Source: Patescibacteria group bacterium (GTDB lineage Bacteria; Patescibacteriota; Patescibacteriia; JBAZBY01). Taken from it: 64,000 nt of DNA. The first letter of the stretch is position 1. Each line of letters begins with the position of its first letter. The notes under the pieces were generated by a model, which ran no database searches, was not told the origin of the DNA, and was given only the letters and a program-made list of their open reading frames with translations. Positions 1-64,000 of this stretch are shown here, piece after piece. The translations under genes were made by a program, and so were the position numbers. Location: contig JBAZBY010000001.1 of the NCBI GenBank assembly GCA_041671225.1, positions 690,060 to 754,059 on the forward strand, in the 5' to 3' direction.

Positions 1-41
1 TTCATGATTGGACGACACGTATTTACGTTTATTTTTTTGCG

Positions 42-818
42 GTGGCCACACATTTCATTTTTTTTGGTCTGAATTTTTATACCATCATGACGGTTGTACT
101 GCTCTGGCTTTTTTGGATGCGCTATGGTCGCAACACGGGTTGGGAGGAGCGCGAGCGCATTCATTTTCACGCCATTAAAATTCTTTCACATACATTAGGT
201 ACGGTGATTAGTTTTTCTATTTTTGCCCTCGCCTTCGCTTATTTTGGCGTTGTTGCGCAGAATGAAGCACGGAGTATTGATGTGATCGATGCATTTTCTG
301 AGACCGCAACCACCGCAGCCGTCCTGACTCTTGAGAGCTTCGTTGAGAATTTTGATAAGGATATGACGCTTGATGCATTTTTGGATCAGTATGCCGGCGA
401 GCAGATCAAGGCATTGTTTCCCGGGGACCTTTTGCCCGCGAATTTGGAATCAATACTACAGGCTCGCGATGAGCAGCCGGACGGTGCCCCACATATACCA
501 TTAGCAGAAGAAACATTGCAGGAGTTCAGGGAAACGCTGCTTCAGAAATTTGGCATTCATGCAGAAGGCAGCGATCCGATAAGCGTAGTACTCACTGATA
601 TTGTTCGTGCGCGCATTCGCGAAGCAATCGAGCCATATCAGAAGTATGTTCCGCCCGTGCTTGCCATTTCACTTTTTCTTGCACTTTCCGCCTTTGGAGC
701 GCTTTATTTTTGGGTATCGGTTGGCATGGGCTGGTTGATGACAAAGGCACTCTTCCTGGTGCATCTCCTGAAGATCGAAGAGCGATCAAAAATCACCGAG
801 AATCTTATTATTGAATAA
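42..818 (+). CDS. hypothetical polytopic membrane protein (GTG start at 42; alternative ATG at 87)
   Basis: 258-aa ORF with hydrophobic N- and C-terminal segments; no recognisable catalytic motif; stop overlaps dnaJ start (TAATGG). Confidence 0.5.
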   Translation: MATHFIFFGLNFYTIMTVVLLWLFWMRYGRNTGWEERERIHFHAIKILSHTLGTVISFSIFALAFAYFGVVAQNEARSIDVIDAFSETATTAAVLTLESFVENFDKDMTLDAFLDQYAGEQIKALFPGDLLPANLESILQARDEQPDGAPHIPLAEETLQEFRETLLQKFGIHAEGSDPISVVLTDIVRARIREAIEPYQKYVPPVLAISLFLALSAFGALYFWVSVGMGWLMTKALFLVHLLKIEERSKITENLIIE

Positions 819-1897
819 TGGCAGAGAATCCATACGACGTTTTGGGGGTAGGCCGTTCTGCCACGCAGGATGAGATTAAGCGTGCATACCGAAAACTCGC
901 GCATCAGCACCACCCGGACAAATCAAGCGGTGATGAGCAGAAGTTCAAGGAGATCAACGCGGCATATCAAATACTCGGCAACGAGCAGAAGCGCAAGCAG
1001 TATGACCAGTTTGGAGAGTCTTTTGCCGGCGGGCAAGGACCCGGAGGAGGAGGCATGCGCTGGGAAGATTTTGCGCAGCAGGCTGGCGGACAGAATCCAT
1101 TTGGCGGGGAAGGGTTTGATATCGGCGATATCTTTGGAGATTTTTTTGGCGGCGGCAGGCAACAACAGCGTCGCAGACAGGCAGGACAAAGTCTTGAGAT
1201 GGATATGCAACTTGCATTCGAAGATGCGGTCTTTGGTGTAGAGAAAAAAATAGAGATTTCCAAGGATGCCACGTGCCCGCACTGTAAGGGCGAGAAGGCA
1301 GAGCCAGGAAGCAAGGTGATGACGTGTAAGACGTGCAATGGCAGCGGAAGCGTTCAGCGCGTCCAGCGGACGATTCTTGGCGCTATTCGAACATCACAAA
1401 TATGCCCAACCTGCGGCGGGGAAGGCAAGGAACGCGAGAAGAATTGCAAAGAATGCGGTGGTCGCGGTGTCACCAAACAAAAGCAAAAGATAACCGTTTC
1501 TGTGCCGGCCGGTATTGATGATGGTCAGTTATTGCGCGTGCCGGGCCACGGAGCGATGGGCGAGAGCGGTGTTGCCGGGGATCTGTTTATTACGGTGCAT
1601 GTTGAACCGCACCCGCATATTCTCCGCGAGGGGAATGACCTTTTTTCAGAGCTTGTGGTGAGCTTCCCTGATGCGGCGCTTGGCGTAACGGCGACCGTTG
1701 AAACAATTGATGGGAAAAAGGATATTAAGATCCCTTCTGGTGTGCAGAACGGACAGCGTTTGCGCATGAAGGGGCATGGCATTGGCGAGAAAGGCGGAAA
1801 TCGCGGCGATCATTATGTCATTATTCGCGTTGAAACCCCGCAAAAACTTTCACGCAAGGAGAAGAAGCTTTACGAAGACCTTCGGGATAACTCCTGA
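818..1897 (+). CDS. dnaJ: molecular chaperone DnaJ
   Basis: J-domain 'YDVLGV...HPDK'; Gly/Phe-rich linker; four CxxCxGxG zinc-finger repeats (CPHCKGEK, CKTCNGSG, CPTCGGEG, CKECGGRG); C-terminal substrate-binding domain. Confidence 0.92.
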   Translation: MAENPYDVLGVGRSATQDEIKRAYRKLAHQHHPDKSSGDEQKFKEINAAYQILGNEQKRKQYDQFGESFAGGQGPGGGGMRWEDFAQQAGGQNPFGGEGFDIGDIFGDFFGGGRQQQRRRQAGQSLEMDMQLAFEDAVFGVEKKIEISKDATCPHCKGEKAEPGSKVMTCKTCNGSGSVQRVQRTILGAIRTSQICPTCGGEGKEREKNCKECGGRGVTKQKQKITVSVPAGIDDGQLLRVPGHGAMGESGVAGDLFITVHVEPHPHILREGNDLFSELVVSFPDAALGVTATVETIDGKKDIKIPSGVQNGQRLRMKGHGIGEKGGNRGDHYVIIRVETPQKLSRKEKKLYEDLRDNS

Positions 1898-1950
1898 TTG
1901 CGGTCTGTACCATTTTATGGTATATTCTTCGTAGAAGAAAAAAAGAAAAC

Positions 1951-2550
1951 ATGTTTTCACTACTCCAAGTGAGTACCATTGTGAATACGGCAAGTGATGC
2001 TGCAAACGGCGCAGGGAATTTTGTTACAAACGTCGATTGGAGCACGCCAACATGGGACATGTTCATTGTCCTGTTTTTTGTTCTTGCCGGGTTTCTTTAT
2101 GGTCTCTCGCTCGGGCGGGATCGGATCATCGTTATTCTTGTCTCAATATACATGGCGCTTGCCGTGGTAACGACCGCGCCATACATCGGAACGGTTGCCG
2201 CGGATGTGGGTATTGATCAGATTTTCGTCATCCGCATATCCACCTTTGTGACAACGTTCATCGTACTTTTCTTATTGCTTTCACGCTCTGCGCTCCTGCG
2301 CACCGTTGCCGCAAATGCAGAAAACAAAGGCGGGTTCTGGCATGTGATGCTTTTCAGTTTTTTGCATGTGGGATTACTGATATCCATTACGCTCTCCTTT
2401 CTGCCCAAAGAAGCGGCTGAGACGCTTGCGCCGTTGACACAGCAGATGTTCGCAACGGATACGGCGCGTTTTCTTTGGATCGTTCTTCCGATCCTTGCGA
2501 TGGTCTTTATCCGTACGGACGGAGACAAGAAATACAAATACGACCTCTAA
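1951..2550 (+). CDS. integral membrane protein, possibly CvpA-like
   Basis: 199 aa, 4-5 predicted TM helices; weak resemblance to CvpA family; no decisive motif. Confidence 0.45.
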   Translation: MFSLLQVSTIVNTASDAANGAGNFVTNVDWSTPTWDMFIVLFFVLAGFLYGLSLGRDRIIVILVSIYMALAVVTTAPYIGTVAADVGIDQIFVIRISTFVTTFIVLFLLLSRSALLRTVAANAENKGGFWHVMLFSFLHVGLLISITLSFLPKEAAETLAPLTQQMFATDTARFLWIVLPILAMVFIRTDGDKKYKYDL

Positions 2551-2596
2551 ACAGAGGTCACGTTGCATACGCGCCACCCGTAAGCCCTGCCTGCGA

Positions 2597-3583
2597 TCAC
2601 GCGGCAGTTTTGTGCTTCATGATTCTTGCTATGTCCTGCAGCGACTCGACGCGAACAAGTTCTTTGCGCAACTGCGATGCGCCGGGAAATCCATGCACAT
2701 ACCATGCAAGGTGCTTGCGTAGTTCCAGAATGCCCCAATGCCCCTTTGCTGCCTCTGCAAGTTCTGCGTGACGCAGCGCAGTGGCGGTAATATCTTCCCA
2801 GCTTGGTTCCGTATAGGCGCCTGTTGCAAGGTAGTCTTTGATTTGCTGGAAGATCCATGGGCGGCCTTGCGCGCCGCGCGCAGGGGCAACACCATCCGCG
2901 CCGGTTGCTTCTAACATTTCTTTTGCGTGTTCTGGTGTGAGGATGCCGCCGTTGGCGATCACAATGCCATCAAAGCGTTCTTTGACCTCGCGGATCATTG
3001 CTGCATCAATCTCGCCGCTATGGCCCTGCTCAAAAGACCGTCCGTGTATCATGATGGCCGCGACCGGCACATCGGCAATAGCTGCCACTAAATCAAGCGC
3101 GGTGTACCATTCCTGAACATCAGGGGCGATTTCTGCGCGTTCTTTGCGAATTTTACTCCGCACCTTGATGGAGACAGGAATATCAATCTCATCAACAATA
3201 CGCGCAATAAGGTCGCGGGCAAACCGCGGATTGCGGAGCAGCGCAACACCCGATCCGGCATTCACGACTTTTCGCGCAGGGCAACCGAAATTAATATCAA
3301 TACCTGCAAAACCGCGTTTTTGAATTTCTCGAGCCGCCACCGCGAACATTGCGAGGTCGCGGCCAAAAATTTGGCAGATAACCGGTTGTTCGCTCGGGTC
3401 AAACATCATCTTCTCATGCGCGCGGCGCGCATCATGCCCGATTGCGTCAGACGAGATGAATTCTGTGTAGAGCACATCAGCGCCGTGCTCCTTGCAGAGC
3501 TGGCGAAACGCCGTATCGGTCACGCCTTCCATTGGGGCAAGCGCGATGATCGGTTTATGAAGTTCCTTCCAAAAATTATTCAA
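2597..3583 (-). CDS. dus: tRNA-dihydrouridine synthase (Dus family), TTG start
   Basis: 'IALAPMEGVTD', 'QIFG', 'IDINFGCP' motifs of Dus TIM-barrel flavoenzymes; 328 aa. Confidence 0.85.
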   Translation of the reverse strand: MNNFWKELHKPIIALAPMEGVTDTAFRQLCKEHGADVLYTEFISSDAIGHDARRAHEKMMFDPSEQPVICQIFGRDLAMFAVAAREIQKRGFAGIDINFGCPARKVVNAGSGVALLRNPRFARDLIARIVDEIDIPVSIKVRSKIRKERAEIAPDVQEWYTALDLVAAIADVPVAAIMIHGRSFEQGHSGEIDAAMIREVKERFDGIVIANGGILTPEHAKEMLEATGADGVAPARGAQGRPWIFQQIKDYLATGAYTEPSWEDITATALRHAELAEAAKGHWGILELRKHLAWYVHGFPGASQLRKELVRVESLQDIARIMKHKTAA

Positions 3584-3654
3584 AGATTCGTAGTAATGAA
3601 TAATGGTAAACTACGCGACCACTGTTATCTCATATTATTCCTGAAGGTGCAACT

Positions 3655-3715
3655 GCCGCACGAAGAAAAAACTCGCGGAGACGCGCGGGCTTGGTCCCGC
3701 TCAGCGGGCCGCGCG
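3655..3715 (-). terminator. nested GC-rich hairpin followed by a U-run downstream of cysS
   Basis: minus strand reads ggcgcgcggcccgctgagcgggaccaagcccgcgcgtctccgcgagtttttt, 3' of the cysS stop. Confidence 0.35.
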
Positions 3716-3790
3716 CCGAGCGAGTAGTGGTGCCGCCGACCGCTGGAGTTGGCGGACACCCGGTTTTTCTGAGTGTGGTGGTTGCACCTT

Positions 3791-5173
3791 CTATCCTCGC
3801 AGCAAGCGAGGGCCGTCTGGCGTGTCTTCGATGATGAATCCTGCTTTGCTGATTGCGTCGCGCAGCGCGTCTGACTTCGCAAAATCCTTCGCCACGCGCG
3901 CATCTTCACGCTTTTTGAGAAGCTCGTGCACCTCCTGCGGGATGACAACCGTTGGTTGTTGCGCGCGCGCCGCAAGGCCGAGACTTAAAAGCTCATCCAT
4001 AACCAGCGCGCTGTGTCGCTTTGCACTGTCCGGGTGATCAGATTTCAAAAGTTCCCAGAGCACCGCAAGCGCCTGCGGAGTGTTCAGATCATCATTCATC
4101 GCATCCTTGAAGCGCTGTTCAAATTCAGCGCAGCCTGTTTTTCCTTCGCCATTGAGCCGAGAAAACGTCGTGATCAGTTTGTGATATGCGGCTTGCGCGC
4201 CATCCATTCCCTCCCATGAGAAGGTAAGTTTTTGGCGATAATGCGCGGAGAGAACAAAGTAACGGTAGGCAAGGGGATCGTAGCCCTTCTCCTTCAGCGT
4301 TTCGAGCGTCAGGGTGTTTCCCTCAGACTTGCCCATACGACCACTGTCCACCACAAGGAATTCATTATGCATCCAAAAGCGCGCCTCTTGCGTGCCATAT
4401 GCCGCTTGCGATTGCGCGATTTCATTTGGGTGATGAAGAGAAGCATGATCTACGCCGCCCGTATGGATGTCCGCAAGGTTCCCAAGATACTTCGCCGACA
4501 TGGCCGTACATTCAAGGTGCCAGCCGGGGAATCCTTTTCCCCACGGTGAATTCCATTCCATTTGGCGCTGCTCGTTTTTTTGAGAGAATTTCCACAGTGC
4601 AAAATCGCTTGGGTGCTTTTTCTCCGGATTTTTCTCAACGCGCGCACCTTCTTCCATCCCTGCTACGTTTGCAACGCCAAGGGCAGGGTAGTCTGCAATT
4701 CGGCTCGTATCCAGATAGATACCGTCGCTCGTTTGATAGGTAAAGCCCTGTTCCTCAATACGCGTAACTAACGCGATCTGTTCTTCAATATGATCCGTTG
4801 CTTTTGCCCAGATATCCGGCGCAGCAATATGCAGGTCAGCAAGATTCTCCTTGAAGACGCCCGTAAAGTGTTCGGCGAGCTCCCAGGCATTTTTTCCTGT
4901 TTCTCGCGCGGCTTTCTCCATTTTGTCTTCACCATCATCCGCGTCACTCACAAGATGACCCACATCAGTAAGATTCATGACGTGCTGCATCTTCCATCCT
5001 TGAGCGAGCAGCGTTTTGCGCAAAAGATCAACAAAGATGTATGCGCGAAGATTCCCGATATGTGGCTCCGAATAGACCGTTGGTCCGCAAGAATACATGC
5101 GTACGGTGTTTTCGCGCATTGGTTGGAATTCCTCCTTTGCGCGATGGAGGGTATTGAAAAGCATTAACGGCAT
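3791..5173 (-). CDS. cysS: cysteine--tRNA ligase
   Basis: class I HIGH motif 'PHIGN', KMSKS-like 'GRMGKSEGN', 'YSCGPTVY' N-terminus. The ORF track extends to 5245, but alignment to CysRS N-termini ('MLFNTL..KEEF') favours the ATG at 5173 (or 5164). Confidence 0.9.
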   Translation of the reverse strand: MPLMLFNTLHRAKEEFQPMRENTVRMYSCGPTVYSEPHIGNLRAYIFVDLLRKTLLAQGWKMQHVMNLTDVGHLVSDADDGEDKMEKAARETGKNAWELAEHFTGVFKENLADLHIAAPDIWAKATDHIEEQIALVTRIEEQGFTYQTSDGIYLDTSRIADYPALGVANVAGMEEGARVEKNPEKKHPSDFALWKFSQKNEQRQMEWNSPWGKGFPGWHLECTAMSAKYLGNLADIHTGGVDHASLHHPNEIAQSQAAYGTQEARFWMHNEFLVVDSGRMGKSEGNTLTLETLKEKGYDPLAYRYFVLSAHYRQKLTFSWEGMDGAQAAYHKLITTFSRLNGEGKTGCAEFEQRFKDAMNDDLNTPQALAVLWELLKSDHPDSAKRHSALVMDELLSLGLAARAQQPTVVIPQEVHELLKKREDARVAKDFAKSDALRDAISKAGFIIEDTPDGPRLLRG

Positions 5174-5184
5174 ATATCTATTGT

Positions 5185-5228
5185 AAAGAAAAACCCCGTG
5201 CCAGGGAAGGTCATACCCCAGCACGGGG
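5185..5228 (-). terminator. hairpin ccccgtgc/gcacgggg followed by TTTTTCTTT about 12 nt before the cysS start
   Basis: read directly on the minus strand; the position immediately upstream of cysS suggests a leader/attenuator rather than a simple terminator. Confidence 0.4.
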
Positions 5229-5330
5229 CGTCCCGCATCTCCCAAGCAGGGAGGTGACGGGATTGCGAGAGAAGTCTCTGCAGAGCCTCTCCTTCGTAGA
5301 AAAAGGAAGAGGTGCGGGATGAACCGGACC

Positions 5331-5471
5331 TTAGACCTGGAGATTCCAGGCCCAGAGGGTAACCCCCCAGAGATAGGAGAAGGTGACGAGCACGGCGCTC
5401 AATATCACCCCGTGCATGACTTCCACGAGCATTGGTTCGGCTTGTGCCTGAACCGGCGCGTGGACATCCAT
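5331..5471 (-). CDS. small hydrophobic peptide (46 aa, one predicted TM helix)
   Basis: ATG preceded by AGGAGGG at optimal spacing; MDVHAPVQAQAEPMLVEVMHGVILSAVLVTFSYLWGVTLWAWNLQV; below the ORF-track length cutoff; lies in the cysS leader region. Confidence 0.3.
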   Translation of the reverse strand: MDVHAPVQAQAEPMLVEVMHGVILSAVLVTFSYLWGVTLWAWNLQV

Positions 5472-5695
5472 GCCCTCCTGTGTAGGCGCGTCTTGCATAC
5501 GCATGTTAGTTTATTTTTGTTTTTTAAACCCGAGAGTCTTTTTTCTCTTCGAGCTTTTGCCCTGTACCGGAGCCTTACGGCGACTGGTGCTGGGCGGTCG
5601 ACCTTTTAATGAACAAACCTTCAGCCAGAGGCTGATCCGCCTTGGGCGGAGGTTGGGCTTGCCCCGTACTGCTTCAGATGAAAAACGGTACGGCG

Positions 5696-6667
5696 CTAGC
5701 CAATCGTTGGCGCTGGCACGTCGGTGGGCACGTCGGTACTTGGAAGCGAGCGGACGTCTTCTGCCCACTGCTTGATGATTGATTCTACATCTCCCTTCAT
5801 CACTGCCACATCTTTTCCCGCGTACGCTTCAGGGTGTTCAATAGAATGCAGACGGACCTTTGCGGCCGCTTCATCAATGACGTCGATCGCCTTGTCGGGG
5901 AAGTGGCGATCAAGCAAGTATTGTTCTGCAAGAAGAACCGCGGCGTTAATCGCTTCGTCGTCAATGCGCAGATGGTGGTGTTCTTCGTAGCGTGGACGCA
6001 AGCCCCGCAGGATGCTGACCGTCTCTTCTGGCGTTGGTTCGCGGACAAAGATCGGCTGGAAACGACGCTCAAGGGTTTTGTCGTTGCGGATCTTTTCATA
6101 CTCCTCGCGCGTTGTTGCGCCAATAGCCTGGAGCTCGCCGCGGGCGAGTGCAGGTTTGAGAATATCAGATGCGTCAATGGCGCCAGTTGCCTCGCCGGCT
6201 TCTGCCAGCGTGTGAAGTTCATCAATGAACAAAATAATTGATCGCTTTGCCGCAACGATCTCGTTGATGATTCCCGTCAGACGCTTTTCAAATTCACCGC
6301 GATATTTTGTCCCGGCAACGAGCCCGGAGAGATCCAGCGCCAGCACGCGTTTTTCCTTGAGCGGACCGGGAACTTCGCCGCGCGCAATCGCATTGGCAAG
6401 CCCTTCAACAATCGCCGTCTTGCCCACGCCGGAGTCGCCGATGAGCACCGGATTGTTCTTTGTGCGCCGGGAAAGGATTTGAATAACGCGATCGATCTCT
6501 TCTGAGCGGCCGATGACGGGGTCAAGCAAACCCTGCGTTGCAAGAGCGGTAAGATTCTTGGAGTAGATATCCAGTGTTGATGTTTTTGCCGTGGTCGTTT
6601 GACTTCGCTGATACATAAAAACCACCAGCATGATCAGCACGGCAGCAATGAGGAGTGTATAGAGCAT
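5696..6667 (-). CDS. membrane-anchored AAA+ ATPase related to the D1 domain of ClpA/ClpB/ClpC
   Basis: N-terminal TM helix, then '[40 protein letters not shown]' (Walker A), 'ILFIDELH' (Walker B), sensor/arginine-finger region; no Clp_N domain, no D2 domain, 323 aa. Confidence 0.75.
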
Positions 6668-6719
6668 ACAGGGTGAGTGGGTTTTATTTTCTTTTTCTTT
6701 TTTTCCTGACCAGCACTAA

Positions 6720-6974
6720 CTATTGTAGCGGCGCATCCGGAGTGGTAAAGCTGAAGGTAGGAACATCTCCTGTCTGTTCTAATGCGTTCTCTGCGGAGGA
6801 TGTTGTCGCTGCGCCTGAGTTTGCCGCGCTCGAACCAGTGAAGGTCCAGATGGCTGTTGCAACAACTGAAAGCAAAACAAGCACGGCTGTTGCAATGGTA
6901 TATCCTAATGAAATCTTTGTACCGAGGGAAACCTTTGTACTCGTTTCCACTTCAGTTTGTGGATTTTTTGGCAT
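6720..6974 (-). CDS. small membrane protein (84 aa from the ATG; the ORF-track TTG at 7007 is probably too close to the promoter)
   Basis: one TM helix plus Ser/Thr/Ala-rich tail; sits between a strong promoter and the AAA+ gene; no SD sequence. Confidence 0.3.
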   Translation of the reverse strand: MPKNPQTEVETSTKVSLGTKISLGYTIATAVLVLLSVVATAIWTFTGSSAANSGAATTSSAENALEQTGDVPTFSFTTPDAPLQ

Positions 6975-7009
6975 AAGGGTATGCAAAATACTAAGCGCCG
7001 TATGCAAAC

Positions 7010-7038
7010 ATCATACCATAGTTTTGCGACTTTTGCAA
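7010..7038 (-). promoter_or_regulatory. sigma70-like promoter: -35 TTGCAA, 17-nt spacer, extended -10 TGgTATGAT
   Basis: minus-strand read cttgcaaaagtcgcaaaactatggtatgat; would drive the small ORF and the AAA+ gene. Confidence 0.4.
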
Positions 7039-7129
7039 GCAGTGGTCATCCTGAGCCTGCCTGCCCGCCGAAGCGTAGCGTAGGAGGGTCAAAGGATGAT
7101 AGGGCAGTGGACACGACAAAAGACAGATT

Positions 7130-7154
7130 GTCACTCCCGCGTAGGCGGGAGTCC
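7130..7154. repeat. REP-like palindromic element copy A1 (GTCACTCCCGCGTAGGCGGGAGTCC)
   Basis: 7-bp GC stem with GTAG loop; member of a family also found at 9867-9980. Confidence 0.6.
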
Positions 7155-7180
7155 TTGCCTGTTGCCTTAGTGGATTTCGG

Positions 7181-7216
7181 GTCTCCTCCGCCGGAGGCGG
7201 ACTTGCCCGGAATGAC
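7181..7216. repeat. REP-like element copy A2 (degenerate; reverse complement GTCATTCCGGGCAAGTCCGCCTCCGGCGGAGGAGAC)
   Basis: shares the GTCATTCC head and a CCGCC/GGCGG hairpin. Confidence 0.45.
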
Positions 7217-7316
7217 AGCAACAATAAAAAAAGCGCCGGCACCACAAGTGGGTGTCGGCGCGGAAGGTTCGAGCTTTCGCGAAGGGCATTTGCCTTCGCG
7301 TCAGCCACGAAAGTTT

Positions 7317-8741
7317 CTAGCGGACGCGGAACGGAGAGTCCACGATCCGCTGCGGATTCCCAGTCAGGCTGACCGGGATGGTCTTGACGCGGGCATCGGC
7401 GTGGAAGAATCCGCGCCCCCGGTGATTCTTGGGAGAGTCATCGAGGTAGCGAACCTCAACGCCATACTTGGCGAATCGGTCCACCTTGTAGCTCACCGCG
7501 TAACCCGGTGCGACGATGGTTTCGTCGCTCGGGTCCACGTACTGGGAGCCCTTGGCTCCCCAGACGACGAGTCGAGCGATATAGGTCTCGCTCGAGGTGT
7601 TCACCGCCTCAATGAAGAGGGGTTCAACAACACCATCGATCTGGGATGAGCGCGACGCTACCTGACGACGGGCGGGATGAGTCCGCCGCGTTTGAGTCCG
7701 CGGCGTGAAGTTCGAGGAAGGTTCCTCGTACTTCTGTCCCTGGTCGAGTTCGCGCTCAAGGTGAGCGTTCTCGCTGATGGCTTCGAGGCTGTCGGGCTCG
7801 ACAGCAACGAGGAGAGAGTCATCCGCTTCGATCACCACCGGAGGTTCGGTCGCCTTGCTGACACTACCCAGTGTCAGCGTGACCGAGCCTTTGGAAGGCG
7901 CGAGTTGCGCCTCCAAGGAGAGGACCACCCGATTGAGTCGGGCAATCTCGCTCGCGTTCGCGTGTGCCAGCGCGGAGTCGCGCTGGGCAGCGGCCGTGTT
8001 AAGATCCTGCCGGAGCAGGTCTTTCTTGGCGGCCGCCTCACTCGTGTGAGCTGCCGTAACAGGAGCCTTCTCCTTTGTCACGGCGATCTCCGCTTGGAGT
8101 GAGTCAATCTGCGCCTGCAGATTGGCGACGATTGTGGAGTCGGAAGCCGAAGCTTCCAATTCCGTCACGACGACCAGGGAGTCCGCCGGCTCCACGACTG
8201 TGGAGTCGGTAGCGGCCATGTCCGAGGACATGTCCGCATTGAGGATTTCCTCCTCCGCCGGGGCTTCATCGACCAGCGAGTAGTAGTCCTCGCTGCTCTC
8301 CCAGAACCGAAGCCCCGGGAAGAAAAGGAACGACGCCGCCGCCGCCGTGAGGAGCAGAATTGCTCCCAGGGCGACGAGCGGAGCCTTCCTGCTGCGCTTT
8401 CTGGGCGCAGCCGGCTCCTCGTCGTCCGTCTCGGGCTCTTCGTCGGTCTCGGATTCGGGCTCGTAGTCGTCCGTCGGCAGGGCCGGCGGTTCGACAGACT
8501 CAGGTTCGGAGGCGGGCGTCTCGGGTTCGGGGATGGGCTCGGGATCCGGGGCAAACACGTTGCCCTCGGCGTCGATGTACCCGTCCTCGATGAGAGCTGC
8601 GAACGCCTTGTCCGCGCTCTCATCCGAAATTTGGAACTCGTGGGCTTCGAGCGCCCACGTGATGATCGTCTGAACACTGACCTGGGCCTGGGTTCGCACC
8701 CAAGCGATCAGCATCCCAAACGTGAGTTTCTCCTCTGACAT
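7317..8741 (-). CDS. hypothetical bitopic membrane protein: small N-terminal cytoplasmic domain, acidic Pro/Glu linker, one TM helix, coiled-coil-rich extracytoplasmic region, C-terminal globular domain
   Basis: 474-aa ORF with AGGAGAATACG-ATG ribosome-binding site; GC-rich; architecture resembles anti-sigma or tethering proteins but no diagnostic motif. Confidence 0.6.
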   Translation of the reverse strand: MSEEKLTFGMLIAWVRTQAQVSVQTIITWALEAHEFQISDESADKAFAALIEDGYIDAEGNVFAPDPEPIPEPETPASEPESVEPPALPTDDYEPESETDEEPETDDEEPAAPRKRSRKAPLVALGAILLLTAAAASFLFFPGLRFWESSEDYYSLVDEAPAEEEILNADMSSDMAATDSTVVEPADSLVVVTELEASASDSTIVANLQAQIDSLQAEIAVTKEKAPVTAAHTSEAAAKKDLLRQDLNTAAAQRDSALAHANASEIARLNRVVLSLEAQLAPSKGSVTLTLGSVSKATEPPVVIEADDSLLVAVEPDSLEAISENAHLERELDQGQKYEEPSSNFTPRTQTRRTHPARRQVASRSSQIDGVVEPLFIEAVNTSSETYIARLVVWGAKGSQYVDPSDETIVAPGYAVSYKVDRFAKYGVEVRYLDDSPKNHRGRGFFHADARVKTIPVSLTGNPQRIVDSPFRVR

Positions 8742-8839
8742 CGTATTCTCCTATCTTGGGGTTCTTGGCGGCACAGAGAAAAAAGGAGGGGACCACGCGG
8801 CACGAATGCAGCGCAGCCCCCTCAGGAACGAGCCGAGGA

Positions 8840-9307
8840 TCACTCCTCGGTAAGGTCGATGGTGGGGACCTCAACCCAGGTACTATCCGACGAATCGGCT
8901 AGCGAGTTGATTCCCAAGGAACCTGCGTAGGCCGGGTCCAGCTTGTAGACCTTCCCATCATGTCCCAGCTTGTAGCGCGGGTTAGGCGCTCCATCCGGAA
9001 CGTCGACGGTAAACTGCTTCCAGTATCCGGCGCGGTCTTTTCCGACGCGCCAGAGTTTCACAGGGAACTCACCCTGTCCCGGAAGCGGGACGAAGATCAC
9101 ACGGCCGGAGTAGCAGTAGGGCATGTTGTCCCCACTGTACCACCCGTCGGTGTTTCCAACCTTCATTTCCACCGACCACTCATACTCGTTGCCGAAATCG
9201 AAGCCGTAGTCTCCCCAACCCACAGGGCCGAGGATTCTTTCACAGCCGGTCGCCCCCAGGAGGAGCGACAGAAGAGCTACCATCAGAATCAGAGATTTGG
9301 TTTTCAA
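8840..9307 (-). CDS. putative lipoprotein / exported protein (TTG start)
   Basis: signal peptide 'LILMVALLSLLLGATGC', then a Trp/Tyr/Gly-rich domain. Confidence 0.55.
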   Translation of the reverse strand: MKTKSLILMVALLSLLLGATGCERILGPVGWGDYGFDFGNEYEWSVEMKVGNTDGWYSGDNMPYCYSGRVIFVPLPGQGEFPVKLWRVGKDRAGYWKQFTVDVPDGAPNPRYKLGHDGKVYKLDPAYAGSLGINSLADSSDSTWVEVPTIDLTEE

Positions 9308-9556
9308 GGTTCTGTCCTCTTTCTAGATGGGGCGTTTCACGGCCGCTCACCTGTTCGTACTGATCCGTTATGGAGTGGGGAAGAGAAGCCTTCCTCGCAC
9401 TGGACACAATTGTCCATCAAGTGAACATATCATCATACCACTTCCTCAATATTTTGTCAAGTACCACTTGAAAAGCCTTTAAAACAATGTCACCCTGAGC
9501 CCTTCGACCACCTCAGGACATGTTTGTAGAAGGGCGGAATTGGTCTTAGAATTGTC

Positions 9557-9862
9557 ATGGTGGCGGAAAGCCACTATTTTATGCAGTATTTCGTATACAT
9601 CCTCACGAATAAGCGTAATGGAACGCTATATATTGGTGTTACGAACAATCTGGAACGACGCATGGTTGAGCATAAACAGAGGCTAGTTGAAGGTTTCTCC
9701 AAAAAATATGAATTGCACCAGCTTGTCTACTTTGAAAATACAAAGAGTATTGAAGCTGCGATATGGAGAGAGAAGTGTCTGAAGAAGTGGTACCGGAAGT
9801 GGAAAATACGGCTTATTGAGGAACAGAATCCTGAGTGGATGGATTTGGCTGAGGATTTTTGA
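9557..9862 (+). CDS. GIY-YIG nuclease superfamily protein (UPF0213/YhbQ-like)
   Basis: 'YFVYILTNKRNGTLYIGVTNNLERRMVEH' GIY-YIG motif; alternative start at 9581. Confidence 0.75.
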   Translation: MVAESHYFMQYFVYILTNKRNGTLYIGVTNNLERRMVEHKQRLVEGFSKKYELHQLVYFENTKSIEAAIWREKCLKKWYRKWKIRLIEEQNPEWMDLAEDF

Positions 9863-9866
9863 ATGT

Positions 9867-9891
9867 GGATGCCCGCCTACGCGGGCATGAC
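9867..9891. repeat. REP-like element copy B1 (reverse complement GTCATGCCCGCGTAGGCGGGCATCC)
   Basis: same GTAG loop and stem as copy A1; begins 5 nt after the GIY-YIG stop. Confidence 0.6.
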
Positions 9892-9898
9892 AAAAGGG

Positions 9899-9914
9899 TA
9901 CGCGGGCATGACAA
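9899..9914. repeat. half-copy of a REP-like element (tacgcgggcatgacaa), tandem duplicate of the B1 3' arm
   Basis: direct repeat of cgcgggcatgacaa at 9881-9894 and 9901-9914. Confidence 0.5.
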
Positions 9915-9938
9915 CGCATAATTACTTCTTCTCCTAAC

Positions 9939-9949
9939 GTCATTCCCGC
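9939..9949. repeat. REP-like half-site GTCATTCCCGC
   Basis: 5' arm only. Confidence 0.4.
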
Positions 9950-9956
9950 TGCCCTG

Positions 9957-9980
9957 TCATTCCCGCGAATGCGGGAATCC
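9957..9980. repeat. REP-like element copy B3 (GTCATTCCCGCGAATGCGGGAATCC)
   Basis: perfect 7-bp stem TTCCCGC/GCGGGAA with GAAT loop. Confidence 0.6.
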
Positions 9981-10035
9981 ACTGTGGTTACTGGAACGGA
10001 TTCCAGATCTCCCTCGCTTTGCTCAATCGTCCAGA

Positions 10036-10587
10036 ATGACAGGGAAACAAAAGACGCCTATACTAATGCACATGCTTTTATACATCCTCATTATCTTCAT
10101 ATTTCTTGTCCTCGGTTCTGCGGCCGTTGCAGGATTTAAGGCTGCCCCGTATGTGCCAACACGCACAAAGGAGAAGGAGCGTATGCTGCGCCTTGCCAAT
10201 ATTCAGCCTGGCGAGACGGTCATTGATCTTGGTTCTGGTACGGGTCAGTTGGTGATGAGCGCTGCCAAGGATTATAAAGCTCGCGGCATTGGCTATGAGA
10301 TATCGATTCTTCCTTTTATCATTTCCGTCATTTGGAAGCTGTTGCGACCAGGCGTTTCAGCATCGTTTCACTTTAAGGACTTTTTTTCTGTGGATCTTTC
10401 ACATGCGGATGTGATTGTGTTTTTTTTAACACCCGGAGCAATGAAGCGCCTTGGTCCAAAACTCGCAAAGGAGCTCAAGCCAGGCGCACGCGTCGTTTCG
10501 CTCGCGTTTGCCATACCGGATCTTCCACTCACGCAAAAGGACAAGCCGCAGAGCAATGCAACACCGGTATTTGTGTACACAAAATGA
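10036..10587 (+). CDS. membrane-anchored class I SAM-dependent methyltransferase
   Basis: N-terminal TM helix; motif I 'VIDLGSGTGQLV'; 183 aa. Confidence 0.6.
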   Translation: MTGKQKTPILMHMLLYILIIFIFLVLGSAAVAGFKAAPYVPTRTKEKERMLRLANIQPGETVIDLGSGTGQLVMSAAKDYKARGIGYEISILPFIISVIWKLLRPGVSASFHFKDFFSVDLSHADVIVFFLTPGAMKRLGPKLAKELKPGARVVSLAFAIPDLPLTQKDKPQSNATPVFVYTK

Positions 10588-10667
10588 AGTGAGAAGCATA
10601 GGTTGACCCGCTTTCACAAAGTGTTACGGCAGGCAGGCAGCTACTTTAGCAATAGTAAGCAATAGAG

Positions 10668-10696
10668 TTGACAGTGCCGCTTTGCGTTGCTAGACT
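10668..10696 (+). promoter_or_regulatory. sigma70-like promoter: TTGACA, 17-nt spacer, TAGACT
   Basis: ttgacagtgccgctttgcgttgctagact, 44 nt upstream of the ATG at 10740. Confidence 0.4.
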
Positions 10697-10739
10697 GGCT
10701 CTGCAAAAAGAGAACGAAAATCCAAAAAAATCAAACAAT

Positions 10740-11330
10740 ATGCCAAGCGAAAAACAACTCAAACAGATAAAAGAACTCATCAATAATGCCCAGCTTGCCC
10801 TTGCCGAGGCCAACAAGCTGCTTGCTGATGTGGAGACAGAAGACGACGACGAGACAGAGCCAACAGCGAGTGCCGCTGAGCAGGCCAAATCATTGAACAG
10901 CTCCGAGGAAGATGGACAGAAAATCGTTGAAGGCGTGTTTGATGGTCAGCACATGGTGGGCCCGGATGGGAAGCAATACGCCGTCCCTGCGAACTATGCG
11001 TCCAAATCAAAGCTCGTTGAGGGTGACGTCTTGAAGTTGATCATTACCGAGGATGGCTCATTTATCTATAAGCAGATTGGGCCAGTGGAACGAAAGCGCA
11101 AAGTAGGCAAACTCATGAAGGATGCTGAGACGGGTGATTTTCGCGTGCTTTCAAATGGCAAGCAGTTCCGCGTTTTGCTGGCGAGCATCACGTATTTTAA
11201 AGGCGAGGTTGCTGATGAAGTGGTGATCCTTGTGCCGGAAAGCCGCGAGTCCCAGTGGGCTGCGGTTGAAAATATTATCAAAGAAGGAGGCGCTCCAGCG
11301 CCGGCCGCAGACGACCTCGATCTCGCGTAG
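10740..11330 (+). CDS. hypothetical protein with N-terminal coiled coil
   Basis: ATG start at 10740 (the ORF-track TTG at 10668 is the promoter -35); no known motif. Confidence 0.55.
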   Translation: MPSEKQLKQIKELINNAQLALAEANKLLADVETEDDDETEPTASAAEQAKSLNSSEEDGQKIVEGVFDGQHMVGPDGKQYAVPANYASKSKLVEGDVLKLIITEDGSFIYKQIGPVERKRKVGKLMKDAETGDFRVLSNGKQFRVLLASITYFKGEVADEVVILVPESRESQWAAVENIIKEGGAPAPAADDLDLA

Positions 11331-11393
11331 TCTTCACCCTTCCGTTGTTGTGGAACCTGTGGTACGCTGCACTTCGCGCATCATCCTTTTGTT

Positions 11394-13013
11394 ATGTCGA
11401 CAACACTGTATCGAAAGTACCGCCCACGCATCCTCGACGAGCTTGTAGGGCAGGACCATGTCAAAATTACCTTGAAGCAAGAAATTGCCTCAGGGAGACT
11501 TGCGCATGCATATCTCTTTACTGGTCCGCGCGGTGTTGGGAAGACAACCACAGCTCGTTTGATTGCGAGCGCGGTGAATGTCCCGGAAGGTTCAAAGAAG
11601 AAGGAGGATCAGGCGCGCGCAGAGAGCATCCTTTCCGGCAACTCGCTTGATGTTGTGGAAATTGACGCAGCGTCCAATCGCGGTATTGATGATATTCGCG
11701 CGTTGCGAGAAGGCGTGCTTATTGCGCCATCACATTTGCGGTTTAAGGTGTACATCATCGATGAAGTGCATATGCTGACGACGGAGGCTTTTAATGCCTT
11801 ATTAAAGACACTCGAAGAGCCGCCAGAGCATGCCATTTTTGTTCTTGCCACAACCGAAGTGCAAAAGCTTCCGCAGACCATCGTCTCTCGCTGTGAACGG
11901 TTTGATTTTCATCGGGTTTCCATTGAGCATCTTTTTGAACGCCTCACGGATCTTGCCGGCCGCGAGAAAGTGACGGTCGAAGCAGAAGTCATGCGCGCCA
12001 TTGCCATTGCCGCAGAGGGATCCATGCGAGATGCAGAGAGCGTTCTTGGTCAGATACTTGCGCTGGGAGAAAAGAATATCACGCGCGATATCGCCGCACT
12101 TGTGTTGCCCCATTCTGATCTTGCCCGCCTGTTGCAGCTCTTTGGCCATCTTGTGCACAATGAAACCGCGAGTGCAGTGCAGCTTCTGCGTGAGACCATT
12201 GAACAGGGAACGAACGTCTCATACTTCACAAAATCACTCGTGCAGTTCTTGCGCGGCGTGTTGTTGCGAAAGGTAGATGCGAGCCTGCAGCATGATGCGC
12301 TGCTTGGGCTCACCAAAACGCAACAAGAAGAGCTTGATCATATACTTGATGTCGTGACACCGCAGTACCTTGTGCATATTTTGGACGCGTTTCTTGCGGC
12401 AGCAAAGGATATTGACGCAACCTATGTGCCAGAACTGCCGCTGGAAATGGCGATCGTCGAGCTCACCACTGCAACCGAAGGAACACAATCCATGGAATTG
12501 CCGGCAGCAAGGGATGCAAAGGCGCCTGCTGCGGTGAGCGCGCCGGCACAAAGCACGAATCCCAAAAAGCAATCCACACAAAAAGCGAAGGATGCAGACG
12601 TATCAAAGAAGAAGGCTCGCGGGGCAGTATCTGCCGCTATCCTTCAACAATGGAATGCGCTTGTCGATCGTATACAAAAAGAGAATACCGGTCTCGCACT
12701 TATTCTGAATGTGGTGCACCCTATTGGCGTGGAAGGCGATACGCTTACTTTGGCTTGCCGCTATCGGTTTCATGCAGAACGTCTTGCTGAGCCATCGGTG
12801 CAAACGTACCTGCAAAATATCATCGAAGAAGTGACGGGTGAGAGATATACGATCGTCACTGATATCCAAGACGACATGCCGGCAGGAGAAAAAACTGCAG
12901 CACCCTCAAAAGCCGCGCCCGCAGCAGCACCAGAAAAGAAGCCAGAATCAACAGGGGATCTTTGGAAGGATGTTGTGGGAACCTTTGGTGACGATATCGT
13001 CCAGGAAGATTAA
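11394..13013 (+). CDS. dnaX: DNA polymerase III subunit gamma/tau
   Basis: 'YRKYRPR...VGQDHV', Walker A 'GPRGVGKTT', 'IIDEVHML', 'SRCERFDF' clamp-loader motifs; Ala/Pro/Lys-rich C-terminal linker. Confidence 0.9.
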   Translation: MSTTLYRKYRPRILDELVGQDHVKITLKQEIASGRLAHAYLFTGPRGVGKTTTARLIASAVNVPEGSKKKEDQARAESILSGNSLDVVEIDAASNRGIDDIRALREGVLIAPSHLRFKVYIIDEVHMLTTEAFNALLKTLEEPPEHAIFVLATTEVQKLPQTIVSRCERFDFHRVSIEHLFERLTDLAGREKVTVEAEVMRAIAIAAEGSMRDAESVLGQILALGEKNITRDIAALVLPHSDLARLLQLFGHLVHNETASAVQLLRETIEQGTNVSYFTKSLVQFLRGVLLRKVDASLQHDALLGLTKTQQEELDHILDVVTPQYLVHILDAFLAAAKDIDATYVPELPLEMAIVELTTATEGTQSMELPAARDAKAPAAVSAPAQSTNPKKQSTQKAKDADVSKKKARGAVSAAILQQWNALVDRIQKENTGLALILNVVHPIGVEGDTLTLACRYRFHAERLAEPSVQTYLQNIIEEVTGERYTIVTDIQDDMPAGEKTAAPSKAAPAAAPEKKPESTGDLWKDVVGTFGDDIVQED

Positions 13014-13906
13014 AGCACGAGTACGCGGAGCTTGATTGCTTCGTGCCAGATCCAGAAGCGTTCAAGAATAAAGAATATGGGCCACTTTACAAAGAAGATG
13101 GCGATATTGCGTTTGCCGTGTATAAGGTAGCGAAAAAAGAGAAACGGAATCACGATCGGGGAGAAAAGGAGTAAAAGATACGTAATCGGCCGAAGAATAA
13201 CACCAAAGGCAAATTGTTTGCGAAAGATCTGGTAGTGCCGGGGGTATTTCTTTTTCATATGCACCATCACGGCAGTATTGTGCGCGGCCGCGAGCAGCGC
13301 GGGTGCTGTCCATGCGCTTTTTTGGTGAAAAACGCGCGCAGAGGGCATGCGAAGAAAGTGATTGCCTGCAGCAACAGCGCGAATGCCGAGTTCCGTATCT
13401 TCATTATTAAAGCGATCATAGAATGCATCAAATCCGCCAAGATTCATAAAGACTATTGCACGGTATGCCATGTTGCTCGTGCTGGGCCACACGGCATTGC
13501 GATTTTGCACAACGCGTTCCGGGAATGCGCCGCGGTAGTGATCTGCAACGTAGCGCGTTTCCCCGATGACAAACGCAGTAGAGTCTTTTGCAAATCCATT
13601 CCGTAACTCTGCAAGCCAGTTCGGCGCTGCAGTGCAGTCATCATCAATGAATGTGATAAGCGCATGCGTTGCAGCGCGGACGCCGCGATTTCTCGTTTCA
13701 GATTTTCCTTGTTGTGTCTCATTTTCCAGGAGCCGAAGATTTTGCACAGCATTTTCATTGAGGAATTCCCGCGTGCCGTCAGTGGATGCGTCATTGACCA
13801 CGATGATCTCAAAGGGACCTTGTTGTTTCTTCAACGACGCGAGACACTCTTTGAGCAGATCTCGGCGGTTTCGCGTTGGGATGACGATGCTAATCGGTTC
13901 TGGCAT
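13010..13906 (-). CDS. family 2 glycosyltransferase
   Basis: 'ISIVIPTRNR', 'VVNDASTDGT' GT-A motifs; hydrophobic C-terminus. Confidence 0.8.
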   Translation of the reverse strand: MPEPISIVIPTRNRRDLLKECLASLKKQQGPFEIIVVNDASTDGTREFLNENAVQNLRLLENETQQGKSETRNRGVRAATHALITFIDDDCTAAPNWLAELRNGFAKDSTAFVIGETRYVADHYRGAFPERVVQNRNAVWPSTSNMAYRAIVFMNLGGFDAFYDRFNNEDTELGIRAVAAGNHFLRMPSARVFHQKSAWTAPALLAAAHNTAVMVHMKKKYPRHYQIFRKQFAFGVILRPITYLLLLFSPIVIPFLFFRYLIHGKRNIAIFFVKWPIFFILERFWIWHEAIKLRVLVL

Positions 13907-13971
13907 GTTTGTAGATTACCATATTCTTGTATACAAAACCGCCCTTGCGGGCGGTGTTGTGTGTTTCGTAC

Positions 13972-14352
13972 CTATGCGTGGTGGTCTGCTTCGTCAGCTT
14001 CTGCTTCTTTCTTCGTCATGTGAATCGTTCCATCTTTATGTGCAGGAGGGGAATACACCGTATAGAGCAAAAGCGGTTCATCGCCGGTATTGAGAATATT
14101 ATGCGCGGTACCCTGAGGAATCACCACGGCGTCGCCATCCTTCAGAGCAAAGTCTTCACCATCAAGAATTGCCTTGCCCGTGCCGCGTTCAATACGAATG
14201 AATTGATCGAGCTCGTGCGTCTCCATGCCGATCTCTTCGCCAACCCTCAGGTTCATAACAACAAGTTGACTGTTTGGCGCAGTATAGAGCACCTTTCGAA
14301 AATTCGTGTTTTCTTCTGTTTCGTTTTCAATATTTGTAATGAATCCAGCCAT
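13972..14352 (-). CDS. cupin domain protein
   Basis: two-motif cupin signature (G..H.H...E...G, 'GDAVVIPQGTAHNI'); 126 aa. Confidence 0.7.
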   Translation of the reverse strand: MAGFITNIENETEENTNFRKVLYTAPNSQLVVMNLRVGEEIGMETHELDQFIRIERGTGKAILDGEDFALKDGDAVVIPQGTAHNILNTGDEPLLLYTVYSPPAHKDGTIHMTKKEAEADEADHHA

Positions 14353-14411
14353 AGCATCTCCTTTGATTAATCGTTATACCCTAATTTTAGTATACCAAAC
14401 ATAGCACTATT

Positions 14412-15389
14412 CTACCCCTTTTCGATTTGAGGTGCGGTAGCAGATATCTGACTTTTCATGTTGGCAATAACAAGGATTGCGCCGAGTACTAGAATAGCGC
14501 CAATCCATTGCGCGAGAGTAAGTCCCTTATCATGTATAAAATACTCAAGAACGATGGCACTCACTGGAAACATCATTTCATAGATGATCGAACGTGATGC
14601 GGTGACGCGCTTCAATCCCCAATAATAGATAAAGATAGCCGTGCCTCCGGTGGTGAGGGCGATCACGACAAATGCAAAAATGATATTCCAGCTTAACACC
14701 GAGAAGCCAGAAAATCCTGCGTATCCCGTATGAATGTCGAGGCTATTGAGGAGCGCAATGATCAGGATAATGATTGCCATGATCCCTGTCGTGATGGTGA
14801 AGCGTAACGCTGTACCAAGCCCGTGGCTCACCTTGGCGATGGCGCTCTTTGAAAATACGGTCGAGGAACCAAAGGAGAATGCCGCAAGCAAAGCAAGGAG
14901 CGCGGGGGTAAGCATGCCCTCTGCGTTGAGATTTGGTTTCTCAAAACCAAAAGTGAGAAAATAACTGCCAAGCAGCGCGATCAATGCCCAGAGGTAAAAA
15001 GGTTTTTTTGGCCGCTCTTTAAGAAGAAGATACGCAAGGAGAATGGCAAAAATGGGCTGGAGTTTTTGAATAAGGAGAACGACAGCAATATTGAGACCGT
15101 TGGTATAGACAAAGATAATTGCCCCAATGATCGCCATGGTGCCCGCTGCCCCGCCAAAGATTCCGACGAGGGAAAAAGAGATCCAGTCCTTTTTCTGCAG
15201 TCGTGCGAGTTCATGTTTTCGACTAAAGAAAAAGTACAAAAGAAAAAGAGACGAAACCGCGTGAAGCATAAAAACGAACGTTGGGACGTCCGAAAGTCCT
15301 AGATCCAGCACCCAAGGGGTGAGTAGAACGCCGTCAAGCGCCCAGAGGAACGCCGCAAAGAGAATTGCACCGGCAGCAAAAAAAGCCAT
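14412..15389 (-). CDS. EamA/DMT family transporter
   Basis: 10 predicted TM helices in two 5-TM halves. Confidence 0.75.
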   Translation of the reverse strand: MAFFAAGAILFAAFLWALDGVLLTPWVLDLGLSDVPTFVFMLHAVSSLFLLYFFFSRKHELARLQKKDWISFSLVGIFGGAAGTMAIIGAIIFVYTNGLNIAVVLLIQKLQPIFAILLAYLLLKERPKKPFYLWALIALLGSYFLTFGFEKPNLNAEGMLTPALLALLAAFSFGSSTVFSKSAIAKVSHGLGTALRFTITTGIMAIIILIIALLNSLDIHTGYAGFSGFSVLSWNIIFAFVVIALTTGGTAIFIYYWGLKRVTASRSIIYEMMFPVSAIVLEYFIHDKGLTLAQWIGAILVLGAILVIANMKSQISATAPQIEKG

Positions 15390-15835
15390 AGAGCAGTATT
15401 AATAGGTAACGTGCGTAGTATATCATGTTTTGCCTTGCGTTGTGTTTCTCCGTTGTTGCTCCATCGGTGGCGTACATATAAAAAAGTGTCCGAGCCCCAC
15501 ACAGAGTGGCGGGGCCCGGACGGGGGTCAAAACGTACACGGAACAGTCTGTTCCGCGGTGTCCGGAGGATCATCCTGGCATGCAAGGACACGCCCACACC
15601 AGGACTATCCCTGTTCTTTTTCACGCGGGCTGCGGAAAACCGGGAATCGTTTCCCGCAACGCACCGAATGTTCAGGAGCAACATCCGGTCATGACGTTCT
15701 AGCACGTCTGAAAAAAAATGTCAAGAGGACGTACGGAATGACCACGCGTGTGCAATTTCATGGTCTGCTCAGCAAATGCCGAAAGGAGCAATGCTCCCTG
15801 GAGTACTGCAAACGAGATTAAAATATAGTGTCATG

Positions 15836-17065
15836 CTACCCGAACATCAACCATTCGGGCTTGAGAAGAAGTAGTATGCCGAGGAGCAAGAGAATACTGC
15901 CCCCGATGATATGTGACGCCCGCGCATACTTTCCCGTGACGCCCGCCACCTGCAAGGTCTTCATCGCGATGAAGAACACGAGCAGATCATCCAGCATGAA
16001 GATGAAAATATACAGCAACAGGTAGAGATAATACTGCCATGCGGGAAGGTGTGAAAGCGCGAGCACTTGCGTATATACCGCCGGAAGGCCGGCAGAGCAA
16101 ATAAGTTCCACAAGGTTCACGGCAGCGGCAAGAAGGATAATGCCGATAAGCGCGAGCCAGAAGCGCTGTTCCTGTGCAATGCGGCGCAGCCGGTCAAAGA
16201 TCTTGCGCCGGTTTTCCTGCCCGGTTACCTTGCACGTGGCATCGCGGTTCTGGAAGAACTCCTTGAGATAATAGATACCGCCGGCAATGGCAATGAATCC
16301 GATCGCTACCCGCACCCAGACCACGAACCCGATGAAGAGTAAAAGGTTGAGCCATGCCGCGAGGAAGAGAAAGTACACCGCTCCGGATGTCACAATGAAC
16401 GCGCCGCCAAGCGCCCAACGCCGCCGTGCGTTGGGCATACCCACCAATAAACCGATGAGGAATACCAATGTCCACATGGCGCACGGGTTAAAGCCATCCA
16501 GCGCGGCGATTCCCACAGTGAGCAATGGAAGTGAGAATGCCTTTGGATCGATGCTGCCGAAGAAAGGTACGTGCACGCGATCCGCAGACGGGTCATCTGC
16601 TGTCTCCGCTGGGACGTCCGCCTCCGGCTGCTGCGGTTCCGGATCATCCGCAATTGTCACGATCGAGGCAACGGGATCTGCACAGGGCGTCGCAATACAC
16701 TCCTGAATGCGTTGCTCGATCTCCGCGCCGGTCGTCTCATCGGTGTAATACCCGGGAATGTACTGCCCGCCAATAATGGCGACGGGAACGCCGGAAACAT
16801 CAAGCGAAAGTGCATTGCCAACAGCGGAAAGCAACGCGCGATTTTCCGCATCGTGCCACACCTCCAGCGCATGTACGCGCATAGAAGGATAACGCTCCTG
16901 GATCTGTTCAAGAAAGGATTCTTCTTTTGCGCAATGCGGGCAGCCATCCCCCCAGAAGAAATAGACATCCACGGGGTGTAAGACATCTTCCTGCGCGCGC
17001 GCAGCAAACGGAATGATACCAAGAAAGAAAGAAATGATGAGAAAAAAGATGGATAAACGCTTCAT
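15836..17065 (-). CDS. thioredoxin-fold domain fused to a CcdA/DsbD-like membrane domain (thiol:disulfide interchange)
   Basis: signal peptide; 'WGDGCPHCAKEE' CxxC; membrane domain with 'DGFNPCAMW' and a second Cys ('ELICSAG') typical of DsbD/CcdA. Confidence 0.75.
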   Translation of the reverse strand: MKRLSIFFLIISFFLGIIPFAARAQEDVLHPVDVYFFWGDGCPHCAKEESFLEQIQERYPSMRVHALEVWHDAENRALLSAVGNALSLDVSGVPVAIIGGQYIPGYYTDETTGAEIEQRIQECIATPCADPVASIVTIADDPEPQQPEADVPAETADDPSADRVHVPFFGSIDPKAFSLPLLTVGIAALDGFNPCAMWTLVFLIGLLVGMPNARRRWALGGAFIVTSGAVYFLFLAAWLNLLLFIGFVVWVRVAIGFIAIAGGIYYLKEFFQNRDATCKVTGQENRRKIFDRLRRIAQEQRFWLALIGIILLAAAVNLVELICSAGLPAVYTQVLALSHLPAWQYYLYLLLYIFIFMLDDLLVFFIAMKTLQVAGVTGKYARASHIIGGSILLLLGILLLLKPEWLMFG

Positions 17066-17256
17066 ACGGATTCAAAAAGCATGGTAAAGAGGTACCCCAT
17101 CATGATGATGCCGAAACCGACCACACCGGCAAAAACGCCTACCCGCGCTTTGAGTTGATCGTCGGTGAGATCCGGATGCTTTTTCTTCATCTCATTCCAG
17201 TATTTTTGATAGATATTCCGCTGTACATCACGAGAGCGAAAACCATCAAAGCACAA
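17062..17256 (-). pseudogene. gene fragment: duplicated internal segment of the vanX-like dipeptidase gene
   Basis: encodes 'FDGFRSRDVQRNIYQKYWNEMKKKHPDLTDDQLKARVGVFA', near-identical to residues 63-105 of the full gene at 18208-18864; it then diverges. Confidence 0.5.
17128..17250. repeat. 124-bp direct repeat, copy 1 (about 94 percent identical to 18541-18664)
   Basis: aligned by eye; about 7 mismatches. Confidence 0.8.
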
Positions 17257-17273
17257 CGCTTTGCGAATAAATA

Positions 17274-18206
17274 CTATTCAATACGACGCCACGTATCCCT
17301 GAAAAGGGTCGTGGGAGTGTTGCCATCTTCCTGCTTCCGGAATTGCCACATCCATGACTGCGAAAAAAGAAGATCATTGAGCATTCCTATGGTCGCGCGA
17401 GGATAGCGGGCAAACTTCTTCAAGAGCACGAACCAGACCTTTGGATTCCTGGGTATTTGTTGTTTCATCCTCGCCAGCCAGTATTCTGACGTCCAATGGT
17501 AATCTTTTGTCCCATCTTCACTGTGTTCCAGTATGAAATGCCCCTGTGCACACTCCTGTAGCTGTCCGCGCATCGGATACCATCCACCAAAATCCTCCAA
17601 AAGAACTCTGGCAAAATGATACTGTGTGGAGCCGCGTTGCTGCTTGTTTGCGCCTTGGATGATGACGCTGGGGTCGGGCGGCTGATTGAAATGCAAAACG
17701 GTCGTTGCCAGATATCCTCCTGGTCTGAGTATTCGTTGGAAGATCGCAAACATCGTTTTGTAGATGTTGTTCTGCTTTCCCTGCAGCGTATCCTGCACTT
17801 GGACAAAATGTTCAATAGAGCCATTGGCAATGACTCCATCGAATCGCCCAGCCCAATCTTTTGGAATGTTCTGGTAGTTCATCAGATGCACTTCAAGGCC
17901 CTTATGCTGTGCTCGCTTTACCTGCTGCGCAGAGATCGTGATCCCCACGGCATGTGCTCCGCGCTTCTGTGCTGCTGTGAGTATTCTCCCATTGCCGCAC
18001 CCAACATCAAGGATGGTACTTCCTTTTGTGCAATGGATCTGATCCAGCAGCCATTCCGCTTGATTCGCCTGTGCTTGTATGTATGGTAGATTTGGATTTC
18101 CAAAATACTTTCCGTCCGTAAAATCTTCCACACCACCGGAAAACGCAGCATCAAAAAGATCATAACATCGAATGACCGTTCGTGATGTGACTTGGGAGGA
18201 GTCCAT
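17274..18206 (-). CDS. class I SAM-dependent methyltransferase, cyclopropane-fatty-acyl-phospholipid synthase-like
   Basis: 'ILDVGCGNGRI' motif I, 'GRFDGVIANGSIEHF'; real start at the ATG at 18206 (MDSSQ); the ORF-track N-terminal extension is read-through. Confidence 0.7.
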   Translation of the reverse strand: MDSSQVTSRTVIRCYDLFDAAFSGGVEDFTDGKYFGNPNLPYIQAQANQAEWLLDQIHCTKGSTILDVGCGNGRILTAAQKRGAHAVGITISAQQVKRAQHKGLEVHLMNYQNIPKDWAGRFDGVIANGSIEHFVQVQDTLQGKQNNIYKTMFAIFQRILRPGGYLATTVLHFNQPPDPSVIIQGANKQQRGSTQYHFARVLLEDFGGWYPMRGQLQECAQGHFILEHSEDGTKDYHWTSEYWLARMKQQIPRNPKVWFVLLKKFARYPRATIGMLNDLLFSQSWMWQFRKQEDGNTPTTLFRDTWRRIE

Positions 18207-18207
18207 A

Positions 18208-18864
18208 TTATATTCTTGGCGCCTCTTTGATCTCCCCGTACATGGCATGCGGCTTGTGCAGCGTGTATGCCCACAACTGATTGCCATAGTCAAAATGCCA
18301 CCACTCATCTTTGTCCTGTCGAAATTCTGCCGCATCCATGGCTTCGCGCAAGCGCTTGCGATTCTGACGCACTGTCTCATTAATGGAATAGTTCTCGTAG
18401 TAGAATGCCGCCGCCTCCGGTCCAAAGTGATCAAACGCTGTTCCCATGGCGAGCTCATTGCCGTTTTTGTCGGCAAGTGTGAGATCCACTGCCCCTCCTG
18501 TGCTATGAGGAGGAATGCGGCTTGGCTGGTCCGGGTCTGTGGCAAAAACACCTACCCGCGCTTTGAGCTGATCGTCAGTGAGATCCGGATGCTTTCCCTT
18601 CATCTCATTCCAGTATTTTTGATAGATATTCCGCTGTACATCACGAGAACGAAAACCATCGAAGATCTTGATGCGAAAACCGGGAAGGCAGCGTTGCACC
18701 TCCATCAGCCGCTCAACAACGCCTTGGCGCAGGAACATGCGTTCATCCTGCGAAAGCTTTTGTTGAAAGTAGGAAGGCTCCAAGACAAGAACATTCTGAT
18801 CCAAGGCGACCAAAGGCTCATTCGATTCAAGAATTGGGATGGATTCAAATGCAATAAGGGTCAT
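18208..18864 (-). CDS. D-Ala-D-Ala dipeptidase (VanX/DdpX, M15D family)
   Basis: 'IFDGFRS', 'STGGAVDLTL', 'EWWHFDYG' zinc-ligand and catalytic motifs aligned to VanX. Confidence 0.8.
   Translation of the reverse strand: MTLIAFESIPILESNEPLVALDQNVLVLEPSYFQQKLSQDERMFLRQGVVERLMEVQRCLPGFRIKIFDGFRSRDVQRNIYQKYWNEMKGKHPDLTDDQLKARVGVFATDPDQPSRIPPHSTGGAVDLTLADKNGNELAMGTAFDHFGPEAAAFYYENYSINETVRQNRKRLREAMDAAEFRQDKDEWWHFDYGNQLWAYTLHKPHAMYGEIKEAPRI
18541..18664. repeat. 124-bp direct repeat, copy 2 (inside the vanX-like coding sequence)
   Basis: see copy 1. Confidence 0.8.
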
Positions 18865-19283
18865 GGATCAAGAATAGCATACAATGACCACTTTTGTAGG
18901 CGGCGTGAAAGTCCATTTTCTTTCTTTAGGTATGCCAAAAAACCCTTCCAAGCGTGTCGAGAGGGTTCCAATTTTCTGTACGTATTGTGACGGATCCGTG
19001 GCCGTGAATGTCTGAGGCCGGACGCTTCGCGCAACGCGCGTACAAAACTGATATCGGTGTGTTTTCGTTTTCTGCTGCTTCCTGCCCCCTATATCGGGGT
19101 GCATTTCATGACTTTTGTGAAGCAGGTTCGAAAATTGAGCAATACTTGACGAAAGGAGCATACAGCACATGATCGCTTCTGTCAAGAGTGTACGGAAATA
19201 CTGACTGGCTCCCCTGGGCTGATTATCTTCGAACGTGGGCGAAGGGATTGATCCTAAAGACTGGCCGCGATTTCCTCCTGAAC

Positions 19284-19877
19284 CTAGGCTGAGGGTATGG
19301 TTCCGCCCGAAGTCAACGGGGAGACGAAACTCTCAAAGTCAGGGGGTGTGAAGTCAGGGGGTGTTTGAAGAAGGATGTACAGGACTGCGTTCTCTCTTAG
19401 GAACCACAGTTCCCAGAGCTTCTCATCTGCAACTTCTGATCCCTCCTCTCCTCGACTCTCGATGAACTCGCCACTCCCCAAGGCGCTATGAATGTCGCCA
19501 CTGCTTTCGGGCTGGTTGCCCGTATGGAGAACGCGCACAGCCTCCTGGTAGTACGTCTCTGCCTTGCCTTTATCCACGAAGAGGAACGCGGACTGCGTTA
19601 GCGTGAATGCCTTCGAGTCGTTGACGAGTGCAGAAGGCTCATACTGGCTGGTCATCCCCCTCTCGGGCGCGTAGGAATCGACATACTCAGCGCTCCCTTC
19701 CTCATGGAAGAGCCCCAGGGAGGTGGGGAGGTCTGTATTCTTCATAGGAAGCTCTGCTAGCTGAGCAATGGTGATCATTGATCCACTCGGGCGATGCCCG
19801 TAGCCGGCCACCGCGAAACCCACCGCTAGCAAGAGGCAACAACTTGCAACAACAATGTGAACACGACGGACCCGCAT
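19284..19877 (-). CDS. hypothetical exported/membrane-anchored protein
   Basis: N-terminal signal anchor 'VVASCCLLLAVGFAVAG'; no known motif. Confidence 0.5.
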   Translation of the reverse strand: MRVRRVHIVVASCCLLLAVGFAVAGYGHRPSGSMITIAQLAELPMKNTDLPTSLGLFHEEGSAEYVDSYAPERGMTSQYEPSALVNDSKAFTLTQSAFLFVDKGKAETYYQEAVRVLHTGNQPESSGDIHSALGSGEFIESRGEEGSEVADEKLWELWFLRENAVLYILLQTPPDFTPPDFESFVSPLTSGGTIPSA

Positions 19878-20160
19878 ATAAATTGAGTGATTCGGGATCG
19901 CTGGGCAAGAAGCTCTTCAGTCGGAAGGACCTTCCGGAGCGCTACAACTTGTACCAGTTGATAGTCGGGTTGATCTGGTAATGCCCTCCGTTGTATGTGA
20001 TGTAATAGGAACCCGTTTGCTTCGTCTGATGATCTGAGCGAATGCAGATCACTCGTGTAAAATATTGGCGGAAAATTCCAGAAATATGGACTGGCTCGGC
20101 ATAGTGGACGCTATTGGAACTTTATTGTCCCAAACAGAATCCTTGCGTTATTTATGTGAC

Positions 20161-20901
20161 TTACCCTGACAAAGGCTGATAGTTTGATAACTTGTTCTGC
20201 CATTGGATCAATAAATCTTCCAGATCGTTTTCTAGGAATGTCGTTGGTGAAACTATTCGAAACTCCACAGTCATATTTGATGTGAGAACATATACAATCC
20301 AGTGAGTACTGTTGAAACTCGCGTCATATTCATTCACATATGGATCAGTGTCGTAATAACTCGCATTGCCAATATCTTCAAAACTGCCTTCTAATGAATC
20401 CGGATCATTGAATAAGAGTGAGGCACCAGTCACTTCTATATTGTAATATTTTGCTGCTTTTTCAGTATCTTCCAGTATTGCTATGGTCATCCCGAAAGTA
20501 AAGTCATCAGGGCCAGCATTGGCTGACATTACCTGTTGCGGAGTGTACATATAGATGTTTCCAAAAAACGAATCACCGATAGTGGCTTCTGCGACTTCAT
20601 AAAATGTGTTTTTCTTGTATGGTCCGTAGGCGGTTGGTAAATCATCTTCGGTCAGCATAATTGCTTCACCATTTCCATTGTATATTCCTGGATCACCTTC
20701 TGCGGGCGGGATGACTTTTCCTAATTCAGAAGAAGCCTCATCATTTGTATTTCCGGTTCCATTATCTTGACCTGTCGTTGAAGTGTCGGATTCCTCGCCG
20801 TTCGAAAGCATCACAATATAAATCAATGCACCAACACCAATAATAACAACCGCAAGCAAGAGTATGAGATATATTTTTGCAAGCCCTTGTTGTTTTTTCA
20901 T
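20161..20901 (-). CDS. hypothetical membrane-anchored exported protein (ATG at 20901; GTG at 20907 also possible)
   Basis: signal anchor 'IYLILLLAVVIIGVGALIYIV'; acidic, Asn/Asp/Tyr-rich; AT-rich codon usage distinct from its neighbours. Confidence 0.5.
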   Translation of the reverse strand: MKKQQGLAKIYLILLLAVVIIGVGALIYIVMLSNGEESDTSTTGQDNGTGNTNDEASSELGKVIPPAEGDPGIYNGNGEAIMLTEDDLPTAYGPYKKNTFYEVAEATIGDSFFGNIYMYTPQQVMSANAGPDDFTFGMTIAILEDTEKAAKYYNIEVTGASLLFNDPDSLEGSFEDIGNASYYDTDPYVNEYDASFNSTHWIVYVLTSNMTVEFRIVSPTTFLENDLEDLLIQWQNKLSNYQPLSG

Positions 20902-21146
20902 ATCCACTAATTACTATTTATTTCTTCAGTCTATCACAAAACCACCGCGTCAGCGATGATGCTTTGATGGCTCGGGGACAACTTGTCCGCCTCTGGCGGA
21001 GGGATTTATCGCCTCGCCCCGCGCCTAGCGGTGCTCGTTGTCCGGGGCAGCAGTGAACGCTGCGCCAGCTCGCGTTCCCTGATCGCTCGCCGTCGCCACG
21101 CCTTCGGCAAGTGGCTTGGCTCGCTTCTGCCCGGTTCGAATCCTCC

Positions 21147-21192
21147 ATAAACAAAAAAGGTTCTGCCGCCCGCAGACGGGCGCCAAAACCTT
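21147..21192. terminator. bidirectional hairpin flanked by an A-run and a T-run, immediately 3' of tRNA-Gln
   Basis: aaaaaaggttctgccgcccgcagacgggcgccaaaaccttttt. Confidence 0.4.
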
Positions 21193-21194
21193 TT

Positions 21195-21268
21195 TGGCTC
21201 GGGGACAGGGATTCGAACCCCAATTACTGGGACCAGAACCCAGCGTCCTACCATTAGACGATCCCCGA
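21195..21268 (-). tRNA. tRNA-Gln (anticodon CUG), CCA encoded
   Basis: manual cloverleaf: acceptor UCGGGGA/UCCCCGA with U1-A72 and G73 (Gln identity elements), D-stem GUCU/GGAC, anticodon stem CUGGG/CCCAG with loop UUCUGGU, T-arm GGGGUUCGAAUCCC. Confidence 0.8.
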
Positions 21269-21330
21269 ATAATGGATGAATGACAAAAGAGAGGCTACAC
21301 CATCTTCTACTATTGGTCAACCACCATTTC

Positions 21331-21358
21331 TTGACATATTGTAAGGAAGTTGTAATGT
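21331..21358 (+). promoter_or_regulatory. sigma70-like promoter: TTGACA, 16-nt spacer, TAATGT
   Basis: upstream of the HU-like gene. Confidence 0.35.
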
Positions 21359-21428
21359 CCTCCTCACTGGAGTGGGGCCTACATTGAGCCCTTTGTTTCA
21401 TCTCTTGCATTGGAGAAGGAGGAGTTCC

Positions 21429-22148
21429 ATGGGAGACACTTCTACGGTCCAGAAACGGCCGATCGTCGGCAAGGAAGTGCTTGCGAGGGCGATCTGCGAG
21501 CAGTTCAAGGATGACGCGGCCCCGATGCATCTGCCCGAGGCACGCATGATGGTCGATACCGTACTCGGCGCCGTCGAGCAGCAGCTCGTTGCGGGCAACG
21601 ACATCCGGTTCATCGGGCTCGGCATCATCGAGGTGAAGGATGGCGTTCCGCAGTTCCGCCCGGCAGACGCTCTGCAGGCGGCCATCATCGCTGCTACGAA
21701 CCCGCCGCCGGCCAAGGACGGAGACGCCAAGGAGCCGGCCAAGGACGGAGACGCCGAACAGCCCGTCGGCGAGGGCACCACCGAGACCGAGGGGGACGGA
21801 GCACCCGCCACGGAGACCGAGCCAGTGACCGCCGAGTCCAACGCCGATCCTCCCGCGGAGGAGGTGGCCGGCAGTGAGGAGGACGGCACTGCCGAGCCCG
21901 CTGCCAGCGAGCCCGAGGCTGCCGGCGAAGGGGAACCGCCTACCGATCCGCCTGAGGAGGCTGCGCCCGCTGAGGAATCCGCCTCCGAGGATGGAGACGC
22001 CGAACCCGCTGCCAGCGAGCCCGTCGCCGGCGAAATCGTGGACCCGGGTAGCCAGGCGCCAGCGATTCAGGTCGGTGCCAAGGACACCCCCGTCGAGGTC
22101 GGCGAGAAGGCGCAGGCAGTCGGCGCCACCGAGGGCGCTGAGAGCTAG
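21429..22148 (+). CDS. HU/IHF-fold-like protein with a long acidic Pro/Ala/Glu-rich C-terminal tail
   Basis: strong SD GGAGAAGGAGGAG before the ATG at 21429; N-terminal about 90 aa align loosely to the HU dimerisation core ('AGNDIRFIGLGIIEVKD'); the beta-arm is not conserved; tail has repeats such as PAKDGDAKEPAKDGDAEQP. Confidence 0.5.
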   Translation: MGDTSTVQKRPIVGKEVLARAICEQFKDDAAPMHLPEARMMVDTVLGAVEQQLVAGNDIRFIGLGIIEVKDGVPQFRPADALQAAIIAATNPPPAKDGDAKEPAKDGDAEQPVGEGTTETEGDGAPATETEPVTAESNADPPAEEVAGSEEDGTAEPAASEPEAAGEGEPPTDPPEEAAPAEESASEDGDAEPAASEPVAGEIVDPGSQAPAIQVGAKDTPVEVGEKAQAVGATEGAES

Positions 22149-22173
22149 ATCCGCATGTTCTGAGTTCGTTTCG

Positions 22174-22210
22174 GTCGGAACCTCCCCGTGGGGTTCCGGC
22201 CGTTTTTCTC
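22174..22210 (+). terminator. rho-independent terminator (cggaacctcccc/ggggttccg + TTTTTCT)
   Basis: directly after the HU-like stop. Confidence 0.55.
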
Positions 22211-22394
22211 ATGTCATAAATTATGTTATTCTTTCTTTATGGAAGTCACGGGTAATCAAATTTTTGGCGTTATCATCGCGTTAGTACTTCTTGGTATTGT
22301 TTATTTATACACATACAAGAAGTGGTAGGGGATAGGCGCGTGTCCCACTCTCAAGTGAATCCCCGTGAGGGGATTTTTTATTTGTACAAAACTC

Positions 22395-22422
22395 TTGACG
22401 CGCTTGTTCACGGTGCTACAAT
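22395..22422 (+). promoter_or_regulatory. strong sigma70-like promoter: TTGACG, 16-nt spacer, TACAAT
   Basis: would start a roughly 460-nt leader containing GCCGTCGC repeats and the 74-nt element before the gene at 22888. Confidence 0.5.
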
Positions 22423-22591
22423 GAAGTTACAAAAGAGCCGTCGCAGATAATCAGCGCCGTCGCAAAAAAAGAAAACGTTCGCTCGTTACATTACACAGGG
22501 GATAAAACACTGGAGTTTTTCTTTGTTACACGTGCGCCGTCGCGAGGCGAGCGCCGTCGCAAAAAAAGTGGATAACCTCCTTGTTCGTGAC

Positions 22592-22665
22592 CTGGCCAGC
22601 ATTGCGTTTCCGTTCTTAACCATTTTCCGCCACCAAAATGGGTCTCTCGGAATCACACTGGCCAG
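22592..22665. repeat. 74-nt element bounded by palindromic CTGGCCAG octamers with an internal hairpin CCATTTT-ccgccacc-AAAATGG, copy a
   Basis: about 50-nt core near-identical to the copy at 23821-23896. Confidence 0.7.
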
Positions 22666-22887
22666 ATCAGGGATGAGGAAGTGCCTCGTCTCGATTGCTC
22701 CAATGTGGAGCAAAGGCGGCACGCACCTTAACAAGCGTGAATAAAGGCTAGACGATACCGTTCAATCCACATAATTGATGCGCGGTTTGGACTCGCGCAT
22801 CCTTCTGGTTCCACATGTTCCGGCAAACTGTACTCCCGTACAGCAAGAGGAGGACGGACCACTTGCAGTAAAACAAAGGAGCATCAC

Positions 22888-23292
22888 ATGCTAACATCCC
22901 CAGCTCCTATCGTTCTCGCAATTCCTGACATACAGCCCGAAGTCCGTTCCACGATCGTCGAACACATCGCGCGGGAAGAGCATGTCAATAAGGAGCGCGC
23001 AGGACGCATCTTCGATGCGCTTCTGCATGTCTTCGCCTTGGCGATGTGCTTCCAGCACAAAGTGTTTCCGCTTGCGCCGAGCATCGGAAGAGCGGAAACG
23101 ACGTTCCAGCAGTTCCCCGTTGCATACCAGGCGTATTGCAGAGCGCTTGGACCAAAGCCGGTGAGGGTGAGAACTGGTTCCTATGAGACCAGCGAGCCCA
23201 GCCCGTTCTTTGGTCCCGAGTACACGATCCAGTTCATGATCGCCAACGGCATCGTTTTCGACGAGGACGTCTGGCGTGAGAAAAAGGAGTAG
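22888..23292 (+). CDS. hypothetical protein, paralog 1 of a tandem pair (134 aa)
   Basis: SD AAGGAG; shares 'R.GR.FDAL.H..A.A..F' and 'F..A..EY..C..LG' blocks with the next gene; no known family. Confidence 0.6.
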   Translation: MLTSPAPIVLAIPDIQPEVRSTIVEHIAREEHVNKERAGRIFDALLHVFALAMCFQHKVFPLAPSIGRAETTFQQFPVAYQAYCRALGPKPVRVRTGSYETSEPSPFFGPEYTIQFMIANGIVFDEDVWREKKE

Positions 23293-23298
23293 AGCGCC

Positions 23299-23724
23299 AT
23301 GCAGACGCCACTTTCGCTGAAACCCCCAGTGGCCATCACTGTCCCGGCGGTGGCCTGGCCCTTCCGTGACGAGCTCATCGACGTGTTCGCAACCCAGGAG
23401 CGCATCTCCCGTTCTCGTTCTACCCGTGTCATCGACGCACTCTTCCACTTCCTTGCTGTGGCCGCGACGTTCCGGGGGCGAAACCTCAGACCCGCGGATG
23501 AGATCTCCGCAGCGTGGATGCTCTTCGTCGCATATACAAAGGAGTACACCGAGTTCTGCGACGAGCTCGGCGGCTACATCCACTTCCGGCCCGCTACCAG
23601 TCCCCGTACCATCGCAACCACCACGCCGGCGGATGCGATCAACCTCATGGAGAAGTTCGAGATCCCGTTCAACAAGATGGTGTGGATGCCGGAGTGCGTA
23701 TCTCCGGAGACGGTCAAGTCCTGA
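23299..23724 (+). CDS. hypothetical protein, paralog 2 of the tandem pair (141 aa)
   Basis: SD AAAAAGGAG; paralogous to 22888-23292. Confidence 0.6.
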   Translation: MQTPLSLKPPVAITVPAVAWPFRDELIDVFATQERISRSRSTRVIDALFHFLAVAATFRGRNLRPADEISAAWMLFVAYTKEYTEFCDELGGYIHFRPATSPRTIATTTPADAINLMEKFEIPFNKMVWMPECVSPETVKS

Positions 23725-23820
23725 TTCACGCAGATAGAGAACAGTAGAGGCTTCGGCCTTTATTGACATAATGGGGAGTGGTGGCGCTGGTGGCTGCTAC
23801 TCCCCGACCTTTTTCGCGAT

Positions 23821-23896
23821 CTGGTCAGCGCATTGTTTCCGTTCTTAACCATTTTCCGCCACCAAAATGGGTCTCTCGGAAGCAGTTCCTGGCCAG
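23821..23896. repeat. 74-nt CTGGYCAG-bounded element, copy b
   Basis: see copy a. Confidence 0.7.
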
Positions 23897-24048
23897 GTCG
23901 GGGGAAAGGAACAGTAACGTTACCCCGATGCCTATTTTCTTTTTTGGGGGCATTATTTTCACCGCATGTTTTATGTTCATCTTCAGCAAGAGACGACGCA
24001 TGAAAAAGCCGAATTCACAATATACGATTTTCATCTGGTGATTTCTTG

Positions 24049-24130
24049 CTTCCCGTCTGGTGGCAACCGGGAGGCCGGAAACTCGTCCAGCTTCTAGCTC
24101 AAGGTGGCTCGCACCTTACATCGGTCGCAG
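24049..24130. promoter_or_regulatory. conserved upstream box (family copy 1): tggcaaccgggaggccggaaactcgtccagcttctagctcaaggtggctcgcaccttacatcggtcg
   Basis: about 80 percent identical over about 70 nt to 33301-33370; partial copies at 36149-36190 and 22718-22745; always 90-220 nt upstream of a start codon. Confidence 0.4.
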
Positions 24131-24160
24131 ACACGCGGCCACAGATAGAGGAGGTACGCA

Positions 24161-24820
24161 ATGTACCGCATACGAAACACGTGGAGTGTTGCGACGTGTT
24201 GGGTCGCGATCCTCTGCATGCTTACCATCCCGTTGCTCTCCGGGTGCTCAGAGGACCACGCGCAGGTCATTGCTCCGCCGCAGGAGCAGACCGCGCCCTC
24301 GGTGCCGGATCAGTACGCACAGTATGAGGCCCAGGGAACGCTGATCCAGCAGTGGATCGATCGCATGGACCCGTACGTCACGCAGAACGCCGACGGCACG
24401 TTCGTCTGCGACTGGCAGGCGTTTCAGCAGGATCTCGCGCGCACCAATCCCCAGATTGCGCTGGCTCTCAACGGCGCCGCCACTCCGGGCAAGGACGCCA
24501 AGGTGATCGTGGAACTGCGCGACGGAATTCCCATCGCCAACAAGGCGCTCAAGGAGCAGCCCGAGGGCATGACGCAGACCGCGTCCACGCGTTGCTACTG
24601 GCGCTGGTGGGGTCGCACCTGCTGCTACACCGGCTGGGATGCTGAAGTTGCCGTATGGACCAATGCCGCCGCGGCTGTCGTGGCGGGCATCGCCGGAGGT
24701 CCGATCGGCGCGGGGGTGGTCGCCTACATCGCGTGGGTAGCTGAACGTCTCACCGATCAGTGTGGTGGGTTCTGCATCAACGCAACGTGGGTTGGCGGCT
24801 TCTGGCTTACCTGTCCGTAG
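24161..24820 (+). CDS. lipoprotein with a Cys/Trp/Gly-rich hydrophobic C-terminal region
   Basis: lipobox 'LLSGC'; C-terminus 'CYWRWWGRTCCYTGW...AAAAVVAGIAGGPIGAGVVAYIAWVA...DQCGGFCINATWVGGFWLTCP', reminiscent of Gly-rich bacteriocin-like peptides. Confidence 0.6.
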   Translation: MYRIRNTWSVATCWVAILCMLTIPLLSGCSEDHAQVIAPPQEQTAPSVPDQYAQYEAQGTLIQQWIDRMDPYVTQNADGTFVCDWQAFQQDLARTNPQIALALNGAATPGKDAKVIVELRDGIPIANKALKEQPEGMTQTASTRCYWRWWGRTCCYTGWDAEVAVWTNAAAAVVAGIAGGPIGAGVVAYIAWVAERLTDQCGGFCINATWVGGFWLTCP

Positions 24821-24906
24821 CTTCGCGCTACACCTCTCTCACGTGCTCGGCGGGCCTCAGGTCTCTCCCGCCGAGCACAATTTTCTCCATTTGCTATCAT
24901 ACATTT

Positions 24907-25206
24907 ATGAACATCACGACAGATATCCTTCCATTCTATATTCTTTTGCTCGCGTTTGCGCCGGCCATAAACCTCCTTGCGCTGTATTTTGTCTTGCGGC
25001 GCAAAGCAAAATTTCAGGATCCAAAACAGGCAGTATTGGAGTTTGTCCGCATTCTTTTTGGTTATGCCATCTACACTGCGCTCATCTTGAATATCATCTT
25101 CCAGTATATGGATTTTCTCTGGTTCATTGCCGTGTATGTCGTCTTACTTGTCCTATGGTATCTCACGGAGCGCATGATCCGGGCGAAGTACGGTATTAAG
25201 GAATAA
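24907..25206 (+). CDS. small 3-TM membrane protein (99 aa)
   Basis: ATG at 24907 (the ORF-track start at 24760 overlaps the preceding gene); hydrophobic helices. Confidence 0.5.
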   Translation: MNITTDILPFYILLLAFAPAINLLALYFVLRRKAKFQDPKQAVLEFVRILFGYAIYTALILNIIFQYMDFLWFIAVYVVLLVLWYLTERMIRAKYGIKE

Positions 25207-25260
25207 TTTTCGAATTCCCCTTAGGAAGAGGAGACCCGCTGGCGGCAGGAAAGGAACAGT

Positions 25261-25665
25261 ATGGACGTGAACAAAGTCACGCTCATCGGGAATCTGGTGC
25301 GGGACCCCGAAGCAAAAGAGACCAAAGGCGGAAACTCCCTTGCAACGTTCAGCGTTGCAACAAACCGCGCATGGCGGGATGCGGAGTCAAAAGAGAAGAA
25401 AGAGGCGGTGGAGTATCACAACGTGATTGCCTGGGGCAGGCTCGCGGAGATCATCAGCGAGTATGTGAAGAAGGGCAATAAAGTGTATGTGGAAGGCCGT
25501 CTGGCCAACCGCAGCTTTGAAGGCAAGGACGGTAAGAAGCGGTATTACACCGATGTGGTTGCAAGCAACCTCATCATGTTGACGCGTAAGCCCGCGGTGA
25601 AGGAGGACACTCCTGCAGCCATGGCGCCTGAAGAAGTGAACGTCGAGGAAGTCGTCGTCGCATAG
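25261..25665 (+). CDS. ssb: single-stranded DNA-binding protein
   Basis: OB-fold 'VTLIGNLVRDPE...TFSVATNRAW...HNVIAWGRLAE...VYVEGRL'; short acidic tail 'EEVVVA'. Confidence 0.85.
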   Translation: MDVNKVTLIGNLVRDPEAKETKGGNSLATFSVATNRAWRDAESKEKKEAVEYHNVIAWGRLAEIISEYVKKGNKVYVEGRLANRSFEGKDGKKRYYTDVVASNLIMLTRKPAVKEDTPAAMAPEEVNVEEVVVA

Positions 25666-25680
25666 AGCGAAACGCAGACG

Positions 25681-25714
25681 AAGGAGCAGCCACGCGGCTG
25701 CTCCTTCCTTCTTC
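25681..25714 (+). terminator. hairpin aaggagcagcc/ggctgctcctt + CCTTCTT after ssb
   Basis: 11-bp stem, 4-nt loop. Confidence 0.5.
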
Positions 25715-25739
25715 AGCGCAACTCCTCTACACTGCATTC

Positions 25740-26630
25740 ATGAAGCGGCTTATTCTCTCTGGGGTATTTTGTGCAGCATTTCTTCTCGGTATCGGGGTTG
25801 CATGGATGCAATGGCGCAGTGTTGAAGACGATGCAATACCGGTTGTTGAACCCTTCACGTATATGTCCCCATGGGTGCCGTATGATGCATATGAAACGCT
25901 GTATCGCACCCAGGTGCAGGAGACAACGCCGGTGGCAACGTATGTTCCGGCTGCCATTGTCAATCATCATCTCCTTGCGTCGGATCTCATCACAAAAACT
26001 CTTGCCGCGCTTTCCACACAGCATCCGTCGGTGATTGTCTTACTTGCTCCGGATCATTTTTCCAAAAGTACAACGCCCCTCTCCACATCGTTGTTTTCCT
26101 GGCATACTGAAGTCGGGGATCTCTCTGTTGCTACCGTACTCGCGGAGCGTCTTGCGGAGGACGATGCGCTTTCCATAAATCCGAATGCATTGGATCATGA
26201 GCACGGCATTGGCAACATCACCACATTCCTCGCAAATGTATTTCCCGGTACGCCCTTCATTCCGGTTATCGTCAGTGAGCATGCAAGCGTTGCGGCAATG
26301 GATGAGTTTGCACAGCGCCTGGATCTCTTACTCCCTGTAGATGCGCTTGTGCTCGGTTCGTTCGATTTCTCTCACGGCAAAACACTTGTGGTGCAACAGG
26401 AGAATGATGCAGTGAGTACAGAAGTTCTTGGGCGCCTTGCCGCAGAGGAGACGAGCGAGCTTGATGTTGATTCCCGCAATGGACTCCGCATGCTGCTGCA
26501 GTTTGCCAGGTTCCGCAACGCTGGCATCTTTGCCCCCATCGGTCATTCCAGCTCAGCCGCGCGCATGAATGATCCGGAAACCACGGAGAACACCAGCTAC
26601 ATCACAGGATATTTCACGGCAGCACCGTAG
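25740..26630 (+). CDS. Memo-like / AmmeMemoRadiSam system protein B family
   Basis: 'LLAPDHFSKST' and 'LDHEHGIGN' motifs resembling the MEMO1 'GPSH' and 'HSHEHS' metal-binding blocks; N-terminal TM anchor. Confidence 0.6.
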   Translation: MKRLILSGVFCAAFLLGIGVAWMQWRSVEDDAIPVVEPFTYMSPWVPYDAYETLYRTQVQETTPVATYVPAAIVNHHLLASDLITKTLAALSTQHPSVIVLLAPDHFSKSTTPLSTSLFSWHTEVGDLSVATVLAERLAEDDALSINPNALDHEHGIGNITTFLANVFPGTPFIPVIVSEHASVAAMDEFAQRLDLLLPVDALVLGSFDFSHGKTLVVQQENDAVSTEVLGRLAAEETSELDVDSRNGLRMLLQFARFRNAGIFAPIGHSSSAARMNDPETTENTSYITGYFTAAP

Positions 26631-26684
26631 CTTTGTGCTGTGACGGCTGCGGGTTTATACTAGAAGCACTTAATTTCAAATTTT

Positions 26685-28424
26685 ATGACAACAAAGATTG
26701 CGCTTCTCGCTGCACTCGGACTCGTAGTGCTTTTTGGTGCCGGTCTCGGTGTGGGGTATGTGCTTTTTGCCGATAATGAGCCTGTTCAGGAGACGGTAAA
26801 CATCAACGGACCCATAAGCGTTGCTGATACCGTCGAGACGAATGAAAATGTGAATCTCGCGCTTGCCGATGAGACGGACGTGAGCCCTTATGAAGAAGAA
26901 ATCACCGTTGATGAAGATATCAAACCGTTTCCGTCCGAGCCCGTGGAGGGGGATGACAGCGTGACGGATATTCCCGCAATGGATATTTTTGATCCGGTGG
27001 CGGAGTTTAATTACGGGCAGTATGAGCGGGAAAACGCGCGTTTTTACAGCGCAGGTACCGTTGAAAGCGGCGCGTATGCCGGTGGAGAAATGGTTCTTCT
27101 GGTATTTTATCCCGAGGGTCCGGTTTTTTATCCGACGATGGCGCGCTTTGTGCGTGACGGCGATGAGTTGACTTTACTTTCCCTGCATTCCTCAGGCTGG
27201 CTGGATATTCTCGACGACAGCAAGTTCACAACGGATTCTCAAACGCTGCTGCCGGAATACAATTATCCGGCGGTTCTGCTCGGGCCGGATCAGCGGCAGA
27301 TCCTCCGCCTCGACACAGATGTGCAGGCCTTCTTTGATCCGGCCGGACTGGAAGTTGCGTTTACCGATGAAACCTGGGGGCCGGTATACCGGGCAAACGG
27401 AAGCAACACCGCGGAGAATATTTATGCCAAGAACGGTTTTTATCTGAACGCGCCGGACGGCACAGTGCGCGTCTACGGGCTTGATGTGGATTTTCAGGAT
27501 GAGAACGATATTCTGAACATCACCTGGAATAACGGCGAACGGAGTTATTGGGCATATTCCATCGGTGATGTGGGCGGCTGCGGATTGCAGAACTATATCT
27601 CCGTGATTGATGACGGATCAGTGGTGATTGAGCGCGACCTGGTGAAAACCGGAACGTCCAATTTTGGTGATGTGATATACGAGTATGCGGATTCCGATGC
27701 CGCATTCCTGCATGATTGGTATGAGAACGGGTATTGGGGGCAATGGAATGACGTGACGCAGGATTTGGAGAAAGATACCTATGAGAATTATCTCGTCATG
27801 CACCCTTTCATTTTCTGGGTGGATCCGTTTGACCGTCTTGTCCGCGCAATGAATAGCGCATTCCTGCCTGCTGCGGAATGCGGCAAGCCGGTTATTTACC
27901 TTTATCCGGATAAGCCCACATCCGTGCAGGTGACCGTTGAGCCAAAAGGAGGGTTCTCATACACCGACCCGGCATATAATGATGGCTGGCAGGTGACCGC
28001 TGATGCTGATGGCCGCCTCTGGAACAGCGACGGTACCGTCTATCCGTATCTCTTTTGGGAAGGTCGGGGAGCCGCACTCTATGACACTCCAGACCGCGGA
28101 TTTGTGGTGGCGCAGCAAGATGTTGACGGGTTCCTGAGCGAAAAACTCACCGCATTGGGCCTCCGCGGACGGGAGATCACGGACTTCAAGGAATTCTGGC
28201 TTCCCCGCATGCAGGAAAAACCGTGGTATTTTGTGACCTTCCTTGGGAATCAGGCGATGGAGACGCTTGCGCCGCTCACGGTCACACCAGCACCAGACAC
28301 AGTGATCCGTGTGCTCATGGACTTTACCGCACTTGATGCGCCGATTTCTGCAGAGCCTTATACCATTCATACGCCGGAGCGCAAAGGATTCACGGTTATT
28401 GAGTGGGGCGGCGTACTGCGGTAG
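26685..28424 (+). CDS. hypothetical exported protein (579 aa)
   Basis: signal anchor 'IALLAALGLVVLFGAGLGVGYVLF'; acidic, Trp/Tyr-rich; no known domain. Confidence 0.6.
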   Translation: MTTKIALLAALGLVVLFGAGLGVGYVLFADNEPVQETVNINGPISVADTVETNENVNLALADETDVSPYEEEITVDEDIKPFPSEPVEGDDSVTDIPAMDIFDPVAEFNYGQYERENARFYSAGTVESGAYAGGEMVLLVFYPEGPVFYPTMARFVRDGDELTLLSLHSSGWLDILDDSKFTTDSQTLLPEYNYPAVLLGPDQRQILRLDTDVQAFFDPAGLEVAFTDETWGPVYRANGSNTAENIYAKNGFYLNAPDGTVRVYGLDVDFQDENDILNITWNNGERSYWAYSIGDVGGCGLQNYISVIDDGSVVIERDLVKTGTSNFGDVIYEYADSDAAFLHDWYENGYWGQWNDVTQDLEKDTYENYLVMHPFIFWVDPFDRLVRAMNSAFLPAAECGKPVIYLYPDKPTSVQVTVEPKGGFSYTDPAYNDGWQVTADADGRLWNSDGTVYPYLFWEGRGAALYDTPDRGFVVAQQDVDGFLSEKLTALGLRGREITDFKEFWLPRMQEKPWYFVTFLGNQAMETLAPLTVTPAPDTVIRVLMDFTALDAPISAEPYTIHTPERKGFTVIEWGGVLR

Positions 28425-28598
28425 GACTCGTGATACTCAAAACGACAACCCGCTCACTCATTGGGCGGGTTTTGGTTTGGCAGAAGTGGATAACTACCAC
28501 GTTCTTTCTCTTGACAGTGCATTCGTCGGGTATACACTTGAACTATCACTGGTGGCGAAGTGCTCATTTTGAGCGCGCCACTCGTTTTATATAAAGAT

Positions 28599-30194
28599 AT
28601 GGGATCAATGAGTAAGAAGCATCTTTACCAGCAACCAGCCGTATTGCTTACTTTGTGCATCGCCGTTGCCTTTTTTATTGCTGCTGTATATTCTGCTCGT
28701 CCAAATAATAAGCAGAATACAAATGAGACCCCTTCAGTCAATGATGTCAGTGTTTCTGAAAATGAAGTTTATAAAGTTTTTCCATATGCGGAATACTTTG
28801 ATCCTACTGTCGCCGAGCGCATTGTTTTTCAGAACATTCGTCTGCTCTTACCTCAGGGATATGAGTATTCCTTGAAAGCTGGGAGTGTACCGGTATTACG
28901 TATGTATCCGACAGAAGATCCAACGGCAGTAGCACAGCTTACACTCAGTGAAAAACTGCCGGAGCACGCCGTGGATGGATTCGCGACATCTCAGGATAAT
29001 TTTTGTTCTAGAGATGAGAGAAATTTTGGCCTAACGTGGTTTCGGGGGATTTTAGAGAGGAATATTGTTCCTTATCAATTTGCGTGGGAGCGGAATGATG
29101 TTCCGGATAAGTATATCTGGGCAGGGAAGTCTAGCGGGCAGACCTATGTGTATTCTTTTTCAGACACGGAATATGCTGGTTACTTCGTAGCTATTGGTGA
29201 ACAGATCCAGCCTGGAGGAGTAGCATTCGTTGACGTGACCGATGAATCTCTTGGAGTGAAATATACATTTCCTGAAAATTGGATAAAAGATGAAGAAAAC
29301 ATTCCGGATCGATTTCTTAGTGATATTGATTCTTATCGGTATCGGCATGTTGCTTCACATGGGTTTTTGTCTCCGGAATGGAAGTCGCGCGGTCATTCAG
29401 CCGTTTGCACTTTGTCAGTATTTGAAAATGCGGATGGCTTATCGCCGGAAGCGTGGGCAGAGAGCAGCGGTATTTATTCGGAAAAATATTGGTCTCGTGA
29501 TCGATCAGTGGGAGAGGTCAATAATTTGGATGCATATTTTGTTATTGAATGGGGGCAAATGCAAGGTGAGGAAGCAATGACGGGGACTTCAGATTCTCGG
29601 TATCTTGCATTCGCTGGTCACATATTGCGCTTTTCGGAATATACAGGTTTAACACAGGACTTCTCAGATGAGGATAATGATCTACTTCAGAGCGAGATAT
29701 CTCTTTGCGATGAAATACGTGATTCATTCCAGGACACGAAACGCGGAGTGATCAATGATGGCGGTTTACAGCGCTACCATAATGAACGTTTCAGGACGAG
29801 CTTTGTTATTTCCAAGGATCTGCGTTTATTGCGCGATAACGGACATGAAGCTGTTCTCATACTAGCGTCAGAGAATATTGGCGCGGCTGGCGATTATGAA
29901 GGGCCAATGATACGCATTAATTGGTATCGTACGGATGAAACTCCTCGCGCGTGGCTTGAAAAGAAATTCAATGAAACAGATCCTCAGGTAGTTGATTCGT
30001 TAGTAGATTTTTCTTCTGGAACGATCAATGGTGTGCAGTATGATCTTGAATACGAATATGGTGCAATGCACACATTACGTGAAAGAGTATTTCGCTCTGG
30101 TAAATTTATAGTGGATGTACTTAACCTCGACACACAGAATGTCGAGTTAACCTCGGGTACAGAACAGATTTTAGATACGTTTCAAATACTTTAA
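28599..30194 (+). CDS. hypothetical exported protein (about 530 aa)
   Basis: signal anchor 'AVLLTLCIAVAFFIAAVYSA'; ATG at 28599. Confidence 0.55.
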   Translation: MGSMSKKHLYQQPAVLLTLCIAVAFFIAAVYSARPNNKQNTNETPSVNDVSVSENEVYKVFPYAEYFDPTVAERIVFQNIRLLLPQGYEYSLKAGSVPVLRMYPTEDPTAVAQLTLSEKLPEHAVDGFATSQDNFCSRDERNFGLTWFRGILERNIVPYQFAWERNDVPDKYIWAGKSSGQTYVYSFSDTEYAGYFVAIGEQIQPGGVAFVDVTDESLGVKYTFPENWIKDEENIPDRFLSDIDSYRYRHVASHGFLSPEWKSRGHSAVCTLSVFENADGLSPEAWAESSGIYSEKYWSRDRSVGEVNNLDAYFVIEWGQMQGEEAMTGTSDSRYLAFAGHILRFSEYTGLTQDFSDEDNDLLQSEISLCDEIRDSFQDTKRGVINDGGLQRYHNERFRTSFVISKDLRLLRDNGHEAVLILASENIGAAGDYEGPMIRINWYRTDETPRAWLEKKFNETDPQVVDSLVDFSSGTINGVQYDLEYEYGAMHTLRERVFRSGKFIVDVLNLDTQNVELTSGTEQILDTFQIL

Positions 30195-30196
30195 AT

Positions 30197-31300
30197 ATGC
30201 AATCAACACCCGTCAGTCCAAAAAAACCAATGAGCCCGATGCCATGGATTGTCCTTGGTATTGTGATTGTTCTTGCTGCCGTAGGTTTGTGGTATGTGGT
30301 TGGGCAGGGGAATGGGGCGGATGAGAATGCGAATATTGCTGTGGTAAATACCAATACGACAGGCAATCAAAATGTGAGCATAGTCAATATTAATGCAACA
30401 GTTGATACGAGTGGGTGGGTGACACACACTAATACGCAACTTGGTTTTACGATAAAACATCCTCAAAACTGGACAGCAAGAATTGTTGGTAGTGAACCGG
30501 AATTAAATCAACAGGAGGCGGATTCGGTCTTGTCAGAGGGGCAGTGTGCCGAGGGCGAGGTATGCGAAATATCAGAGGGGTACTGTACTATTACCATTGG
30601 TCAACTGCCATATCCCTTCACTTCAGAAAAAAATATAGACCTCGTTCTTGATGATTTGAGGACGCGTGCGCGCTCCCCAATCGTAGAGGTGACATTCCCA
30701 AATTTTTCCGGATATGTTACCGACACCGCGGCAAGTCCCCCTGATGAAAATGGTGATCAACTACTGGGGAAATATTATCTTCTTCAGCTTAATAATCAAG
30801 TTCTCCACGCCATATTGGGCACGGGTTATTTGCGAGAGGATTGTAGGAATGCACTGCACGATATTCTTTCAACATTCAGTACAGACTTAGTAGTCGGCTT
30901 CGATGCCGGTGACTTGGTGACATATATCAATCAGGAGCATCAATATTCTTTTCAGTACCCCCCAACACTAACCGTTCAGGACTATACGAGTTTAAGCTTA
31001 TCAGACAACGATAAGCTTGTTAGTCGCATCTTAGTTCCCGTTGCGGAAGGCGACTATTTCATCGAAGTTACAAAATATAGCGGTACGCTTGACGAAGTGA
31101 AAGAAGCACTTCGCAATCGTACTGCAAATGCGATATGGTTGCCTGGTACTCTTGATATGCAGGAGGCAGAATACACACGGCGGTCATATAATCTTGATGA
31201 GTCATTTTTTGAGTACATATATCTTGTCTCACGAGAGAAGTACGTTTTTGTGGTTTCAGTTTTTGATCAGAGCATCCTTAATACTTTTCATTTTCTGTAA
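30197..31300 (+). CDS. hypothetical exported protein (367 aa)
   Basis: signal anchor 'WIVLGIVIVLAAVGLWYVV'. Confidence 0.55.
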   Translation: MQSTPVSPKKPMSPMPWIVLGIVIVLAAVGLWYVVGQGNGADENANIAVVNTNTTGNQNVSIVNINATVDTSGWVTHTNTQLGFTIKHPQNWTARIVGSEPELNQQEADSVLSEGQCAEGEVCEISEGYCTITIGQLPYPFTSEKNIDLVLDDLRTRARSPIVEVTFPNFSGYVTDTAASPPDENGDQLLGKYYLLQLNNQVLHAILGTGYLREDCRNALHDILSTFSTDLVVGFDAGDLVTYINQEHQYSFQYPPTLTVQDYTSLSLSDNDKLVSRILVPVAEGDYFIEVTKYSGTLDEVKEALRNRTANAIWLPGTLDMQEAEYTRRSYNLDESFFEYIYLVSREKYVFVVSVFDQSILNTFHFL

Positions 31301-31378
31301 TCTGTGTGGTCTATCTTCCTTCCGCGTTGAACATTTCAACTCGGAAGTGAGGTAGTTGTTCTCTGACAACTCTTCCGG

Positions 31379-33181
31379 GTGTTTACGCCCAGAAAGGCGG
31401 ATGCAGTGTTGCGCATTCTGATCACGGTCGTTGCGCTGGTTCTGTCAGCTGGAACTGCACAAGCGGCCAAGGTTCTCTGGTTTCCCTTCGACTACCCGAT
31501 CTCCGTCACCTGTGGGTTTGGGTGCTACACAGTACCCATCCATCATGACGGTGTGGATTACTCCTGCCCTGAAGGGACCTCCCTCTACGCCGCGATTGGT
31601 GGAACGGTAAAGAAGGTGGTGAACTCCGTATCGGGCCAGGTGTGCAGTTCACCGAATTTCGGCAACTACGTGCTCATTGAGAACACGCAGTATGGCGTTC
31701 AGGTGATCGAGGCACACATGCTGGCAGGCTCCATTACCGTTGTTGAAGGGCAGGTGATCACCGCAGGCCAGTACATCGGCAAATCCAGCAATTCTGGATA
31801 CACGATGACGCTGGTCAACGGGGTCTACAAATGCGGATATGGCGGAGGTCATCACCTTCACCTTGAGACGCGCGTTCTCATCAACGGCAGGTGGGTTGCG
31901 GTGGATCCCTATATCTATAATGGAGGGCTCTGGACCAGCCCCCTCCAGTACGGGAACGATTCCAACTGCACCCTCGCTTCCTCCTCCGAGGCGAAGTCCC
32001 AGATCACGGCGTGCCGGAACAGGAACACCTGGCTCGGCAGCGCGACCTCGGGATTCCACCAGTGGAAGCCCTCGGGCGGCAACGGCAAGTGGGTCTACAT
32101 CATCGATTACCAGAAGGGGTCCGTGGTGTTTGACGCTCTTGGCGGTGCGGAGAAGGCATATGCCGTGAGTAGCTACATGCTCGGTTGTTGGGCCGCGGAT
32201 CACGGTTGCGCTGGTTCTCGGCTCGGTTGTCCGATCACTGAACGCTACGCCTGGAACGGTGGGCTGCGCATGGACTGGAACTACGGGTATACATTTGAGA
32301 AGGCCGGCATTTCCTGCGGTCCCATCAAGTGGGGTACGGCGGGCTATTACGGCCCTGGCACGTTTGCGGGCTACGCCATCGATTGCCAGGCGACGTACAA
32401 GTTCGCTGCGTGCTATGCGCGTCATGGCGTTGGGAAGCTCGGGTATCCCGCGTCGGGAAATGGAATTCTGCCGTACGTGCATACCATCGGCAGCAATCCC
32501 AACATCCTCGCGCAGGATTTCAAGGGTGACCAGTGGGACAATGTTGTGCTGCTCTACGACCGTGAAGCGCCGCAGTATGCGAGCATCGTCGCATCCTTCT
32601 GCCCGTCACCCAACACGCCGGATCAGGCAAGCGAACTTCATGGCGGTTTCCGCGGCTACTGGGAAGCGAACGGTCGCTTCAGCACCATCGGCGTTCCGTT
32701 CACGGATGAAGTGCCGGTTTTCGGTAAGCCGTGGATCGTCTACCAGCGGTTCATCCGGCGATCCGGAAGCAACTGGGTCGCGTGCGAGCTCCGTTACTAC
32801 CCGAATGGCAGTGTGTCGAAAGCCACGCTGTTCACGAAGGCGGTTACCGTAAGCTCTGTCGACGTTGAAATTGACATCGTGGACGACACGCAGGAAAGCC
32901 CTGCGCCTCGCCCGGTGCTTCTCCTCAGCCCCAACCCGACGGCAGGCAGCAGCACCATCCAGTTCTCCCTTCCCACCGAGGGACAGGTTGCACTGCAGGT
33001 GTTTGATATCGCTGGCCGGCTGGTGGCCACGCTCCTGGACGAAACGCGTCCAAGCGGAGAATACCAGATTTCCTGGGATGGAAAGGACGGACAGGGCAAT
33101 GCGGCGGCAAGCGGAATCTACTTCGTTCGTCTCGCAACTCCTTCCTTCCAGACCACCAAGCGTCTCGTGGTACTCCGTTAG
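31379..33181 (+). CDS. M23 (LytM-type) metallopeptidase with a C-terminal T9SS-type sorting domain
   Basis: signal peptide; 'HHDGVDY...GNYVLIEN...GHHLHLE' (HxxxD/HxH); large Trp/Gly/Tyr-rich middle region; last about 85 aa 'LLLSPNPTAGSSTIQFSLPTEGQVALQVFDIAGRLVATLLDE...GEYQISWDGKDGQGNAAASGIYFVRLATPSFQTTKRLVVLR' match the Por/T9SS C-terminal domain pattern; GTG start. Confidence 0.75.
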   Translation: MFTPRKADAVLRILITVVALVLSAGTAQAAKVLWFPFDYPISVTCGFGCYTVPIHHDGVDYSCPEGTSLYAAIGGTVKKVVNSVSGQVCSSPNFGNYVLIENTQYGVQVIEAHMLAGSITVVEGQVITAGQYIGKSSNSGYTMTLVNGVYKCGYGGGHHLHLETRVLINGRWVAVDPYIYNGGLWTSPLQYGNDSNCTLASSSEAKSQITACRNRNTWLGSATSGFHQWKPSGGNGKWVYIIDYQKGSVVFDALGGAEKAYAVSSYMLGCWAADHGCAGSRLGCPITERYAWNGGLRMDWNYGYTFEKAGISCGPIKWGTAGYYGPGTFAGYAIDCQATYKFAACYARHGVGKLGYPASGNGILPYVHTIGSNPNILAQDFKGDQWDNVVLLYDREAPQYASIVASFCPSPNTPDQASELHGGFRGYWEANGRFSTIGVPFTDEVPVFGKPWIVYQRFIRRSGSNWVACELRYYPNGSVSKATLFTKAVTVSSVDVEIDIVDDTQESPAPRPVLLLSPNPTAGSSTIQFSLPTEGQVALQVFDIAGRLVATLLDETRPSGEYQISWDGKDGQGNAAASGIYFVRLATPSFQTTKRLVVLR

Positions 33182-33282
33182 ATCCGCCAGCGCCCCTTGG
33201 CGCAGGCAGAAGCTCCTTCACTCTCAACCCCGGGGTGTGCCGTGACCTTTCCAGGTCTCTGGCCACGACGCACCCCCCTTTT

Positions 33283-33370
33283 TTCCGCTCTCCCGAGCGG
33301 TGGCAGCCGGGAGGTCAGAAATTCGTCTGGTTTCTAGCATAAGGTGGCTTGCACCTTGACAGCGGTCGTC
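33283..33370. promoter_or_regulatory. conserved upstream box (family copy 2): ttccgctctcccgagcggtggcagccgggaggtcagaaattcgtctggtttctagcataaggtggcttgcaccttgacagcggtcg
   Basis: see 24049-24130; contains TTGACA. Confidence 0.4.
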
Positions 33371-33407
33371 TCTTTTGGAGGCGGCCAAGAACAGAAGGAG
33401 ATAGACG

Positions 33408-34079
33408 ATGAAGCGGTTTATCCTGCTCATCACGCTCATCGTCGTTTCTTTGGTGTTCGCGGCAGCGCCCATCAACGCGCAGCAGCCCATCCAAGAGACG
33501 ACCTGGGGGAGGATCAAAGTTCAGTATGGGGAGCAGACCCATTTGGATCGGCCCAATACTCTGGATCCGAAAAGCATCGGAGCATACACGGCAATCGCCT
33601 GGCCGTTCCCCTGGGAGAGCCCGAACGACTGGCGCGGCGATGAAGGTGATCGTACGGACGGTGGTTGGTATAACTCGCGATGTGCCGGCTGGATTCCGAC
33701 GCACAGCGGTGCCGATCACTATGCTCGCGACCTTTCGCGGAGGTACAAGTCCACGGCTGGCGCGCGCGTCTACGCCGGACTTACCGCGAAGGTCGTGAAA
33801 ATCGAGAAGTATGGCGCCGGGTGGAGCGTCGTACTGTACTATCCGAAACAGCGACTGTGCATACGCTACGCCCACATGGACGGCATCGTCGTGAACGTTG
33901 GTTGGACTGTGTCCATGCGGCAGTACCTTGGATACGTTCTTGACCAGGGGAGTGGGTCTCACCTGCATCTGGTCGTTTATGAGAATGTGCCGGAGGGTTC
34001 AAACGGCTTCCCCGCGTATATTCCGAGCGTCTGTAACAGGGACACGTGGCACGCCTGCCGGGTCTACTTCTTCTCCTGA
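33408..34079 (+). CDS. secreted M23-family peptidase (small)
   Basis: signal peptide 'LLITLIVVSLVFAAAPINAQ'; 'HSGADHYARD' (HxxxD) and 'GSHLHLV' (HxH). Confidence 0.6.
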   Translation: MKRFILLITLIVVSLVFAAAPINAQQPIQETTWGRIKVQYGEQTHLDRPNTLDPKSIGAYTAIAWPFPWESPNDWRGDEGDRTDGGWYNSRCAGWIPTHSGADHYARDLSRRYKSTAGARVYAGLTAKVVKIEKYGAGWSVVLYYPKQRLCIRYAHMDGIVVNVGWTVSMRQYLGYVLDQGSGSHLHLVVYENVPEGSNGFPAYIPSVCNRDTWHACRVYFFS

Positions 34080-34153
34080 TGATCACGCGGGCGCCTCGGA
34101 AGCAAGGTCTTATCTTCTGAGGCGCCCGCACATAATTCCTACGATATATTTCT

Positions 34154-34738
34154 ATGAATCATATATTCAAAAAAATCAGCACGATACTTTTTTTTGTCAT
34201 TCTTTTATTTATTGCCACATGGTTTGTTTTTCAGGATCAAAGTAAGAATACAGGGGGAAAAAAGGACAGGTGGTCATCAGATGGTCTTGGTTTTCGGGTT
34301 CTGCTTCCAGAAACACTAGTTTTTTTTGACACATCCTCGCGTCAAATGGATGATGGCGAGATTCAAACCGTATCCTTCATTATTGAAGGGAGTGCAGACC
34401 CTGCCGATCCGTATGTCCCGCCCTCGTTAATGGTTTCCGTTCTTCCGAGTATGGGGCGCACTGCATCATTTTGGGCTGATCGCAAGATTTTTGGGGGATA
34501 CCCAGAGGGTACCGTTGTGTCTGATCGCATAGCCTCCTCAATTGCGAGAGAGGATTGTGTACAGCAAAAGGAGGGCATCAACGCAGGCATGCCAACTGAA
34601 CAAACCCTGATGCATGTTCATTATTGCGTTCACGATGATCAACTGTATATGCTTGGAATTCTTGCGAACACGGAATCTATGTTTTCCACTTTTGAAAATC
34701 TTGAGAAGGACTTCGTTCGGGATTTTGAATTCCTCTAG
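34154..34738 (+). CDS. hypothetical membrane-anchored protein
   Basis: signal anchor; no motif. Confidence 0.5.
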   Translation: MNHIFKKISTILFFVILLFIATWFVFQDQSKNTGGKKDRWSSDGLGFRVLLPETLVFFDTSSRQMDDGEIQTVSFIIEGSADPADPYVPPSLMVSVLPSMGRTASFWADRKIFGGYPEGTVVSDRIASSIAREDCVQQKEGINAGMPTEQTLMHVHYCVHDDQLYMLGILANTESMFSTFENLEKDFVRDFEFL

Positions 34739-34785
34739 TTTTTAACACCTGTCCCCGAAGCAATTTCTGAACTATACTTTATCCT

Positions 34786-36147
34786 ATGAATAAGAACATC
34801 ATTCTTGTCAGCCTGGCAGGCATTATTGCTGTCGTGACACTGGGTATTTTTATGATGTCTTTTACGAGGACAGAAGAAGGCAACAATACAACAACGAACC
34901 AGACCCAGCGTGTGAACGCCGCTGAGACGACAAAACGCATTCCAAATACTTTGTTCGAAAATGAGGGTGCGCTTGTGAAGGTGAATTTTAAGGGTGAAGA
35001 TTATTTGTTTGCAACAAGTGTCTATAATATGTTACGTCCCGGATCAACAGGCTCCGAAGAACTTATCCTGCAAGGTGAAGAGTGGCAGCCGATTTTGTAT
35101 TCATCGCTTCATGCGAATGATGTTCTTTTTCCCGGAGGACCACTGCTCCGTTTTGATCAAAGAACGCAGGAGATCTCCGAAACCGTCTCTCGCGATGAGT
35201 ATTTTCTTCGTGTGTATAACATAGAAAATGGCAACCTTGAAAATACTATTAGCTATCACACGGGAGATACCATTTTGACCTCGGGGGTTGAGATTGAAGG
35301 CGACGTTAAATATACGAATGTTTCCAGCGACTATCTCGTTGATTTTGCGGTGGATGCTTCGAACAAAAAGATCTATATGCTCGTCGCGATAGATGGTTCC
35401 AGCGGTGCGCTCTGGGGTGATTCAACATCAGAATCTTCTGTGGAAATTATTGAGGTTGACGTCGTGAATGGTACCGCTGAGAGTATTGTCTCATTCACAA
35501 GTGAAAAAGCTACTCTCGTGCATGAGGATGAGGCCGATACATGGTTATTGCCAACAGAGATTCATTATGTTGAAGGAGCGGTGCTTCTTACATGGAGAAA
35601 TAAACTGGAACGTGTCGATCTTCTTACTGGAAACCGTCAGGACATTCTTTCCTTGACGCAGGAAGATTGGGATGCAAACCGACAACTATCCGTTGAGAGT
35701 AACCCAACTGGCACAGCGGCCATTATCTTTGATTCAGTGGGGTATATGACGAATGAGGAAGAAAGTTCAATTCGATTATTCAACGCAGCTGACCGTACTC
35801 TCTCGGTCATTGGCCCGCTTTCTGCTGATATTGTACAACAACATCCTATTTGGAATGACTCAGGTACGCAGATGGTTACGACATCAAATACGAGTTCCAC
35901 CATCTATCAAATATCACTCGAAAATAATACACTGACATCGCTTGATAACATGGTCGTTGAGAGGGTTTATGATTGGCTTCCGTCAGGCGAGTTATTGGTA
36001 AGTATTTTTGATGTGTACGAGGATCCTGATGAGATTCCGGAAACGGACAGTAACTATCGTTCACAATTTTATCTCTACAATTTGGAAACAGGGCTTGGAG
36101 CGTCGTTAGGGAATTATCGCAGCCCGCATTATTTCGGCAGGGTATAG
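34786..36147 (+). CDS. hypothetical exported protein (453 aa)
   Basis: signal anchor 'IILVSLAGIIAVVTLGIFMM'. Confidence 0.55.
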   Translation: MNKNIILVSLAGIIAVVTLGIFMMSFTRTEEGNNTTTNQTQRVNAAETTKRIPNTLFENEGALVKVNFKGEDYLFATSVYNMLRPGSTGSEELILQGEEWQPILYSSLHANDVLFPGGPLLRFDQRTQEISETVSRDEYFLRVYNIENGNLENTISYHTGDTILTSGVEIEGDVKYTNVSSDYLVDFAVDASNKKIYMLVAIDGSSGALWGDSTSESSVEIIEVDVVNGTAESIVSFTSEKATLVHEDEADTWLLPTEIHYVEGAVLLTWRNKLERVDLLTGNRQDILSLTQEDWDANRQLSVESNPTGTAAIIFDSVGYMTNEEESSIRLFNAADRTLSVIGPLSADIVQQHPIWNDSGTQMVTTSNTSSTIYQISLENNTLTSLDNMVVERVYDWLPSGELLVSIFDVYEDPDEIPETDSNYRSQFYLYNLETGLGASLGNYRSPHYFGRV

Positions 36148-36148
36148 C

Positions 36149-36190
36149 CTTCCGCTCTCCCTCCTAGCAGCCGGGAGGTCAGAAAGGCAA
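36149..36190. promoter_or_regulatory. partial copy (5' half) of the conserved upstream box: ttccgctctccctcctagcagccgggaggtcagaaaggcaatg
   Basis: matches 33283-33325. Confidence 0.35.
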
Positions 36191-36224
36191 TGTTTGAATG
36201 CGCTTTTGCGGTATTTTGGTTTTG

Positions 36225-36253
36225 TTGCGAATCCTAGCGGGAAGTGGTATAAT
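36225..36253 (+). promoter_or_regulatory. sigma70-like promoter: TTGCGA, 17-nt spacer, extended -10 TGgTATAAT
   Basis: about 115 nt upstream of the sensor-domain paralog array. Confidence 0.5.
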
Positions 36254-36368
36254 TTTTTTCAGAGAACAACTGAATTTTCTATACTCATGGAACCAGTAAT
36301 TGGGGCGGAGGGTTCCGGACTCACTTATTTCAATACCTATCCAAGGCCATAGCGGCTTTGTTTTTTGT

Positions 36369-37037
36369 ATGGATTTGATTACCGCATTACTTTTTCTTGT
36401 CGGTATCGCCGATGTGGTGATTGGCGTATATATTGGCATACAAAAACCAGTGACCACCATCCGTAAATCGTACACATGGGTGGTGTTTGGAACAGCTGGG
36501 TGGGTATTGGCGAATGCTGTTTTTCGACTTATGAGCACGGATGCCGCTGTTGAAATTGCGGAACGCCTCACGTTCTTATTCGGCACCGTAGCGACATCAG
36601 CCTTTCTCTACTTCTCTTTCGTTTTCCCATATACAAAGCGTCCCCTGAAGCAATGGATGTTTTTGTATGTAGTTTTAAGTGCTGTCGTCATTTGTATTTT
36701 TGCCTTATTTACAGAATTTTTTCTTGTTAGAAGCGTTTCAGTTGGATCACATGAAAGTATCAGTACCTATGGACAATTCTACGCAGTATTTTTTATTTGG
36801 TTTATTGGTACTTGGATATGGAGTATTGCGAATCTTCTATTGAAGTATAAGGATGCAGATGCGTTTTCTCGTTGGCAAATACGCATGATGCTGTTTGCGG
36901 TTCCGTTAACAATTATTCTCGCAATTCTTTTTGATCTCATTGCGCCGTATCTCCAGATTGCTGGCACAGGGTGGTTCGCTTCAGTATCATCGGTTATTTG
37001 GCTGGGTTTTACTGTTTATATTGTGATGAAACGATGA
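36369..37037 (+). CDS. stand-alone polytopic membrane sensor-domain protein, paralog A (ends ...YIVMKR)
   Basis: about 7 TM helices; 'DAFSRWQIRMM' block; homologous to the N-terminal membrane domain of the histidine kinase at 40191; stop overlaps the next start (ATGA). Confidence 0.65.
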   Translation: MDLITALLFLVGIADVVIGVYIGIQKPVTTIRKSYTWVVFGTAGWVLANAVFRLMSTDAAVEIAERLTFLFGTVATSAFLYFSFVFPYTKRPLKQWMFLYVVLSAVVICIFALFTEFFLVRSVSVGSHESISTYGQFYAVFFIWFIGTWIWSIANLLLKYKDADAFSRWQIRMMLFAVPLTIILAILFDLIAPYLQIAGTGWFASVSSVIWLGFTVYIVMKR

Positions 37038-37699
37038 ACACCACCGACATCCTTTCCTGGTTCAACATCGTGGTTGCCGCAGCAGAGCTCTATTTTGCAT
37101 TCTATATGCTGCTCACGCGCGTGCGGAGCAAGGTGAGCGTTTTTTATTTTTTGTTTTCCCTTGGAGTTGCGGGGTGGGTATACAGCATCGGCGGGTTTTA
37201 TCTGTTTGAGAATCCAGGGGTCGAGCGGTTTCACCTCAACCTCGCGTATATTTCCGCCTCGCTCATCATGTCGGCGCTCTTTCTCTTTGCCATGGTGTTT
37301 CCTTTCCAGAAGCGGCGACTGGGGCTGGAACACTATGCACTCGCGATCCTTCCATTCCTGGCATTTGCGGTCGCATCCTTCGCGCATCAGATCCTCACCG
37401 GTTACATCAAAGATCCCACGGAGTATTTCCTTGGTCCGCTGTACACGCCGTACACCATCTATATCGTGGGATATTATCTCATTGCCATGGCGCTGTTGGT
37501 GGAAAAGTACCGTATGAGTGACGGCATCCACCGCTGGCAGCTCAAGAATCTCATTTTGAGCCTGCTCTTTGCGGGCGTCATGGGCGTTACCTTCAACCTG
37601 CTGATCCAATTCTGGGGCATCGCGTATCTGAACCACGTGGGAACCCTTGCGTCGGTCATTTGGTTCAGCACGACCTTATACATTGTGATGAAGAGATGA
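37034..37699 (+). CDS. stand-alone membrane sensor-domain protein, paralog B
   Basis: 'DGIHRWQLKNL' block, ends ...LYIVMKR; ATGA overlap at both ends. Confidence 0.65.
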   Translation: MNTTDILSWFNIVVAAAELYFAFYMLLTRVRSKVSVFYFLFSLGVAGWVYSIGGFYLFENPGVERFHLNLAYISASLIMSALFLFAMVFPFQKRRLGLEHYALAILPFLAFAVASFAHQILTGYIKDPTEYFLGPLYTPYTIYIVGYYLIAMALLVEKYRMSDGIHRWQLKNLILSLLFAGVMGVTFNLLIQFWGIAYLNHVGTLASVIWFSTTLYIVMKR

Positions 37700-38376
37700 T
37701 TGACCAGCCATATTTTGCAATTGCGGCCATGATAATAATAGGGCTTTTTGATTTTGGATTCGCATCCTTTATTTTTACCCGCTATCAACGAGAGTCGCGG
37801 ATTATCATGTATGGCATGTTTGCGCTGATGGTTGGTGGGTGGGTTCTCCTCAATGGGGTTGGTCTACTCTTTGAGCGAGGCGGTGCAACCTCAGATTTTT
37901 TTGGTCGAAGTGCATTTGTCTTTGCGGCTTTCATTTTTCCGTTTATGTATGTCTTCTCTGTTCTTTTCCCATTCCCATCAGCGCGTATTGACGGACGGTT
38001 CGTTTTTCTTGCCCTGCTGCCGGCAATACTTTTGTCCGCCCTTGCATACTTCACCGACGCACTCATTCAGGGGTTTGATTTAACTCGGTATGCACAAACA
38101 ATACCCGGTGAGGGTTTTTGGCTCTACGTGCTGTATATACTGATATTCTTTGGATTAATTCTTGCGGAACTCCTCGGTAAATTCCGGCGTTCCGATGGCA
38201 TTCATCGCTGGCAACTAAAGTACTTAATTATTGTCATAGCCCTTTCTGGCTTTATCGGCATTATCACGGTACTTATTTTGCCTTATATCTGGTACTTTGA
38301 CTCACTTGCATGGATTGGGCCATGTTCATCAATCATTTGGCTTGGTGGGAGTATGTATATTGTTATGAAGAGATGA
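37696..38376 (+). CDS. stand-alone membrane sensor-domain protein, paralog C
   Basis: 'DGIHRWQLKYL' block, ends ...MYIVMKR. Confidence 0.65.
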   Translation: MIDQPYFAIAAMIIIGLFDFGFASFIFTRYQRESRIIMYGMFALMVGGWVLLNGVGLLFERGGATSDFFGRSAFVFAAFIFPFMYVFSVLFPFPSARIDGRFVFLALLPAILLSALAYFTDALIQGFDLTRYAQTIPGEGFWLYVLYILIFFGLILAELLGKFRRSDGIHRWQLKYLIIVIALSGFIGIITVLILPYIWYFDSLAWIGPCSSIIWLGGSMYIVMKR

Positions 38377-38440
38377 TTTATTTACGACAGCAATAAGCAC
38401 GTCTAATTTCTACTTGATTAGTTTTCCCAGGTACTGACAA

Positions 38441-39142
38441 ATGAGTTATATTATTAGAAAAGTAAAATCAGTTTTTAAAACTATTTATTTCACTTTTTTT
38501 TATAAAGAATTATTTAAAGATTACCGCTTTACTATTAGTAAAGCTTCGACTGAAGTAGAACGAAGGGAGTTGTATCGATTAAGATACCAGGTGTACTGCG
38601 AGGAATATGGTTATATTGATAGGAATAACTGTCCAGACGGATTAGAAAAAGATGTTTATGATGAGCATTCAGATTACTTTATTATTCGTGATAGTAAAAA
38701 TAATATTGCTGCAACGGTAAGAATTATTAAGAATTCTCAAGCAGGATTTCCTCTTGAGAAAAATTTTCACCTAAATATTGAAACATCAAATCTTGATCAT
38801 GATCATTTAGTCGAGATTTCAAGACTTATAGTTGCTAGAAAGTATCGAAAAAAATTATTGCTATTGTTTCTAGTGAAGGGTTTATATTTGTATGCGATAG
38901 AACAAAAGATAACTCATGCATATTTTATAATCGATGAAAAACTCTATCCTCTTCTCTTGAAGATTAAAGTACCTGTAATAAAAATTGGAACACCGGCAAT
39001 CTATCAGGGTTTAACATTTCCATGTCTTGTTGATGTTACTGAATGGGAACGTAATGTTAGAAGAAGTAGAAGTTTTAATAGGTTTTATTATTTTGGCGGT
39101 ATGGATTTAAGCGATGACGGAAATAAGTATGAAGTTCATTAA
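38441..39142 (+). CDS. GNAT-fold N-acyltransferase of the FeeM / N-acyl amino acid synthase type
   Basis: 'RRELYRLRYQVYCEEYGYID....DGLEKDVYDEHSDYFIIRD', 'VEISRLIVARKYR' match the conserved blocks of the exosortase-associated N-acyl amino acid synthase family; very AT-rich. Confidence 0.65.
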   Translation: MSYIIRKVKSVFKTIYFTFFYKELFKDYRFTISKASTEVERRELYRLRYQVYCEEYGYIDRNNCPDGLEKDVYDEHSDYFIIRDSKNNIAATVRIIKNSQAGFPLEKNFHLNIETSNLDHDHLVEISRLIVARKYRKKLLLLFLVKGLYLYAIEQKITHAYFIIDEKLYPLLLKIKVPVIKIGTPAIYQGLTFPCLVDVTEWERNVRRSRSFNRFYYFGGMDLSDDGNKYEVH

Positions 39143-39159
39143 GATTTACGAGGGATACC

Positions 39160-40194
39160 GTGCAAGGCATTCAAGATAATTTGGGCGAGTATTTTAATTT
39201 TACGCCAGGTGTTTTTCTATATATATATATACTAACATTTATTCCATCATGGATCGCACTGATATTATCACTTCGTTATCTTAAGAGACGCAACATTCAC
39301 GCTAGTCTCTTTTGGCTCATTATCCTTTTTGGTTTATTGGCCTTGCCGTATCTGTATGTATTAGTTGGGAGCGTAGGTCTTCCTTGGCAATTTTTGAGCG
39401 CGATTATTCTCATTCCGACATACAGCTTCTCAAAAATTTTAATGAACAGAAAAACATATTCTGATACCTTCGGGGGTTCATTTTTTTGGACTTTATATGC
39501 AAAAGTGTATGATTTGTTGCTTCTTTTCAGTCCCTATAAACAACTTGTATCTCAGCTTTTAGAAGAAATAAGAGTAACTAAGCCAGCTGGGAATATTATT
39601 GATATTGGTTGCGGTACAGGAAATCTTGCGGTGTCACTTTCTGCGAATACAAACTATACTATTTTAGGAATAGATAATTCTATTGGAATGCTTACGCGTG
39701 CACAAAAAAAACATTATGATAAACAAAGGGTGCTTTTTCAAAAAGTTGATCTAGAGAATGAAAATTTTATATCTGAGATAGATGGAAAATTTGATATTGC
39801 TATTATTAGTAATGTGCTTTATACACTTGGGTCACCAATTATGGTTCTTAAGCAAATCAAAGCATTATTAAACAATGATGGCTTCTTAATTATCTCAGAA
39901 CCTAAGCAGGGTTCTAGTTTATATGCTTTATTCAAAGAGCACTATAGACAATTGTTTAGTCATTTTAGTATTAATAATCTAATCATATCTGTTAGGGATT
40001 TTTTTATTTTATTAGTTGTTGGTGTATTTAATTTTGCAATTTCTTTTAGAGCACGGGGTAGGGGGTCATATTCTTTTTTTTTACCGCACAATCTTACTCA
40101 ACTAGTTCAGGAATCTGGATTCAGTATTGAAAAAATTGGTGCGTCTTATGCAAACCAAAATATCTTACTTAAAGCAAAAAAAATACTAACATGA
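39160..40194 (+). CDS. membrane-anchored class I SAM-dependent methyltransferase
   Basis: 2-3 N-terminal TM helices, motif I 'IIDIGCGTGNLAV', 'DIAIISNVLY'; stop overlaps the histidine kinase start (ATGA). Confidence 0.7.
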   Translation: MQGIQDNLGEYFNFTPGVFLYIYILTFIPSWIALILSLRYLKRRNIHASLFWLIILFGLLALPYLYVLVGSVGLPWQFLSAIILIPTYSFSKILMNRKTYSDTFGGSFFWTLYAKVYDLLLLFSPYKQLVSQLLEEIRVTKPAGNIIDIGCGTGNLAVSLSANTNYTILGIDNSIGMLTRAQKKHYDKQRVLFQKVDLENENFISEIDGKFDIAIISNVLYTLGSPIMVLKQIKALLNNDGFLIISEPKQGSSLYALFKEHYRQLFSHFSINNLIISVRDFFILLVVGVFNFAISFRARGRGSYSFFLPHNLTQLVQESGFSIEKIGASYANQNILLKAKKILT

Positions 40195-42983
40195 ATGCAA
40201 TTCTTGTTTTTTCTTCTGTTCTAGCAGCCCTTGTATTTATTTTAGGTGTCGTTATTTTGTTGCGGGGAAAAAATCAGAGAACGAATATTGTATTCTCATT
40301 GATTACTTTATCAGCATTTTTGTGGACTGTTTCAAATATATTTGTAGATACCTCATATACTTCTTCTGCTGCATTGTTTTGGAGTCGTACGGCGTTACTT
40401 GGGCCGATTTTTATTGCAAGCCTTTTTGTGATTTTTGTTTCGATTTTCCCTTCTGGCGTGCTAAGTCTTCAGAAAAAATTATTTTATTCACTCCCAATTC
40501 TTCCGTTCCTACCGTTTATCTATACAAACTCAAATATCTCAGCTGTTAAATTTGTTAATGGGACAGTTCAAGCAACACCAGGAGTATTATTCTATTTTGT
40601 GCTAGTCTATTTTGCAGTATTTTTTGGGTTTGGATTTTGGACACTTATTCAGAAATATAGAAAGTCTTACGGTTTACAACGACAGCAGATCACTTATGTA
40701 TTTTTGGGATTTTTTCTTACTGTAGGAATCGCAACCTTCACAAATTTATTGTTACCACTTTTTGGGATTCAAAATGTGCAAAGCCTTGGGCCAGCTTCTA
40801 CATTTTTTCTTATATCATTTATTGGCTATGCAATCATTCGCCATCGTCTCCTTGACATAAGTATCATCATTAGACGGTCCATCGTCTATGTCTTCCTCAT
40901 CGCATTTGTTGCCGGTTCCTTTGCAGGCGTCACCTTCCTCTCCGGACGTCTATTTTCAGAGGCCCTCGGTCTCGGGCAATTTCTCACTTCCGGCCTCGTT
41001 GCTTTACTGGTTGTTCTTCTTCTTGATCCTCTCAAAAATTATATTTCTCGCGTAACAGACAAAATTTTCTTTAAGGCAAAAATTGATTACAGTACCGTCC
41101 TGCAAAAACTCTCAACGACCATGGCAGAAAAGATCGAGATGGACCCGTTGTTGGAAGAAGTTGCGCATATAACAAAAGAAGAGCTCAAGGTAGAATCTGT
41201 GATAACGATCCCAAAGAACAAGCAGGGGAACTTTCGCGCACGCGTGAACCGTCCGCCGCATGATATGTCTCTCATTTTGAAGCAGGATTCTGAGCTCATT
41301 AAATTCCTTTCAACAGGAGAGATTTCTGTATTGGATTCCTTAGAGCGCAAGATCGAAGACACCACAAATGACCGTGAGCGTAAGAAGCTTGAAAAATCCA
41401 AAGAAGACATGAAGCTTGCCCATGCAGCTATTGCCGCGCCCATCATGCGCAAAGGGGAACTCACAGGGGTCTTTTTTATTGGGCCAAAGAAGTCCGGCGA
41501 TAGCTTTTCCCTTGAGGAGCTCCGGCTTTTCAAAGTGCTGGGGCCTCAGCTTGCAACTGCCCTTGAAAAGGCGCGCCTCTTTGAAGAGGTAAAAGCCTTT
41601 ACCGCGCAGTTGCAACAGCGCGTTGAAAGCGCAACCAAGGAATTGCGGGAACGGAACGCATACCTTGTTGCCTTGCAGGATGTCTCCGCGGCCATCACCC
41701 GCACGTTTGACTTTGATAAAGTCACGCAAGAAATCACGAATGCGATTGCGGATGAACTTGGTTTTGTCGGCGGGCTTATGGTGTTTCTCGATAACGATGG
41801 ACGGAACGTCTTTCCGCAGGCAATCACACAAACAAAGATAACAGAGCGCGCCCTAAAACTTCTGCCAACGAACTTCAAGGAGTTTAAGGGAGATCTCTAC
41901 AAAGAGAATACGCTGGATCACCGCGTTATCCGCGAAGGCAAACGCAGGATTACCACACAGCTTTCTGACGTTATTTCACCACCGGTTCCAAAATTGATCG
42001 TGAAAGGAATTCAGAAGCTGCTTGGCATTAAGACATTAGTACTCGTCCCAATTTTTTCGGAAGATAAAGCAGTGGGAGCGATTGACTTTGCACTTGCGAA
42101 AGAGGAGAAAGATATCAGCGCCCGTGAATTTGAAATCATGCAGGCACTTGCAGACCAAACAGGGATCGCGTACCGGAACTGGCGGTATGTTGAACGTATT
42201 AAAGAAGCAAACCGGCAGCTTGAAGACGCAAATGAGCGCCTGATGCAGCTGGATCAGGCGAAGACGGAGTTCGTCTCAATTGCTTCTCACCAGCTCCGCA
42301 CGCCAATGACCGGCATCGCGGGGTATCTTTCTATGCTGGTGGGAGGGGACTTTGGCAAGCTCATCCCTGAGCATGGCAAAATTTTGAAGCAACTGCTTGA
42401 AGAAAGTCAACGCATGATACGGCTCATCAACTTGTTCCTCAACGTCTCCAAGATCGAAGCGGGCAAGTTTGAGCTTACCTTCCAACCCACCCAGCTTGAG
42501 GACGTGGTGGAGGGTGAGGTGAAGGAATTAATTCGCTTGGCAGCAGAGAAGAAGCTCAAACTCACCTTCAATAAACCAAAGAAAAAGCTTCCTCTTGTGA
42601 CGGCTGATGGCGACAAACTGAAGGATGTTATTTTGAACCTTGTGGACAATGGCATTAAATACACGGCAGAGGGGAGTATCGTTGTGGATATGGCAAAGGT
42701 TGGGAATGAGGTGCATGTTTCCGTGAAGGATACCGGCATCGGCATTGAACCGGATGATGCAAAACATTTGTTCCAAAAGTTCGTCCGCGCTTCCGGCATC
42801 GCGCAGATCCACCCTGATGGTTCCGGCTTGGGACTCTTTATCGCAAAGAAGATCGTTGAGGCGCACGGCGGCAGCATTTGGGTTGAAAGCAAAGGGCAGG
42901 GCAAGGGCAGCACGTTCTTTTTTGCCATTCCAATCGAAAAAGCAAAGGTCTTATCAGCAGCGACAACAACAAAGAAAATATGA
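40191..42983 (+). CDS. sensor histidine kinase: polytopic N-terminal membrane domain, GAF-type domains, HisKA, HATPase_c
   Basis: H-box 'SIASHQLRTPMTGIAGYLSML', N-box 'LNLVDNGIKYT', G-boxes 'DTGIGI' and 'GSGLGLFIAKKIVEAHGGSIW'; first about 660 nt AT-rich like the upstream insertion. Confidence 0.9.
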   Translation: MNAILVFSSVLAALVFILGVVILLRGKNQRTNIVFSLITLSAFLWTVSNIFVDTSYTSSAALFWSRTALLGPIFIASLFVIFVSIFPSGVLSLQKKLFYSLPILPFLPFIYTNSNISAVKFVNGTVQATPGVLFYFVLVYFAVFFGFGFWTLIQKYRKSYGLQRQQITYVFLGFFLTVGIATFTNLLLPLFGIQNVQSLGPASTFFLISFIGYAIIRHRLLDISIIIRRSIVYVFLIAFVAGSFAGVTFLSGRLFSEALGLGQFLTSGLVALLVVLLLDPLKNYISRVTDKIFFKAKIDYSTVLQKLSTTMAEKIEMDPLLEEVAHITKEELKVESVITIPKNKQGNFRARVNRPPHDMSLILKQDSELIKFLSTGEISVLDSLERKIEDTTNDRERKKLEKSKEDMKLAHAAIAAPIMRKGELTGVFFIGPKKSGDSFSLEELRLFKVLGPQLATALEKARLFEEVKAFTAQLQQRVESATKELRERNAYLVALQDVSAAITRTFDFDKVTQEITNAIADELGFVGGLMVFLDNDGRNVFPQAITQTKITERALKLLPTNFKEFKGDLYKENTLDHRVIREGKRRITTQLSDVISPPVPKLIVKGIQKLLGIKTLVLVPIFSEDKAVGAIDFALAKEEKDISAREFEIMQALADQTGIAYRNWRYVERIKEANRQLEDANERLMQLDQAKTEFVSIASHQLRTPMTGIAGYLSMLVGGDFGKLIPEHGKILKQLLEESQRMIRLINLFLNVSKIEAGKFELTFQPTQLEDVVEGEVKELIRLAAEKKLKLTFNKPKKKLPLVTADGDKLKDVILNLVDNGIKYTAEGSIVVDMAKVGNEVHVSVKDTGIGIEPDDAKHLFQKFVRASGIAQIHPDGSGLGLFIAKKIVEAHGGSIWVESKGQGKGSTFFFAIPIEKAKVLSAATTTKKI

Positions 42984-43411
42984 TCACACCACCCCGACCC
43001 ATGAGAGTCCTCGTTGTGGAGGACGAACCGCTCATCTCCAGTCTGTATGCGCGCGCACTTGGCAAGGATAAGAATATCACTGTTGAGACAGCAAAAGATA
43101 AGATTGATGCTGTGGCAAAGATAGAACATTTTGAGCCGGATATCGTGTTTTTGGATCTTATGATTCCTCTTGGGACGCATGAGTTCACCGCGGATTATGA
43201 TCACCCCGCCGGCTTTGACGTTTTAGAAACGGTCAAGCGTAATCCGCACACAAAAAATGCAAAGGTGATCGTCCTTTCCTGTTTGGATGGACAGCAACAT
43301 AAGGCGCATGCGGAATCATTGGGCGCCGATGCATACGTCGTGAAATCAGAGATCGACCCGCATGAATTGATCGAACGATCCAGACAGATGTTTGCCAAAC
43401 AGGCGCGATAA
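42980..43411 (+). CDS. single-domain response regulator (CheY-like receiver only)
   Basis: 'RVLVVEDEPLI', phospho-acceptor 'FLDLMIP', 'VIVLSC', 'AYVVK'; no output domain. Confidence 0.85.
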   Translation: MITPPRPMRVLVVEDEPLISSLYARALGKDKNITVETAKDKIDAVAKIEHFEPDIVFLDLMIPLGTHEFTADYDHPAGFDVLETVKRNPHTKNAKVIVLSCLDGQQHKAHAESLGADAYVVKSEIDPHELIERSRQMFAKQAR

Positions 43412-43413
43412 GC

Positions 43414-44673
43414 ATGGCTGAGCGCAAAAAATCTGTTGTCATCTGCGGAGGCGGTTTTGCGGGGCTTTCTGCTGCGCGCAGTATCGCGCGTTCACCAGGT
43501 ATGGAGCATGCCCAGATAACAGTGTTGGATGATTCGGTGTTTTATGTCTACCATGCGTGGCTCTATGAAGTGGCGACCTTTACTATTGAGCACGGCATTT
43601 CACAGAAGCGACTTCGAGATTTTGTATGCATTCCTACTGAATCGCTCGAGTATCTTTTTTCAGAAACCAATATACGTTTTGTACAGGATCGCGTTACGAG
43701 TGTTGACCTTGCGAGTAAGACGGTGCGGTGTGAGAGTGGTCGTAGTTATCAGGGTGATGTTGTGCTCTATGCACTAGGGAGCATCACAAATGATTTTGGT
43801 GTTCCGGGTGTTCCAGAGCACACCGTTGGGTTGAAAAATCTTGAAGATGCACTGACGATCCATGAACGTATTCAGGAACTTTTTCGCGATGTGCAGCTGC
43901 ATCCCAGGCAGCGTAAGGTGGTGATTTGCGGTGGCGGGCTTTCTGGGGTGGAAGTTGGCGCAGAGCTGATGCACTACATCCGTCACATGGAGCGTGATCA
44001 CGCGTTACCGGAAGGAAGGGTTACAGTGGAGATTATTGAGGCAGGTCCAAAAATCCTTTCTATGCTTCGTGATTCTGTCCGTAAGATTGCAGAATATCGT
44101 CTGAAGAAGCTCGGCGTGACCGTGCGTCTCAATACACGCATCACGAGCATCGCACACGATGAATATGCAGTAGAGGATGGTGCGGTTTCGCGTCACGACC
44201 TGTTTATTTGGACCGGTGGCGTGAAGCCAAATCCCGTCGTGCAGAATATCCCCGGAATGCCCTTAGACGGGCACTCCTGCATCATGACGGAGCCGACGTT
44301 GCAGGTGCAGGGACATCCCGGCGTTTTTGCATTAGGTGATGCGGCAGCATGTATGCCACTCGGAGGAAAGCATCCGCTTCCAGCAACAGGGCAGATTGCC
44401 TGGAAAGAGGGTATCGCAGTCGGGCCAAACATTGCGGCGTACCTTACCGGAAAGCCCTTGCACGCCGTGCATGTGAAACAGGAGGGCCCGGTGGTACCAC
44501 TTGGCGGCAAGTGGGCCATTGCTGTGCTTGGACCTCATACCGTTTTTTCCGGATTCATCGGATTTGTCATACGGCGCATTGCGGATTTTCGCTATTTAAG
44601 GTCACTGCTACCATTCTGGGAAGCGGTTCGGTTTGTCGCGGAAGGTACGCGTGTCTTTTCCAAAAACGACTAG
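43414..44673 (+). CDS. ndh: type II NADH dehydrogenase / FAD-dependent pyridine nucleotide-disulfide oxidoreductase
   Basis: two Rossmann GxGxxG motifs ('VVICGGGFAGLSAA', 'VVICGGGLSGVEVGAEL'). Confidence 0.75.
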   Translation: MAERKKSVVICGGGFAGLSAARSIARSPGMEHAQITVLDDSVFYVYHAWLYEVATFTIEHGISQKRLRDFVCIPTESLEYLFSETNIRFVQDRVTSVDLASKTVRCESGRSYQGDVVLYALGSITNDFGVPGVPEHTVGLKNLEDALTIHERIQELFRDVQLHPRQRKVVICGGGLSGVEVGAELMHYIRHMERDHALPEGRVTVEIIEAGPKILSMLRDSVRKIAEYRLKKLGVTVRLNTRITSIAHDEYAVEDGAVSRHDLFIWTGGVKPNPVVQNIPGMPLDGHSCIMTEPTLQVQGHPGVFALGDAAACMPLGGKHPLPATGQIAWKEGIAVGPNIAAYLTGKPLHAVHVKQEGPVVPLGGKWAIAVLGPHTVFSGFIGFVIRRIADFRYLRSLLPFWEAVRFVAEGTRVFSKND

Positions 44674-44729
44674 AAAAGACACTACCAGAAAAGTTCAAAA
44701 TATGGTTTACTATATGCAGTGAACCTCTT

Positions 44730-45923
44730 ATGAAATTGCGCAAACTCACTGCAGATTTAGTCAGGGGGAAGCGAGTCCTTCATCGCGTATGTTTGGATGT
44801 GAAGTTTGATAAAAAGAACGGTCAGCGCATCGTAAAGGATGACAAGCGTTTGCGTGAGATTCTTCCCACGATACGGTTTCTCAGAAAGGCCAATGCGAAG
44901 GTCATCATTTTAACGTATATTGGCAGACCCAAAGGCAAGAGGGTTCCTGAGCTTTCTGCTGATCCGGTTGCCGCGCGGCTTGGTGAACTCCTACATATAC
45001 GAGTAAAAAAAGTTGATGATTGTATTGGTCCGGCTGTTCAAAAAGCCATAGCCGCTATGAAGCCCCGCGATGTGTTGATGCTGGAAAATGTACGTTTTCA
45101 TGCAGAAGAAGGAGAAGGAACAAAAGGAAAAACTGACGGGAGTGATACTTTCGGGAAAAAACTTGCAGCACTTGCTGATGTCATTGTAATGGACGCCTTC
45201 GGGCAGATGCACCGCGCAGTACCTTCCATTTTGCATATCCAGAAGTATATGCGTAAACGCGCCGCTGGTTTACTACTAGAAAAAGAAGTGAAGGAATTGG
45301 ATCGTGCTTTGAATAGTCCGTATCATCCCTTTACCGTGATCATCGGCGGAGCAAAAGTGGAAACAAAACTTCCTGTTATGACAGCGCTCATGAAGCATGC
45401 AGATGATATGCTCGTTGGCGGCGTCCTGGCAAATACATTGCTCAAAGCAAAGGGCATTCAGACGGGGCGTTCGCTTGTTGATGATGACACGATGTTCATG
45501 CTTAAGAAATTCAATCTTACGGATAAGCGTTTGCATTTGCCCGTTGATGTGATGGTGGAGGATGCTGCTGGCAAGCGCCACAAGCGCGCGGTGGGAGCGG
45601 TGCAACCGCGCGAAAGGATTCTGGATATTGGGCCAGAAACGATCGTACTCTTCCATGACATTCTCAAAAAAGCAAAGATGGTACTTTGGAACGGTCCGCT
45701 TGGGTATTTTGAAGATCCCACGTATGCCATTGGTACAAACGAGGTCGGCAGGATTCTTGGCAAGGTGTCTGCCTACACGATCATTGGTGGCGGAGAAACC
45801 ATTACCGCGGTCAGAAACGCGCGCGCAGAAAAACATATTGATTTCATTTCAACCGGCGGCGGCGCCATGCTCGAATTTTTAACCGGGAAAACACTCCCAG
45901 GCATTAAACCTCTCTTGGTATGA
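44730..45923 (+). CDS. pgk: phosphoglycerate kinase
   Basis: 'GKRVLHRVCLDV...DDKRLREILPTIRFL...AKVIILTYIGRPKG', 'GGGA' hinge; the ORF-track N-terminal extension overlapping ndh is rejected. Confidence 0.9.
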   Translation: MKLRKLTADLVRGKRVLHRVCLDVKFDKKNGQRIVKDDKRLREILPTIRFLRKANAKVIILTYIGRPKGKRVPELSADPVAARLGELLHIRVKKVDDCIGPAVQKAIAAMKPRDVLMLENVRFHAEEGEGTKGKTDGSDTFGKKLAALADVIVMDAFGQMHRAVPSILHIQKYMRKRAAGLLLEKEVKELDRALNSPYHPFTVIIGGAKVETKLPVMTALMKHADDMLVGGVLANTLLKAKGIQTGRSLVDDDTMFMLKKFNLTDKRLHLPVDVMVEDAAGKRHKRAVGAVQPRERILDIGPETIVLFHDILKKAKMVLWNGPLGYFEDPTYAIGTNEVGRILGKVSAYTIIGGGETITAVRNARAEKHIDFISTGGGAMLEFLTGKTLPGIKPLLV

Positions 45924-47176
45924 AGATAGAAAAACTCAACGCACGAGAAATTCTTGACTCGCGCGGTAATCCAACAATTGAAGCAGTGGCCTTCGGCAAT
46001 GGACACCACGCGGCCGCGGCTGTTCCTTCTGGCGCGAGCACGGGCTCACATGAAGCGCTTGAACTGCGCGACCGTGACGAAAAACGCTTTGACGGACTCG
46101 GCGTGATGAAGGCAGTTGCCAATGTGAAGGAAACCATTGCCAATGCGGTGGTCGGCAAGGAGTTTGTTGATGTCACGCAATTGGATGCGTTCTTGCTGAA
46201 GCTTGATGATTCCCCCAAGAAGACGAACCTTGGTGCAAATTCACTTCTTGCGGTTTCTCTCGCGTTTGCACGCCTTGATGCGGAAAATAAGGGGCAGCAC
46301 CTTTATGAGTATCTTGCCAAGACATATGGCTTTGGTCCGCTGCCAAAGAAGATGCCGCGCCTCATGATGAATGTGATCAACGGCGGGAGTCACGCAGACA
46401 CGCAGCTTGAGATCCAGGAGTTTCACATTGTGCCGCGTCAGGATAGCGCGCTGGAAATGGTGCGTGTTGGTGCGGAAGTATTCCATGCATTGAAGCAGGT
46501 ATTAAAGCGACAAAAAAAAGTAACGCTCGTAGGCGATGAAGGCGGCTATGCGCCAGAGTATCGCGACGGACGCGAAGTCCTGGCCGTTATGCAGCAGGCA
46601 GTGGAGCTTGCCGGATACATACCTGGAAAGGATGTGGATTTTTCAATTGATGCCGCAGCAACGGAGCTTTTTGACATTGAGACGGGGAAGTATCGGTTAA
46701 ATGAGAAAACGTTGAGCGCAACACAGCTCATCAGCGTCTATCGCGATTGGATAAAAGAATTTCCTATCATTTCACTTGAAGATGGACTTGCAGAGGATGA
46801 TTTTGAAGGCTGGAAGAAATTAAAACAAGAGTTTGGAGAAAAAATGACGCTCGTCGGCGATGACCTTTTTGTGACGAATCTTGTGCGATTAGAAGAAGGT
46901 ATTAAAGAAGATCTCGCGAATGCGATCCTTATTAAACCGAATCAGATCGGTACATTGACCGAGGCGGTACAGGCAATTCAACGCGCGCAGAAGGAAAAAA
47001 TGGCGATCGTCATATCCCATCGGTCAGGAGAAACCTGCGACCCGTTTATCACCGATCTGGCGGTTGCCTCGCATGCGAATTATTTGAAGGCGGGATCCCT
47101 CTCACGCGGTGAACGTCTCACGAAGTACAATCGCTTAATGGCGATTGATGACCTTCTGCATCAAACAGGAGCATAA
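45920..47176 (+). CDS. eno: enolase
   Basis: 'AREILDSRGNPT', 'SGASTGSHEALELRD', 'IKPNQIGTLTE', 'SHRSGETCD'. Confidence 0.95.
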   Translation: MKIEKLNAREILDSRGNPTIEAVAFGNGHHAAAAVPSGASTGSHEALELRDRDEKRFDGLGVMKAVANVKETIANAVVGKEFVDVTQLDAFLLKLDDSPKKTNLGANSLLAVSLAFARLDAENKGQHLYEYLAKTYGFGPLPKKMPRLMMNVINGGSHADTQLEIQEFHIVPRQDSALEMVRVGAEVFHALKQVLKRQKKVTLVGDEGGYAPEYRDGREVLAVMQQAVELAGYIPGKDVDFSIDAAATELFDIETGKYRLNEKTLSATQLISVYRDWIKEFPIISLEDGLAEDDFEGWKKLKQEFGEKMTLVGDDLFVTNLVRLEEGIKEDLANAILIKPNQIGTLTEAVQAIQRAQKEKMAIVISHRSGETCDPFITDLAVASHANYLKAGSLSRGERLTKYNRLMAIDDLLHQTGA

Positions 47177-48771
47177 TGCCAAACGCACGGGGGAAGAAAT
47201 CGCAAGAGCAGCAGCGTGCCGTTTTGGGACCGCTTGCTTTGGTTATCATTGATGGTTTTGGCATTACGGATGTTACAGAGGGAAACGCCGTCGTTGCCGC
47301 AAAGACGCCGAATTTTGATGCCTACATGAAAAAGTATCCCCATACGGAGCTTGCTGCGTCCGGGAAGGACGTTGGGTTGCCGGATGGCCAGGATGGCAAC
47401 TCAGAAGCCGGGCATATGAACATCGGCGCTGGCCGCGTTGTGGAGCAAGATGCGGTGCTCATTTCTGAATATATCAATACCGGTGCATTTTTTCAGAATC
47501 CCGCATTCATTCAGGCAGTGCGTCATGTGAAGCGGAAGAGATCCAACATGCATATCATGGGGCTACTCACGGGTTTTAATTCCGCGCATTCGTATCTGGA
47601 TCATCTTATTGCTTTGCTTGCCCTCATGCGCAATGAAGGGCTCACAAAGGTCTATTTGCACCTCTTTACCGACGGGCGTGATATGTCCCCATATTCTGCG
47701 ATCGATCTGCTGCGCAAGGTGCAGCGCGTCATAGCGGATAACCATGCGACGATCGCAACGATTACCGGCAGACTCTATGCGATGGATCGCAAAAAGGAAT
47801 GGTCGCGTACGGAATCGACATATAACACGCTTGTTCACGGACGCGGCAAGCACACCGCGCGTACCGCAGAAGAAGCGGTGCTCAATGCATATAATCGCGG
47901 GCAAAGTGATGAATTTATTGAGCCAACGGTTATTGTTGATGAAAAAGGCAAGCCGCTTGCGCGTATCGCCGATGATGACGCAGTGATCTTTTTTAATCTC
48001 CGCTCGGATCGCGCTCGTCAACTTGCAAAGGTATTCGTGCAAAAGAATTTTGCAGCACGGAATCCGCATGCGTTCGAGCCGCAGGGACTGCCAAAGAACC
48101 TTCTCTTTGTTGCGATGACGGATTTTGGACCGGATCTTGAAGGAATGATTACGGCGTACCCTGCAAAAAAAATTCTTCAGACGCTACCGACGCAGTTAAA
48201 AGGACTTCGACAGATGTACATCGCAGAAAAAGAGAAGTACGCGCATGTGACGTACTTCATGAATGGGGGATACAAAGATCCTGTAGCAGGCGAAGAGCGC
48301 GTCATTGTTCCATCCCCGCGTCTGGATCATTATGATGAAAAGCCGGCAATGAGTTCGCGGGAGATCACGGAGATAGTGCTTGCATCCTTAAAAAAGGATG
48401 CACATGACGTGTATGTCATCAACTATGCACCGCCGGATATGATCGGACATACGGGCAATTTTGAAGCAACCGTCAAGGCAGTTGAAGGAATTGATGTGGA
48501 ATTGGGCAGGCTTTCAGAGGTATTGCTCAAAAAAAATGGCGTGATGCTGCTGACCGCTGACCATGGTAATGCTGAACAAATGCTTCATGAGGACGGCCGT
48601 GTTGATTCTGAGCATACAAAGAACCCCGTTCCTTTTATCGTGATCGGCAACACACAAATAAAGAAAGGCATGCTGAGAAAGCACGGGAGACTCGCTGATA
48701 TCGCTCCAACAATACTCACACTGCTTGGGAGGAAGGTGCCACCGCTCATGACGGGGAAAAGTTTATGGTAG
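47176..48771 (+). CDS. gpmI: 2,3-bisphosphoglycerate-independent phosphoglycerate mutase (copy 1)
   Basis: 'VIIDGFG', 'GNSEAGHMNIGAGR', 'LFTDGRD', 'ADHGNAE'. Confidence 0.9.
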   Translation: MPNARGKKSQEQQRAVLGPLALVIIDGFGITDVTEGNAVVAAKTPNFDAYMKKYPHTELAASGKDVGLPDGQDGNSEAGHMNIGAGRVVEQDAVLISEYINTGAFFQNPAFIQAVRHVKRKRSNMHIMGLLTGFNSAHSYLDHLIALLALMRNEGLTKVYLHLFTDGRDMSPYSAIDLLRKVQRVIADNHATIATITGRLYAMDRKKEWSRTESTYNTLVHGRGKHTARTAEEAVLNAYNRGQSDEFIEPTVIVDEKGKPLARIADDDAVIFFNLRSDRARQLAKVFVQKNFAARNPHAFEPQGLPKNLLFVAMTDFGPDLEGMITAYPAKKILQTLPTQLKGLRQMYIAEKEKYAHVTYFMNGGYKDPVAGEERVIVPSPRLDHYDEKPAMSSREITEIVLASLKKDAHDVYVINYAPPDMIGHTGNFEATVKAVEGIDVELGRLSEVLLKKNGVMLLTADHGNAEQMLHEDGRVDSEHTKNPVPFIVIGNTQIKKGMLRKHGRLADIAPTILTLLGRKVPPLMTGKSLW

Positions 48772-50375
48772 GAGAGGCCACACAACTCGCGCATCGACCG
48801 ACGGTTCTCATTATTCTTGATGGCTGGGGCGTTGCGGAAGCGTCTCGCGGAAATATCATCGCAACCGCGAAGACGCCGGTGATGGATGAACTCACCGCGC
48901 GGTATCCGGCAATGGTTCTTGAGGCCTCCGGAGAATCAGTCGGTTTGCCATGGGGCGAGATGGGTAATTCAGAAGTTGGCCATCTTTCCATTGGCTCTGG
49001 CCGGATCATCTATCAGGATTTGCCGCGCATTACAAAGGCGATCACTGATGAATCATATTATACCAATGCAGCTTTTATTGCTGCCGCAGAACATGTGAAG
49101 CAGCACAGCGGTACGCTGCATATCATGGGACTCATGAGCTCTGGTGGCGTACATGCATCAAATGTTCACGCGTATGCGTTGCTTGAATTTGCAAAGCGAC
49201 AAGGCCTGACTGATGTGCGTCTGCATCCTATTCTTGATGGACGCGATACTGCGCACAATAGCGGGCGCGGTTTTATTGAACAGTTGATCAAGAAGACGCA
49301 GGAGCTTGGCGTTGGCGAGATTGCGACGCTTTCTGGCCGCTTTTATGCGATGGATCGGGATCATCGTTGGGATCGTATTGAAAAGGCATACAATGCAATG
49401 ACAAAGGGTGAAGGAGAGAAGGCGCTGGATCCGCTCGTGGCGATCGATGCAAGTTATGAGAAGGAAGTCTATGATGAGGCATTTCATCCGACGGTGATAA
49501 CAAAGGAAGACGGAACACCGCGCGGCCTCATCAAAGAAGGCGATGCGGTGTTGTTTTTTAATTATCGGAATGATCGTGCGCGCCAACTGACGCAGGCGTT
49601 GGTTTTGCCAGGGTTTGAAAAGTTCCCAAGAGCGTATTTGTCGGATCTTTTTCTTGTGACGATGACAGAGTATGAAAAGAACCTTCCGGTAACGGTTGCT
49701 TTTCCTCCTCAAGAGGTCACCATGCCATTGGCTCGCGTGATAAGTGATCTTGGCTTGACGCAGCTCCATATCGCAGAAACGGAGAAGTATGCGCACGTAA
49801 CCTTTTTTTTCAACGGAGGGAAGGAGGATCCCTTTCCCGGTGAGGAGCGCGCGTTGGTTCCTTCTCCGCAGGTTGCAACATATGATGAGAAGCCGGAGAT
49901 GAGCGCTAAAGAGGTTGCCGATAAAATCATCGAGGCAATCACAAAGGGTACATATGATTTTATTGTTGTGAATTTTGCAAATGCTGACATGGTGGGACAT
50001 ACCGGTTCCATTCCCGCCATCACAAAAGCCGTTGAGATACTTGATGAGCAGGTCGGCCGCGTTGTGCAAGCTGTACTTGATACCGGTGGCGCGGTTGCCA
50101 TTACTGCAGATCACGGCAATGCGGAAGAAAAGATCAATGTGCAAACAGGGTTTGTAAACAAAGAACACACAACAAATCCCGTTCCTTTATTATTAATTGC
50201 GAGTGAGTTATTACTCCATAAAGGCAGCACAGGGGTTCCGCCCGATCTTTCGACGCAGTCCTCCATTGGTCTTCTTGCGGATGTCGCGCCAACAGTGCTT
50301 TCACTCATGGGTCTTTCTATTCCAAAAGAAATGGAAGGCCGTAATCTTTTAGAATCATATGCATATTCCCATTGA
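48765..50375 (+). CDS. gpmI: 2,3-bisphosphoglycerate-independent phosphoglycerate mutase (copy 2, about 40 percent identical paralog)
   Basis: 'IILDGWG', 'GNSEVGHLSIGSGR', 'ILDGRD', 'ADHGNAE'. Confidence 0.9.
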   Translation: MVGEATQLAHRPTVLIILDGWGVAEASRGNIIATAKTPVMDELTARYPAMVLEASGESVGLPWGEMGNSEVGHLSIGSGRIIYQDLPRITKAITDESYYTNAAFIAAAEHVKQHSGTLHIMGLMSSGGVHASNVHAYALLEFAKRQGLTDVRLHPILDGRDTAHNSGRGFIEQLIKKTQELGVGEIATLSGRFYAMDRDHRWDRIEKAYNAMTKGEGEKALDPLVAIDASYEKEVYDEAFHPTVITKEDGTPRGLIKEGDAVLFFNYRNDRARQLTQALVLPGFEKFPRAYLSDLFLVTMTEYEKNLPVTVAFPPQEVTMPLARVISDLGLTQLHIAETEKYAHVTFFFNGGKEDPFPGEERALVPSPQVATYDEKPEMSAKEVADKIIEAITKGTYDFIVVNFANADMVGHTGSIPAITKAVEILDEQVGRVVQAVLDTGGAVAITADHGNAEEKINVQTGFVNKEHTTNPVPLLLIASELLLHKGSTGVPPDLSTQSSIGLLADVAPTVLSLMGLSIPKEMEGRNLLESYAYSH

Positions 50376-50937
50376 AGTTTCAGCACGACACATACACCTC
50401 ACTGCAGCGGATATTGCAGTGCTTTTTGGGGAGGGATACATCCTTGGAAAGCATCGCGTTATTTCGCAGCCAGGACAGTTTTCAAGCGTTGAAAAGGTGA
50501 TAATAAAAGGACCAAAAGGCGAAATGGCCGGTGTCCGGGTTGTTGGTCCTGCACGCAAAAAAACACAAGTTGAACTCTCTATGACGGATTGCCGCACACT
50601 GGGCGTTGAAGCGATGCTGCGCGTTTCTGGGGATCTTACGGGGACGCCTGGCGGGGTTACCATTATCGGCCCAAAAGGCGAGATAACACTTATTGAAGGC
50701 GTTATCGTTCCACAGAGGCACCTCCACATTGAGCCAGAGTATGCAGAAGCGCTTGGGCTCACACATGGTGATACCATTGCAGTGAAGGTTGAAGGTGAAC
50801 GAGCTGTGACATTGCATAATGTCGCAGTGCGTTCACGGGAAGGAATTGATGCGCTTGCGCTTCATATAGATACCGATGAGGGTAATACAGCAGGAGTTAT
50901 CAAACCAACATATGCATCATTTATCGGTAAAGAATGA
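50359..50937 (+). CDS. pduL: PduL-type phosphate acyltransferase (phosphotransacetylase/propanoyltransferase)
   Basis: duplicated PduL halves: 'VSARHIHLTAADIAVLFGEGY...SQPGQF', 'GVTIIGPKGEITLIEGVIVPQRHLHIEPEYAEALGL', 'ALALHIDTDEGNTAG'. Confidence 0.8.
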   Translation: MHIPIEVSARHIHLTAADIAVLFGEGYILGKHRVISQPGQFSSVEKVIIKGPKGEMAGVRVVGPARKKTQVELSMTDCRTLGVEAMLRVSGDLTGTPGGVTIIGPKGEITLIEGVIVPQRHLHIEPEYAEALGLTHGDTIAVKVEGERAVTLHNVAVRSREGIDALALHIDTDEGNTAGVIKPTYASFIGKE

Positions 50938-52046
50938 ATATGCAAAAATATATTCTTGCGCTCAACGCCGGTTCCTCAAGTCTTCGTTTTTCTCTTTATA
51001 CTACAACACTTCATCTCGTGCTGAGCGATAATATCGATCGCATCGGCGCGCGCGGCGGCGCATATGCAACGCATGCTGCGGCAGTGCAGGGAATGCGCGC
51101 CGTGATGCGGAAGAAGGGGATCGTCCCCGCGGAGATCGCTGTTGTTGGACATCGCGTGGTGCATGGCGGCGCAACATTGCGCCGGCCTGTCCGCATCACC
51201 GCGTCGGTTGAACGCGCCATTCATACGGCGGCAGCTTTGGCGCCTTTGCATAATCCTCCGGCACTCATGGGAATACGGCTTGCGCGCAGGGCATTTCCCC
51301 GTGCTGCGCACATTGCGGTGTTTGATACCGGGCTGTATGAGGAGCTTCCGGAAGTTGCGCAGACATATGCCTTGCCCAAGGCGCTCGCGCGGAAGTATGG
51401 GCTGAAACGCTATGGCTTTCACGGGCTTTCCCATGAATATGCGCTGCATGAATCAGCACGACGTCTTAAAAAGCCGGAACGCGCGTTGAATCTTTTGAGC
51501 GTGCACCTTGGCAGCGGATCCAGCATGACCGCTTTTGCAAAAGGCAAGCCCGTTGCAACAAGCATGGGGTTCACACCCATGGAAGGCTTGCTCATGACCA
51601 CGCGCGTCGGGGATATTGATCCGGGCATTCTTCTGTATCTTCTGAAGCAGGGGAAGACGATAAAGGAGCTGGATAATGCATTCAACCATATATCCGGGTG
51701 GTATGGCCTTACGGGCATGAAGGATTTTCGCGATGTGCTCTATGCCGCGGGCTTTTCCAAAGAGAAAGGCGTGCAGTCTTTCCCTATCTCAAAAACACAG
51801 CGCCATGACGCAAAGCTTGCGCTGGAGCTTTTTTTGCGCCGCGTTCGGTTCTACCTTGGCGGGTATGCAACGCTGCTCGGAGGGAAGGTAGATGTCATCG
51901 TTTTTACTGGCGGCATTGGCGGCGTGAATGTGCGGCTATGGCGCGAGATCATGCGGCCATTCCCGCGCTTGCGTAAGGTAAGGATCTTTCGCTTTCCTTC
52001 CGACGAAGCTGCAGTGATCGCGCGGCACGCCAAGCGTTTTCTTTAA
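50934..52046 (+). CDS. ackA: acetate (propionate) kinase
   Basis: 'ILALNAGSSSLRFSLY', 'VGHRVVHGG', 'AVFDT', 'HLGSGSS', 'TGGIGG'. Confidence 0.9.
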   Translation: MNMQKYILALNAGSSSLRFSLYTTTLHLVLSDNIDRIGARGGAYATHAAAVQGMRAVMRKKGIVPAEIAVVGHRVVHGGATLRRPVRITASVERAIHTAAALAPLHNPPALMGIRLARRAFPRAAHIAVFDTGLYEELPEVAQTYALPKALARKYGLKRYGFHGLSHEYALHESARRLKKPERALNLLSVHLGSGSSMTAFAKGKPVATSMGFTPMEGLLMTTRVGDIDPGILLYLLKQGKTIKELDNAFNHISGWYGLTGMKDFRDVLYAAGFSKEKGVQSFPISKTQRHDAKLALELFLRRVRFYLGGYATLLGGKVDVIVFTGGIGGVNVRLWREIMRPFPRLRKVRIFRFPSDEAAVIARHAKRFL

Positions 52047-52058
52047 CACAAAGTGAAA

Positions 52059-52090
52059 TCGCCCGGCACTCGAGAGGGAGGCCGGGCGTT
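52059..52090 (+). terminator. hairpin cgcccggc/gccgggcg + TTT after ackA (convergent with the gene at 52122)
   Basis: read from sequence. Confidence 0.4.
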
Positions 52091-52121
52091 TCGGTATGGG
52101 TACAAGGAACGGGAGGCGTGG

Positions 52122-52661
52122 TTACGCCGGGGCGAGAGTCGCCTCTATGGGGATGGGCTCTCCGAAGAGCGGGAACAGGTCGGTGGCGTTGAGTTGCACC
52201 TGCCCGGGGATGCACGTCTCGGGGCAGGCAAACGGCTCCTTCCAGCCTGTGAGGATGGCGATCCGCCACGGGAGGCGCCGAATGGCCAGCATGGGCAGGA
52301 GGTGCTCCGTGACGTAGTCCCGGAGATCCTGATCTCCAGGGTAAATGGCAAAGCGCATCTCGCGCATCGTCGTTCTGGCGCCGGGGATCTCTTCCGCCGC
52401 ACCAGGAGCATCATCCACCGTCCCGTCGTCGGGCACGACATCCGCCGTGGTCATCAGTTGCTCGAGCAGCGCGTATGCGAACCGGCCCTGATCGAGCTGG
52501 TGCGGAACTCCGAGTGACTGGAGCACGCCGCTGAAGGTGGGTGAGTCCGTGTGGACTGCCCAATCGCGTTCCTGTGCGGCACGCAGAAGTTCGTTGAAGA
52601 TGGATTCGTACCCCACCGGGTTTCCGTAAAGGAACAGTAGCGGCTTGAAGCTTCGTGGCAT
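52122..52661 (-). CDS. hypothetical protein (possibly alpha/beta-fold hydrolase-like)
   Basis: GGAGGG SD before the ATG at 52661 (the ORF-track start at 52739 is less likely); 'LLFLYGNPVGYESI'; GC-rich. Confidence 0.5.
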   Translation of the reverse strand: MPRSFKPLLFLYGNPVGYESIFNELLRAAQERDWAVHTDSPTFSGVLQSLGVPHQLDQGRFAYALLEQLMTTADVVPDDGTVDDAPGAAEEIPGARTTMREMRFAIYPGDQDLRDYVTEHLLPMLAIRRLPWRIAILTGWKEPFACPETCIPGQVQLNATDLFPLFGEPIPIEATLAPA

Positions 52662-52796
52662 GGCACCCTCCAAACGGTTGTAGGTTTGTGTGCAGCCCAG
52701 CGATGCAAGGCTGCTATGGCTTATCAGTTTTTCTCCCATACGTCAACAGACACGGCATTTGCTGTATGGTATAATATAGAGGAAAGGAATAAGGGT

Positions 52797-53384
52797 ATGA
52801 TTAAATGGTTGCTGGATATTCTACTTGATACGCGCGATGTCTTCTGGCGTCGACTCTCAGGCTTCCGCGCCGTTCCAAACTCTATTTTTCGCGTGCATCT
52901 TCTGCGTTATAATGGGAGTACGATCAAGCTCTCAGATGGAACAAAGGTCAAATGGGGTGAGGTGTTTATTGGTATACACCTGGATAATCGACGACTCATG
53001 CGCATCCTGAAGGAGTACCAGCCATTGGAGCGGCGTGAGCGGTTTCAAGAGGAAGCGAAGAAGAATCTTCGAGTGCTCATAACGTATATTGATGAGCACA
53101 CGCCATATGAAGAAGCAGTGGCGATCCGTGCACGCACGATCCTCGCATATAACTTTAAAGACTGGCCGGTTGATATCATTCCGCTGAAGAGGAATTCCTG
53201 GTTCACGCGCCTCTACCGTTGGGGGCTCAAAGTGAATCTTGTACGCTGGCACCCGTTACGCATCAAGCGGATCTTTTCAAAAAATCATGATCAGTTGCAG
53301 ATACAGGATGTATGGATGTCCATAGCATCCTTAAGGACATTTGCGGAAAACTATGAAAAAGGGGCGAACACAAAAAAAGAATAA
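52797..53384 (+). CDS. hypothetical protein
   Basis: ATG at 52797 with an AAGGAATAAGGG ribosome-binding site; no known motif. Confidence 0.5.
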   Translation: MIKWLLDILLDTRDVFWRRLSGFRAVPNSIFRVHLLRYNGSTIKLSDGTKVKWGEVFIGIHLDNRRLMRILKEYQPLERRERFQEEAKKNLRVLITYIDEHTPYEEAVAIRARTILAYNFKDWPVDIIPLKRNSWFTRLYRWGLKVNLVRWHPLRIKRIFSKNHDQLQIQDVWMSIASLRTFAENYEKGANTKKE

Positions 53385-55149
53385 GAACATCATTCTCAAT
53401 TGGAAGATCGGGGGAGAAGCGGGCTTTGGCATCAAGGTAACCGGGCAGATGTTCTCGCGCATGCTCACGCGTGCGGGATATTTTACCTATGATTATTCTG
53501 AATACCCTTCGCTTATTCGCGGCGGGCATAATACCTATCAGGTTGCGGCTGGCGCGGATCCGGTGCGCTCTGCATATGCCGATGTTGATTTTTTGATCTG
53601 TTTGAATCAGGACGCCTGGCGGGAGCAACAGGACGAACTCGTTCCCGGCGCTGCCGTTGTGTATGACGCATCATACGTGAAGATTCCTGAGCGCGTGGCA
53701 AAGGCAAAGAAGCTGAAGCTGTATCCTGCACCGCTTGAAGAAATTGCACGTGAATACGGGGACCCCATCATGCGCAATGTTGTTGCCCTTGGCATGACGG
53801 TTCAATTATTTGGTCTGGACTTTCACTTACTCCAGGGTGTGCTTGAAACAGCATTCGGCAAAAAAGGAAAGGACGTCATCACCCTCAATATGCAGCTTGC
53901 GCAGGCAGGTGCGGCTGTGATAGGGAAGCGTCGATTCCGTCATCTGCCGCCGGCAAAAGAGAAAAAGCGATCACTCATGAATATTGATGGGAATACCGCT
54001 CTTGCGTATGGCGCAATCCGCGGCGGTCTGCAGTTCTATGCGGGGTACCCCATGACACCGTCATCATCGATCCTTTCCACGGTCGCAAAGTATGCACGTG
54101 AATATGGCATGGTGGTGAAGCACGCAGAGGATGAGATCTCGGTCATCAACATGGCCATTGGCGCGGGGTTTGCCGGTGCGCGTTCTATGATCGCAACATC
54201 AGGCGGGGGATTTGCATTGATGAGTGAAGCGCTCGGCCTTGCCGGTATGACGGAAGTGGGAGTGGTGATGGTGGATGTCCAACGTCCTGGTCCCGCAACA
54301 GGCCTGCCCACATGGACGGGGCAGGGTGACCTGCGTTTTGTGCTGCATACCGCGCAGGATGATGTTCCGCGCATTGTGCTCACCCCCGGCGATCCAGAAG
54401 AATGTTTTTTCATGGCGGCGGAGGCGCTGAACCTTGCAGAGGAGTATCAAACCCCGGTGATCATTGTTTCAGATAAACTTCTTGCCGCGAGTCTTGTTTC
54501 GATGCCGCTCTTTGATGAAAAGAAGGTGAAGATTCGCCGCGGCAAGCTGATGAAGCAGTCGCAGCTCAAGGCGGGGGCGGCCTTTGCGCGCTATAAGGAA
54601 TCCGCGGATGGAATTTCTCCTCGCAGTCTCCCTGGTATGAAGCATGGCATGTTCATCGCGAATTCTGATGAACATGACCCACAAGGGATTGTGGATGAAA
54701 CAGCGGAAACGCGCAACATACAGCATGAGAAGCGTCTTCGTAAACTTGCGACGTATGCAAAAAAAATGCCAGAGCAGAGACTCTATGGTCCAAAGAATGC
54801 TGCCGTGACGTTCATTGGTTGGGGTTCCACCAAGGGCGCCATGCTTGATGCGCTTGATATCATCAATAGCGGAAAGAAACCCCGCGGAGCGGGATCCTCC
54901 TCTGGCGGAAAAGCAAACTTCCTCCACATCACACACGCGTTTCCCTTTCCGATAAAAAGCGTGATGCGCCAACTGAAGAATGCAAAGCGCATCGTGAGCA
55001 TTGAGGGTAACGCGACCGGCCAGTTTGCCGGCCTCCTACGCGAACACACGGGCATCACAACGGATGAGCAGTTGTTGAAGTATGACGGACGTCCCTTTTA
55101 TCCGCACGAAATCGTGACATTCTTTGAATCCCATGCCAAAAAAAACTGA
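53353..55149 (+). CDS. korA: 2-oxoacid:ferredoxin oxidoreductase, fused gamma-alpha subunit
   Basis: gamma-like 'NWKIGGEAGFGIKVTGQM', alpha 'DGNTALAYGAIRGGLQFYAGYPMTPSS'; overlaps the upstream gene by 32 nt. Confidence 0.85.
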   Translation: MKKGRTQKKNKNIILNWKIGGEAGFGIKVTGQMFSRMLTRAGYFTYDYSEYPSLIRGGHNTYQVAAGADPVRSAYADVDFLICLNQDAWREQQDELVPGAAVVYDASYVKIPERVAKAKKLKLYPAPLEEIAREYGDPIMRNVVALGMTVQLFGLDFHLLQGVLETAFGKKGKDVITLNMQLAQAGAAVIGKRRFRHLPPAKEKKRSLMNIDGNTALAYGAIRGGLQFYAGYPMTPSSSILSTVAKYAREYGMVVKHAEDEISVINMAIGAGFAGARSMIATSGGGFALMSEALGLAGMTEVGVVMVDVQRPGPATGLPTWTGQGDLRFVLHTAQDDVPRIVLTPGDPEECFFMAAEALNLAEEYQTPVIIVSDKLLAASLVSMPLFDEKKVKIRRGKLMKQSQLKAGAAFARYKESADGISPRSLPGMKHGMFIANSDEHDPQGIVDETAETRNIQHEKRLRKLATYAKKMPEQRLYGPKNAAVTFIGWGSTKGAMLDALDIINSGKKPRGAGSSSGGKANFLHITHAFPFPIKSVMRQLKNAKRIVSIEGNATGQFAGLLREHTGITTDEQLLKYDGRPFYPHEIVTFFESHAKKN

Positions 55150-55999
55150 ACAATTTGAAACAGGATTGAATCCAAGCTGGTGCCCTGGTTGCGGGGACTG
55201 GGCGATCTATCGCGCGCTGAAAACCGTTTTTACTGAACTGGGCTTAAAGAACGAGAACATCGCGATTGCGTACGGTATCGGTTGCTCAGGCAATATGGCG
55301 AGCTATCTGGATATCTATGGTTTTCATGGCCTCCATGGGCGGCCATTGCCCGTTGCCGCAGGAATCAAGATGGCAAATGATAGATTGACAGTGCTCGCTG
55401 CCGGTGGGGATGGCGATGGGTATGGCGAGGGCATATCTCACTTTCTCCATCAGATGCGCGCGAATCAGGACATCACCTATCTTGTTTTTGATAATCAGGT
55501 CTATGGACTCACACAGGGGCAGGTCTCTCCGCGTGGCATGAAGGGCTACAAAGCTTCCACAACGCCAGACGGCGTCATAGAAGAACCGGTGAATCCGATC
55601 GCGTTGGCGCTTGCAAACAATGCAACGTTCGTTGCGCGCACCTTTGCCATTGATTTTTTGCACAACATCAAGACGATCAAAAAGGCGATTCAGCATAAAG
55701 GGTTCTCGCTCGTCAATATCATTCAACCATGCCAGACGTTTAACAAGCTCAATACGCACAGTTATTGGCAGCGGCGCATCTATAACATGGAAGAAGAAAA
55801 AAATTATCGCAGCAATGACCGTATGTATGCAATGGAAAAAGCTTTTGAAGGTCCGGAGCCACGGTTCCCCGTTGGCATTTTTTATCAGGAAAAGCGATTG
55901 TCCTACGAAGATGAGCTTCCACAGATAAAAAAGAATCCTCTTGTGCAGCAGAGCCCTGAAGGGCGTTCTGTGCGGAAGTTGTTTTCAAGCCATCAATAG
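55133..55999 (+). CDS. korB: 2-oxoacid:ferredoxin oxidoreductase beta subunit (TPP-binding)
   Basis: 'WCPGCGDWAI', 'GIGCSG', 'GGDGDGYGEG'. Confidence 0.85.
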   Translation: MPKKTEQFETGLNPSWCPGCGDWAIYRALKTVFTELGLKNENIAIAYGIGCSGNMASYLDIYGFHGLHGRPLPVAAGIKMANDRLTVLAAGGDGDGYGEGISHFLHQMRANQDITYLVFDNQVYGLTQGQVSPRGMKGYKASTTPDGVIEEPVNPIALALANNATFVARTFAIDFLHNIKTIKKAIQHKGFSLVNIIQPCQTFNKLNTHSYWQRRIYNMEEEKNYRSNDRMYAMEKAFEGPEPRFPVGIFYQEKRLSYEDELPQIKKNPLVQQSPEGRSVRKLFSSHQ

Positions 56000-56008
56000 C
56001 ATCGTCCT

Positions 56009-56617
56009 ATGAAAAAAGGGACTCAAGGCTTCACACTTATTGAACTCCTCATTGTAATAGCCATCATCGGGATTCTTTCTGGTATTGGTATAACGAAGCT
56101 TAATGGCGCACAGGATAAGGCACGGGATGCAGGACGTATTCTTGATATTCGCGCGATCGTGCAAGCGCTTCAAATCTACTACAGCGACCACAATGCCTGG
56201 CCGTATGTGGATCAGACATATACGTATTCACCCGGTGTCATTATTTGCAGTCAGTCGGCGACATTTACAGAATCACGCTGCAATTCCTACAGCATCTGTT
56301 CATCGATAAATATTCATGGAGTTCCAAATAGTCTGAATTGGGTTCCATTGCTGGGGACAAAATTTGCTTCCGGTCACCCCCCAATCGATCCCATTTTTAA
56401 AGGCACTTGCCCATATGGCTTGATATCTTATGCCTACAGGTATACCGCCAATCGATCACAGCCAGTTGGAGATGGCGCTGACAGCTTCACTTTGGAATTC
56501 ACACTGGAGCGGCGTAATGATGAATCTGGTCTCGGGACTTTCGTTTCTTGCATTTCTGGTGCAAGCGAAAAGTGCGTGTATGTCATTCATGGTGATCCTG
56601 ATGGGAGTATATGGTGA
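56009..56617 (+). CDS. type IV pilin / pseudopilin
   Basis: prepilin leader + 'GFTLIELLIVIAIIGIL' N-methylation / TM helix. Confidence 0.75.
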   Translation: MKKGTQGFTLIELLIVIAIIGILSGIGITKLNGAQDKARDAGRILDIRAIVQALQIYYSDHNAWPYVDQTYTYSPGVIICSQSATFTESRCNSYSICSSINIHGVPNSLNWVPLLGTKFASGHPPIDPIFKGTCPYGLISYAYRYTANRSQPVGDGADSFTLEFTLERRNDESGLGTFVSCISGASEKCVYVIHGDPDGSIW

Positions 56618-56672
56618 TAGTATTGTATTTTAAAAGGTTCTCATCTTTGTCACTCTGCGCTATACTGCTTTC

Positions 56673-58400
56673 ATGAATACACAGCATTGGTTGGTACGGC
56701 AGGCGCCACCCGAAGAGTTTTACAAGCGTTTTCCTGAGCAGTCCCGGATCCTCACGGCACTGCTTTTTCAGCGTGGCCAAGAAACACAAGAGGCAGTTGA
56801 TGCTTTTTTAGAACCGGAATATTCGCATGATCCGCACGATCCTTTTCTTTTTCGTGATATGGAAAAGGCTGTTGCAAGAATCCTTACTGCGCTCAAAAAG
56901 AAGGAAAAGATAACCATTTACGGAGATTACGATGCAGATGGTGTTGCGGGTGCTGCGGTTCTTTTTTGTACACTTCGGGAATTTGGCATCACGCCTGATG
57001 TCTACATTCCCTACCGGATGACCGAAGGGTATGGCATGAATCTTCCGGCCATTGAAGAGATCGCAAAAGGCGGAAGTACGCTTATCATCACGAACGATCT
57101 GGGAATCACAAACGTTGAAGAAATTGCACTCGCACATGAGCGGGGAGTGGATGTCATTATTAGCGACCATCACACCGAGCCAGAGAAGTTGCCTGATGCC
57201 TATGCAATCGTGAATCCCGCAGTGAAAGCTGAAACATACCCCTTTGCGCGCCTTTCAGGCACCGGTGTTTCATATAAACTCGCAACAGCGCTTTTAAAGC
57301 GTTCAGTATATGCAAAGGACTTTCGGGAAACGCCGCTGCCCGAAGGTTGGGAGAAATGGCTTCTGGATCTGGTTGCTATTGGCACCGTAGCGGATATCAT
57401 GCCGCTTGTGGATGAGAATAGATCATTGGTGACCTTTGGACTTGCCGTTATGCGCAAGACGCGCCGAAAAGGCCTGCTTGCATTGGAAAAAACGATGCGC
57501 ACAGCGCTCCGTGACGCGAATACGCAATCTATCGGCTTTCAGATTGCGCCGCGGCTCAATTCTGCCGGCCGGCTCAAGCATGCGTCAACGGCGTTTCAAT
57601 TGCTCGTGACAGATGATGATCAGGAGGCGGCATCGCTTGCGGAAGATCTTGAGCGCACGAATCGTGAACGGCAGACGCTTACGGATTCCATGGCGCGTGA
57701 AGCGATACAGCAGATCGGCACGCCGGATGAAAAAACAAAGATCGTTTTTGCGGAAGGAGAAGGCTGGCAGCGCGGCGTTGTGGGTATTGTGGCAGGCAAG
57801 CTCGTGCATCATTATGGCCTTCCGGCGATCGTGGCAGGCAAAGACAGCGACGTGAACGGCTCTGGCCGCTCCGTTTCTGCATTCAATATGATCGAGGCAG
57901 TGCAGCAGTGCTCAGCTGGTTTAACAAAATTTGGCGGTCATCCGCAGGCATGCGGTTTCACGGCAAAGGATCAGGAAGCATACGCAACGTTCAAGCAGTG
58001 CCTCACAAAAGCAGCGGCAAAGGCGCTGACAAATGAAGATCTGCGTCCTGAATTGCACGTTGATATGGAGATAACATTTTTTGATATCACATGGGATCTC
58101 CTTGATGATCTGGAACGTCTTGAGCCATTTGGTGAAGCAAACCCGCAGCCGCGTTTTTTGATCAAAGACGTTGCTATTACAGATTTTTCAACAGTAGGCG
58201 CAGAGGGGGACCACCTGCGCATGACATTGACCCAGGGTGAGATCAGCCGCAAGACCATCGCGTTTCGCCGCGGCAAGGATGCAGAGCGCCTGACACACGG
58301 CACGCGCCTTGATATTGTTGCCGTCATCGAGAAGAATGAGTGGAATGGGATGCAGTCTCTTCAATTACGCATCGAAGATTTTATGCTGCATCAGCAATGA
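56673..58400 (+). CDS. recJ: single-stranded-DNA-specific exonuclease RecJ
   Basis: DHH motifs 'IYGDYDADGV', 'IITNDLG', 'ISDHH'; DHHA1 'GGHPQACG'. Confidence 0.9.
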   Translation: MNTQHWLVRQAPPEEFYKRFPEQSRILTALLFQRGQETQEAVDAFLEPEYSHDPHDPFLFRDMEKAVARILTALKKKEKITIYGDYDADGVAGAAVLFCTLREFGITPDVYIPYRMTEGYGMNLPAIEEIAKGGSTLIITNDLGITNVEEIALAHERGVDVIISDHHTEPEKLPDAYAIVNPAVKAETYPFARLSGTGVSYKLATALLKRSVYAKDFRETPLPEGWEKWLLDLVAIGTVADIMPLVDENRSLVTFGLAVMRKTRRKGLLALEKTMRTALRDANTQSIGFQIAPRLNSAGRLKHASTAFQLLVTDDDQEAASLAEDLERTNRERQTLTDSMAREAIQQIGTPDEKTKIVFAEGEGWQRGVVGIVAGKLVHHYGLPAIVAGKDSDVNGSGRSVSAFNMIEAVQQCSAGLTKFGGHPQACGFTAKDQEAYATFKQCLTKAAAKALTNEDLRPELHVDMEITFFDITWDLLDDLERLEPFGEANPQPRFLIKDVAITDFSTVGAEGDHLRMTLTQGEISRKTIAFRRGKDAERLTHGTRLDIVAVIEKNEWNGMQSLQLRIEDFMLHQQ

Positions 58401-58813
58401 AAACGACAAAACATATCCAGCTATGGACAGACGGTGGCTCGCGAGGCAATCCCGGACCCGCGGGGATCGGCGCGATTCTCAAGAGCCCGGACGGAACCGT
58501 GCTTGCGACGGTTTCAAAATATATTGGGGAGGATACCAATAACCAAGCAGAGTACTTTGCGATGATTGCCGCGCTTACAGAAGCAAAGAAGTTACACGCA
58601 GAAACAATTGAAGCATTCATGGATTCACAGCTTATTGTTGAACAACTGAATCGTAGGTATAAAGTGAAGCATCCTGATATTCAAAAACGATTCGTTGAAG
58701 TGTGGAATCTCATTCAAAAATTCAAGAAAGTGACGTTCACGCATGTTCCACGCGAAGAGAATAAAGAAGCCGACGCGCTGGTAAACGCTGCATTGGACGC
58801 GGTACAGGAATAA
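58397..58813 (+). CDS. rnhA: ribonuclease HI
   Basis: 'LWTDGGSRGNPGPAGIGA', 'TNNQAEYFAMIAAL', 'DSQLIV', 'HVPREENKEADALVN'; ATG overlaps the recJ stop (ATGA). Confidence 0.85.
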   Translation: MKTTKHIQLWTDGGSRGNPGPAGIGAILKSPDGTVLATVSKYIGEDTNNQAEYFAMIAALTEAKKLHAETIEAFMDSQLIVEQLNRRYKVKHPDIQKRFVEVWNLIQKFKKVTFTHVPREENKEADALVNAALDAVQE

Positions 58814-58860
58814 ACAGGAGAGCGTTGACAAAAACGCTTATTTTTCCTATGGTAATCATC

Positions 58861-59470
58861 GACGCAACTTCACAAGATGGTCGCTCCGTCTTCGCCCCCT
58901 GCTTCGCAAAGGGCTGCGACGGACAAGCCCCGTAAGCACAAAAGGGCCTGTCCGCCGTAGCTCTGAACGGAGTGAGGAGCGAAGGCGGAGAGGAAAGTCC
59001 GAACACCCCACGTGGTGCTCGCGGCACTCTAAAAATGGGAGTGCGACGAGCGTCACGTGGAAGTGGATACCACCGAAATGGTGGCAGGAGTGATCCTAGG
59101 GAAAGTGCCACAGAGACAATACCGCTCCGTCTTCGCCCCCTGCTTCGCAAAGGGCTACGACGGACAAGCCCCTGTTATTGCATCGTGCAATAGGCCTGTC
59201 CGCCGTAGCTCTGAACGGAGTGAGGAGCGAAGGCGGAGTAAGGGTGAAAAGAGTGGGGTAAGAGCCCACAGGCAGGTCTGGTAACAGATCAGCGTGGCAA
59301 ACCCTATCCGGTGCAAGATCGAATAGGCTCGCGTGCTTCATTTTGTGAGGTGCGCCGAGCGGGTAGATTGCTGGATCGCGTTGGTGACAACGCGGCAAGA
59401 GAGATGATCATCACCTGCAAACCGTGAGGAATGTAGGGACAGAATTCGGCTTATCGTGAAGTTGCGTCCC
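58861..59470 (+). ncRNA. rnpB: RNase P RNA (bacterial type A core) with two large inserted hairpins
   Basis: P1 pairing 58861-58873 (gacgcaacttcac) with 59456-59468 (gtgaagttgcgtc); P4 'GGAAAGTCCGAACAC' at 58992-59006; J11/12-P12 'TAAGGGTGAAAAGAGTGGGGTAAGAGCCCAC' at 59239-59269; P13-like 'GGTCTGGTAACAG'; 3' P4 'ACAGAATTCGGCTTAT' at 59439-59454. Confidence 0.85.
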
Positions 59471-59647
59471 CAACTCATTTCGCGCTGCGGGTTTTGCGAG
59501 CTCATCACATGAGCTCGCCTCACCCTTCGCGCGAAGCCTCGTTTCTACGCCACAAACGCGTGCTACGTGTCGCGACGCCTTTCGCTCGCTACACTCGCTC
59601 AAGGCTGCTCCTTGTGCGCACCTCGTTTGCGGGGACCCCCAGAAGCT

Positions 59648-61036
59648 ATGAAGAAATCTGAACTCATTTTTGCAGCGTTGCTTGTCGTTATTGACTGGTT
59701 GCTTATCGTGGCAGCGGGTCTGACGGCCTATGCATTACGTTATTGGACGTTTGTGCAGGACATTCGTCCGGTTATTTTTGATTTGGCATTGAGCGAGTGG
59801 GTGAATATCGTGTTGATTGTTGCGACACTGTTTATTGTCGTCTTTGCGCTATCAGGCCTGTACATTATCCGTTCGACGCGGCGCATGGTGGATGAAATAG
59901 GTCGTATCTTCTTTGCCGTTTCAACCGGCGTTCTCTTTGTTATTCTTCTGATCTTCTTTCAACGCGAGCTTTTTTCTTCTCGGTTCATCATCCTTGCTGG
60001 CTGGGTTGTTGCATTTTTCTATGTTACGATCGGCCGCACGCTTATCTATGCGTTGCAGCATGCGCTTTTTTCTCGCGGGATTGGCACGCATCGCGTGGTA
60101 CTCGTGGGGGCGGATCGCACGACGACCATTGTGCAGGAATACCTTGCACAACATCCAAAACTTGGATACCGCGTGTTCGAGCGTTTTGATGGGATTACCG
60201 ATGAGAGCCTTCGCAGGATTGATGTGCTTGCACAGGAGAATAAGATTGACGAGGTGATTCAGGCGGATGCGAGCCTGCCACGGAATGATGTCATGAAGCT
60301 CGTTGATCTCGCGAGCGATCGCCACAAGATTTTTCGCTACACCGCGGATATCATGGATGCAAAAGTATTGCGCATTGATGTGAAGACTCTCGCTGGCATT
60401 CCTATCATTGAAATTAAGCGTACCCCCCTTGATGGATGGGGGAAGATTCTTAAACAGATTTACGATTTTATTGTCGCTCTCGTTCTTCTTGCCATTCTGT
60501 CGCCGCTGTTTCTTCTTGTGGCCATTCTTATCCGCCTGGAAGGCAAGGGACCGATCTTCTTTGCGTCAAACCGCATTGGTCAAAGTGGCCGTCCTTTTTC
60601 TATGTACAAATTCCGTTCGATGGTGCCGAATGCGGAGAAACTGAAGGAGCAGCTCATGCAGCATAATGAACGGAGTGGTCCGCTTTTTAAAATGAAAAAT
60701 GATCCGCGCATTACCCGTGTTGGTCGTTTTATTCGCAAGACGAGTATCGATGAACTGCCACAGCTTTTTAATGTTCTTCGATTTGAAATGAGTCTTGTGG
60801 GGCCTCGTCCGCATGAACCAGGAGAAGTGGATAAATATGACCGCCAGCAGCGCAAATTGCTTACCATCAAGCCCGGCATTACGGGCATGGCGCAGATCTC
60901 TGGCCGTTCAGACCTTGAGTTCAATGAAGAAGTAAAGCTGGATCTCTATTATATTGAGCATTGGTCGCTCCTTCTGGATATGAGCATCCTTGCGCGGACG
61001 CCGATGGCCGTTTTGGGTTCTAAACACGCCGCGTAA
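59648..61036 (+). CDS. polyprenyl-phosphate sugar phosphotransferase (WbaP/bacterial sugar transferase family)
   Basis: 4-5 N-terminal TM helices; C-terminal '[15 protein letters not shown]', '[21 protein letters not shown]'; ATG at 59648. Confidence 0.85.
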
Positions 61037-62133
61037 TGAAAGTTGCACTCGTTCATGAACATCTTGCCCAGGATGGCGGCGCCGAGCGCGTTGTGCAGGT
61101 CTTGCAGGAGATTTTTCCTGAAGCGCCGCTCTACACGCTGGTTTACGACAAGAATGATGCGAACCCGGCGTTTCGTGGCAAAGATATTCGCACCTCATTT
61201 TTACAGAAGATGCCGTTCGCAGTGCGGCATTATCAATGGTATCTCACCATGATGCCAACTGCCGTTGAGAGTTATGAGTTGGAGAAATACGATGTGGTCA
61301 TTTCTTCATCTTCTGCGTTTGCAAAGGGAATTATCACCCGTCCGGAAACACTGCATATCTGCTATTTACACTCACCAACACGATACCTCTGGAGCGATAC
61401 GCATCGGTATGTGCAGGAGCTTTCTTATAATGCCGCTATAAAAAAGGTGCTTCCGCATATATTAAATCATATTCGCATTTGGGACCGGGTGGCCGCTGAT
61501 CGTGTCGATGTTTTTATTGCAAACTCAAAAATGGTTCAGCGGCGCATAGAAAAGTATTATCGCCGCACGAGTGATGTGATTTATCCGCCAGTTGATACAT
61601 CCCGTTTTTCCCTAGCAGATTCGGTGGGGAACTATTATTTAACGGGTGGCCGTCTTGTCGCATACAAGCGTTTTGATATTGCAGTACAAGCGTTCAATAA
61701 ACTTGGCATTCCACTGAAGATTTTTGGCACGGGTCCAGAGTTGCGAAGACTACGCGCAATGGCAAAAAAGAATATCGAATTTGTCGGACGCGTAAGTGAT
61801 GAGGATTTGCCAAAGCTGTATCAAAAGGCCATTGCATTTTTGAATCCGCAAGAAGAAGATTTTGGCATTACCGTGATCGAAGCAATGGCAGCAGGTCGCC
61901 CCATCATCGCATATAATGCCGGCGGTGCAATGGAAACAGTGATCCCAAATGTCTCTGGAGTCTTTTTTGAAGACCAAATGTGGGAATCACTTGCGGATGC
62001 CGTCATTCGTTTTAAACCAGAAGAGTATGATCCGCAACAGATTCAACGACACGCACAAACCTTTAGTACGGAGACATTCAAAAAAAATATTTTGGAGTAT
62101 ATTACGCAACAACATAATCTTTTTAAAAAATAG
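61036..62133 (+). CDS. GT4 family glycosyltransferase
   Basis: GT-B fold; 'EDFGITVIEAMAAGRPIIA' (E-x7-E motif). Confidence 0.8.
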   Translation: MKVALVHEHLAQDGGAERVVQVLQEIFPEAPLYTLVYDKNDANPAFRGKDIRTSFLQKMPFAVRHYQWYLTMMPTAVESYELEKYDVVISSSSAFAKGIITRPETLHICYLHSPTRYLWSDTHRYVQELSYNAAIKKVLPHILNHIRIWDRVAADRVDVFIANSKMVQRRIEKYYRRTSDVIYPPVDTSRFSLADSVGNYYLTGGRLVAYKRFDIAVQAFNKLGIPLKIFGTGPELRRLRAMAKKNIEFVGRVSDEDLPKLYQKAIAFLNPQEEDFGITVIEAMAAGRPIIAYNAGGAMETVIPNVSGVFFEDQMWESLADAVIRFKPEEYDPQQIQRHAQTFSTETFKKNILEYITQQHNLFKK

Positions 62134-62136
62134 AAT

Positions 62137-62775
62137 ATGGAACTCAACGACTATCAACTCGTCTTTAAGCGCTTCATTGCAGCGATGATCATCATTACGG
62201 TTCTCGGCGGGCTCGCGGGGTTTCTGGTGAGTAGTATCGTACAGGATGTGGTGTATGACACTTCTATTTCCTTTGCGGTCAATCGCATAAGCCGCCAAGA
62301 TACGCCAGACTATCAATATGATGGCTATTATGCGATTCAAGCTGCGGACCTTTTTTCGCAGACAATTGTGAGTTGGTTCTCAACGCCATCAGTGCTTCTT
62401 GAAATGTACCGCAATGCGGGTATTGAGCCAGAAATCACTTCTATTGATGCATTCTCCAACAAGTTCCGCACACGGAAGTATTCTTCGCAGAATATCGTTC
62501 TTCGTTTTCATGAGGCGACCCGCGAGCGTGCGGAGCAGATCTCTCAGTCCATCATTGAAACAGCGCAGGCCCGCGTAAAGGAGCTGAACAAGACAAGCAA
62601 CCAGGAAGCGCTTTTTGATGTTGTCGCGAGTGAGCCCGTTATTGTAGAAAAGCAGCCGAACGTTATTTTTTCGACTCTTCTTGGACTTATCGCAGGATTC
62701 ATCATTGGCATGATTGTTGCGATTGGTTTGCATTATTTGCGACCACAACACGAAGCACCGCGATCCACTATCTAG
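62137..62775 (+). CDS. Wzz-like chain-length determinant / polysaccharide co-polymerase (short)
   Basis: N- and C-terminal TM helices flanking a periplasmic domain; locus context. Confidence 0.55.
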   Translation: MELNDYQLVFKRFIAAMIIITVLGGLAGFLVSSIVQDVVYDTSISFAVNRISRQDTPDYQYDGYYAIQAADLFSQTIVSWFSTPSVLLEMYRNAGIEPEITSIDAFSNKFRTRKYSSQNIVLRFHEATRERAEQISQSIIETAQARVKELNKTSNQEALFDVVASEPVIVEKQPNVIFSTLLGLIAGFIIGMIVAIGLHYLRPQHEAPRSTI

Positions 62776-62778
62776 CAT

Positions 62779-63891
62779 ATGCGCATAGGGATTGACGCTC
62801 GGTTTTTTGGCCCTATTGGCAAGGGACTCGGGCGCTATACAGAAAAACTCATCCAGTATCTGCAGGATAAGGAGGATGGGCATACCTACCGCATTTATTT
62901 GCGGCGCGAGAATATGGATGCCTTCACGCCCCGCTCGCCACGCTTTCAAAAAGTACTGGCGCCTTTTCGTTGGTATAGCCTGCAGGAACAGATTGCGTTT
63001 CCGCGCCTTTTGAATCGTGATGGCTTGGATCTCATGCATTTTCCGCACTTTAATGTGCCGTTGCTGTATCGGAAACCATTTATTGTGACAATTCATGATC
63101 TTATTCTCACGCGCTTCCCAACGAATCGCGCAACAACGCTCGGTCCGCTTCGGTATTTTGTAAAGCGCAAGGCGTATGATCTTGTGATCCGGTCCGCCCT
63201 TCACCGTTCGCAGAAGATCATCACGGTATCGCGCTATTCTAAGGATCAGATTCTGGATCATTTTCCTGAGCTTCCATCAAAAAAAATCGTCGTGACATAT
63301 GAAGGTGTGGATGATCTTGCCGCAAGTGCCACAGGCGTGATACCTGCAGCAGTGCAACAACCGTATTTTCTTTATATCGGCAATGCGTATCCGCACAAAA
63401 ATCTTGAAAAACTCCTGGAGGCAATGAAGCTTTTCAGCGAGGATGATGACGCCACAAAACTTGTTCTCGTCGGCAAGATGGATTATTTCTACACCCGCCT
63501 CGTTGACTATGCGCGTGAGCTTGATATAAGCGATCGTATCGTTTTTACGGGGTATGTTGATGATGCGACACTCTCGGCACTGTATACGCACGCGGCTGCA
63601 TACATTATTCCTTCATTGGAAGAAGGTTTTGGTTTGCCCCCGCTTGAAGCAATGATGCATAAAATACCCGTTCTTGCCGCGCAGGCTTCATGTTTGCCGG
63701 AAATTCTTGCTGATGGTGCAGAGTACATGGACCCGCATGATATATATGATATGGCAAAACATATGCGCCGCATTCTGAATGATGAAGTGCTACGCGCAAG
63801 CCTTGTGCGAAACGGGACAACAAATGTTCTTCCGCGGTATTCTTGGAATGCGATGGTGGAAGAAACACGCTCTATTTACGAACAGGCATGA
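62779..63891 (+). CDS. GT4 family glycosyltransferase
   Basis: 'EEGFGLPPLEAMMHKIPVLAA' (E-x7-E). Confidence 0.8.
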   Translation: MRIGIDARFFGPIGKGLGRYTEKLIQYLQDKEDGHTYRIYLRRENMDAFTPRSPRFQKVLAPFRWYSLQEQIAFPRLLNRDGLDLMHFPHFNVPLLYRKPFIVTIHDLILTRFPTNRATTLGPLRYFVKRKAYDLVIRSALHRSQKIITVSRYSKDQILDHFPELPSKKIVVTYEGVDDLAASATGVIPAAVQQPYFLYIGNAYPHKNLEKLLEAMKLFSEDDDATKLVLVGKMDYFYTRLVDYARELDISDRIVFTGYVDDATLSALYTHAAAYIIPSLEEGFGLPPLEAMMHKIPVLAAQASCLPEILADGAEYMDPHDIYDMAKHMRRILNDEVLRASLVRNGTTNVLPRYSWNAMVEETRSIYEQA

Positions 63892-64000
63892 GTATCCACA
63901 TCTCAAAAGGACAAAGAAAGTATATTCCCTCGGAGAATATTTTGGATTTGCGCAAACAAAGAACAGCAGAACCCTCAATACAGAAGAAGCAAAAGTACAC

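Follow-up and report, generated by a model that had tools for sequence, protein, structure and literature searches.

The palindromic repeats that occupy two intergenic regions of a Patescibacteria genome are very probably Ssn-related motifs (SRMs), that is, the predicted recognition sites of the GIY-YIG nuclease encoded at 9581-9862 (ssn), itself a putative member of the Ssn family. Ssn proteins are site-specific single-stranded-DNA endonucleases, and the SRMs constitute a wider class of motifs that includes the NTS and dRS3 of Neisseria (Chenal et al., Nat Commun 2025, PMC11893778). The stretch of DNA analysed here, called the window below, comprises 64 kb of a ~1.03-Mb genome, and its canonical copies stand at two sites within 3 kb. 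A previous interpretation, made without database searches (the sequence-only reading), regarded the repeats as an undescribed, lineage-specific family of REP type and named a RAYT as the likely partner. On the contrary, the motif had already been described, as NTS/SRM, by Chenal et al. (2025; PMC11893778), it stands beside homologous genes in many phyla, and the gene it flanks is a GIY-YIG gene, which that reading had already seen 5 nt before copy 2 but had left unconnected.

The hairpin copies and the ssn gene

All three full 25-nt copies described earlier are present, at 7130-7154 (+), 9867-9891 (-) and 9956-9980 (+), the last of them starting one nucleotide before the position first given (9957). 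The stem said to be shared by the three, TCCCGC/GCGGGA, occurs in copies 1 and 3, but copy 2 has GCCCGC instead. One plan, consisting of GTC, an 8-bp stem, a 4-nt loop and C, is common to all three copies, none of which lacks the GTC head or the 3' C, and folding of the single-stranded DNA returns this stem and loop for each of them (z = -4.4 to -4.9). The 24-nt pattern GTCAYNCCCGCNNNNGCGGGNRTC has 3 matches in the 64 kb, exactly at copies 1-3, where shuffles predict 0.02. The published SRM consensus, HGTCWYN(0-2)YYVSBRHN(0-5)WNVSBRGN(0-2)RNCYNB, is likewise matched by copies 1, 2 and 3 (3 matches in the window, compared with 0.27 on average and never more than 2 in shuffles), with no match in the remaining 61 kb. 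Copy 3 is the best copy of the window when compared with the Neisseria NTS, 25 of the 28 positions being equal; with 3 mismatches even this copy falls outside the strict NTS definition (28 nt, at most 1 mismatch), for which no copy in the window qualifies. Its positions 9959-9978 form a perfect dRS3 (ATTCCC-N8-GGGAAT), a pattern found in copy 3 only. All copies are intergenic and none lies inside coding sequence, and no Rfam RNA family was matched within 6500-10500. Other matches to the head, at 11988, 24563, 26542, 27795, 46383, 51956 and 58997, were rejected, being located inside long ORFs or having no motif or hairpin.

The reading frame of ssn is open from 9557, and the NCBI start is the Met at 9581; the resulting 93-aa protein is 100% identical to the NCBI annotation (P0121), and the SsnA of Neisseria has 94 aa. 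In a set of 120 homologues, Y6, Y17, R27 and E64 show conservation of 99% or more, R27 being invariant, and in NCBI-start numbering Y6, Y17 and E64 coincide in number with the catalytic residues of SsnA that were mutated. In the published work, Ssn proteins are recognised by CDD cd10448 (GIY-YIG_unchar_3), or by a match to Nm SsnA CAX49033.1 with E<1e-10 over >75% of the length (PMC11893778); the predicted placement of the 93-aa protein in this family rests, at the protein level, on its size, its residues and its association with the motif. No solved structure matched the protein, NCBIfam returned a sub-threshold match only, to a group I intron endonuclease, and the PADLOC defence systems yielded only weak matches at the GIY-YIG level. 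No close relative was found in viral contigs, leaving a phage origin unsupported, and there is no sign of a recent spread of ssn, because its nearest homologue is only ~73% identical. The motifs are located 3-5 nt downstream and ~45 nt upstream of ssn, and the head of copy 2, the downstream one, is directed away from the gene. As a side observation, the odd peptide tails PAFAGMT and PAYAGMT reflect GIY-YIG gene calls that read through into the motif.

Table 1. Motif copies, the nuclease gene and the two blocks (positions in the 64-kb window).
Feature	Position	Strand	Sequence or class	Basis or remarks
SRM copy 1	7129-7156	+	TGTCAC-TCCCGC-GTAG-GCGGGA-GTCCTT	SRM consensus match; 8-bp stem, z -4.4
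SRM copy 2	9865-9892	-	TGTCAT-GCCCGC-GTAG-GCGGGC-ATCCAC	SRM consensus match; z -4.9
SRM copy 3	9955-9982	+	TGTCAT-TCCCGC-GAAT-GCGGGA-ATCCAC	SRM consensus match; z -4.7
ssn, single-domain GIY-YIG nuclease, 93 aa	9581-9862	+		PF01541, E = 1e-14; no other domain
5' half-copy (head + 5' arm + loop)	9899-9914	-		exact 16-nt repeat of 9878-9893, 21-nt period
5' half-copy	9939-9949	+	GTCATTCCCGC	17 nt 5' of copy 3
Long-loop SRM-like variant	7045-7100	+	GTC-ATCCT...AGGAT-GA, class GTCAYCCTGAG	left end of gene-less block
Degenerate long-loop SRM	7172-7216	-	GTC-ATTCCGGG-24 nt-CCCGAAAT-CC	right end of gene-less block
Decayed long-loop SRM variant	9489-9535	+	GTCACCCTGAGCCCTTCGA...AGAAGGGCG	left end of ssn block
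Degenerate long-loop SRM	9998-10042	-	GTCATTCTGGA-22 nt-TCTGGAATCC	right end of ssn block; sequence reading
Gene-less SRM block, 172 bp	7045-7216		ends GTCATCC... / ...GGAATGAC	outward heads at the ends
SRM-ssn-SRM block, ~555 bp	9489-10042			composition, synteny, alignment

In addition to the canonical copies, half-copies and long-loop copies are present in both regions or one of them (Table 1). The two half-copies proposed by the sequence-only reading were borne out by repeat analysis, which identifies exact local duplications of 16 nt and 11 nt near the copies. The degenerate copy that had been placed at 7181-7216 does exist as an element, but it is better taken as the long-loop minus-strand copy 7172-7216, whose outer stem has 8 bp with one mismatch (read by eye) and whose fold is not significant (z -1.5); it pairs up with copy 1 as a doublet. 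A shorter motif, GTCAYCCTGAGC, is indeed found at 7045 and 9489, although 2 occurrences against 0.45 expected are not significant alone. The fold of 7045-7100, starting right after GTC, reaches -13.6 kcal/mol (z -4.1), and motifs of its GTCAYCCTGAG class also flank ssn homologues in four loci (L034, L053, L057 and L059). The variant at 9489-9535 is called decayed because its fold is weak (z -1.0). The copy at 9998-10042, overlooked previously, shows no fold on its own, and pairing occurs between its head and that of copy 3. Separately, this head, ATGACA, resembles a -35 hexamer, which would make it a promoter-like site for the methyltransferase gene.

Association with the gene across phyla and competing explanations

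The association between motif and gene was surveyed in 80 loci of ssn homologues (55-68% identity) from many phyla. A minus-strand GTC-hairpin-C lies within 50 nt past the stop in 34 of the 80 loci, a plus-strand copy lies within 200 nt upstream of the gene in 51, and both motifs, upstream and downstream, are present in 33, the published rate being 42% (PMC11893778); the background density of the motif beyond 1 kb of the gene is 0.17 per kb. The heads of the flanking motifs face outward in these loci as well, and adjacent motif pairs are inverted in 68 cases vs 20 in tandem. The same motif, down to GTCATTCCCGCGAAGGCGGGAATCCAG, adjoins homologous genes in Bacteroidota, Patescibacteria, Ignavibacteria, Proteobacteria, Chloroflexi, Nitrospirae and others, and conservation across phyla extends to the unpaired GTC head and CCA tail. 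The hairpin itself is kept by selection, with compensatory changes in its stem: among 85 unique 26-mers, for whose choice only head and tail were used, the paired cells make up 86.6% in the hairpin register and at most 47.5% in slid registers, while covariation amounts to 0.479 vs 0.160 in shuffled sets, a value that 0 of 500 shuffles reach.

Copy 2 begins 3-5 nt past the ssn stop and its hairpin would form in mRNA too, which is what one would expect if the hairpins served the upstream genes as transcription terminators or as stabilisers of mRNA 3' ends, their repetition being incidental; REP elements stabilise upstream mRNA. We nevertheless consider this explanation very unlikely. A T-run is absent after every copy and the terminator scan flags none of them, whereas a separate, true terminator with a T-run lies at ~7228-7262. 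Copies occur upstream of genes too and in both orientations, and the unpaired GTC head and CCA tail, kept across phyla, are needless for a terminator. Furthermore, RNA is not bound by SsnA (PMC11893778). A secondary role as stabiliser would be compatible with the Ssn-site explanation.

Slightly less credible still is a classical REP/BIME family, moved or kept by a RAYT (an IS200/IS605-like Y1 transposase) elsewhere in the genome. The resemblance in form on which the sequence-only reading relied does hold, in that the palindromes are short and imperfect, their 5' head is conserved and oriented, and they are arranged in intergenic clusters and often as inverted doublets, which prevail among the adjacent pairs counted above. 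However, the partner is a GIY-YIG gene and not a RAYT: the motif-flanked gene here and in the 80 loci across phyla is GIY-YIG, with no Y1 transposase, and the Pfam calls of the surrounding 17.6 kb include no Y1_Tnp. The head is GTCAY, while that of REPs is of GTAG type, and a biochemical tie of the motif to GIY-YIG Ssn has already been published (PMC11893778). Within the window, which covers some 6% of the genome, the copies are not dispersed in the manner of REPs: nothing was found beyond 7045-7216 and 9489-10042, and the other 61 kb are free of copies. That the repeats are functionless local duplications, chance palindromes copied by slippage, is hardly conceivable: the exact 16-nt and 11-nt local repeats and a rest of the 64 kb devoid of copies would suit this idea, but the stem carries compensatory changes and the same position and strand recur at homologous genes in dozens of unrelated genomes, a positional conservation across phyla that refutes it.

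The two blocks in related genomes

The motifs of the window are organised in two blocks (Table 1). The one containing ssn reads, in order, decayed SRM(+), ssn, SRM(-) and a doublet of SRM(+) and degenerate SRM(-), and its G+C content is 0.41-0.46 vs ~0.50 in its surroundings. In both blocks the outermost motifs have their heads outward at each end, so that the expected cut sites would be found on opposite strands, immediately beyond the block. Four related Patescibacteria contigs (L083, L084, L085 and L086) retain the gene order DnaX, 218-aa gene and methyltransferase, followed by small genes, AAA and CysS; the ~555-bp SRM-ssn-SRM block is absent from all four, and between the methyltransferase and the gene that follows it, ssn is missing in every one of them. 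In these diverged intergenic alignments of species-level relatives (AAA protein 74-92% identical), in which boundaries are accurate to ~+/-10 nt, the break for the ssn block falls at the outward GTCAC / ATGAC ends, and the boundary of the gene-less block, aligned with L082, L083 and L084, is likewise found at the outward heads. The 172-bp block is absent in two of the four ssn-less relatives, those that were aligned; L082 has only GTCATTCC at the syntenic site, and an SRM doublet distinct from this one occurs in L083, at an intergenic position elsewhere. Compared with the related genomes, both blocks have the appearance of insertions, because both end in outward-facing GTCAY heads; on the other hand, their absence in the relatives might, less probably, be due to loss there instead of insertion here. 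The G+C-rich two-gene block between the clusters (7317-9307, G+C 0.60-0.66) was considered as foreign cargo and rejected, homologous genes being located at the same place in SRM-less relatives.

Tandem 5' half-copies, composed of the head and the 5' arm up to the loop, recur across phyla with a period of ~17-30 nt, most often 19-24, and lie on the 5' side of the full copy in 28 cases vs 7 on the 3' side. One tentative extension of the Ssn-site explanation, which we find possible while leaning against it, is that SRM-ssn-SRM cassettes and gene-less doublets are truly mobile, as a GIY-YIG-driven counterpart of RAYT/REPIN, and that each half-copy is the trace of an Ssn cut on the 5' side of the hairpin and of the faulty repair or template switching that came after it. 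It is suggested by the empty sites (four relatives lack the ssn block and two the gene-less one), by block ends that coincide with outward heads, by the doublet of L083 and by the 28 vs 7 distribution of half-copies. In the published Ssn work, mobility was raised merely as a hypothesis (PMC11893778). Since the end motifs of the ssn block are decayed and fold poorly alone, its mobility, if there ever was any, is probably over.

Proposed action of the nuclease and related systems

As shown for four homologues, the hairpin is what Ssn nucleases bind in single-stranded DNA, and their cut falls immediately 5' of GTCAT, the GTC head and the 3' C being critical for cutting and binding; Ssn homologues vary in specificity (PMC11893778). 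From the four studied homologues we infer how the nuclease would act in the present genome. When DNA turns single-stranded, e.g., during replication, DNA uptake or repair, the SRM strand would form its 8-bp hairpin, which would be bound by Ssn together with the following C. The nuclease would then read the GTC before the hairpin and cut the same strand a few nucleotides 5' of GTCAT, leaving double-stranded DNA, RNA and the complementary strand alone.

The closest known system is SsnA of Neisseria meningitidis (NMV_0044) with its NTS, CGTCATTCCCGCGMAVGCGGGAATCYRG. Both have a small single-domain GIY-YIG protein of ~94 aa with Y6, Y17 and E64, and the motifs agree in GTC head, 8-bp stem, free loop and C tail, and the SRM consensus is matched exactly; the intergenic SRM-gene-SRM layout is also that of Ssn loci. 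The stems of 2 of the 3 copies differ from NTS (ATGCCCGC and ACTCCCGC), and the copies other than copy 3 are not dRS3. Of the features of Neisseria NIMEs, RS elements and a phage-integration context, there is no sign of either here. Unlike Neisseria, the host is a member of the Patescibacteria (candidate phyla radiation, CPR) near Candidatus Kerfeldbacteria, with a genome of ~1 Mb. In Neisseria, Ssn limits transformation by NTS-bearing DNA (PMC11893778); a genome-wide role of this kind is not evident here, where 3 canonical copies occur in 64 kb, compared with hundreds of copies in pathogenic Neisseria.

REP/REPIN elements with their RAYT, and BIMEs, offer another parallel, in which a single-copy nuclease gene lies between its own hairpin sites; oriented 5' heads, inverted doublets, intergenic clusters and the recognition of single-stranded DNA hairpins are further points in common. 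RAYT is an HUH tyrosine transesterase, whereas Ssn is a hydrolytic GIY-YIG nuclease of another fold and chemistry, and we know of no strand-joining activity of an Ssn-type GIY-YIG nuclease. The head sequences of the two systems differ as well, and the gene-flanking motifs here are on opposite strands. IS200/IS605 elements resemble the present system in that their subterminal hairpins are recognised as single-stranded DNA and a short sequence on the 5' side of the hairpin is cleaved; TnpA/TnpB are absent here, and the end hairpins, located on the same strand in IS200/IS605, are inverted. By analogy with RAYT and REP/REPIN, ssn and its motifs would most likely represent a selfish or semi-domesticated nuclease-plus-target module.

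The present findings leave the picture published in 2025 (PMC11893778) basically as it was: the system was already known, and the host is new. For annotation, an "unknown REP family" gives way to a defined, predicted nuclease-plus-target pair. For the Ssn field, the reduced-genome Patescibacteria host is an addition, and the empty sites, together with the outward ends, offer comparative evidence suggesting that modules and doublets arrive as discrete insertions. Furthermore, the recurring half-copy signature may record the action of the enzyme in vivo.

The hairpin repeat and its published family

The sequence-only reading likened the repeat family in the window to REP elements, whose families are usually undescribed in uncultivated taxa; its motif matches the Ssn-related motif (SRM) published by Chenal et al. 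(Nat Commun 2025; PMC11893778). In that work, the 28-nt Neisseria Transformation Sequence (NTS), CGTCATTCCCGCGMAVGCGGGAATCYRG, which includes the older dRS3 repeat, was generalised to SRMs with a degenerate consensus, and ssnA homologues across bacteria were found to be flanked by NTS-like motifs. All three full copies claimed earlier are present within 6800–10300, the start of copy 3 having been given one base late, and they match the SRM consensus exactly (0.27 in shuffles), with no further match elsewhere in the 64-kb window. A perfect dRS3 lies within copy 3, which departs from the strict NTS at 3 of 28 positions and is thus an SRM rather than a strict NTS. The published consensus fits exactly, and the system in the window, of a known kind, is a new member in a new host.

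The motif is real and non-random, as shown by a 24-nt pattern with exactly three matches in 64 kb (copies 1–3; 0.02 expected), by the folding of each full copy as single-stranded DNA into an 8-bp stem and 4-nt loop directly after GTC (z −4.4 to −4.9), and by the remaining partial matches to its head (GTCAY) across the window, which lie inside long ORFs without a hairpin. Within the window it is restricted to two blocks. The half-copies described earlier were borne out as well.

Repeat features and neighbouring genes in the window
Feature	Position	Strand	Sequence or content
Full copy 1	7130-7154	+	GTCAC-TCCCGC-GTAG-GCGGGA-GTCC
Full copy 2	9867-9891	-	GTCAT-GCCCGC-GTAG-GCGGGC-ATCC
Full copy 3	9956-9980	+	GTCAT-TCCCGC-GAAT-GCGGGA-ATCC
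Half-copy	9899-9914		exact 16-nt repeat of 9878-9893, offset 21 nt
Half-copy	9939-9949		repeat of head and 5' arm of the full copy beginning 17 nt further on
Tandem 5' half-copy arrays	9878-9914, 9939-9966		on cleavage (5') side of full motif
Second-class copies	7045-7100, 9489-9535		
Gene-less block	7045-7216		172 extra bases
ssn block	9489-10042		
ssn ORF	9557-9862	+	93 aa from Met at 9581 (NCBI)
AAA gene	5696-6667	-	323 aa
Longer variable gene	7317-8741	-	474 aa
Shorter variable gene	8840-9307	-	155 aa
Methyltransferase ORF	10036-10587		as listed

A related shorter motif, GTCAYCCTGAGC, is indeed present at 7045 and 9489, but is not significant by itself. It is part of a second motif class, GTCATYCTGAGCGnAGCGAAGRATCC and longer-looped forms, which occurs on both sides of ssn homologues at two loci of other genomes (L053, L059) and around them at two more (L034, L057). 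The first window copy of this class still folds well (z −4.1); the second gave no good fold as single-stranded DNA.

The probable Ssn nuclease and its flanking motifs across phyla

The ssn ORF encodes a single-domain GIY-YIG nuclease (PF01541, 1e-14; P0121 in the database), and in Neisseria the SsnA protein, 94 aa long, has a single GIY-YIG domain (CDD cd10448; PMC11893778). Four Ssn homologues bind the hairpin solely in single-stranded DNA and cut a few nucleotides 5' of it, leaving the complementary strand, duplex DNA and RNA uncut; cutting is lost on mutation of Y6, Y17 or E64 (PMC11893778). Numbered from the NCBI start, these residues carry the same numbers in the window protein and, together with R27, are at least 99% conserved among 120 homologues. 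No homologue above ~73% identity was found. The three bases preceding the palindrome matter most for cutting and the C following it for binding, while the loop is dispensable (PMC11893778); all three window copies have both GTC and the trailing C.

As had been noted, copy 2 lies close behind the gene, beginning 3–5 nt past its stop codon. Translation past this stop reads WMPAYAGMT...VIPANAGIH, and similar C-terminal tails occur in 4 of 120 database homologues, where the GIY-YIG gene call runs on past the gene's real end into the motif that follows, as in P0132, P0162, P0211 and P0224. Such tails, for example WIPAFAGMT, are an annotation artefact marking the motif.

A search of one genome per species recovered 556 relatives of the ssn protein, and the best 80 of these (55–68% identical to the window protein) were analysed, spanning Bacteroidota, Patescibacteria, Ignavibacteria, Alpha-, Gamma- and Deltaproteobacteria, Chloroflexi, Nitrospirae, Verrucomicrobia and others. 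In the 150 nt past each stop, CTGGAT.CC-hairpin-GG.ATGAC(A), which is the window motif reverse-complemented, appears in locus after locus. With a detector based on structure (GTC followed by an arm of at least 6 nt, a 3–14-nt loop, the complementary arm, then C), a minus-strand copy was found within 50 nt past the stop in 34 of the 80 loci, a plus-strand copy in the 200 nt upstream of the gene in 51, and both in 33; detector density more than 1 kb away from the gene was 0.17 per kb. The heads therefore face away from the gene on both sides. Tight (+,−) doublets with 15–31-nt gaps, like the one in the ssn block, were the commonest pair arrangement (39), followed by (−,+) pairs (29) and tandem pairs (20).

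The hairpin itself was examined in a way unbiased for pairing, by taking every 26-mer bounded by GTCA and TCCA. All seven free pairs formed in 57 of 85 unique 26-mers, and in no slid register; 86.6% of cells were paired, against at most 47.5% in slid registers. Covariation was 0.479 versus 0.160 in shuffles, none of 500 reaching the observed value, and stem positions 3, 6 and 8 vary among C-G, T-A, G-C and A-T.

A REP family dependent on a RAYT transposase is disfavoured, since in the window, as at 80 other loci, the motif flanks a GIY-YIG gene; further points against it are the head sequence and the Pfam calls for 17.6 kb around the site, which include no Y1_Tnp. The hairpins are also not supported as transcription terminators: the copies have no T-run, a terminator scan flags none of them, and they occur in either orientation, also upstream of genes. 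Conservation of the motif across phyla excludes chance or a purely local duplication.

Two blocks absent from relatives, and the half-copies

Judging from the source names of neighbouring AAA ATPase homologues, the host is a Patescibacteria genome near Candidatus Kerfeldbacteria; its contig measures 1,028,488 bp. Five related contigs, all from species other than the host's, were compared. In four (L083–L086) the AAA protein is 74–85% identical and local gene order is kept: DnaX, a 218-aa gene, methyltransferase, two length-variable genes, a small gene, AAA and CysS. In each of the four, a gene-free gap of 106–191 nt separates the methyltransferase from the gene that comes next, and the two gaps whose sequences were read contain no motif. 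In the alignment, the extra DNA of the ssn block runs from GTCACCCTGAGC to CCAGAATGACAG, with a G+C of 0.41–0.46 against ~0.50 nearby and the order decayed SRM(+), ssn, SRM(−), half-copy; half-copy, SRM(+), 15 nt, degenerate SRM(−). The gene-less block, from GTCATCCTGAG to CCGGAATGAC, has the 474-aa gene's terminator on one side and the small gene's promoter on the other. Exactly at this site the closest relative, L082 (92%), has just a bare GTCATTCC head (290–297), immediately upstream of the conserved TTGCAA promoter; this head could be a remnant or a seed.

From this comparison both blocks look like insertions, and gain rather than loss is inferred by parsimony; their boundaries are approximate because the intergenic alignments have diverged. 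The end sequences show both to be bounded by outward-facing heads. A short AAACAA repeat on both ssn-block flanks may be chance. In L083, a doublet at 5669–5735 between a small ORF and cysS (TGTCATTCCGGCGAAAGCCGGAATC ... GGATTCCGGGTCAAGCCCGGAATGA) comprises a canonical plus-strand copy, a 14-nt gap and a minus-strand copy with a TTCAT head; at the same site the window and L084 carry no motif, so motif sites turn over among close relatives.

Upstream of the methyltransferase gene (10036–10064), the degenerate motif places its outward head, ATGACA, 17 nt before TATACT, so the ssn block may supply a −35 element. IS ends sometimes provide such elements. Relatives without the block retain the −10-like CTATACT. 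The listed methyltransferase start falls within the degenerate motif; aligned N-terminal sequences from relatives point to the ATG at 10073 (MLLYILIIF...) as the real start, and an alternative gene call starts still later (134 aa).

The two variable genes lack Pfam matches, have a G+C of 0.60–0.66 against ~0.50 nearby, and are syntenic in relatives but of widely differing length (474/489/306/199 aa and 155/147/127/123 aa). By inspection, the longer seems to contain a hydrophobic segment and an acidic stretch of low complexity. Both genes may encode surface proteins that evolve fast; NTS clusters in Neisseria likewise adjoin membrane-protein genes. The AAA gene encodes a stand-alone ClpB/ClpC-like module, first nucleotide-binding domain and lid only, conserved across many Patescibacteria.

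Half-copy arrays were also seen at L007, L012, L013, L019, L020, L035, L046, L052, L055, L064, L070 and L081. Each half-copy comprises the GTCAT head with a few flank bases and the 5' arm as far as the loop, with periods of ~17–35 nt (most often 19–24), close to the distance between the reported cut site and the hairpin apex. Within 80 nt of a full copy, 28 matches lie on the 5' side versus 7 on the 3' side. The text of the Ssn paper makes no mention of tandem copies (PMC11893778). That the blocks are true mobile units, with half-copies recording Ssn action, is a tentative idea to which we give somewhat less than even weight.

Proposed action and age of the module

In homologues, the SRM forms a hairpin in single-stranded DNA, which Ssn binds and cleaves 5' of GTCAT, on that strand alone; in Neisseria the system reduces transformation by NTS-flanked DNA (PMC11893778). 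The insertion comparison, the outward-head rule and the arrays of half-copies extend that text a little, as observations rather than demonstrations. The window protein would use the local SRM copies as sites, and because the heads face outward, cuts would be expected immediately beyond each block, on opposite strands.

The SRM–ssn module probably entered the host lineage as one unit. Strand rejoining is not known for a GIY-YIG nuclease, so any spread would have to rely on repair or recombination by the host, not on transposition of the IS200/IS605 kind. Decay of its end motifs and the lack of a homologue above ~73% identity argue that the window module is old and probably immobile.

Follow-up and report, generated by a model that had tools for sequence, protein, structure and literature searches.

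A 124-nt direct repeat that partly duplicates a vanX-like gene in a Patescibacteria genome most probably represents the scar of an illegitimate, microhomology-mediated recombination rather than the footprint of a methyltransferase insertion. The repeat is real; one of its copies belongs to an ORF that is a chimera of vanX and an ArsP_1-family permease gene; the operon containing this permease gene is intact in a related contig (L092); and the joint between the two parts of the ORF lies within a microhomology. The order and number of the events, as well as their consequences for expression, are what we infer from these observations. Coordinates refer to the window, i.e. the whole 64-kb stretch of DNA that was analysed, in which the following features are discussed:

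14412-15389, minus strand: EamA/DMT transporter gene, syntenic with L092 (76% nt, 83% aa); conserved downstream backbone
15836-17065, minus strand: gene for a Dsb-like protein of 409 aa, with a thioredoxin fold (CPHC) and a polytopic membrane part
17062-17256, minus strand: chimeric ORF, 64 codons from TTG 17256 or 42 from ATG 17190
17065-17127, minus strand: relic of the ArsP_1-family permease gene, last 21 codons, with ancestral position and frame kept
17128-17135, minus strand: microhomology TTTTTGCC, 8 nt at the 3' junction, from a three-way alignment
17128-17251, minus strand: repeat copy R', a partial vanX duplicate, 117/124 identical to R
17252-17273, minus strand: 22-nt spacer from the methyltransferase stop to R'; the 5' junction of the duplicate is at 17251/17252
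17274-18206, minus strand: class I SAM methyltransferase gene, CMAS superfamily, 310 aa, starting 1 nt past the vanX stop
18208-18864, minus strand: apparently intact gene for a vanX-like M15 D-Ala-D-Ala dipeptidase of 218 aa
18541-18664, minus strand: repeat copy R, the source copy, inside the intact vanX-like gene, from the third base of codon 67 to codon 108
19157-19185, minus strand: promoter-like site TTGACA-17-TATGCT, 10/12 consensus match, upstream of vanX
19206-19240, minus strand: left anchor island, 35 nt, 97% identical to L092 905-939

The two copies of the repeat and the genes between them

The initial annotation reported two copies that are about 94% identical, and this is borne out by a repeat search combined with MAFFT alignment (17128-17251 versus 18541-18664, 117 of 124 positions). 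Both ends of the repeat are abrupt, with no gapped extension on either side, the start-to-start spacing amounts to 1413 nt, and no longer repeat exists anywhere in the window; the longest identical run of 51 nt excludes a chance origin. One copy had been placed in the intact dipeptidase gene, which is correct as to its location, the residues concerned being codons 67/68-108 and not 63-105. The other copy had been labelled the upstream one, which is true of its low coordinates only: because every gene in this region is encoded on the minus strand, R' is downstream in the direction of transcription. Neither is the methyltransferase gene the sole content of the interval, as had been stated, since codons 109-218, the 3' half of vanX, also lie between the copies, and the methyltransferase gene (18206-17274) itself is set off by 1 nt from vanX and by 22 nt from R'. 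At the 5' junction of R', which is spanned by a small hairpin (17263-17247), vanX is the sole parent identified among the sequences compared.

By its sequence, the vanX-like protein is a member of the VanX/DdpX family whose functional equivalence is putative. It scores 76.1 bits against PF01427 (Peptidase_M15; cut-off 27), and its zinc-binding and catalytic residues H120, D127, E187 and H190 occupy invariant or near-invariant columns in homologue alignments; the NCBIfam equivalog scores are missed (72 bits versus 176 for PRK10178 and 43.7 versus 320 for dipept_VanX), and the databases searched hold no homologue above 64% aa identity. The methyltransferase scores 75.9 bits against PF02353 (cut-off 27) and reaches none of the NCBIfam equivalog cut-offs. 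Its closest solved structures are CFA synthases (E 2.5e-10), the similarity being limited to the SAM-binding core, and against the CFA synthase equivalog NF008686 it scores 58.8 bits versus 400, over profile positions 150-336 of 383. An identity as cyclopropane fatty-acyl phospholipid synthase is unsupported for want of a full-length equivalog match including the N-terminal domain. Both vanX and the methyltransferase gene match the window mean in GC and GC3 and, being 1 nt apart and of native-like composition, the two look like an established pair.

A chimeric ORF with its joint in a microhomology

The 64-codon ORF from 17256 to 17062 overlaps the start of the 409-aa gene (17065) just as had been described, with its stop and the Dsb-like start sharing the 4 nt ATGA. 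Its designation as a vanX gene fragment holds for one of its two parts: 41 codons copy codons 68-108 of the vanX-like gene, and these are fused at the 8-nt microhomology to 21 last codons that correspond to the C-terminus of an ArsP_1-family permease and encode a hydrophobic tail. The ORF is hence a chimera, of which a gene caller picks the 42-codon version starting at ATG 17190.

The permease origin of the tail becomes apparent from contig L092, a close relative. Residues 297-322 of the L092 ArsP protein match window positions 17142-17065 with 81% identity (tblastn, E 4e-8; reciprocal E 2e-12), i.e. the final 26 residues encoded by the window ORF align in frame with the ArsP C-terminus. The L092 protein (322 aa) carries the full PF03773 domain (240.6 bits), which is absent in the window, where only the last ~21-26 ArsP residues remain. 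In blastn, the nucleotide match to L092 sets in at window position 17135 and overlaps the end of R' at 17128 by exactly the 8 nt of TTTTTGCC. This motif is common to R within vanX, the L092 ArsP gene and the junction; on one side of it vanX identity stops, and there ArsP identity begins. The 3' junction has the form of a microhomology-mediated illegitimate recombination joint, and because TTTTTGCC encodes Phe-Ala in both the vanX and the ArsP gene, the fusion is in frame.

An operon that is intact in a close relative

The gene order in L092 is HTH_5(ArsR) - Thioredoxin_3 - ArsP_1 - Dsb-like, with the ArsP stop and the Dsb-like start overlapping by the 4 nt ATGA. The Dsb-like protein of the window, for which no Pfam or NCBIfam family scores above cut-off, shares 92% of its residues with the L092 orthologue (88% nucleotide identity, dS 0.51). 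As the ArsR-Trx3-ArsP genes also adjoin the Dsb-like gene in the candidate-phyla genomes L016, L018 and L028 (and ArsP also in L012), they seem to form an ancestral module. In place of the vanX/methyltransferase segment, L092 has Phage_30_3-like, ArsR, Thioredoxin_3 and ArsP_1 genes, and both vanX and the methyltransferase gene are absent from the orthologous locus. Judging from this comparison, what demonstrably changed relative to L092 is the loss of ArsR-Trx-ArsP; the original proposal that the event brought in the methyltransferase is unsupported.

At the left anchor of the replaced segment, L092 homology ends exactly after ...GAGCCA. The segment's left end (19206) falls where this att-like motif, near tRNA-Gln, ends, which leaves room for an acquisition step of vanX-methyltransferase. 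A 13-nt duplicate of the tRNA-Gln 3' end lies at 20968-20980 and forms no boundary of R or R'. A tRNA-associated integrative island was considered and rejected, given that R and R' derive from vanX and not from a tRNA and that an integrase is absent from 15800-21300.

Is the arrangement real?

The source is a metagenome-assembled genome, and the 6% difference between the copies is of the kind seen between strain variants, which raises the question of whether a chimeric join of such variants during assembly could have produced the whole picture. This is extremely unlikely. An independent MEGAHIT k141 contig in ENA is 100% identical to the window over 13.8 kb and shows the same arrangement; its k-mer size of 141 is greater than the 124 nt of the repeat. 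In run SRR6484324, two Logan unitigs, with ends at 18627/17206 and a start at 17214, break exactly at the branch points predicted for k=31 around the 51-nt identical core, and the path from R through the methyltransferase gene to R' and the path from R' to the Dsb-like gene are both present. Moreover, R' is flanked by unique sequence, one flank being homologous to the ArsP gene of a relative. The arrangement is, essentially, real and present in independent assemblies, and no assembly artefact.

How did the repeat arise?

Illegitimate recombination, which we consider the best explanation, would have started from a state in which an ArsR - Thioredoxin_3 - ArsP_1 - Dsb-like operon ended with the Dsb-like gene, with the ATGA overlap between the permease and Dsb-like genes. 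A rearrangement would have removed ArsR, the thioredoxin gene and all permease codons except the last 21, leaving 124 nt of the vanX interior, now present twice, at the deletion joint. At its low-coordinate end this extra copy is joined to the permease remnant within the 8-nt TTTTTGCC. Two routes seem the likeliest. A 1413-nt unit consisting of vanX codons 68-218, the methyltransferase gene and 22 nt might have been duplicated in tandem, after which a deletion at the microhomology would have run from the second vanX piece into the permease gene; or a single replication template switch might have copied 124 nt of the nearby vanX gene and skipped the operon. R' is oriented like R and begins 22 nt past the methyltransferase stop, as expected of a tandem-duplication joint, and the duplication-mediated rearrangement offered as an alternative in the initial annotation comes close to this model. 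By losing its ArsR-linked promoter and coming to lie directly behind vanX-methyltransferase, the Dsb-like gene would have undergone promoter capture. Transcription of vanX, the methyltransferase gene, the chimeric ORF and the Dsb-like gene may now start from the candidate promoter TTGACA-17-TATGCT, and between vanX-methyltransferase and the Dsb-like gene neither a terminator nor a promoter of convincing quality was found. Since the 42-64-codon chimeric ORF still ends on ATGA, termination-reinitiation coupling to the Dsb-like start may persist.

The origin favoured initially was a different one, an insertion or recombination that brought in the methyltransferase gene. Spelled out, the gene, alone or together with the 3' half of vanX, would have entered in or beside vanX through a mobile-element-like or recombinational insertion and duplicated a 124-nt target. 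What speaks for it is that homologues of the methyltransferase (80%, 66% and 65% aa identity) reside in unrelated neighbourhoods of other genomes, suggesting a gene that is mobile on evolutionary time scales, and that a neighbouring methyltransferase is missing from every other vanX locus examined (the two closest homologues, 80 metagenome loci and two viral loci). These differing contexts count little, because there is no synteny at the phylogenetic distance of the available homologues. In the comparison with relatives called for initially, none of those examined carries this methyltransferase next to vanX. An insertion is very unlikely for several further reasons. R' is joined to the permease remnant and not to vanX-flanking sequence, so that R and R' bracket no insertion into a once-continuous target, and the vanX 3' half also lies between them. 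The methyltransferase gene starts 1 nt after the vanX stop and is native in composition, and searches for repeats, ORFs and domains around the repeat revealed no terminal inverted repeats, transposase or integrase; a 124-nt target duplication lacking such features matches no known insertion mechanism. Known target-site duplications, at 2-14 nt, are far shorter than 124 nt, and a transposable element with a target-site duplication was rejected on account of this length, the lack of inverted repeats at the boundaries, and the presence of both the vanX 3' half and the methyltransferase gene between the copies.

The differences between the copies deserve separate attention. All seven are transitions, five of them synonymous and in third positions, the remaining two falling into a single codon (GGA->AAA, G90K); dS between R and R' is 0.23, as compared with 0.51 between the window and L092, dN is 0.02, and dN/dS is ~0.09. 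If R' had drifted neutrally from an identical start, seven differences would be expected across all codon positions, which is not what is observed; a simulation in which purifying selection acts on R while R' evolves neutrally gave P = 0.04-0.08. The bias toward synonymous sites is marginally non-random, and either a diverged functional allele as the source of R' or selection on the chimeric ORF fits the pattern slightly better.

According to the first of these possibilities, R' would be the old allele of a recipient and R that of a donor. A microhomology deletion would have fused the recipient's vanX (codons 1-108) to the permease tail; DNA of a related strain with intact vanX-methyltransferase would then have recombined in, anchored in or upstream of the 5' part of vanX, and the incoming DNA would have been joined illegitimately just before the recipient's R'. 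Such allelic, homology-facilitated illegitimate recombination would account for differences that resemble the divergence of two functional genes; in addition, the locus lies in a region of variable gene content among close relatives, with att-like repeats near tRNA-Gln, and L092 has neither vanX nor the methyltransferase gene there. We nonetheless regard it as unlikely, as it needs as many illegitimate joints as the in-situ model and a transfer event on top of them, the composition of both genes is native-like, and the statistical signal is marginal. Also, a second allele or strain variant is absent from the collections searched (the 90% clusters are singletons, and a metagenome scan was empty).

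Does the chimeric ORF have a function?

The second possibility, selection on the chimeric ORF, is compatible with any proposed origin of the repeat. The ORF would be a functional small gene, or a translated leader coupling ribosomes to the Dsb-like start, and its candidate product a 42-aa single-pass membrane peptide with a positively charged N-terminus, MKKKHPDLTDDQLKARVGVFAGVVGFGIIMMGYLFTMLFESV; its selective value would also account for the persistence of the repeat. Both suggestions are unlikely. In their favour, the in-frame fusion is still free of stops, with P(no stop) only ~0.75 under 6-7 random transitions, and the ATGA overlap is kept. The R/R' differences are skewed to synonymous sites, and the sole amino-acid change, G->K through two adjacent transitions, makes MKKK after the gene caller's ATG. 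Furthermore, the 47 nt before the Dsb-like start contain a single difference from L092, as opposed to 12% divergence of the gene. Against this stand the tiny numbers (seven differences, P only 0.04-0.08), the one-in-three chance of an in-frame joint, which a microhomology encoding the same dipeptide favours, and the conservation to be expected anyway just before the Dsb-like start, that is, in a translation-initiation region. No homologues of the chimera were found in the databases searched, which hold no further genomes of this lineage. The chimeric ORF has no Shine-Dalgarno motif, which is uninformative because most window genes lack one.

Similarities to known rearrangements

The closest parallels to the illegitimate recombination favoured here come from experiments with E. 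coli, where promoter-capturing deletions and tandem duplications have 3-12 bp microhomologies at their joints (PMC6614815). The present joint resembles them in its short direct microhomology (8 nt), in the involvement of a deletion and/or tandem duplication, and in the placement of the downstream gene behind a different promoter; it differs in being a natural, fixed event in an uncultivated member of the Patescibacteria and not a laboratory-selected one, in having produced an in-frame chimera of two unrelated genes, and in that promoter capture is here putative. In Salmonella, too, spontaneous rearrangements bounded by short direct repeats are common (PMC3411829). As in a tandem duplication followed by imprecise collapse, R' is in direct orientation, abuts the end of the putative unit with a spacing of 1413 nt, and would be what a deletion with direct-repeat end points left of a truncated second copy, whereas here 124 nt of that copy are left, and the full-duplication intermediate and the ancestral neighbourhood are hypothetical.

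The template-switching route is reminiscent of MMBIR/FoSTeS, in that a short copy of nearby sequence (1.4 kb away) sits at the deletion joint with microhomology at the switch point, which can here be checked at one of the two switch points. Replication template switching of this kind yields templated insertions and is described mainly in eukaryotes. The 6% divergence between R and R' implies either that the event is old or that another allele served as template. Homology-facilitated illegitimate recombination in natural transformation has been described for Acinetobacter and Streptococcus pneumoniae. Its combination of one homologous anchor with one illegitimate joint, hypothetical in our case, can leave a fragment of the recipient allele beside the incoming DNA, which would explain the synonymous bias of the R/R' differences; unlike in those systems, there is no sign here of a donor allele or of competence. 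With the target-site duplications of transposons and insertion sequences, the repeat shares the direct copies flanking a gene, and it departs from them in its length of 124 nt versus 2-14 nt, in the absence of terminal inverted repeats and transposase, and in having one copy joined to the remnant of an unrelated gene instead of the continuation of the target.

Implications

The event is well resolved and at the same time ordinary, involving no new mechanism, and its wider interest is limited to the possible function of the chimeric ORF. Should the scar have been co-opted, so that the vanX::ArsP chimera acts under purifying selection as a 42-aa one-TM micro-protein or as a leader driving translation of the Dsb-like gene, which we consider rather improbable, this would amount to the datable birth, in a reduced candidate-phyla genome, of a small gene made of two gene fragments. 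On the practical side, the annotated 42-64-aa 'hypothetical protein' should be labelled a chimera of two gene fragments, and the repeat alone gives no ground for calling the methyltransferase a recent mobile insertion. What the locus does offer is a case of operon remodelling, resolved to the single base, in the reduced genome of an uncultivated member of the Patescibacteria: a conserved module of ArsR, thioredoxin and permease genes appears to have been deleted and its last gene rewired behind an unrelated gene pair, with the details of the joint, i.e. the 8-nt microhomology, the in-frame chimera and the retained stop/start overlap, still in place.

Gene order and the 124-nt repeat

Every gene of the repeat region lies on the minus strand, in the following order (window positions):

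18864-18208, minus strand: vanX-like M15 dipeptidase gene (PF01427, 76 bits)
18206-17274, minus strand: CMAS-superfamily SAM methyltransferase gene (PF02353, 75.9 bits), 1 nt past vanX
22 nt, minus strand: spacer of unique sequence, from the methyltransferase gene to R'
17251-17128, minus strand: R', the second repeat copy, then 63 nt up to the Dsb-like gene
17256-17062, minus strand: small ORF through R', read from TTG 17256 (64 codons) or from ATG 17190 (42 codons, gene caller)
17065-15836, minus strand: Dsb-like gene (409 aa, thioredoxin-fold membrane protein)
downstream of the Dsb-like gene, minus strand: EamA transporter gene

The vanX-like and methyltransferase genes are ordinary members of their families, the dipeptidase scoring below the DdpX/VanX equivalog thresholds and the methyltransferase belonging to the CMAS superfamily without the CFA-synthase N-terminal part. 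The longest repeat of the 64-kb window is direct and 124 nt long, with one copy (R, 18541-18664) covering vanX codons 67/68-108 and the other (R', 17128-17251) matching it at 117 of 124 positions at a spacing of 1413 nt (repeat search of the window); aligned with MAFFT over extended regions, the two copies lose identity sharply at both ends. The initial annotation, which had described a repeat of about 94% identity (17128-17250/18541-18664), is borne out in this respect; it had the methyltransferase gene alone separating the copies, and the interval also includes the 3' half of vanX.

Could such an arrangement have been created by assembly? The window comes from a Patescibacteria MAG whose contig measures 1.03 Mb, and an ENA MEGAHIT k141 contig matches the window at 100% across 13.8 kb, its k of 141 exceeding the repeat length of 124, which counts toward the arrangement being real. 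Of the Logan unitigs from run SRR6484324, one coincides with window 18627-17206 and a second begins at 17214. These ends are where the first or last 31-mer with a copy-specific base falls around a 51-nt identical core, so that the paths from R through the methyltransferase gene to R' and from R' into the next gene are both in the reads. With contig and unitigs alike carrying the repeat arrangement, an artefact is essentially excluded.

A permease relic downstream of R'

The 90%-identity cluster of the Dsb-like protein has one other member, P0361, encoded on L092, an 8188-nt Logan contig (SRR22388171) of a close relative; the clusters of all other neighbouring proteins are singletons. Upstream of the Dsb-like orthologue, L092 carries genes for:

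HTH_5/ArsR, 93 aa
Thioredoxin_3 (Trx3), 90 aa
ArsP_1 permease, 322 aa (PF03773, 240 bits)

The permease stop and the orthologue start overlap by 4 nt, and EamA follows downstream. By blastn, L092 3154-4453 is 88% identical to window 17135-15836, and the EamA genes are 76% identical. Window 17142-17065 encodes, in frame, a counterpart of the final 26 residues of the L092 permease (81%, E 4e-8; reciprocal E 2e-12), as seen in the C-terminal sequences, each followed by a stop:

Window ORF: ...FAGVVGFGIIMMGYLFTMLFESV
L092 permease: ...FAAVVGLGIIMMGYLFTMLFESV

This in-frame match makes the small ORF a chimera of 41 vanX codons and the last 21 codons of the former resident permease gene. The 64-aa gene fragment that the initial annotation had placed at 17062-17256 therefore stands as an ORF overlapping the Dsb-like start (ATGA), its tail being a permease C-terminus and not vanX. 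ArsR-Trx3-ArsP also adjoins the Dsb-like gene at three loci of other candidate-phyla genomes (L016, L018 and L028), and ArsP does so at a further one (L012); this is the ancestral arrangement and that of the window the derived one. Between two anchors, a 35-nt island (window 19240-19206 = L092 905-939, 97%) and the permease tail, 2.07 kb of the window (vanX, methyltransferase, R') occupy the place of 2.2 kb in L092 that hold an oppositely oriented Phage_30_3-like gene, ArsR, Trx3 and ArsP. No relic of vanX or the methyltransferase gene was found in L092.

The joints and the proposed rearrangement

The permease-side joint is seen in a three-way alignment, in which a slash marks the joint:

vanX: ...GGTGTTTTTGCC / ACAGACC
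L092 ArsP: ...GCCATTTTTGCC / GCAGTGGTCGG
Window: ...GGCGTTTTTGCC / GGTGTGGTCGG

The crossover falls inside an 8-nt microhomology, TTTTTGCC (17135-17128), which codes for Phe-Ala in both genes and so leaves the vanX-permease fusion in frame. At its other end (17251/17252), R' borders on the unique 22-nt spacer behind the methyltransferase stop; that boundary lies within a small hairpin, and the spacer has no alignable counterpart downstream of methyltransferase homologues.

We consider the likely cause to be an illegitimate, microhomology-mediated rearrangement in which ArsR-Trx3-ArsP was lost and part of vanX, in duplicate, stayed behind at the joint. By one route, a 1413-nt unit would have been duplicated in tandem, after which a deletion would have run from the second vanX piece as far as the permease gene's TTTTTGCC; by the other, a single template-switching event would have left a 124-nt templated patch. 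Both routes are compatible with the observed layout: the copy is direct, begins immediately behind the putative unit and breaks off at the microhomology. Deletion and duplication joints of both kinds, as well as promoter capture, have been shown experimentally in bacteria (PMC6614815; PMC3411829). The repeat locus works like such a microhomology-mediated deletion/duplication scar with promoter capture and is a further example of this known kind; it differs from transposon target duplications and att repeats, whose defining features were tested and are absent here. Of the two readings in the initial annotation, duplication-mediated rearrangement comes near this model, and an insertion importing the methyltransferase does not.

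Was the methyltransferase gene inserted?

An insertion of the methyltransferase gene with a 124-nt target duplication is disfavoured as very improbable. The idea that the event had imported the gene is unsupported, given its native composition, its position 1 nt from vanX and the lack of any transposase, integrase or inverted repeats around the repeat. Foreign origin by composition was rejected for both genes, GC/GC3 being 0.50/0.55 for vanX and 0.49/0.52 for the methyltransferase gene at a window mean of 0.50/0.52, and no phage family matched vanX. Neighbourhood comparisons weigh little and cannot test insertion, since there is no synteny at such distance: methyltransferase homologues at 80%, 66% and 65% amino acid identity and the closest vanX homologues (64% and 63%) sit in unrelated neighbourhoods, neither vanX nor the methyltransferase gene occurs within 6 kb of the Dsb-like gene in any of 80 GTDB loci, and neither the methyltransferase gene nor the Dsb-like gene lies near vanX homologues in 80 metagenome and 2 viral loci. 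What distant synteny did show is the recurrence of ArsR-Trx3-ArsP as the Dsb-like neighbour.

One metagenome (JGI sample 3300028028) contains, on separate contigs (L004, L096), both the nearest homologue of the methyltransferase (80%) and a vanX homologue at 57%, this methyltransferase being far closer to the window copy than the other genes compared at that distance. Transfer of the methyltransferase gene among Patescibacteria could be the reason, in a comparison that is uncalibrated, with no housekeeping genes in common with the window.

Substitutions between the copies

All seven differences between R and R' are transitions; five are synonymous third-position changes and two are adjacent, turning GGA into AAA (G90K). 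Residue 90 varies among vanX homologues (G, K, M, I, S, Q, T, E), so that the direction of G90K cannot be polarised. A null in which a neutral copy had taken up every mutation gave P(<=1 altered codon) = 0.004-0.016 and was rejected as wrong, because vanX accepts synonymous changes only; with R under purifying selection and R' neutral, P = 0.04-0.08. Nei-Gojobori estimates are dS 0.23 and dN 0.021 for R-R', as compared with 0.51 and 0.044 (Dsb-like gene) and 0.35 and 0.042 (permease tail) between the window and L092. From these few data, either the scar would be old and partly shielded from amino-acid change, or R' would derive from a diverged functional allele. An allelic, homology-facilitated variant of the rearrangement accounts for the synonymous bias at the price of requiring a transfer, and we regard it as unlikely.

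The tRNA-Gln-proximal region

Some 2 kb separate the repeat locus from tRNA-Gln (21195-21268), which lies upstream of it; the 13-nt 3' end of this tRNA (TGTCCCCGAGCCA, 21195-21207) recurs at 20968-20980 (minus strand), at a distance of 227 nt on the downstream side. After this copy comes the motif TCAAAGCATCATCGCTGACGCGGTGGTTTTGTG, of which L092 has two occurrences around a different gene; homology to L092 ceases precisely at the GAGCCA that ends the 35-nt island, and gene content between the short islands differs between the window and L092. Such a layout resembles a variable region near a tRNA gene with att-like repeats, into which vanX-methyltransferase may have come earlier as a unit.

As to the 35-nt island itself, a reading as an RNA was rejected (no Rfam match at E<=1), and despite the GAGCCA end it is not a copy of the tRNA-Gln 3' end; an exact 22-mer from it was absent from JGI metagenome contigs, and no tRNA was found in L092. 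Islands near-identical between the window and L092 (19206-19240, minus strand, 35 nt, 97%; 20935-20960, minus strand, 26 nt, 92%; L092 905-939, 3-28 and 934-971) have non-homologous flanking genes, no Rfam match and no occurrence in JGI metagenome contigs. The 26-nt motif forms a direct repeat, present twice around a DUF3147-like gene, in L092 and occurs once in the window, upstream of two hypothetical genes (20907-19284). The spacer of the tRNA-Gln duplicate holds TGGAGGATTCGAACC, which in reverse complement resembles a second tRNA 3' end (no call by ARAGORN or Rfam), and an independent ENA contig also stops inside this spacer (window 21107); these features are suggestive of a hot spot for integration that retains decayed remnants.

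Other repeats and compositional outliers

Two copies of a structured element, each about 110 nt long, lie at 58882-58995 and 59123-59243 (plus strand; 50-nt core 98% identical); this element was dismissed as an analogue of the scar, being a structured insert present twice and not a deletion scar. One copy forms an insertion of about 94 nt at the P12 tip of RNase P RNA (Rfam match 59009-59462); the other lies directly 5' of a GAGGAAAGTCC motif (about 58990-59005) resembling the conserved P4 strand. As the Rfam alignment leaves this motif unplaced, the true 5' end of the RNase P gene may lie farther upstream, in which case the gene would carry the element twice. A further direct repeat lies at 22579-22690/23808-23920 (plus strand); its 77-nt core is 87% identical, and the match can be drawn out to about 110 nt. 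The two copies enclose a tandem pair of ORFs of about 135-141 aa (22888-23292 and 23299-23724, plus strand) that look like paralogues. The repeat may represent a duplicated 5' region, or else a second scar of rearrangement. In this 50% GC window, ORFs 21372-22148 and 24161-24820 have GC 0.64-0.68 and GC3 of about 0.78-0.80; two adjacent ORFs at 38441-40194 (GC 0.30-0.33, GC3 0.21-0.25) may be foreign DNA.

Predicted consequences for expression of the Dsb-like gene

How might the rearranged locus be expressed? The Dsb-like gene would now share a transcript with vanX-methyltransferase: TTGACA-17-TATGCT at 19185-19157 resembles a promoter, and the interval from the methyltransferase gene to the Dsb-like gene offers nothing promoter-like and no hairpin beyond a weak one. 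The in-frame ORF ending on ATGA may keep termination-reinitiation at the Dsb-like start, and the 47 nt before that start have 1 difference from L092, as against 12% in the gene. Most genes here have no Shine-Dalgarno motif, so the absence of one says nothing on translation of the small ORF.

Window-wide, about 8 of 41 listed start sites have a Shine-Dalgarno-like motif within 25 nt. TATACT/TATGCT-like boxes lie 7-15 nt before the ATG at several starts, vanX among them, which suggests leaderless or short-leader mRNAs in this organism.

It is doubtful that the chimeric ORF serves as a functional micro-protein or coupling leader; were it to do so, it would raise the interest of the locus.

Follow-up and report, generated by a model that had tools for sequence, protein, structure and literature searches.

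A tRNA-Gln(CUG) gene in the window, as we call the whole 64,000-nucleotide stretch of Patescibacteria DNA analysed here, is followed on the same strand by a conserved structured element whose tail repeats the tRNA 3' end. On balance, we believe this element to be a structured RNA gene derived from tRNA-Gln, with a tail that duplicates the site at which genomic islands attach. The locus would then hold two adjacent RNA genes in tandem, tRNA-Gln(CUG) with its terminator and an element of ~178 nt with a terminator-like hairpin, each gene having its own terminator and the two sharing a 3' end used by islands.

The tRNA-Gln gene and the repeat of its 3' end

The tRNA-Gln(CUG) gene described in the earlier note was confirmed in position and strand by ARAGORN and by the Rfam tRNA model; it folds into a cloverleaf with a CUG anticodon and exceeds the RF00005 gathering score of 29 bits (Table 1). 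It is the single tRNA that ARAGORN and Rfam find in the window, a second one being excluded by ARAGORN. The hairpin terminator noted on its 3' side is also present, palindromic with an A-tract, a hairpin and a T-tract and bidirectional in form, and a tRNA-Gln gene followed by a terminator is a layout that recurs in relatives. Read along the minus strand, this terminator is followed by a stretch of 66% GC. The flanks are indeed of atypical composition (GC 0.40 in a 246-aa gene, 0.68 in an HU-like gene), but this is not specific to the tRNA, as the whole window is a compositional mosaic. The adjacent HU-like gene encodes NCBI protein WCV86_04885 of a Patescibacteria group bacterium MAG. Synteny could not be followed through this protein, an orphan for which a single distant relative was found, on a contig of 1.4 kb; related loci were reached instead by scanning for the tRNA pattern.

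The last 13 nt of the tRNA gene (21195–21207) recur in an exact 13/13 direct repeat, TGGCTCGGGGACA, at 20968–20980; read on the minus strand, the repeat is UGUCCCCGAGCCA, the final 13 nt of the mature tRNA-Gln including CCA. A 12/13 match in the same orientation had been reported before at 20980–20992. The match is real and so is its orientation, but it lies at 20969–20981, and shifting it by one base yields the 13/13 repeat. Because 0.05 13-mers with at most one mismatch are expected by chance in the window, and a count of 2 was reached in no shuffle, the repeat is not a chance match. A further 13-nt match to the tRNA, at 36293–36305, has no extension and is at chance level.

The copies of the repeat lie 227 bp apart. 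They had been read as a pair of attL and attR sites around an island, a reading that does not agree with their surroundings, since the 213 bp between them consist of the tRNA terminator and the covarying, conserved structured element, with no recombinase.

Table 1 Features of the tRNA-Gln locus in the window, with positions counted from the first nucleotide of the window.
Feature	Position	Strand	Basis
tRNA-Gln(CUG) gene, encoded CCA	21195–21268	-	ARAGORN; Rfam RF00005, 57.2 bits
Intrinsic terminator of the tRNA, palindromic A-tract/GC-hairpin/T-tract	21155–21194	.	Fold and terminator scan
Conserved structured element, with the GGAUUCGAAC motif at its 5' end and a tRNA-like tail at its 3' end	20968–21145	-	Covariance model
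Invariant 5' motif GGAUUCGAACC (complement of GGTTCGAATCC)	21133–21143	-	Invariant alignment columns
Helix P1 (predicted), first bases of GGAUUCGAACC with AAAUCCCU	21000–21007 (3' strand)	-	Predicted pair map
Helix P2, 21127–21132 with 21045–21050, enclosing hairpins A and B	21045–21132	-	Pair map
Hairpin A, with tandem G·A internal loop	21085–21124	-	Pair map
Hairpin B	21051–21081	-	Pair map
Conserved junction motif GGACAACGA	21035–21043	-	Family alignments
19-nt insertion with hairpin CCGCC-AGA-GGCGG	20981–20999	-	Comparison with family
Repeat copy 2, tail UGUCCCCGAGCCA	20968–20980	-	Same as T-stem end, acceptor 3' strand, G73 and CCA
Terminator-like hairpin and U-tract 3' of the element	20935–20960	-	Terminator scan; terminators usual there in relatives
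Assembly-graph branch point at the tail/flank boundary	20966–20967	.	Two independent assemblies

Anatomy of the element

The element measures ~178 nt in the window, with a covarying structured part of about 160 nt, and a covariance model built from relatives matches the window copy at 20988–21145 (80 bits, E = 1e-18). The minus strand between 20960 and 21194 is more stable than 200 of 200 shuffles (minimum free energy z = -4.2), with the first 40 nt of this folded segment forming a perfect hairpin, the terminator of the tRNA. In the fold that we propose, a closing helix P1 would be followed by P2 with its two hairpins, a GGACAAC junction, a variable third hairpin and the tail.

This arrangement gives a different meaning to what had been taken for tRNA-derived debris. 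The 11-nt 'T-loop fragment' GGTTCGAATCC is present on the plus strand, at 21133–21143 rather than 21136–21146, but it belongs, as the invariant motif at the 5' end, to the same conserved structured element whose 3' tail is the 13-mer. In relatives the repeat extends to 16–18 nt (AATCCCTRTCCCCGAGC), and it is cut to 13 nt in the window copy by a 19-nt hairpin that separates AAAUCCCU from GUCCCCGAG; similarity past the 13-mer is therefore found in relatives and interrupted in the window. Among aligned full-length members the window copy alone has this insertion, which splits the family tail between the two motifs, and different hairpins are inserted at the same point in two other loci (L057 and L115).

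Two further candidates were set aside. AT-rich boxes resembling a -10 element lie 1–18 nt upstream of the element, at inconsistent spacing and inside the T-tract of the terminator, and we make no claim of a promoter. A cis-regulatory leader is contradicted by the downstream genes, which vary between loci, and by the terminator that usually stands in between.

Covariation and strand

In an alignment of 16 sequences that was fitted to the model, 92.3% of cells in paired positions are paired, against 71.4% in shuffles and ~37% with slid partners, and 30 of the 43 pairs have changes on both sides; none of 500 shuffles reached the observed values. Compensatory changes, the generic criterion for a structured non-coding RNA, occur in this model-fitted alignment in 5/6 pairs of P2, 10/11 of hairpin A and 10/11 of hairpin B. 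The covariation is carried by P2 and by hairpins A, B and C. P1 (GGGAUU/AAUCCC), a predicted helix, and the tail are invariant across the family, and the 5' GGGGA could instead pair with UCCCC of the tail. The tandem G·A loop of hairpin A is likewise invariant. The fold of the element is thus strongly supported by covariation. G·U pairs outnumber A·C combinations by 34 to 3, an excess that indicates the tRNA-sense strand. From the covariation and the G·U bias we infer an RNA product, and the element is probably transcribed.

A strand-specific structure in single-stranded DNA would yield the same covariation and the same G·U signal. The element might accordingly be pictured as a fold at the DNA level, a single-stranded recombination site like the attC of integrons or the attP of CTX phage, in which structure is kept while sequence varies and an asymmetry of G·T over A·C is also expected. 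The element always adjoins a recombination core, and arrays of cassettes and elements exist in one locus (L128), as this picture would have it. We nevertheless regard it as quite unlikely. The recombinases at the locus are large serine recombinases, and an integron-type tyrosine integrase was found in none of the loci scanned; the multi-helix junction, the invariant tandem G·A loop and the flanking terminators are typical of RNA genes. Large serine recombinases act on short double-stranded sites.

A family of elements in relatives

A degenerate tRNA-Gln pattern scan retrieved 119 metagenomic loci and one GTDB genome (L005). Copies of CCCCGAG lie in sense orientation in 11 of 110 downstream flanks and in none of the upstream flanks, with one antisense copy. 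A covariance model, R1, was built from 11 copies of the element, and it finds the element in 18 of the 107 loci with at least 300 nt of downstream sequence. The model gives 85–173 bits to 12 more full-length copies and 20–37 bits to short or divergent ones; the L115 copy and three copies in L128, which were left out of model building, score 85–113 bits. Every R1 copy lies 3' of tRNA-Gln on the same strand, in a scan that was anchored on tRNA-Gln and that copies elsewhere would escape. The preceding tRNA-Gln has a CUG or UUG anticodon, and the genomes are of Patescibacteria type. Besides the metagenomic loci, homologues were found in one NCBI MAG, which has three to four copies.

Family members share one order of parts: a terminator, GGGAUUCGAAC, a helix with two hairpins, G(C/G)GACAACGA, a third hairpin, GAGGCGGAAAUCCCURUCCCCGAGC and usually another terminator. 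The portion of the tail that copies the tRNA-Gln 3' end is AAUCCCURUCCCCGAGC; its variant, CCCTAT or CCCTGT, fits the tRNA of the host in most loci. The tail includes G73, and several copies, that of the window among them, encode CCA. Short decayed copies of 60–70 nt were also seen (L008, L076 and probably L005). The decayed copies and the patchy distribution, with ~15% of loci carrying the element, speak against an essential housekeeping role.

The exact 24-mer of the window element has no match in IMG/VR, in GTDB representative genomes or in JGI metagenome contigs, and the window copy is therefore unique to its MAG and samples. The family motifs are absent from IMG/VR, and a family member used as a blastn query returned nothing in phages or plasmids. 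Rfam 15 gave no match to the window element at E values up to 10, the tRNA alone being matched, and none to the element in four relatives at E values up to 5. We found no description of such an element in the literature, and we consider it a previously undescribed family.

Right-end (omega) RNAs are in general laid out as the element is, with a structured scaffold (here ~140 nt) ahead of a stretch that equals a genomic target (here 16–18 nt). The element could on these grounds be a guide RNA directed by its 3' end at the tRNA-Gln gene, working with an RNA-guided protein of TnpB or similar type whose gene lies elsewhere. This strikes us as scarcely credible: no TnpB or IscB gene adjoins any copy, no Rfam family was matched, a hairpin stands between 'scaffold' and 'guide' in three members (window, L057 and L115), and the 'guide' would be directed against one of the host's own essential genes.

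The structural data also bear on a plain integration scar, in which an island between two att repeats was lost and the remainder is decaying debris with a dead T-loop fragment. Such a scar would account for a same-orientation direct repeat of the tRNA 3' end 227 bp away, at a locus that is an integration hot spot in relatives, and truly decayed short copies do exist in the family. The DNA between the repeats, however, stays conserved between hosts that are only about 60–70% identical in neighbouring lysS DNA, keeps five helices through compensatory changes and reaches 80 bits against the family model, and the genuine attR sites of relatives carry a motif, TTCCAA...TCCCAAACTCCGAGCA, that is missing from the window. 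We hold a scar to be very unlikely.

Possible origin from tRNA-Gln

R1 also matches tRNA-Gln itself, at ~21 bits, with GGGGAU(U)CG, GGACAAC and the tail aligning collinearly. The junction motif GGACAACGA, which the model aligns to the GGACAAC of tRNA-Gln, resembles the 3' strand of the tRNA-Gln D-stem and the start of its anticodon stem, and the loops of hairpin C (UUCUGG in L021, ACUGGU in L060, AUUGAU in L102 and L057) resemble Gln anticodon loops. A 70-nt form in L076 keeps a D-loop-like CUAGCGG. These similarities suggest that the element is most likely a diverged duplicate of tRNA-Gln, in which the D-loop region has expanded and the T-arm has degenerated; an alternative origin would be a split T-arm. 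Outside the tail the resemblance to tRNA-Gln is short, and convergence is possible. Upstream of the 5' motif the sequence is not conserved and is rarely complementary to UCCCCGA. A tmRNA or a second tRNA was considered and rejected, as ARAGORN finds neither in the window nor in 20 loci, and the element does not have the intact T-arm, end-to-end acceptor stem and tag reading frame of a tmRNA.

The tRNA-Gln 3' end is an island hot spot in relatives

Upstream of the tRNA, the order greA-lysS-tRNA-Gln is conserved in seven loci. The downstream side is hypervariable, with 127 ORFs from 86 loci falling into 111 clusters. Of the two flanks that the earlier note would have compared among relatives, the downstream one is variable and the upstream one keeps greA-lysS in these seven loci. 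These data support the 3' end of tRNA-Gln as an integration hot spot in this lineage, with an island cargo that includes toxin-antitoxin, restriction, Fic and RhuM genes. A large serine recombinase gene lies antisense and adjoins the junction in L017, L072, L016, L082, L024, L088, L126 and L128; it belongs to a family with Resolvase, Recombinase and Zn_ribbon_recom domains that is common in Patescibacteria. Ten candidate ORFs for tyrosine integrases beside tRNA-Gln in relatives turned out to be metabolic or defence genes; examples are an NgoFVII-type restriction enzyme, Fic, RhuM and an HD phosphohydrolase.

The islands abut the tRNA immediately after ...CCCCGAG. One island end, CATTGAAGAAAAATCGC..., stands 3' of the tRNA ...CCCCGAG in L072, L016, L082 and L128 and 3' of the element tail ...CCCCGAG in L017, and its first 14 nt (CATTGAAGAAAAAT) come after the tail of element 1 in L128. 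A second type of flank, CCAAC..GACCGACA..TAGCCAAAA, follows the tRNA in L017 and L054 and the element in L071, L102 and L058. L121 and L021 are distinguished by 2.3 kb of cargo and a second copy of the element, and their SNP pattern puts the exchange at the tail. This pair, and likewise L072, L016 and L082 compared with L017, show the repeat as the boundary of occupied and empty states.

Far island ends are marked by an attR-type motif, CGTTCCAAnnnTATCCCAAACTCCGAGCA (TTCCAA...TCCCAAACTCCGAGCA), with ~30 copies downstream of the tRNA and in its sense, up to four per locus; two weaker matches lie upstream, antisense. Behind the motif come the former trailer and terminator, and then the element in those loci that have one. 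The whole arrangement is seen in the array of L128, which begins with tRNA-Gln(UUG), a 7.5-kb recombinase island, attR, terminator, element 1 and small islets, and goes on with attR-terminator-element 2, attR-terminator-element 3, a terminator and a degenerate fourth copy. Several mosaic copies in this locus resemble a spreading repeat family.

The shared island ends suggest that in relatives the element tail behaves as a second attB. Since the element keeps the tRNA 3' end, its tail would be a second copy of this site, and islands with large serine recombinases would join the chromosome directly after ...CCCCGAG of either the tRNA or the element. Incoming islands would displace the old trailer and terminator to a place behind the attR motif, with tandem arrays accumulating.

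The main rival to our preferred reading is that trailer, terminator, element and tail together make up a small, non-autonomous mobile unit, similar to a cis-mobilizable element, rather than a resident gene of the cell. It would be moved in trans or by accretion alongside adjacent islands, and its structure would serve its own propagation. Loci have or lack the unit as a whole block with ...CCCCGAG at its boundaries; it occurs in duplicated, mosaic copies within one locus (two in L021, three to four in L128) and is patchily distributed, with decayed copies. The element is 88–93% identical between hosts whose lysS DNA is 60–68% identical, and ssrA islands offer a known case of accretion by units that lack an integrase (PMC3146451). 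Against this, the right end of the unit is attB-like, equal to the tRNA, and not the attR-type motif made by known island integration; the block boundaries are explained just as well if islands enter at one or the other of two attB copies; neither a circular nor an attP form was observed, and the element is missing from viral and plasmid collections. The high identity may also reflect purifying selection of the kind acting on tRNAs, whose identity in the same pairs is 84–96%. We give the mobile unit a minor but appreciable chance.

A stronger form of the RNA-gene reading holds that Patescibacteria, or their islands, keep the element as a modular and multipliable landing pad, a functional tRNA-Gln-derived RNA gene that supplies a fresh attB with each copy. 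We think this rather improbable. If true, such a landing pad would allow defence and accessory cassettes to stack behind one tRNA gene while the tRNA is left untouched, an integron-like arrangement made from a pseudo-tRNA, and the RNA itself might influence recombinase expression or site choice.

The window as an unoccupied site

An integrase or recombinase, which the earlier note proposed to look for on both sides of the tRNA, did not turn up: Pfam recombinase and integrase domains are absent from the larger ORFs scanned at 2.6–37.6 kb of the window, and nowhere in the 64 kb is there a homologue of the recombinase seen in relatives. The attR motif is missing from the window as well. For the window itself, the message is therefore modest: it is an unoccupied hot spot, made up of tRNA, terminator, element and terminator-like hairpin, with no recognisable island, and use of its copy as an attB is not supported by a recombinase, attR or island there. 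What remains of the 'integration-site scar' is that the locus is an integration hot spot in relatives; the repeat is an attB-like tail and not a scar.

Assemblies break at the boundary between tail and flank. Of two MEGAHIT metagenome contigs, L001 starts at 20967 and L003 ends at 21107, and their exact 141-nt overlap represents a junction vertex in the graph; a Logan contig (k=31; L004) ends at 20996, with a 30-nt overlap that also starts at 20967. This boundary is one base past the tRNA-like ...GAGCCA. Judging from the contig ends, both breaks are explained by one alternative base at 20966, in which case two or more different left flanks are attached, in the samples, to the DNA on the right-hand side of 20967. 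The breaks would fit an island joined at the window tail in part of the population, which we take as only a hint. Such an island would give a path in which ...GUCCCCGAGCCAU runs directly into UGAAGAAAAAU..., together with a serine recombinase. An island end starting CA/TTGAAG... would share ...GAGCCAU and then diverge at the break, as would any U-initial flank.

Significance and comparison with known systems

The element is a candidate for a new class of structured RNA in Patescibacteria, a poorly studied group; it is ~160 nt long, covaries strongly and matches no Rfam family. The link of this candidate RNA to island attachment could explain how very small genomes come to accumulate tandem arrays of accessory and defence genes behind a single tRNA gene. 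In practice, the covariance model and the attR motif together provide a marker for delimiting islands in such genomes, and the natural attB/attP pairs of a large serine recombinase family are of interest as genome-engineering tools.

The acceptor end of the element invites comparison with tRNA-derived structured RNAs such as tmRNA and the tRNA-like domain of the bacterial Y RNA YrlA: it has a tRNA-like acceptor strand, G73 and, in several copies, an encoded CCA, its GGAUUCGA motif recalls the D-loop analogue of tmRNA, and a large insertion replaces part of the cloverleaf. Unlike in those RNAs, most copies have no 5' strand for a 7-bp acceptor stem, an intact T-arm and a tag ORF are absent, and the element is recognised by neither ARAGORN nor Rfam.

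Duplication of att sites in tRNA genes by tyrosine integrases is reportedly ordered in a sublocation scheme by Williams (2002). The locus resembles the classical case in having a same-orientation downstream repeat that reaches from the T-loop region to the tRNA 3' end, and differs from it in its serine recombinases, in that no tyrosine integrase was found, and in a repeat that lies inside a structured element.

In staphylococci, SCC arrays at rlmH (orfX), also mentioned in PMC3146451, are built by the CcrAB serine recombinases, and a reusable site at the far end permits tandem build-up. Islands with large serine recombinases at the 3' end of a conserved gene and their tandem accumulation are common to both systems. 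The extra site of SCC, however, is a short repeat borne by the island, whereas here it is part of an RNA-like gene that exists without an island.

The closest parallel is offered by the ssrA islands of Dehalococcoides, which are arranged in tandem and bounded by 20-bp repeats of the tmRNA 3' end (McMurdie et al. 2011, PMC3146451). Their serine recombinase gene lies on the reverse strand adjoining attL, a conserved motif that cannot be aligned with ssrA stands upstream of each repeat, integrase-less units are thought to move by accretion, and a pseudo-tRNA occurs in the integration module (PMC3146451). Relatives of the window share with these islands the 3' end of a small RNA gene as the site, an antisense serine recombinase, an attR motif and arrays. 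The hot-spot features of ssrA and SCC-like islands, namely a recombinase at attL, an attR motif and arrays, are likewise found in relatives, while the window presents the target sites only, itself having neither island nor recombinase. The target is tRNA-Gln instead of tmRNA, and the repeat nearest the tRNA is not a bare 20-bp sequence but the attB-like tail of a covarying element of ~160 nt. What appears to be new compared with known arrays is this nearest repeat, which would be the attB-like end of a covarying, RNA-like gene that is present even where there is no island.

Recombinase reading frames and the proposed exchange point at tRNA-Gln

In three related tRNA-Gln loci (L017, L126 and L128), the serine recombinase of the island joined at ...CCCCGAG runs without a stop codon up to the island boundary, and its reading frame continues past the junction into sequence antisense to tRNA-Gln or to the element (the ~178-nt conserved, structured RNA-like unit). 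Because the frame is open across the junction, the integrated and the excised island would encode recombinases with different C-termini. At 401 aa, the L017 recombinase is shorter than its relatives (500–540 aa) and, unlike them, has no central Recombinase domain (PF07508); this copy is probably internally deleted and inactive.

At loci L005–L124, CCA is encoded after G73 in only 34 of 121 tRNA-Gln copies, and the three bases following ...GAG change with the sequence joined there. This variability is consistent with an exchange point at GAG or immediately 3′ of it.

The recombinase island at the tRNA-Gln(UUG) of L128 also encodes, at 8440–9969, a rolling-circle-type replication protein matching REP_ORF2-G2P/RepSA, as well as a possible HNH nuclease supported by faint Pfam hits only. 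This gene content suggests that the L128 island is not a simple island but an integrative replicon.

Small structured units adjoining tRNA-Gln and the element

The first sequence 3′ of the tRNA or the element can be a conserved unit of ~90 nt with the layout CCAAC..hairpin..GACCGACA..TAGCCAAAA.., which could represent either the end of an island or a further small element. Ahead of the element 5′ end in L058, L101 and the second element copy of L128, the 15–17 nt contain an additional hairpin, (C)CGCCUCGNAGAGGCG(G), whose CCGCCUC might alternatively form a helix with the element's conserved 3′ GAGGCGG. Hairpins of related sequence are inserted close to the element 3′ end in the window, L057 and L115.

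Features mapped in the window and in related tRNA-Gln loci
Feature	Locus	Coordinates	Strand	Remarks
Serine recombinase ORF	L017	3583–4788	-	no stop before island boundary
Serine recombinase ORF	L126	507–2045		no stop before island boundary
Serine recombinase ORF	L128	10001–11539		no stop before island boundary
~90-nt CCAAC unit	L017	124–215
~90-nt CCAAC unit	L054
~90-nt CCAAC unit	L071, L102, L058			directly 3′ of element
124-nt direct repeat	window	17128–17251, 18541–18664		94% identical
76-nt direct repeat	window	22579–22652, 23808–23881		89% identical, intergenic
GIY-YIG nuclease-domain ORF	window	9557–9862	+	101 aa, small, stand-alone

Repeats and composition of the window

Two direct repeats bracket genes in the window, the 124-nt repeat flanking a CMAS-like methyltransferase ORF (17274–18551) on both sides and the 76-nt repeat likewise flanking the ORFs at 22.9–23.8 kb. 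Each contains the end point of a Logan contig (a k=31 metagenome assembly contig compared with the window), at 18619 and 22635, respectively. In base composition the genome is strongly mosaic: in a window of ~50% GC, two ORFs at 38441–40194 have 30–32% GC (GC3 0.21–0.25), and GC-rich ORFs (GC3 0.7–0.8) lie at 7.3–9.3, 21.4–22.1, 24.2–24.8, 31.4–34.1 and 52.1–52.7 kb.
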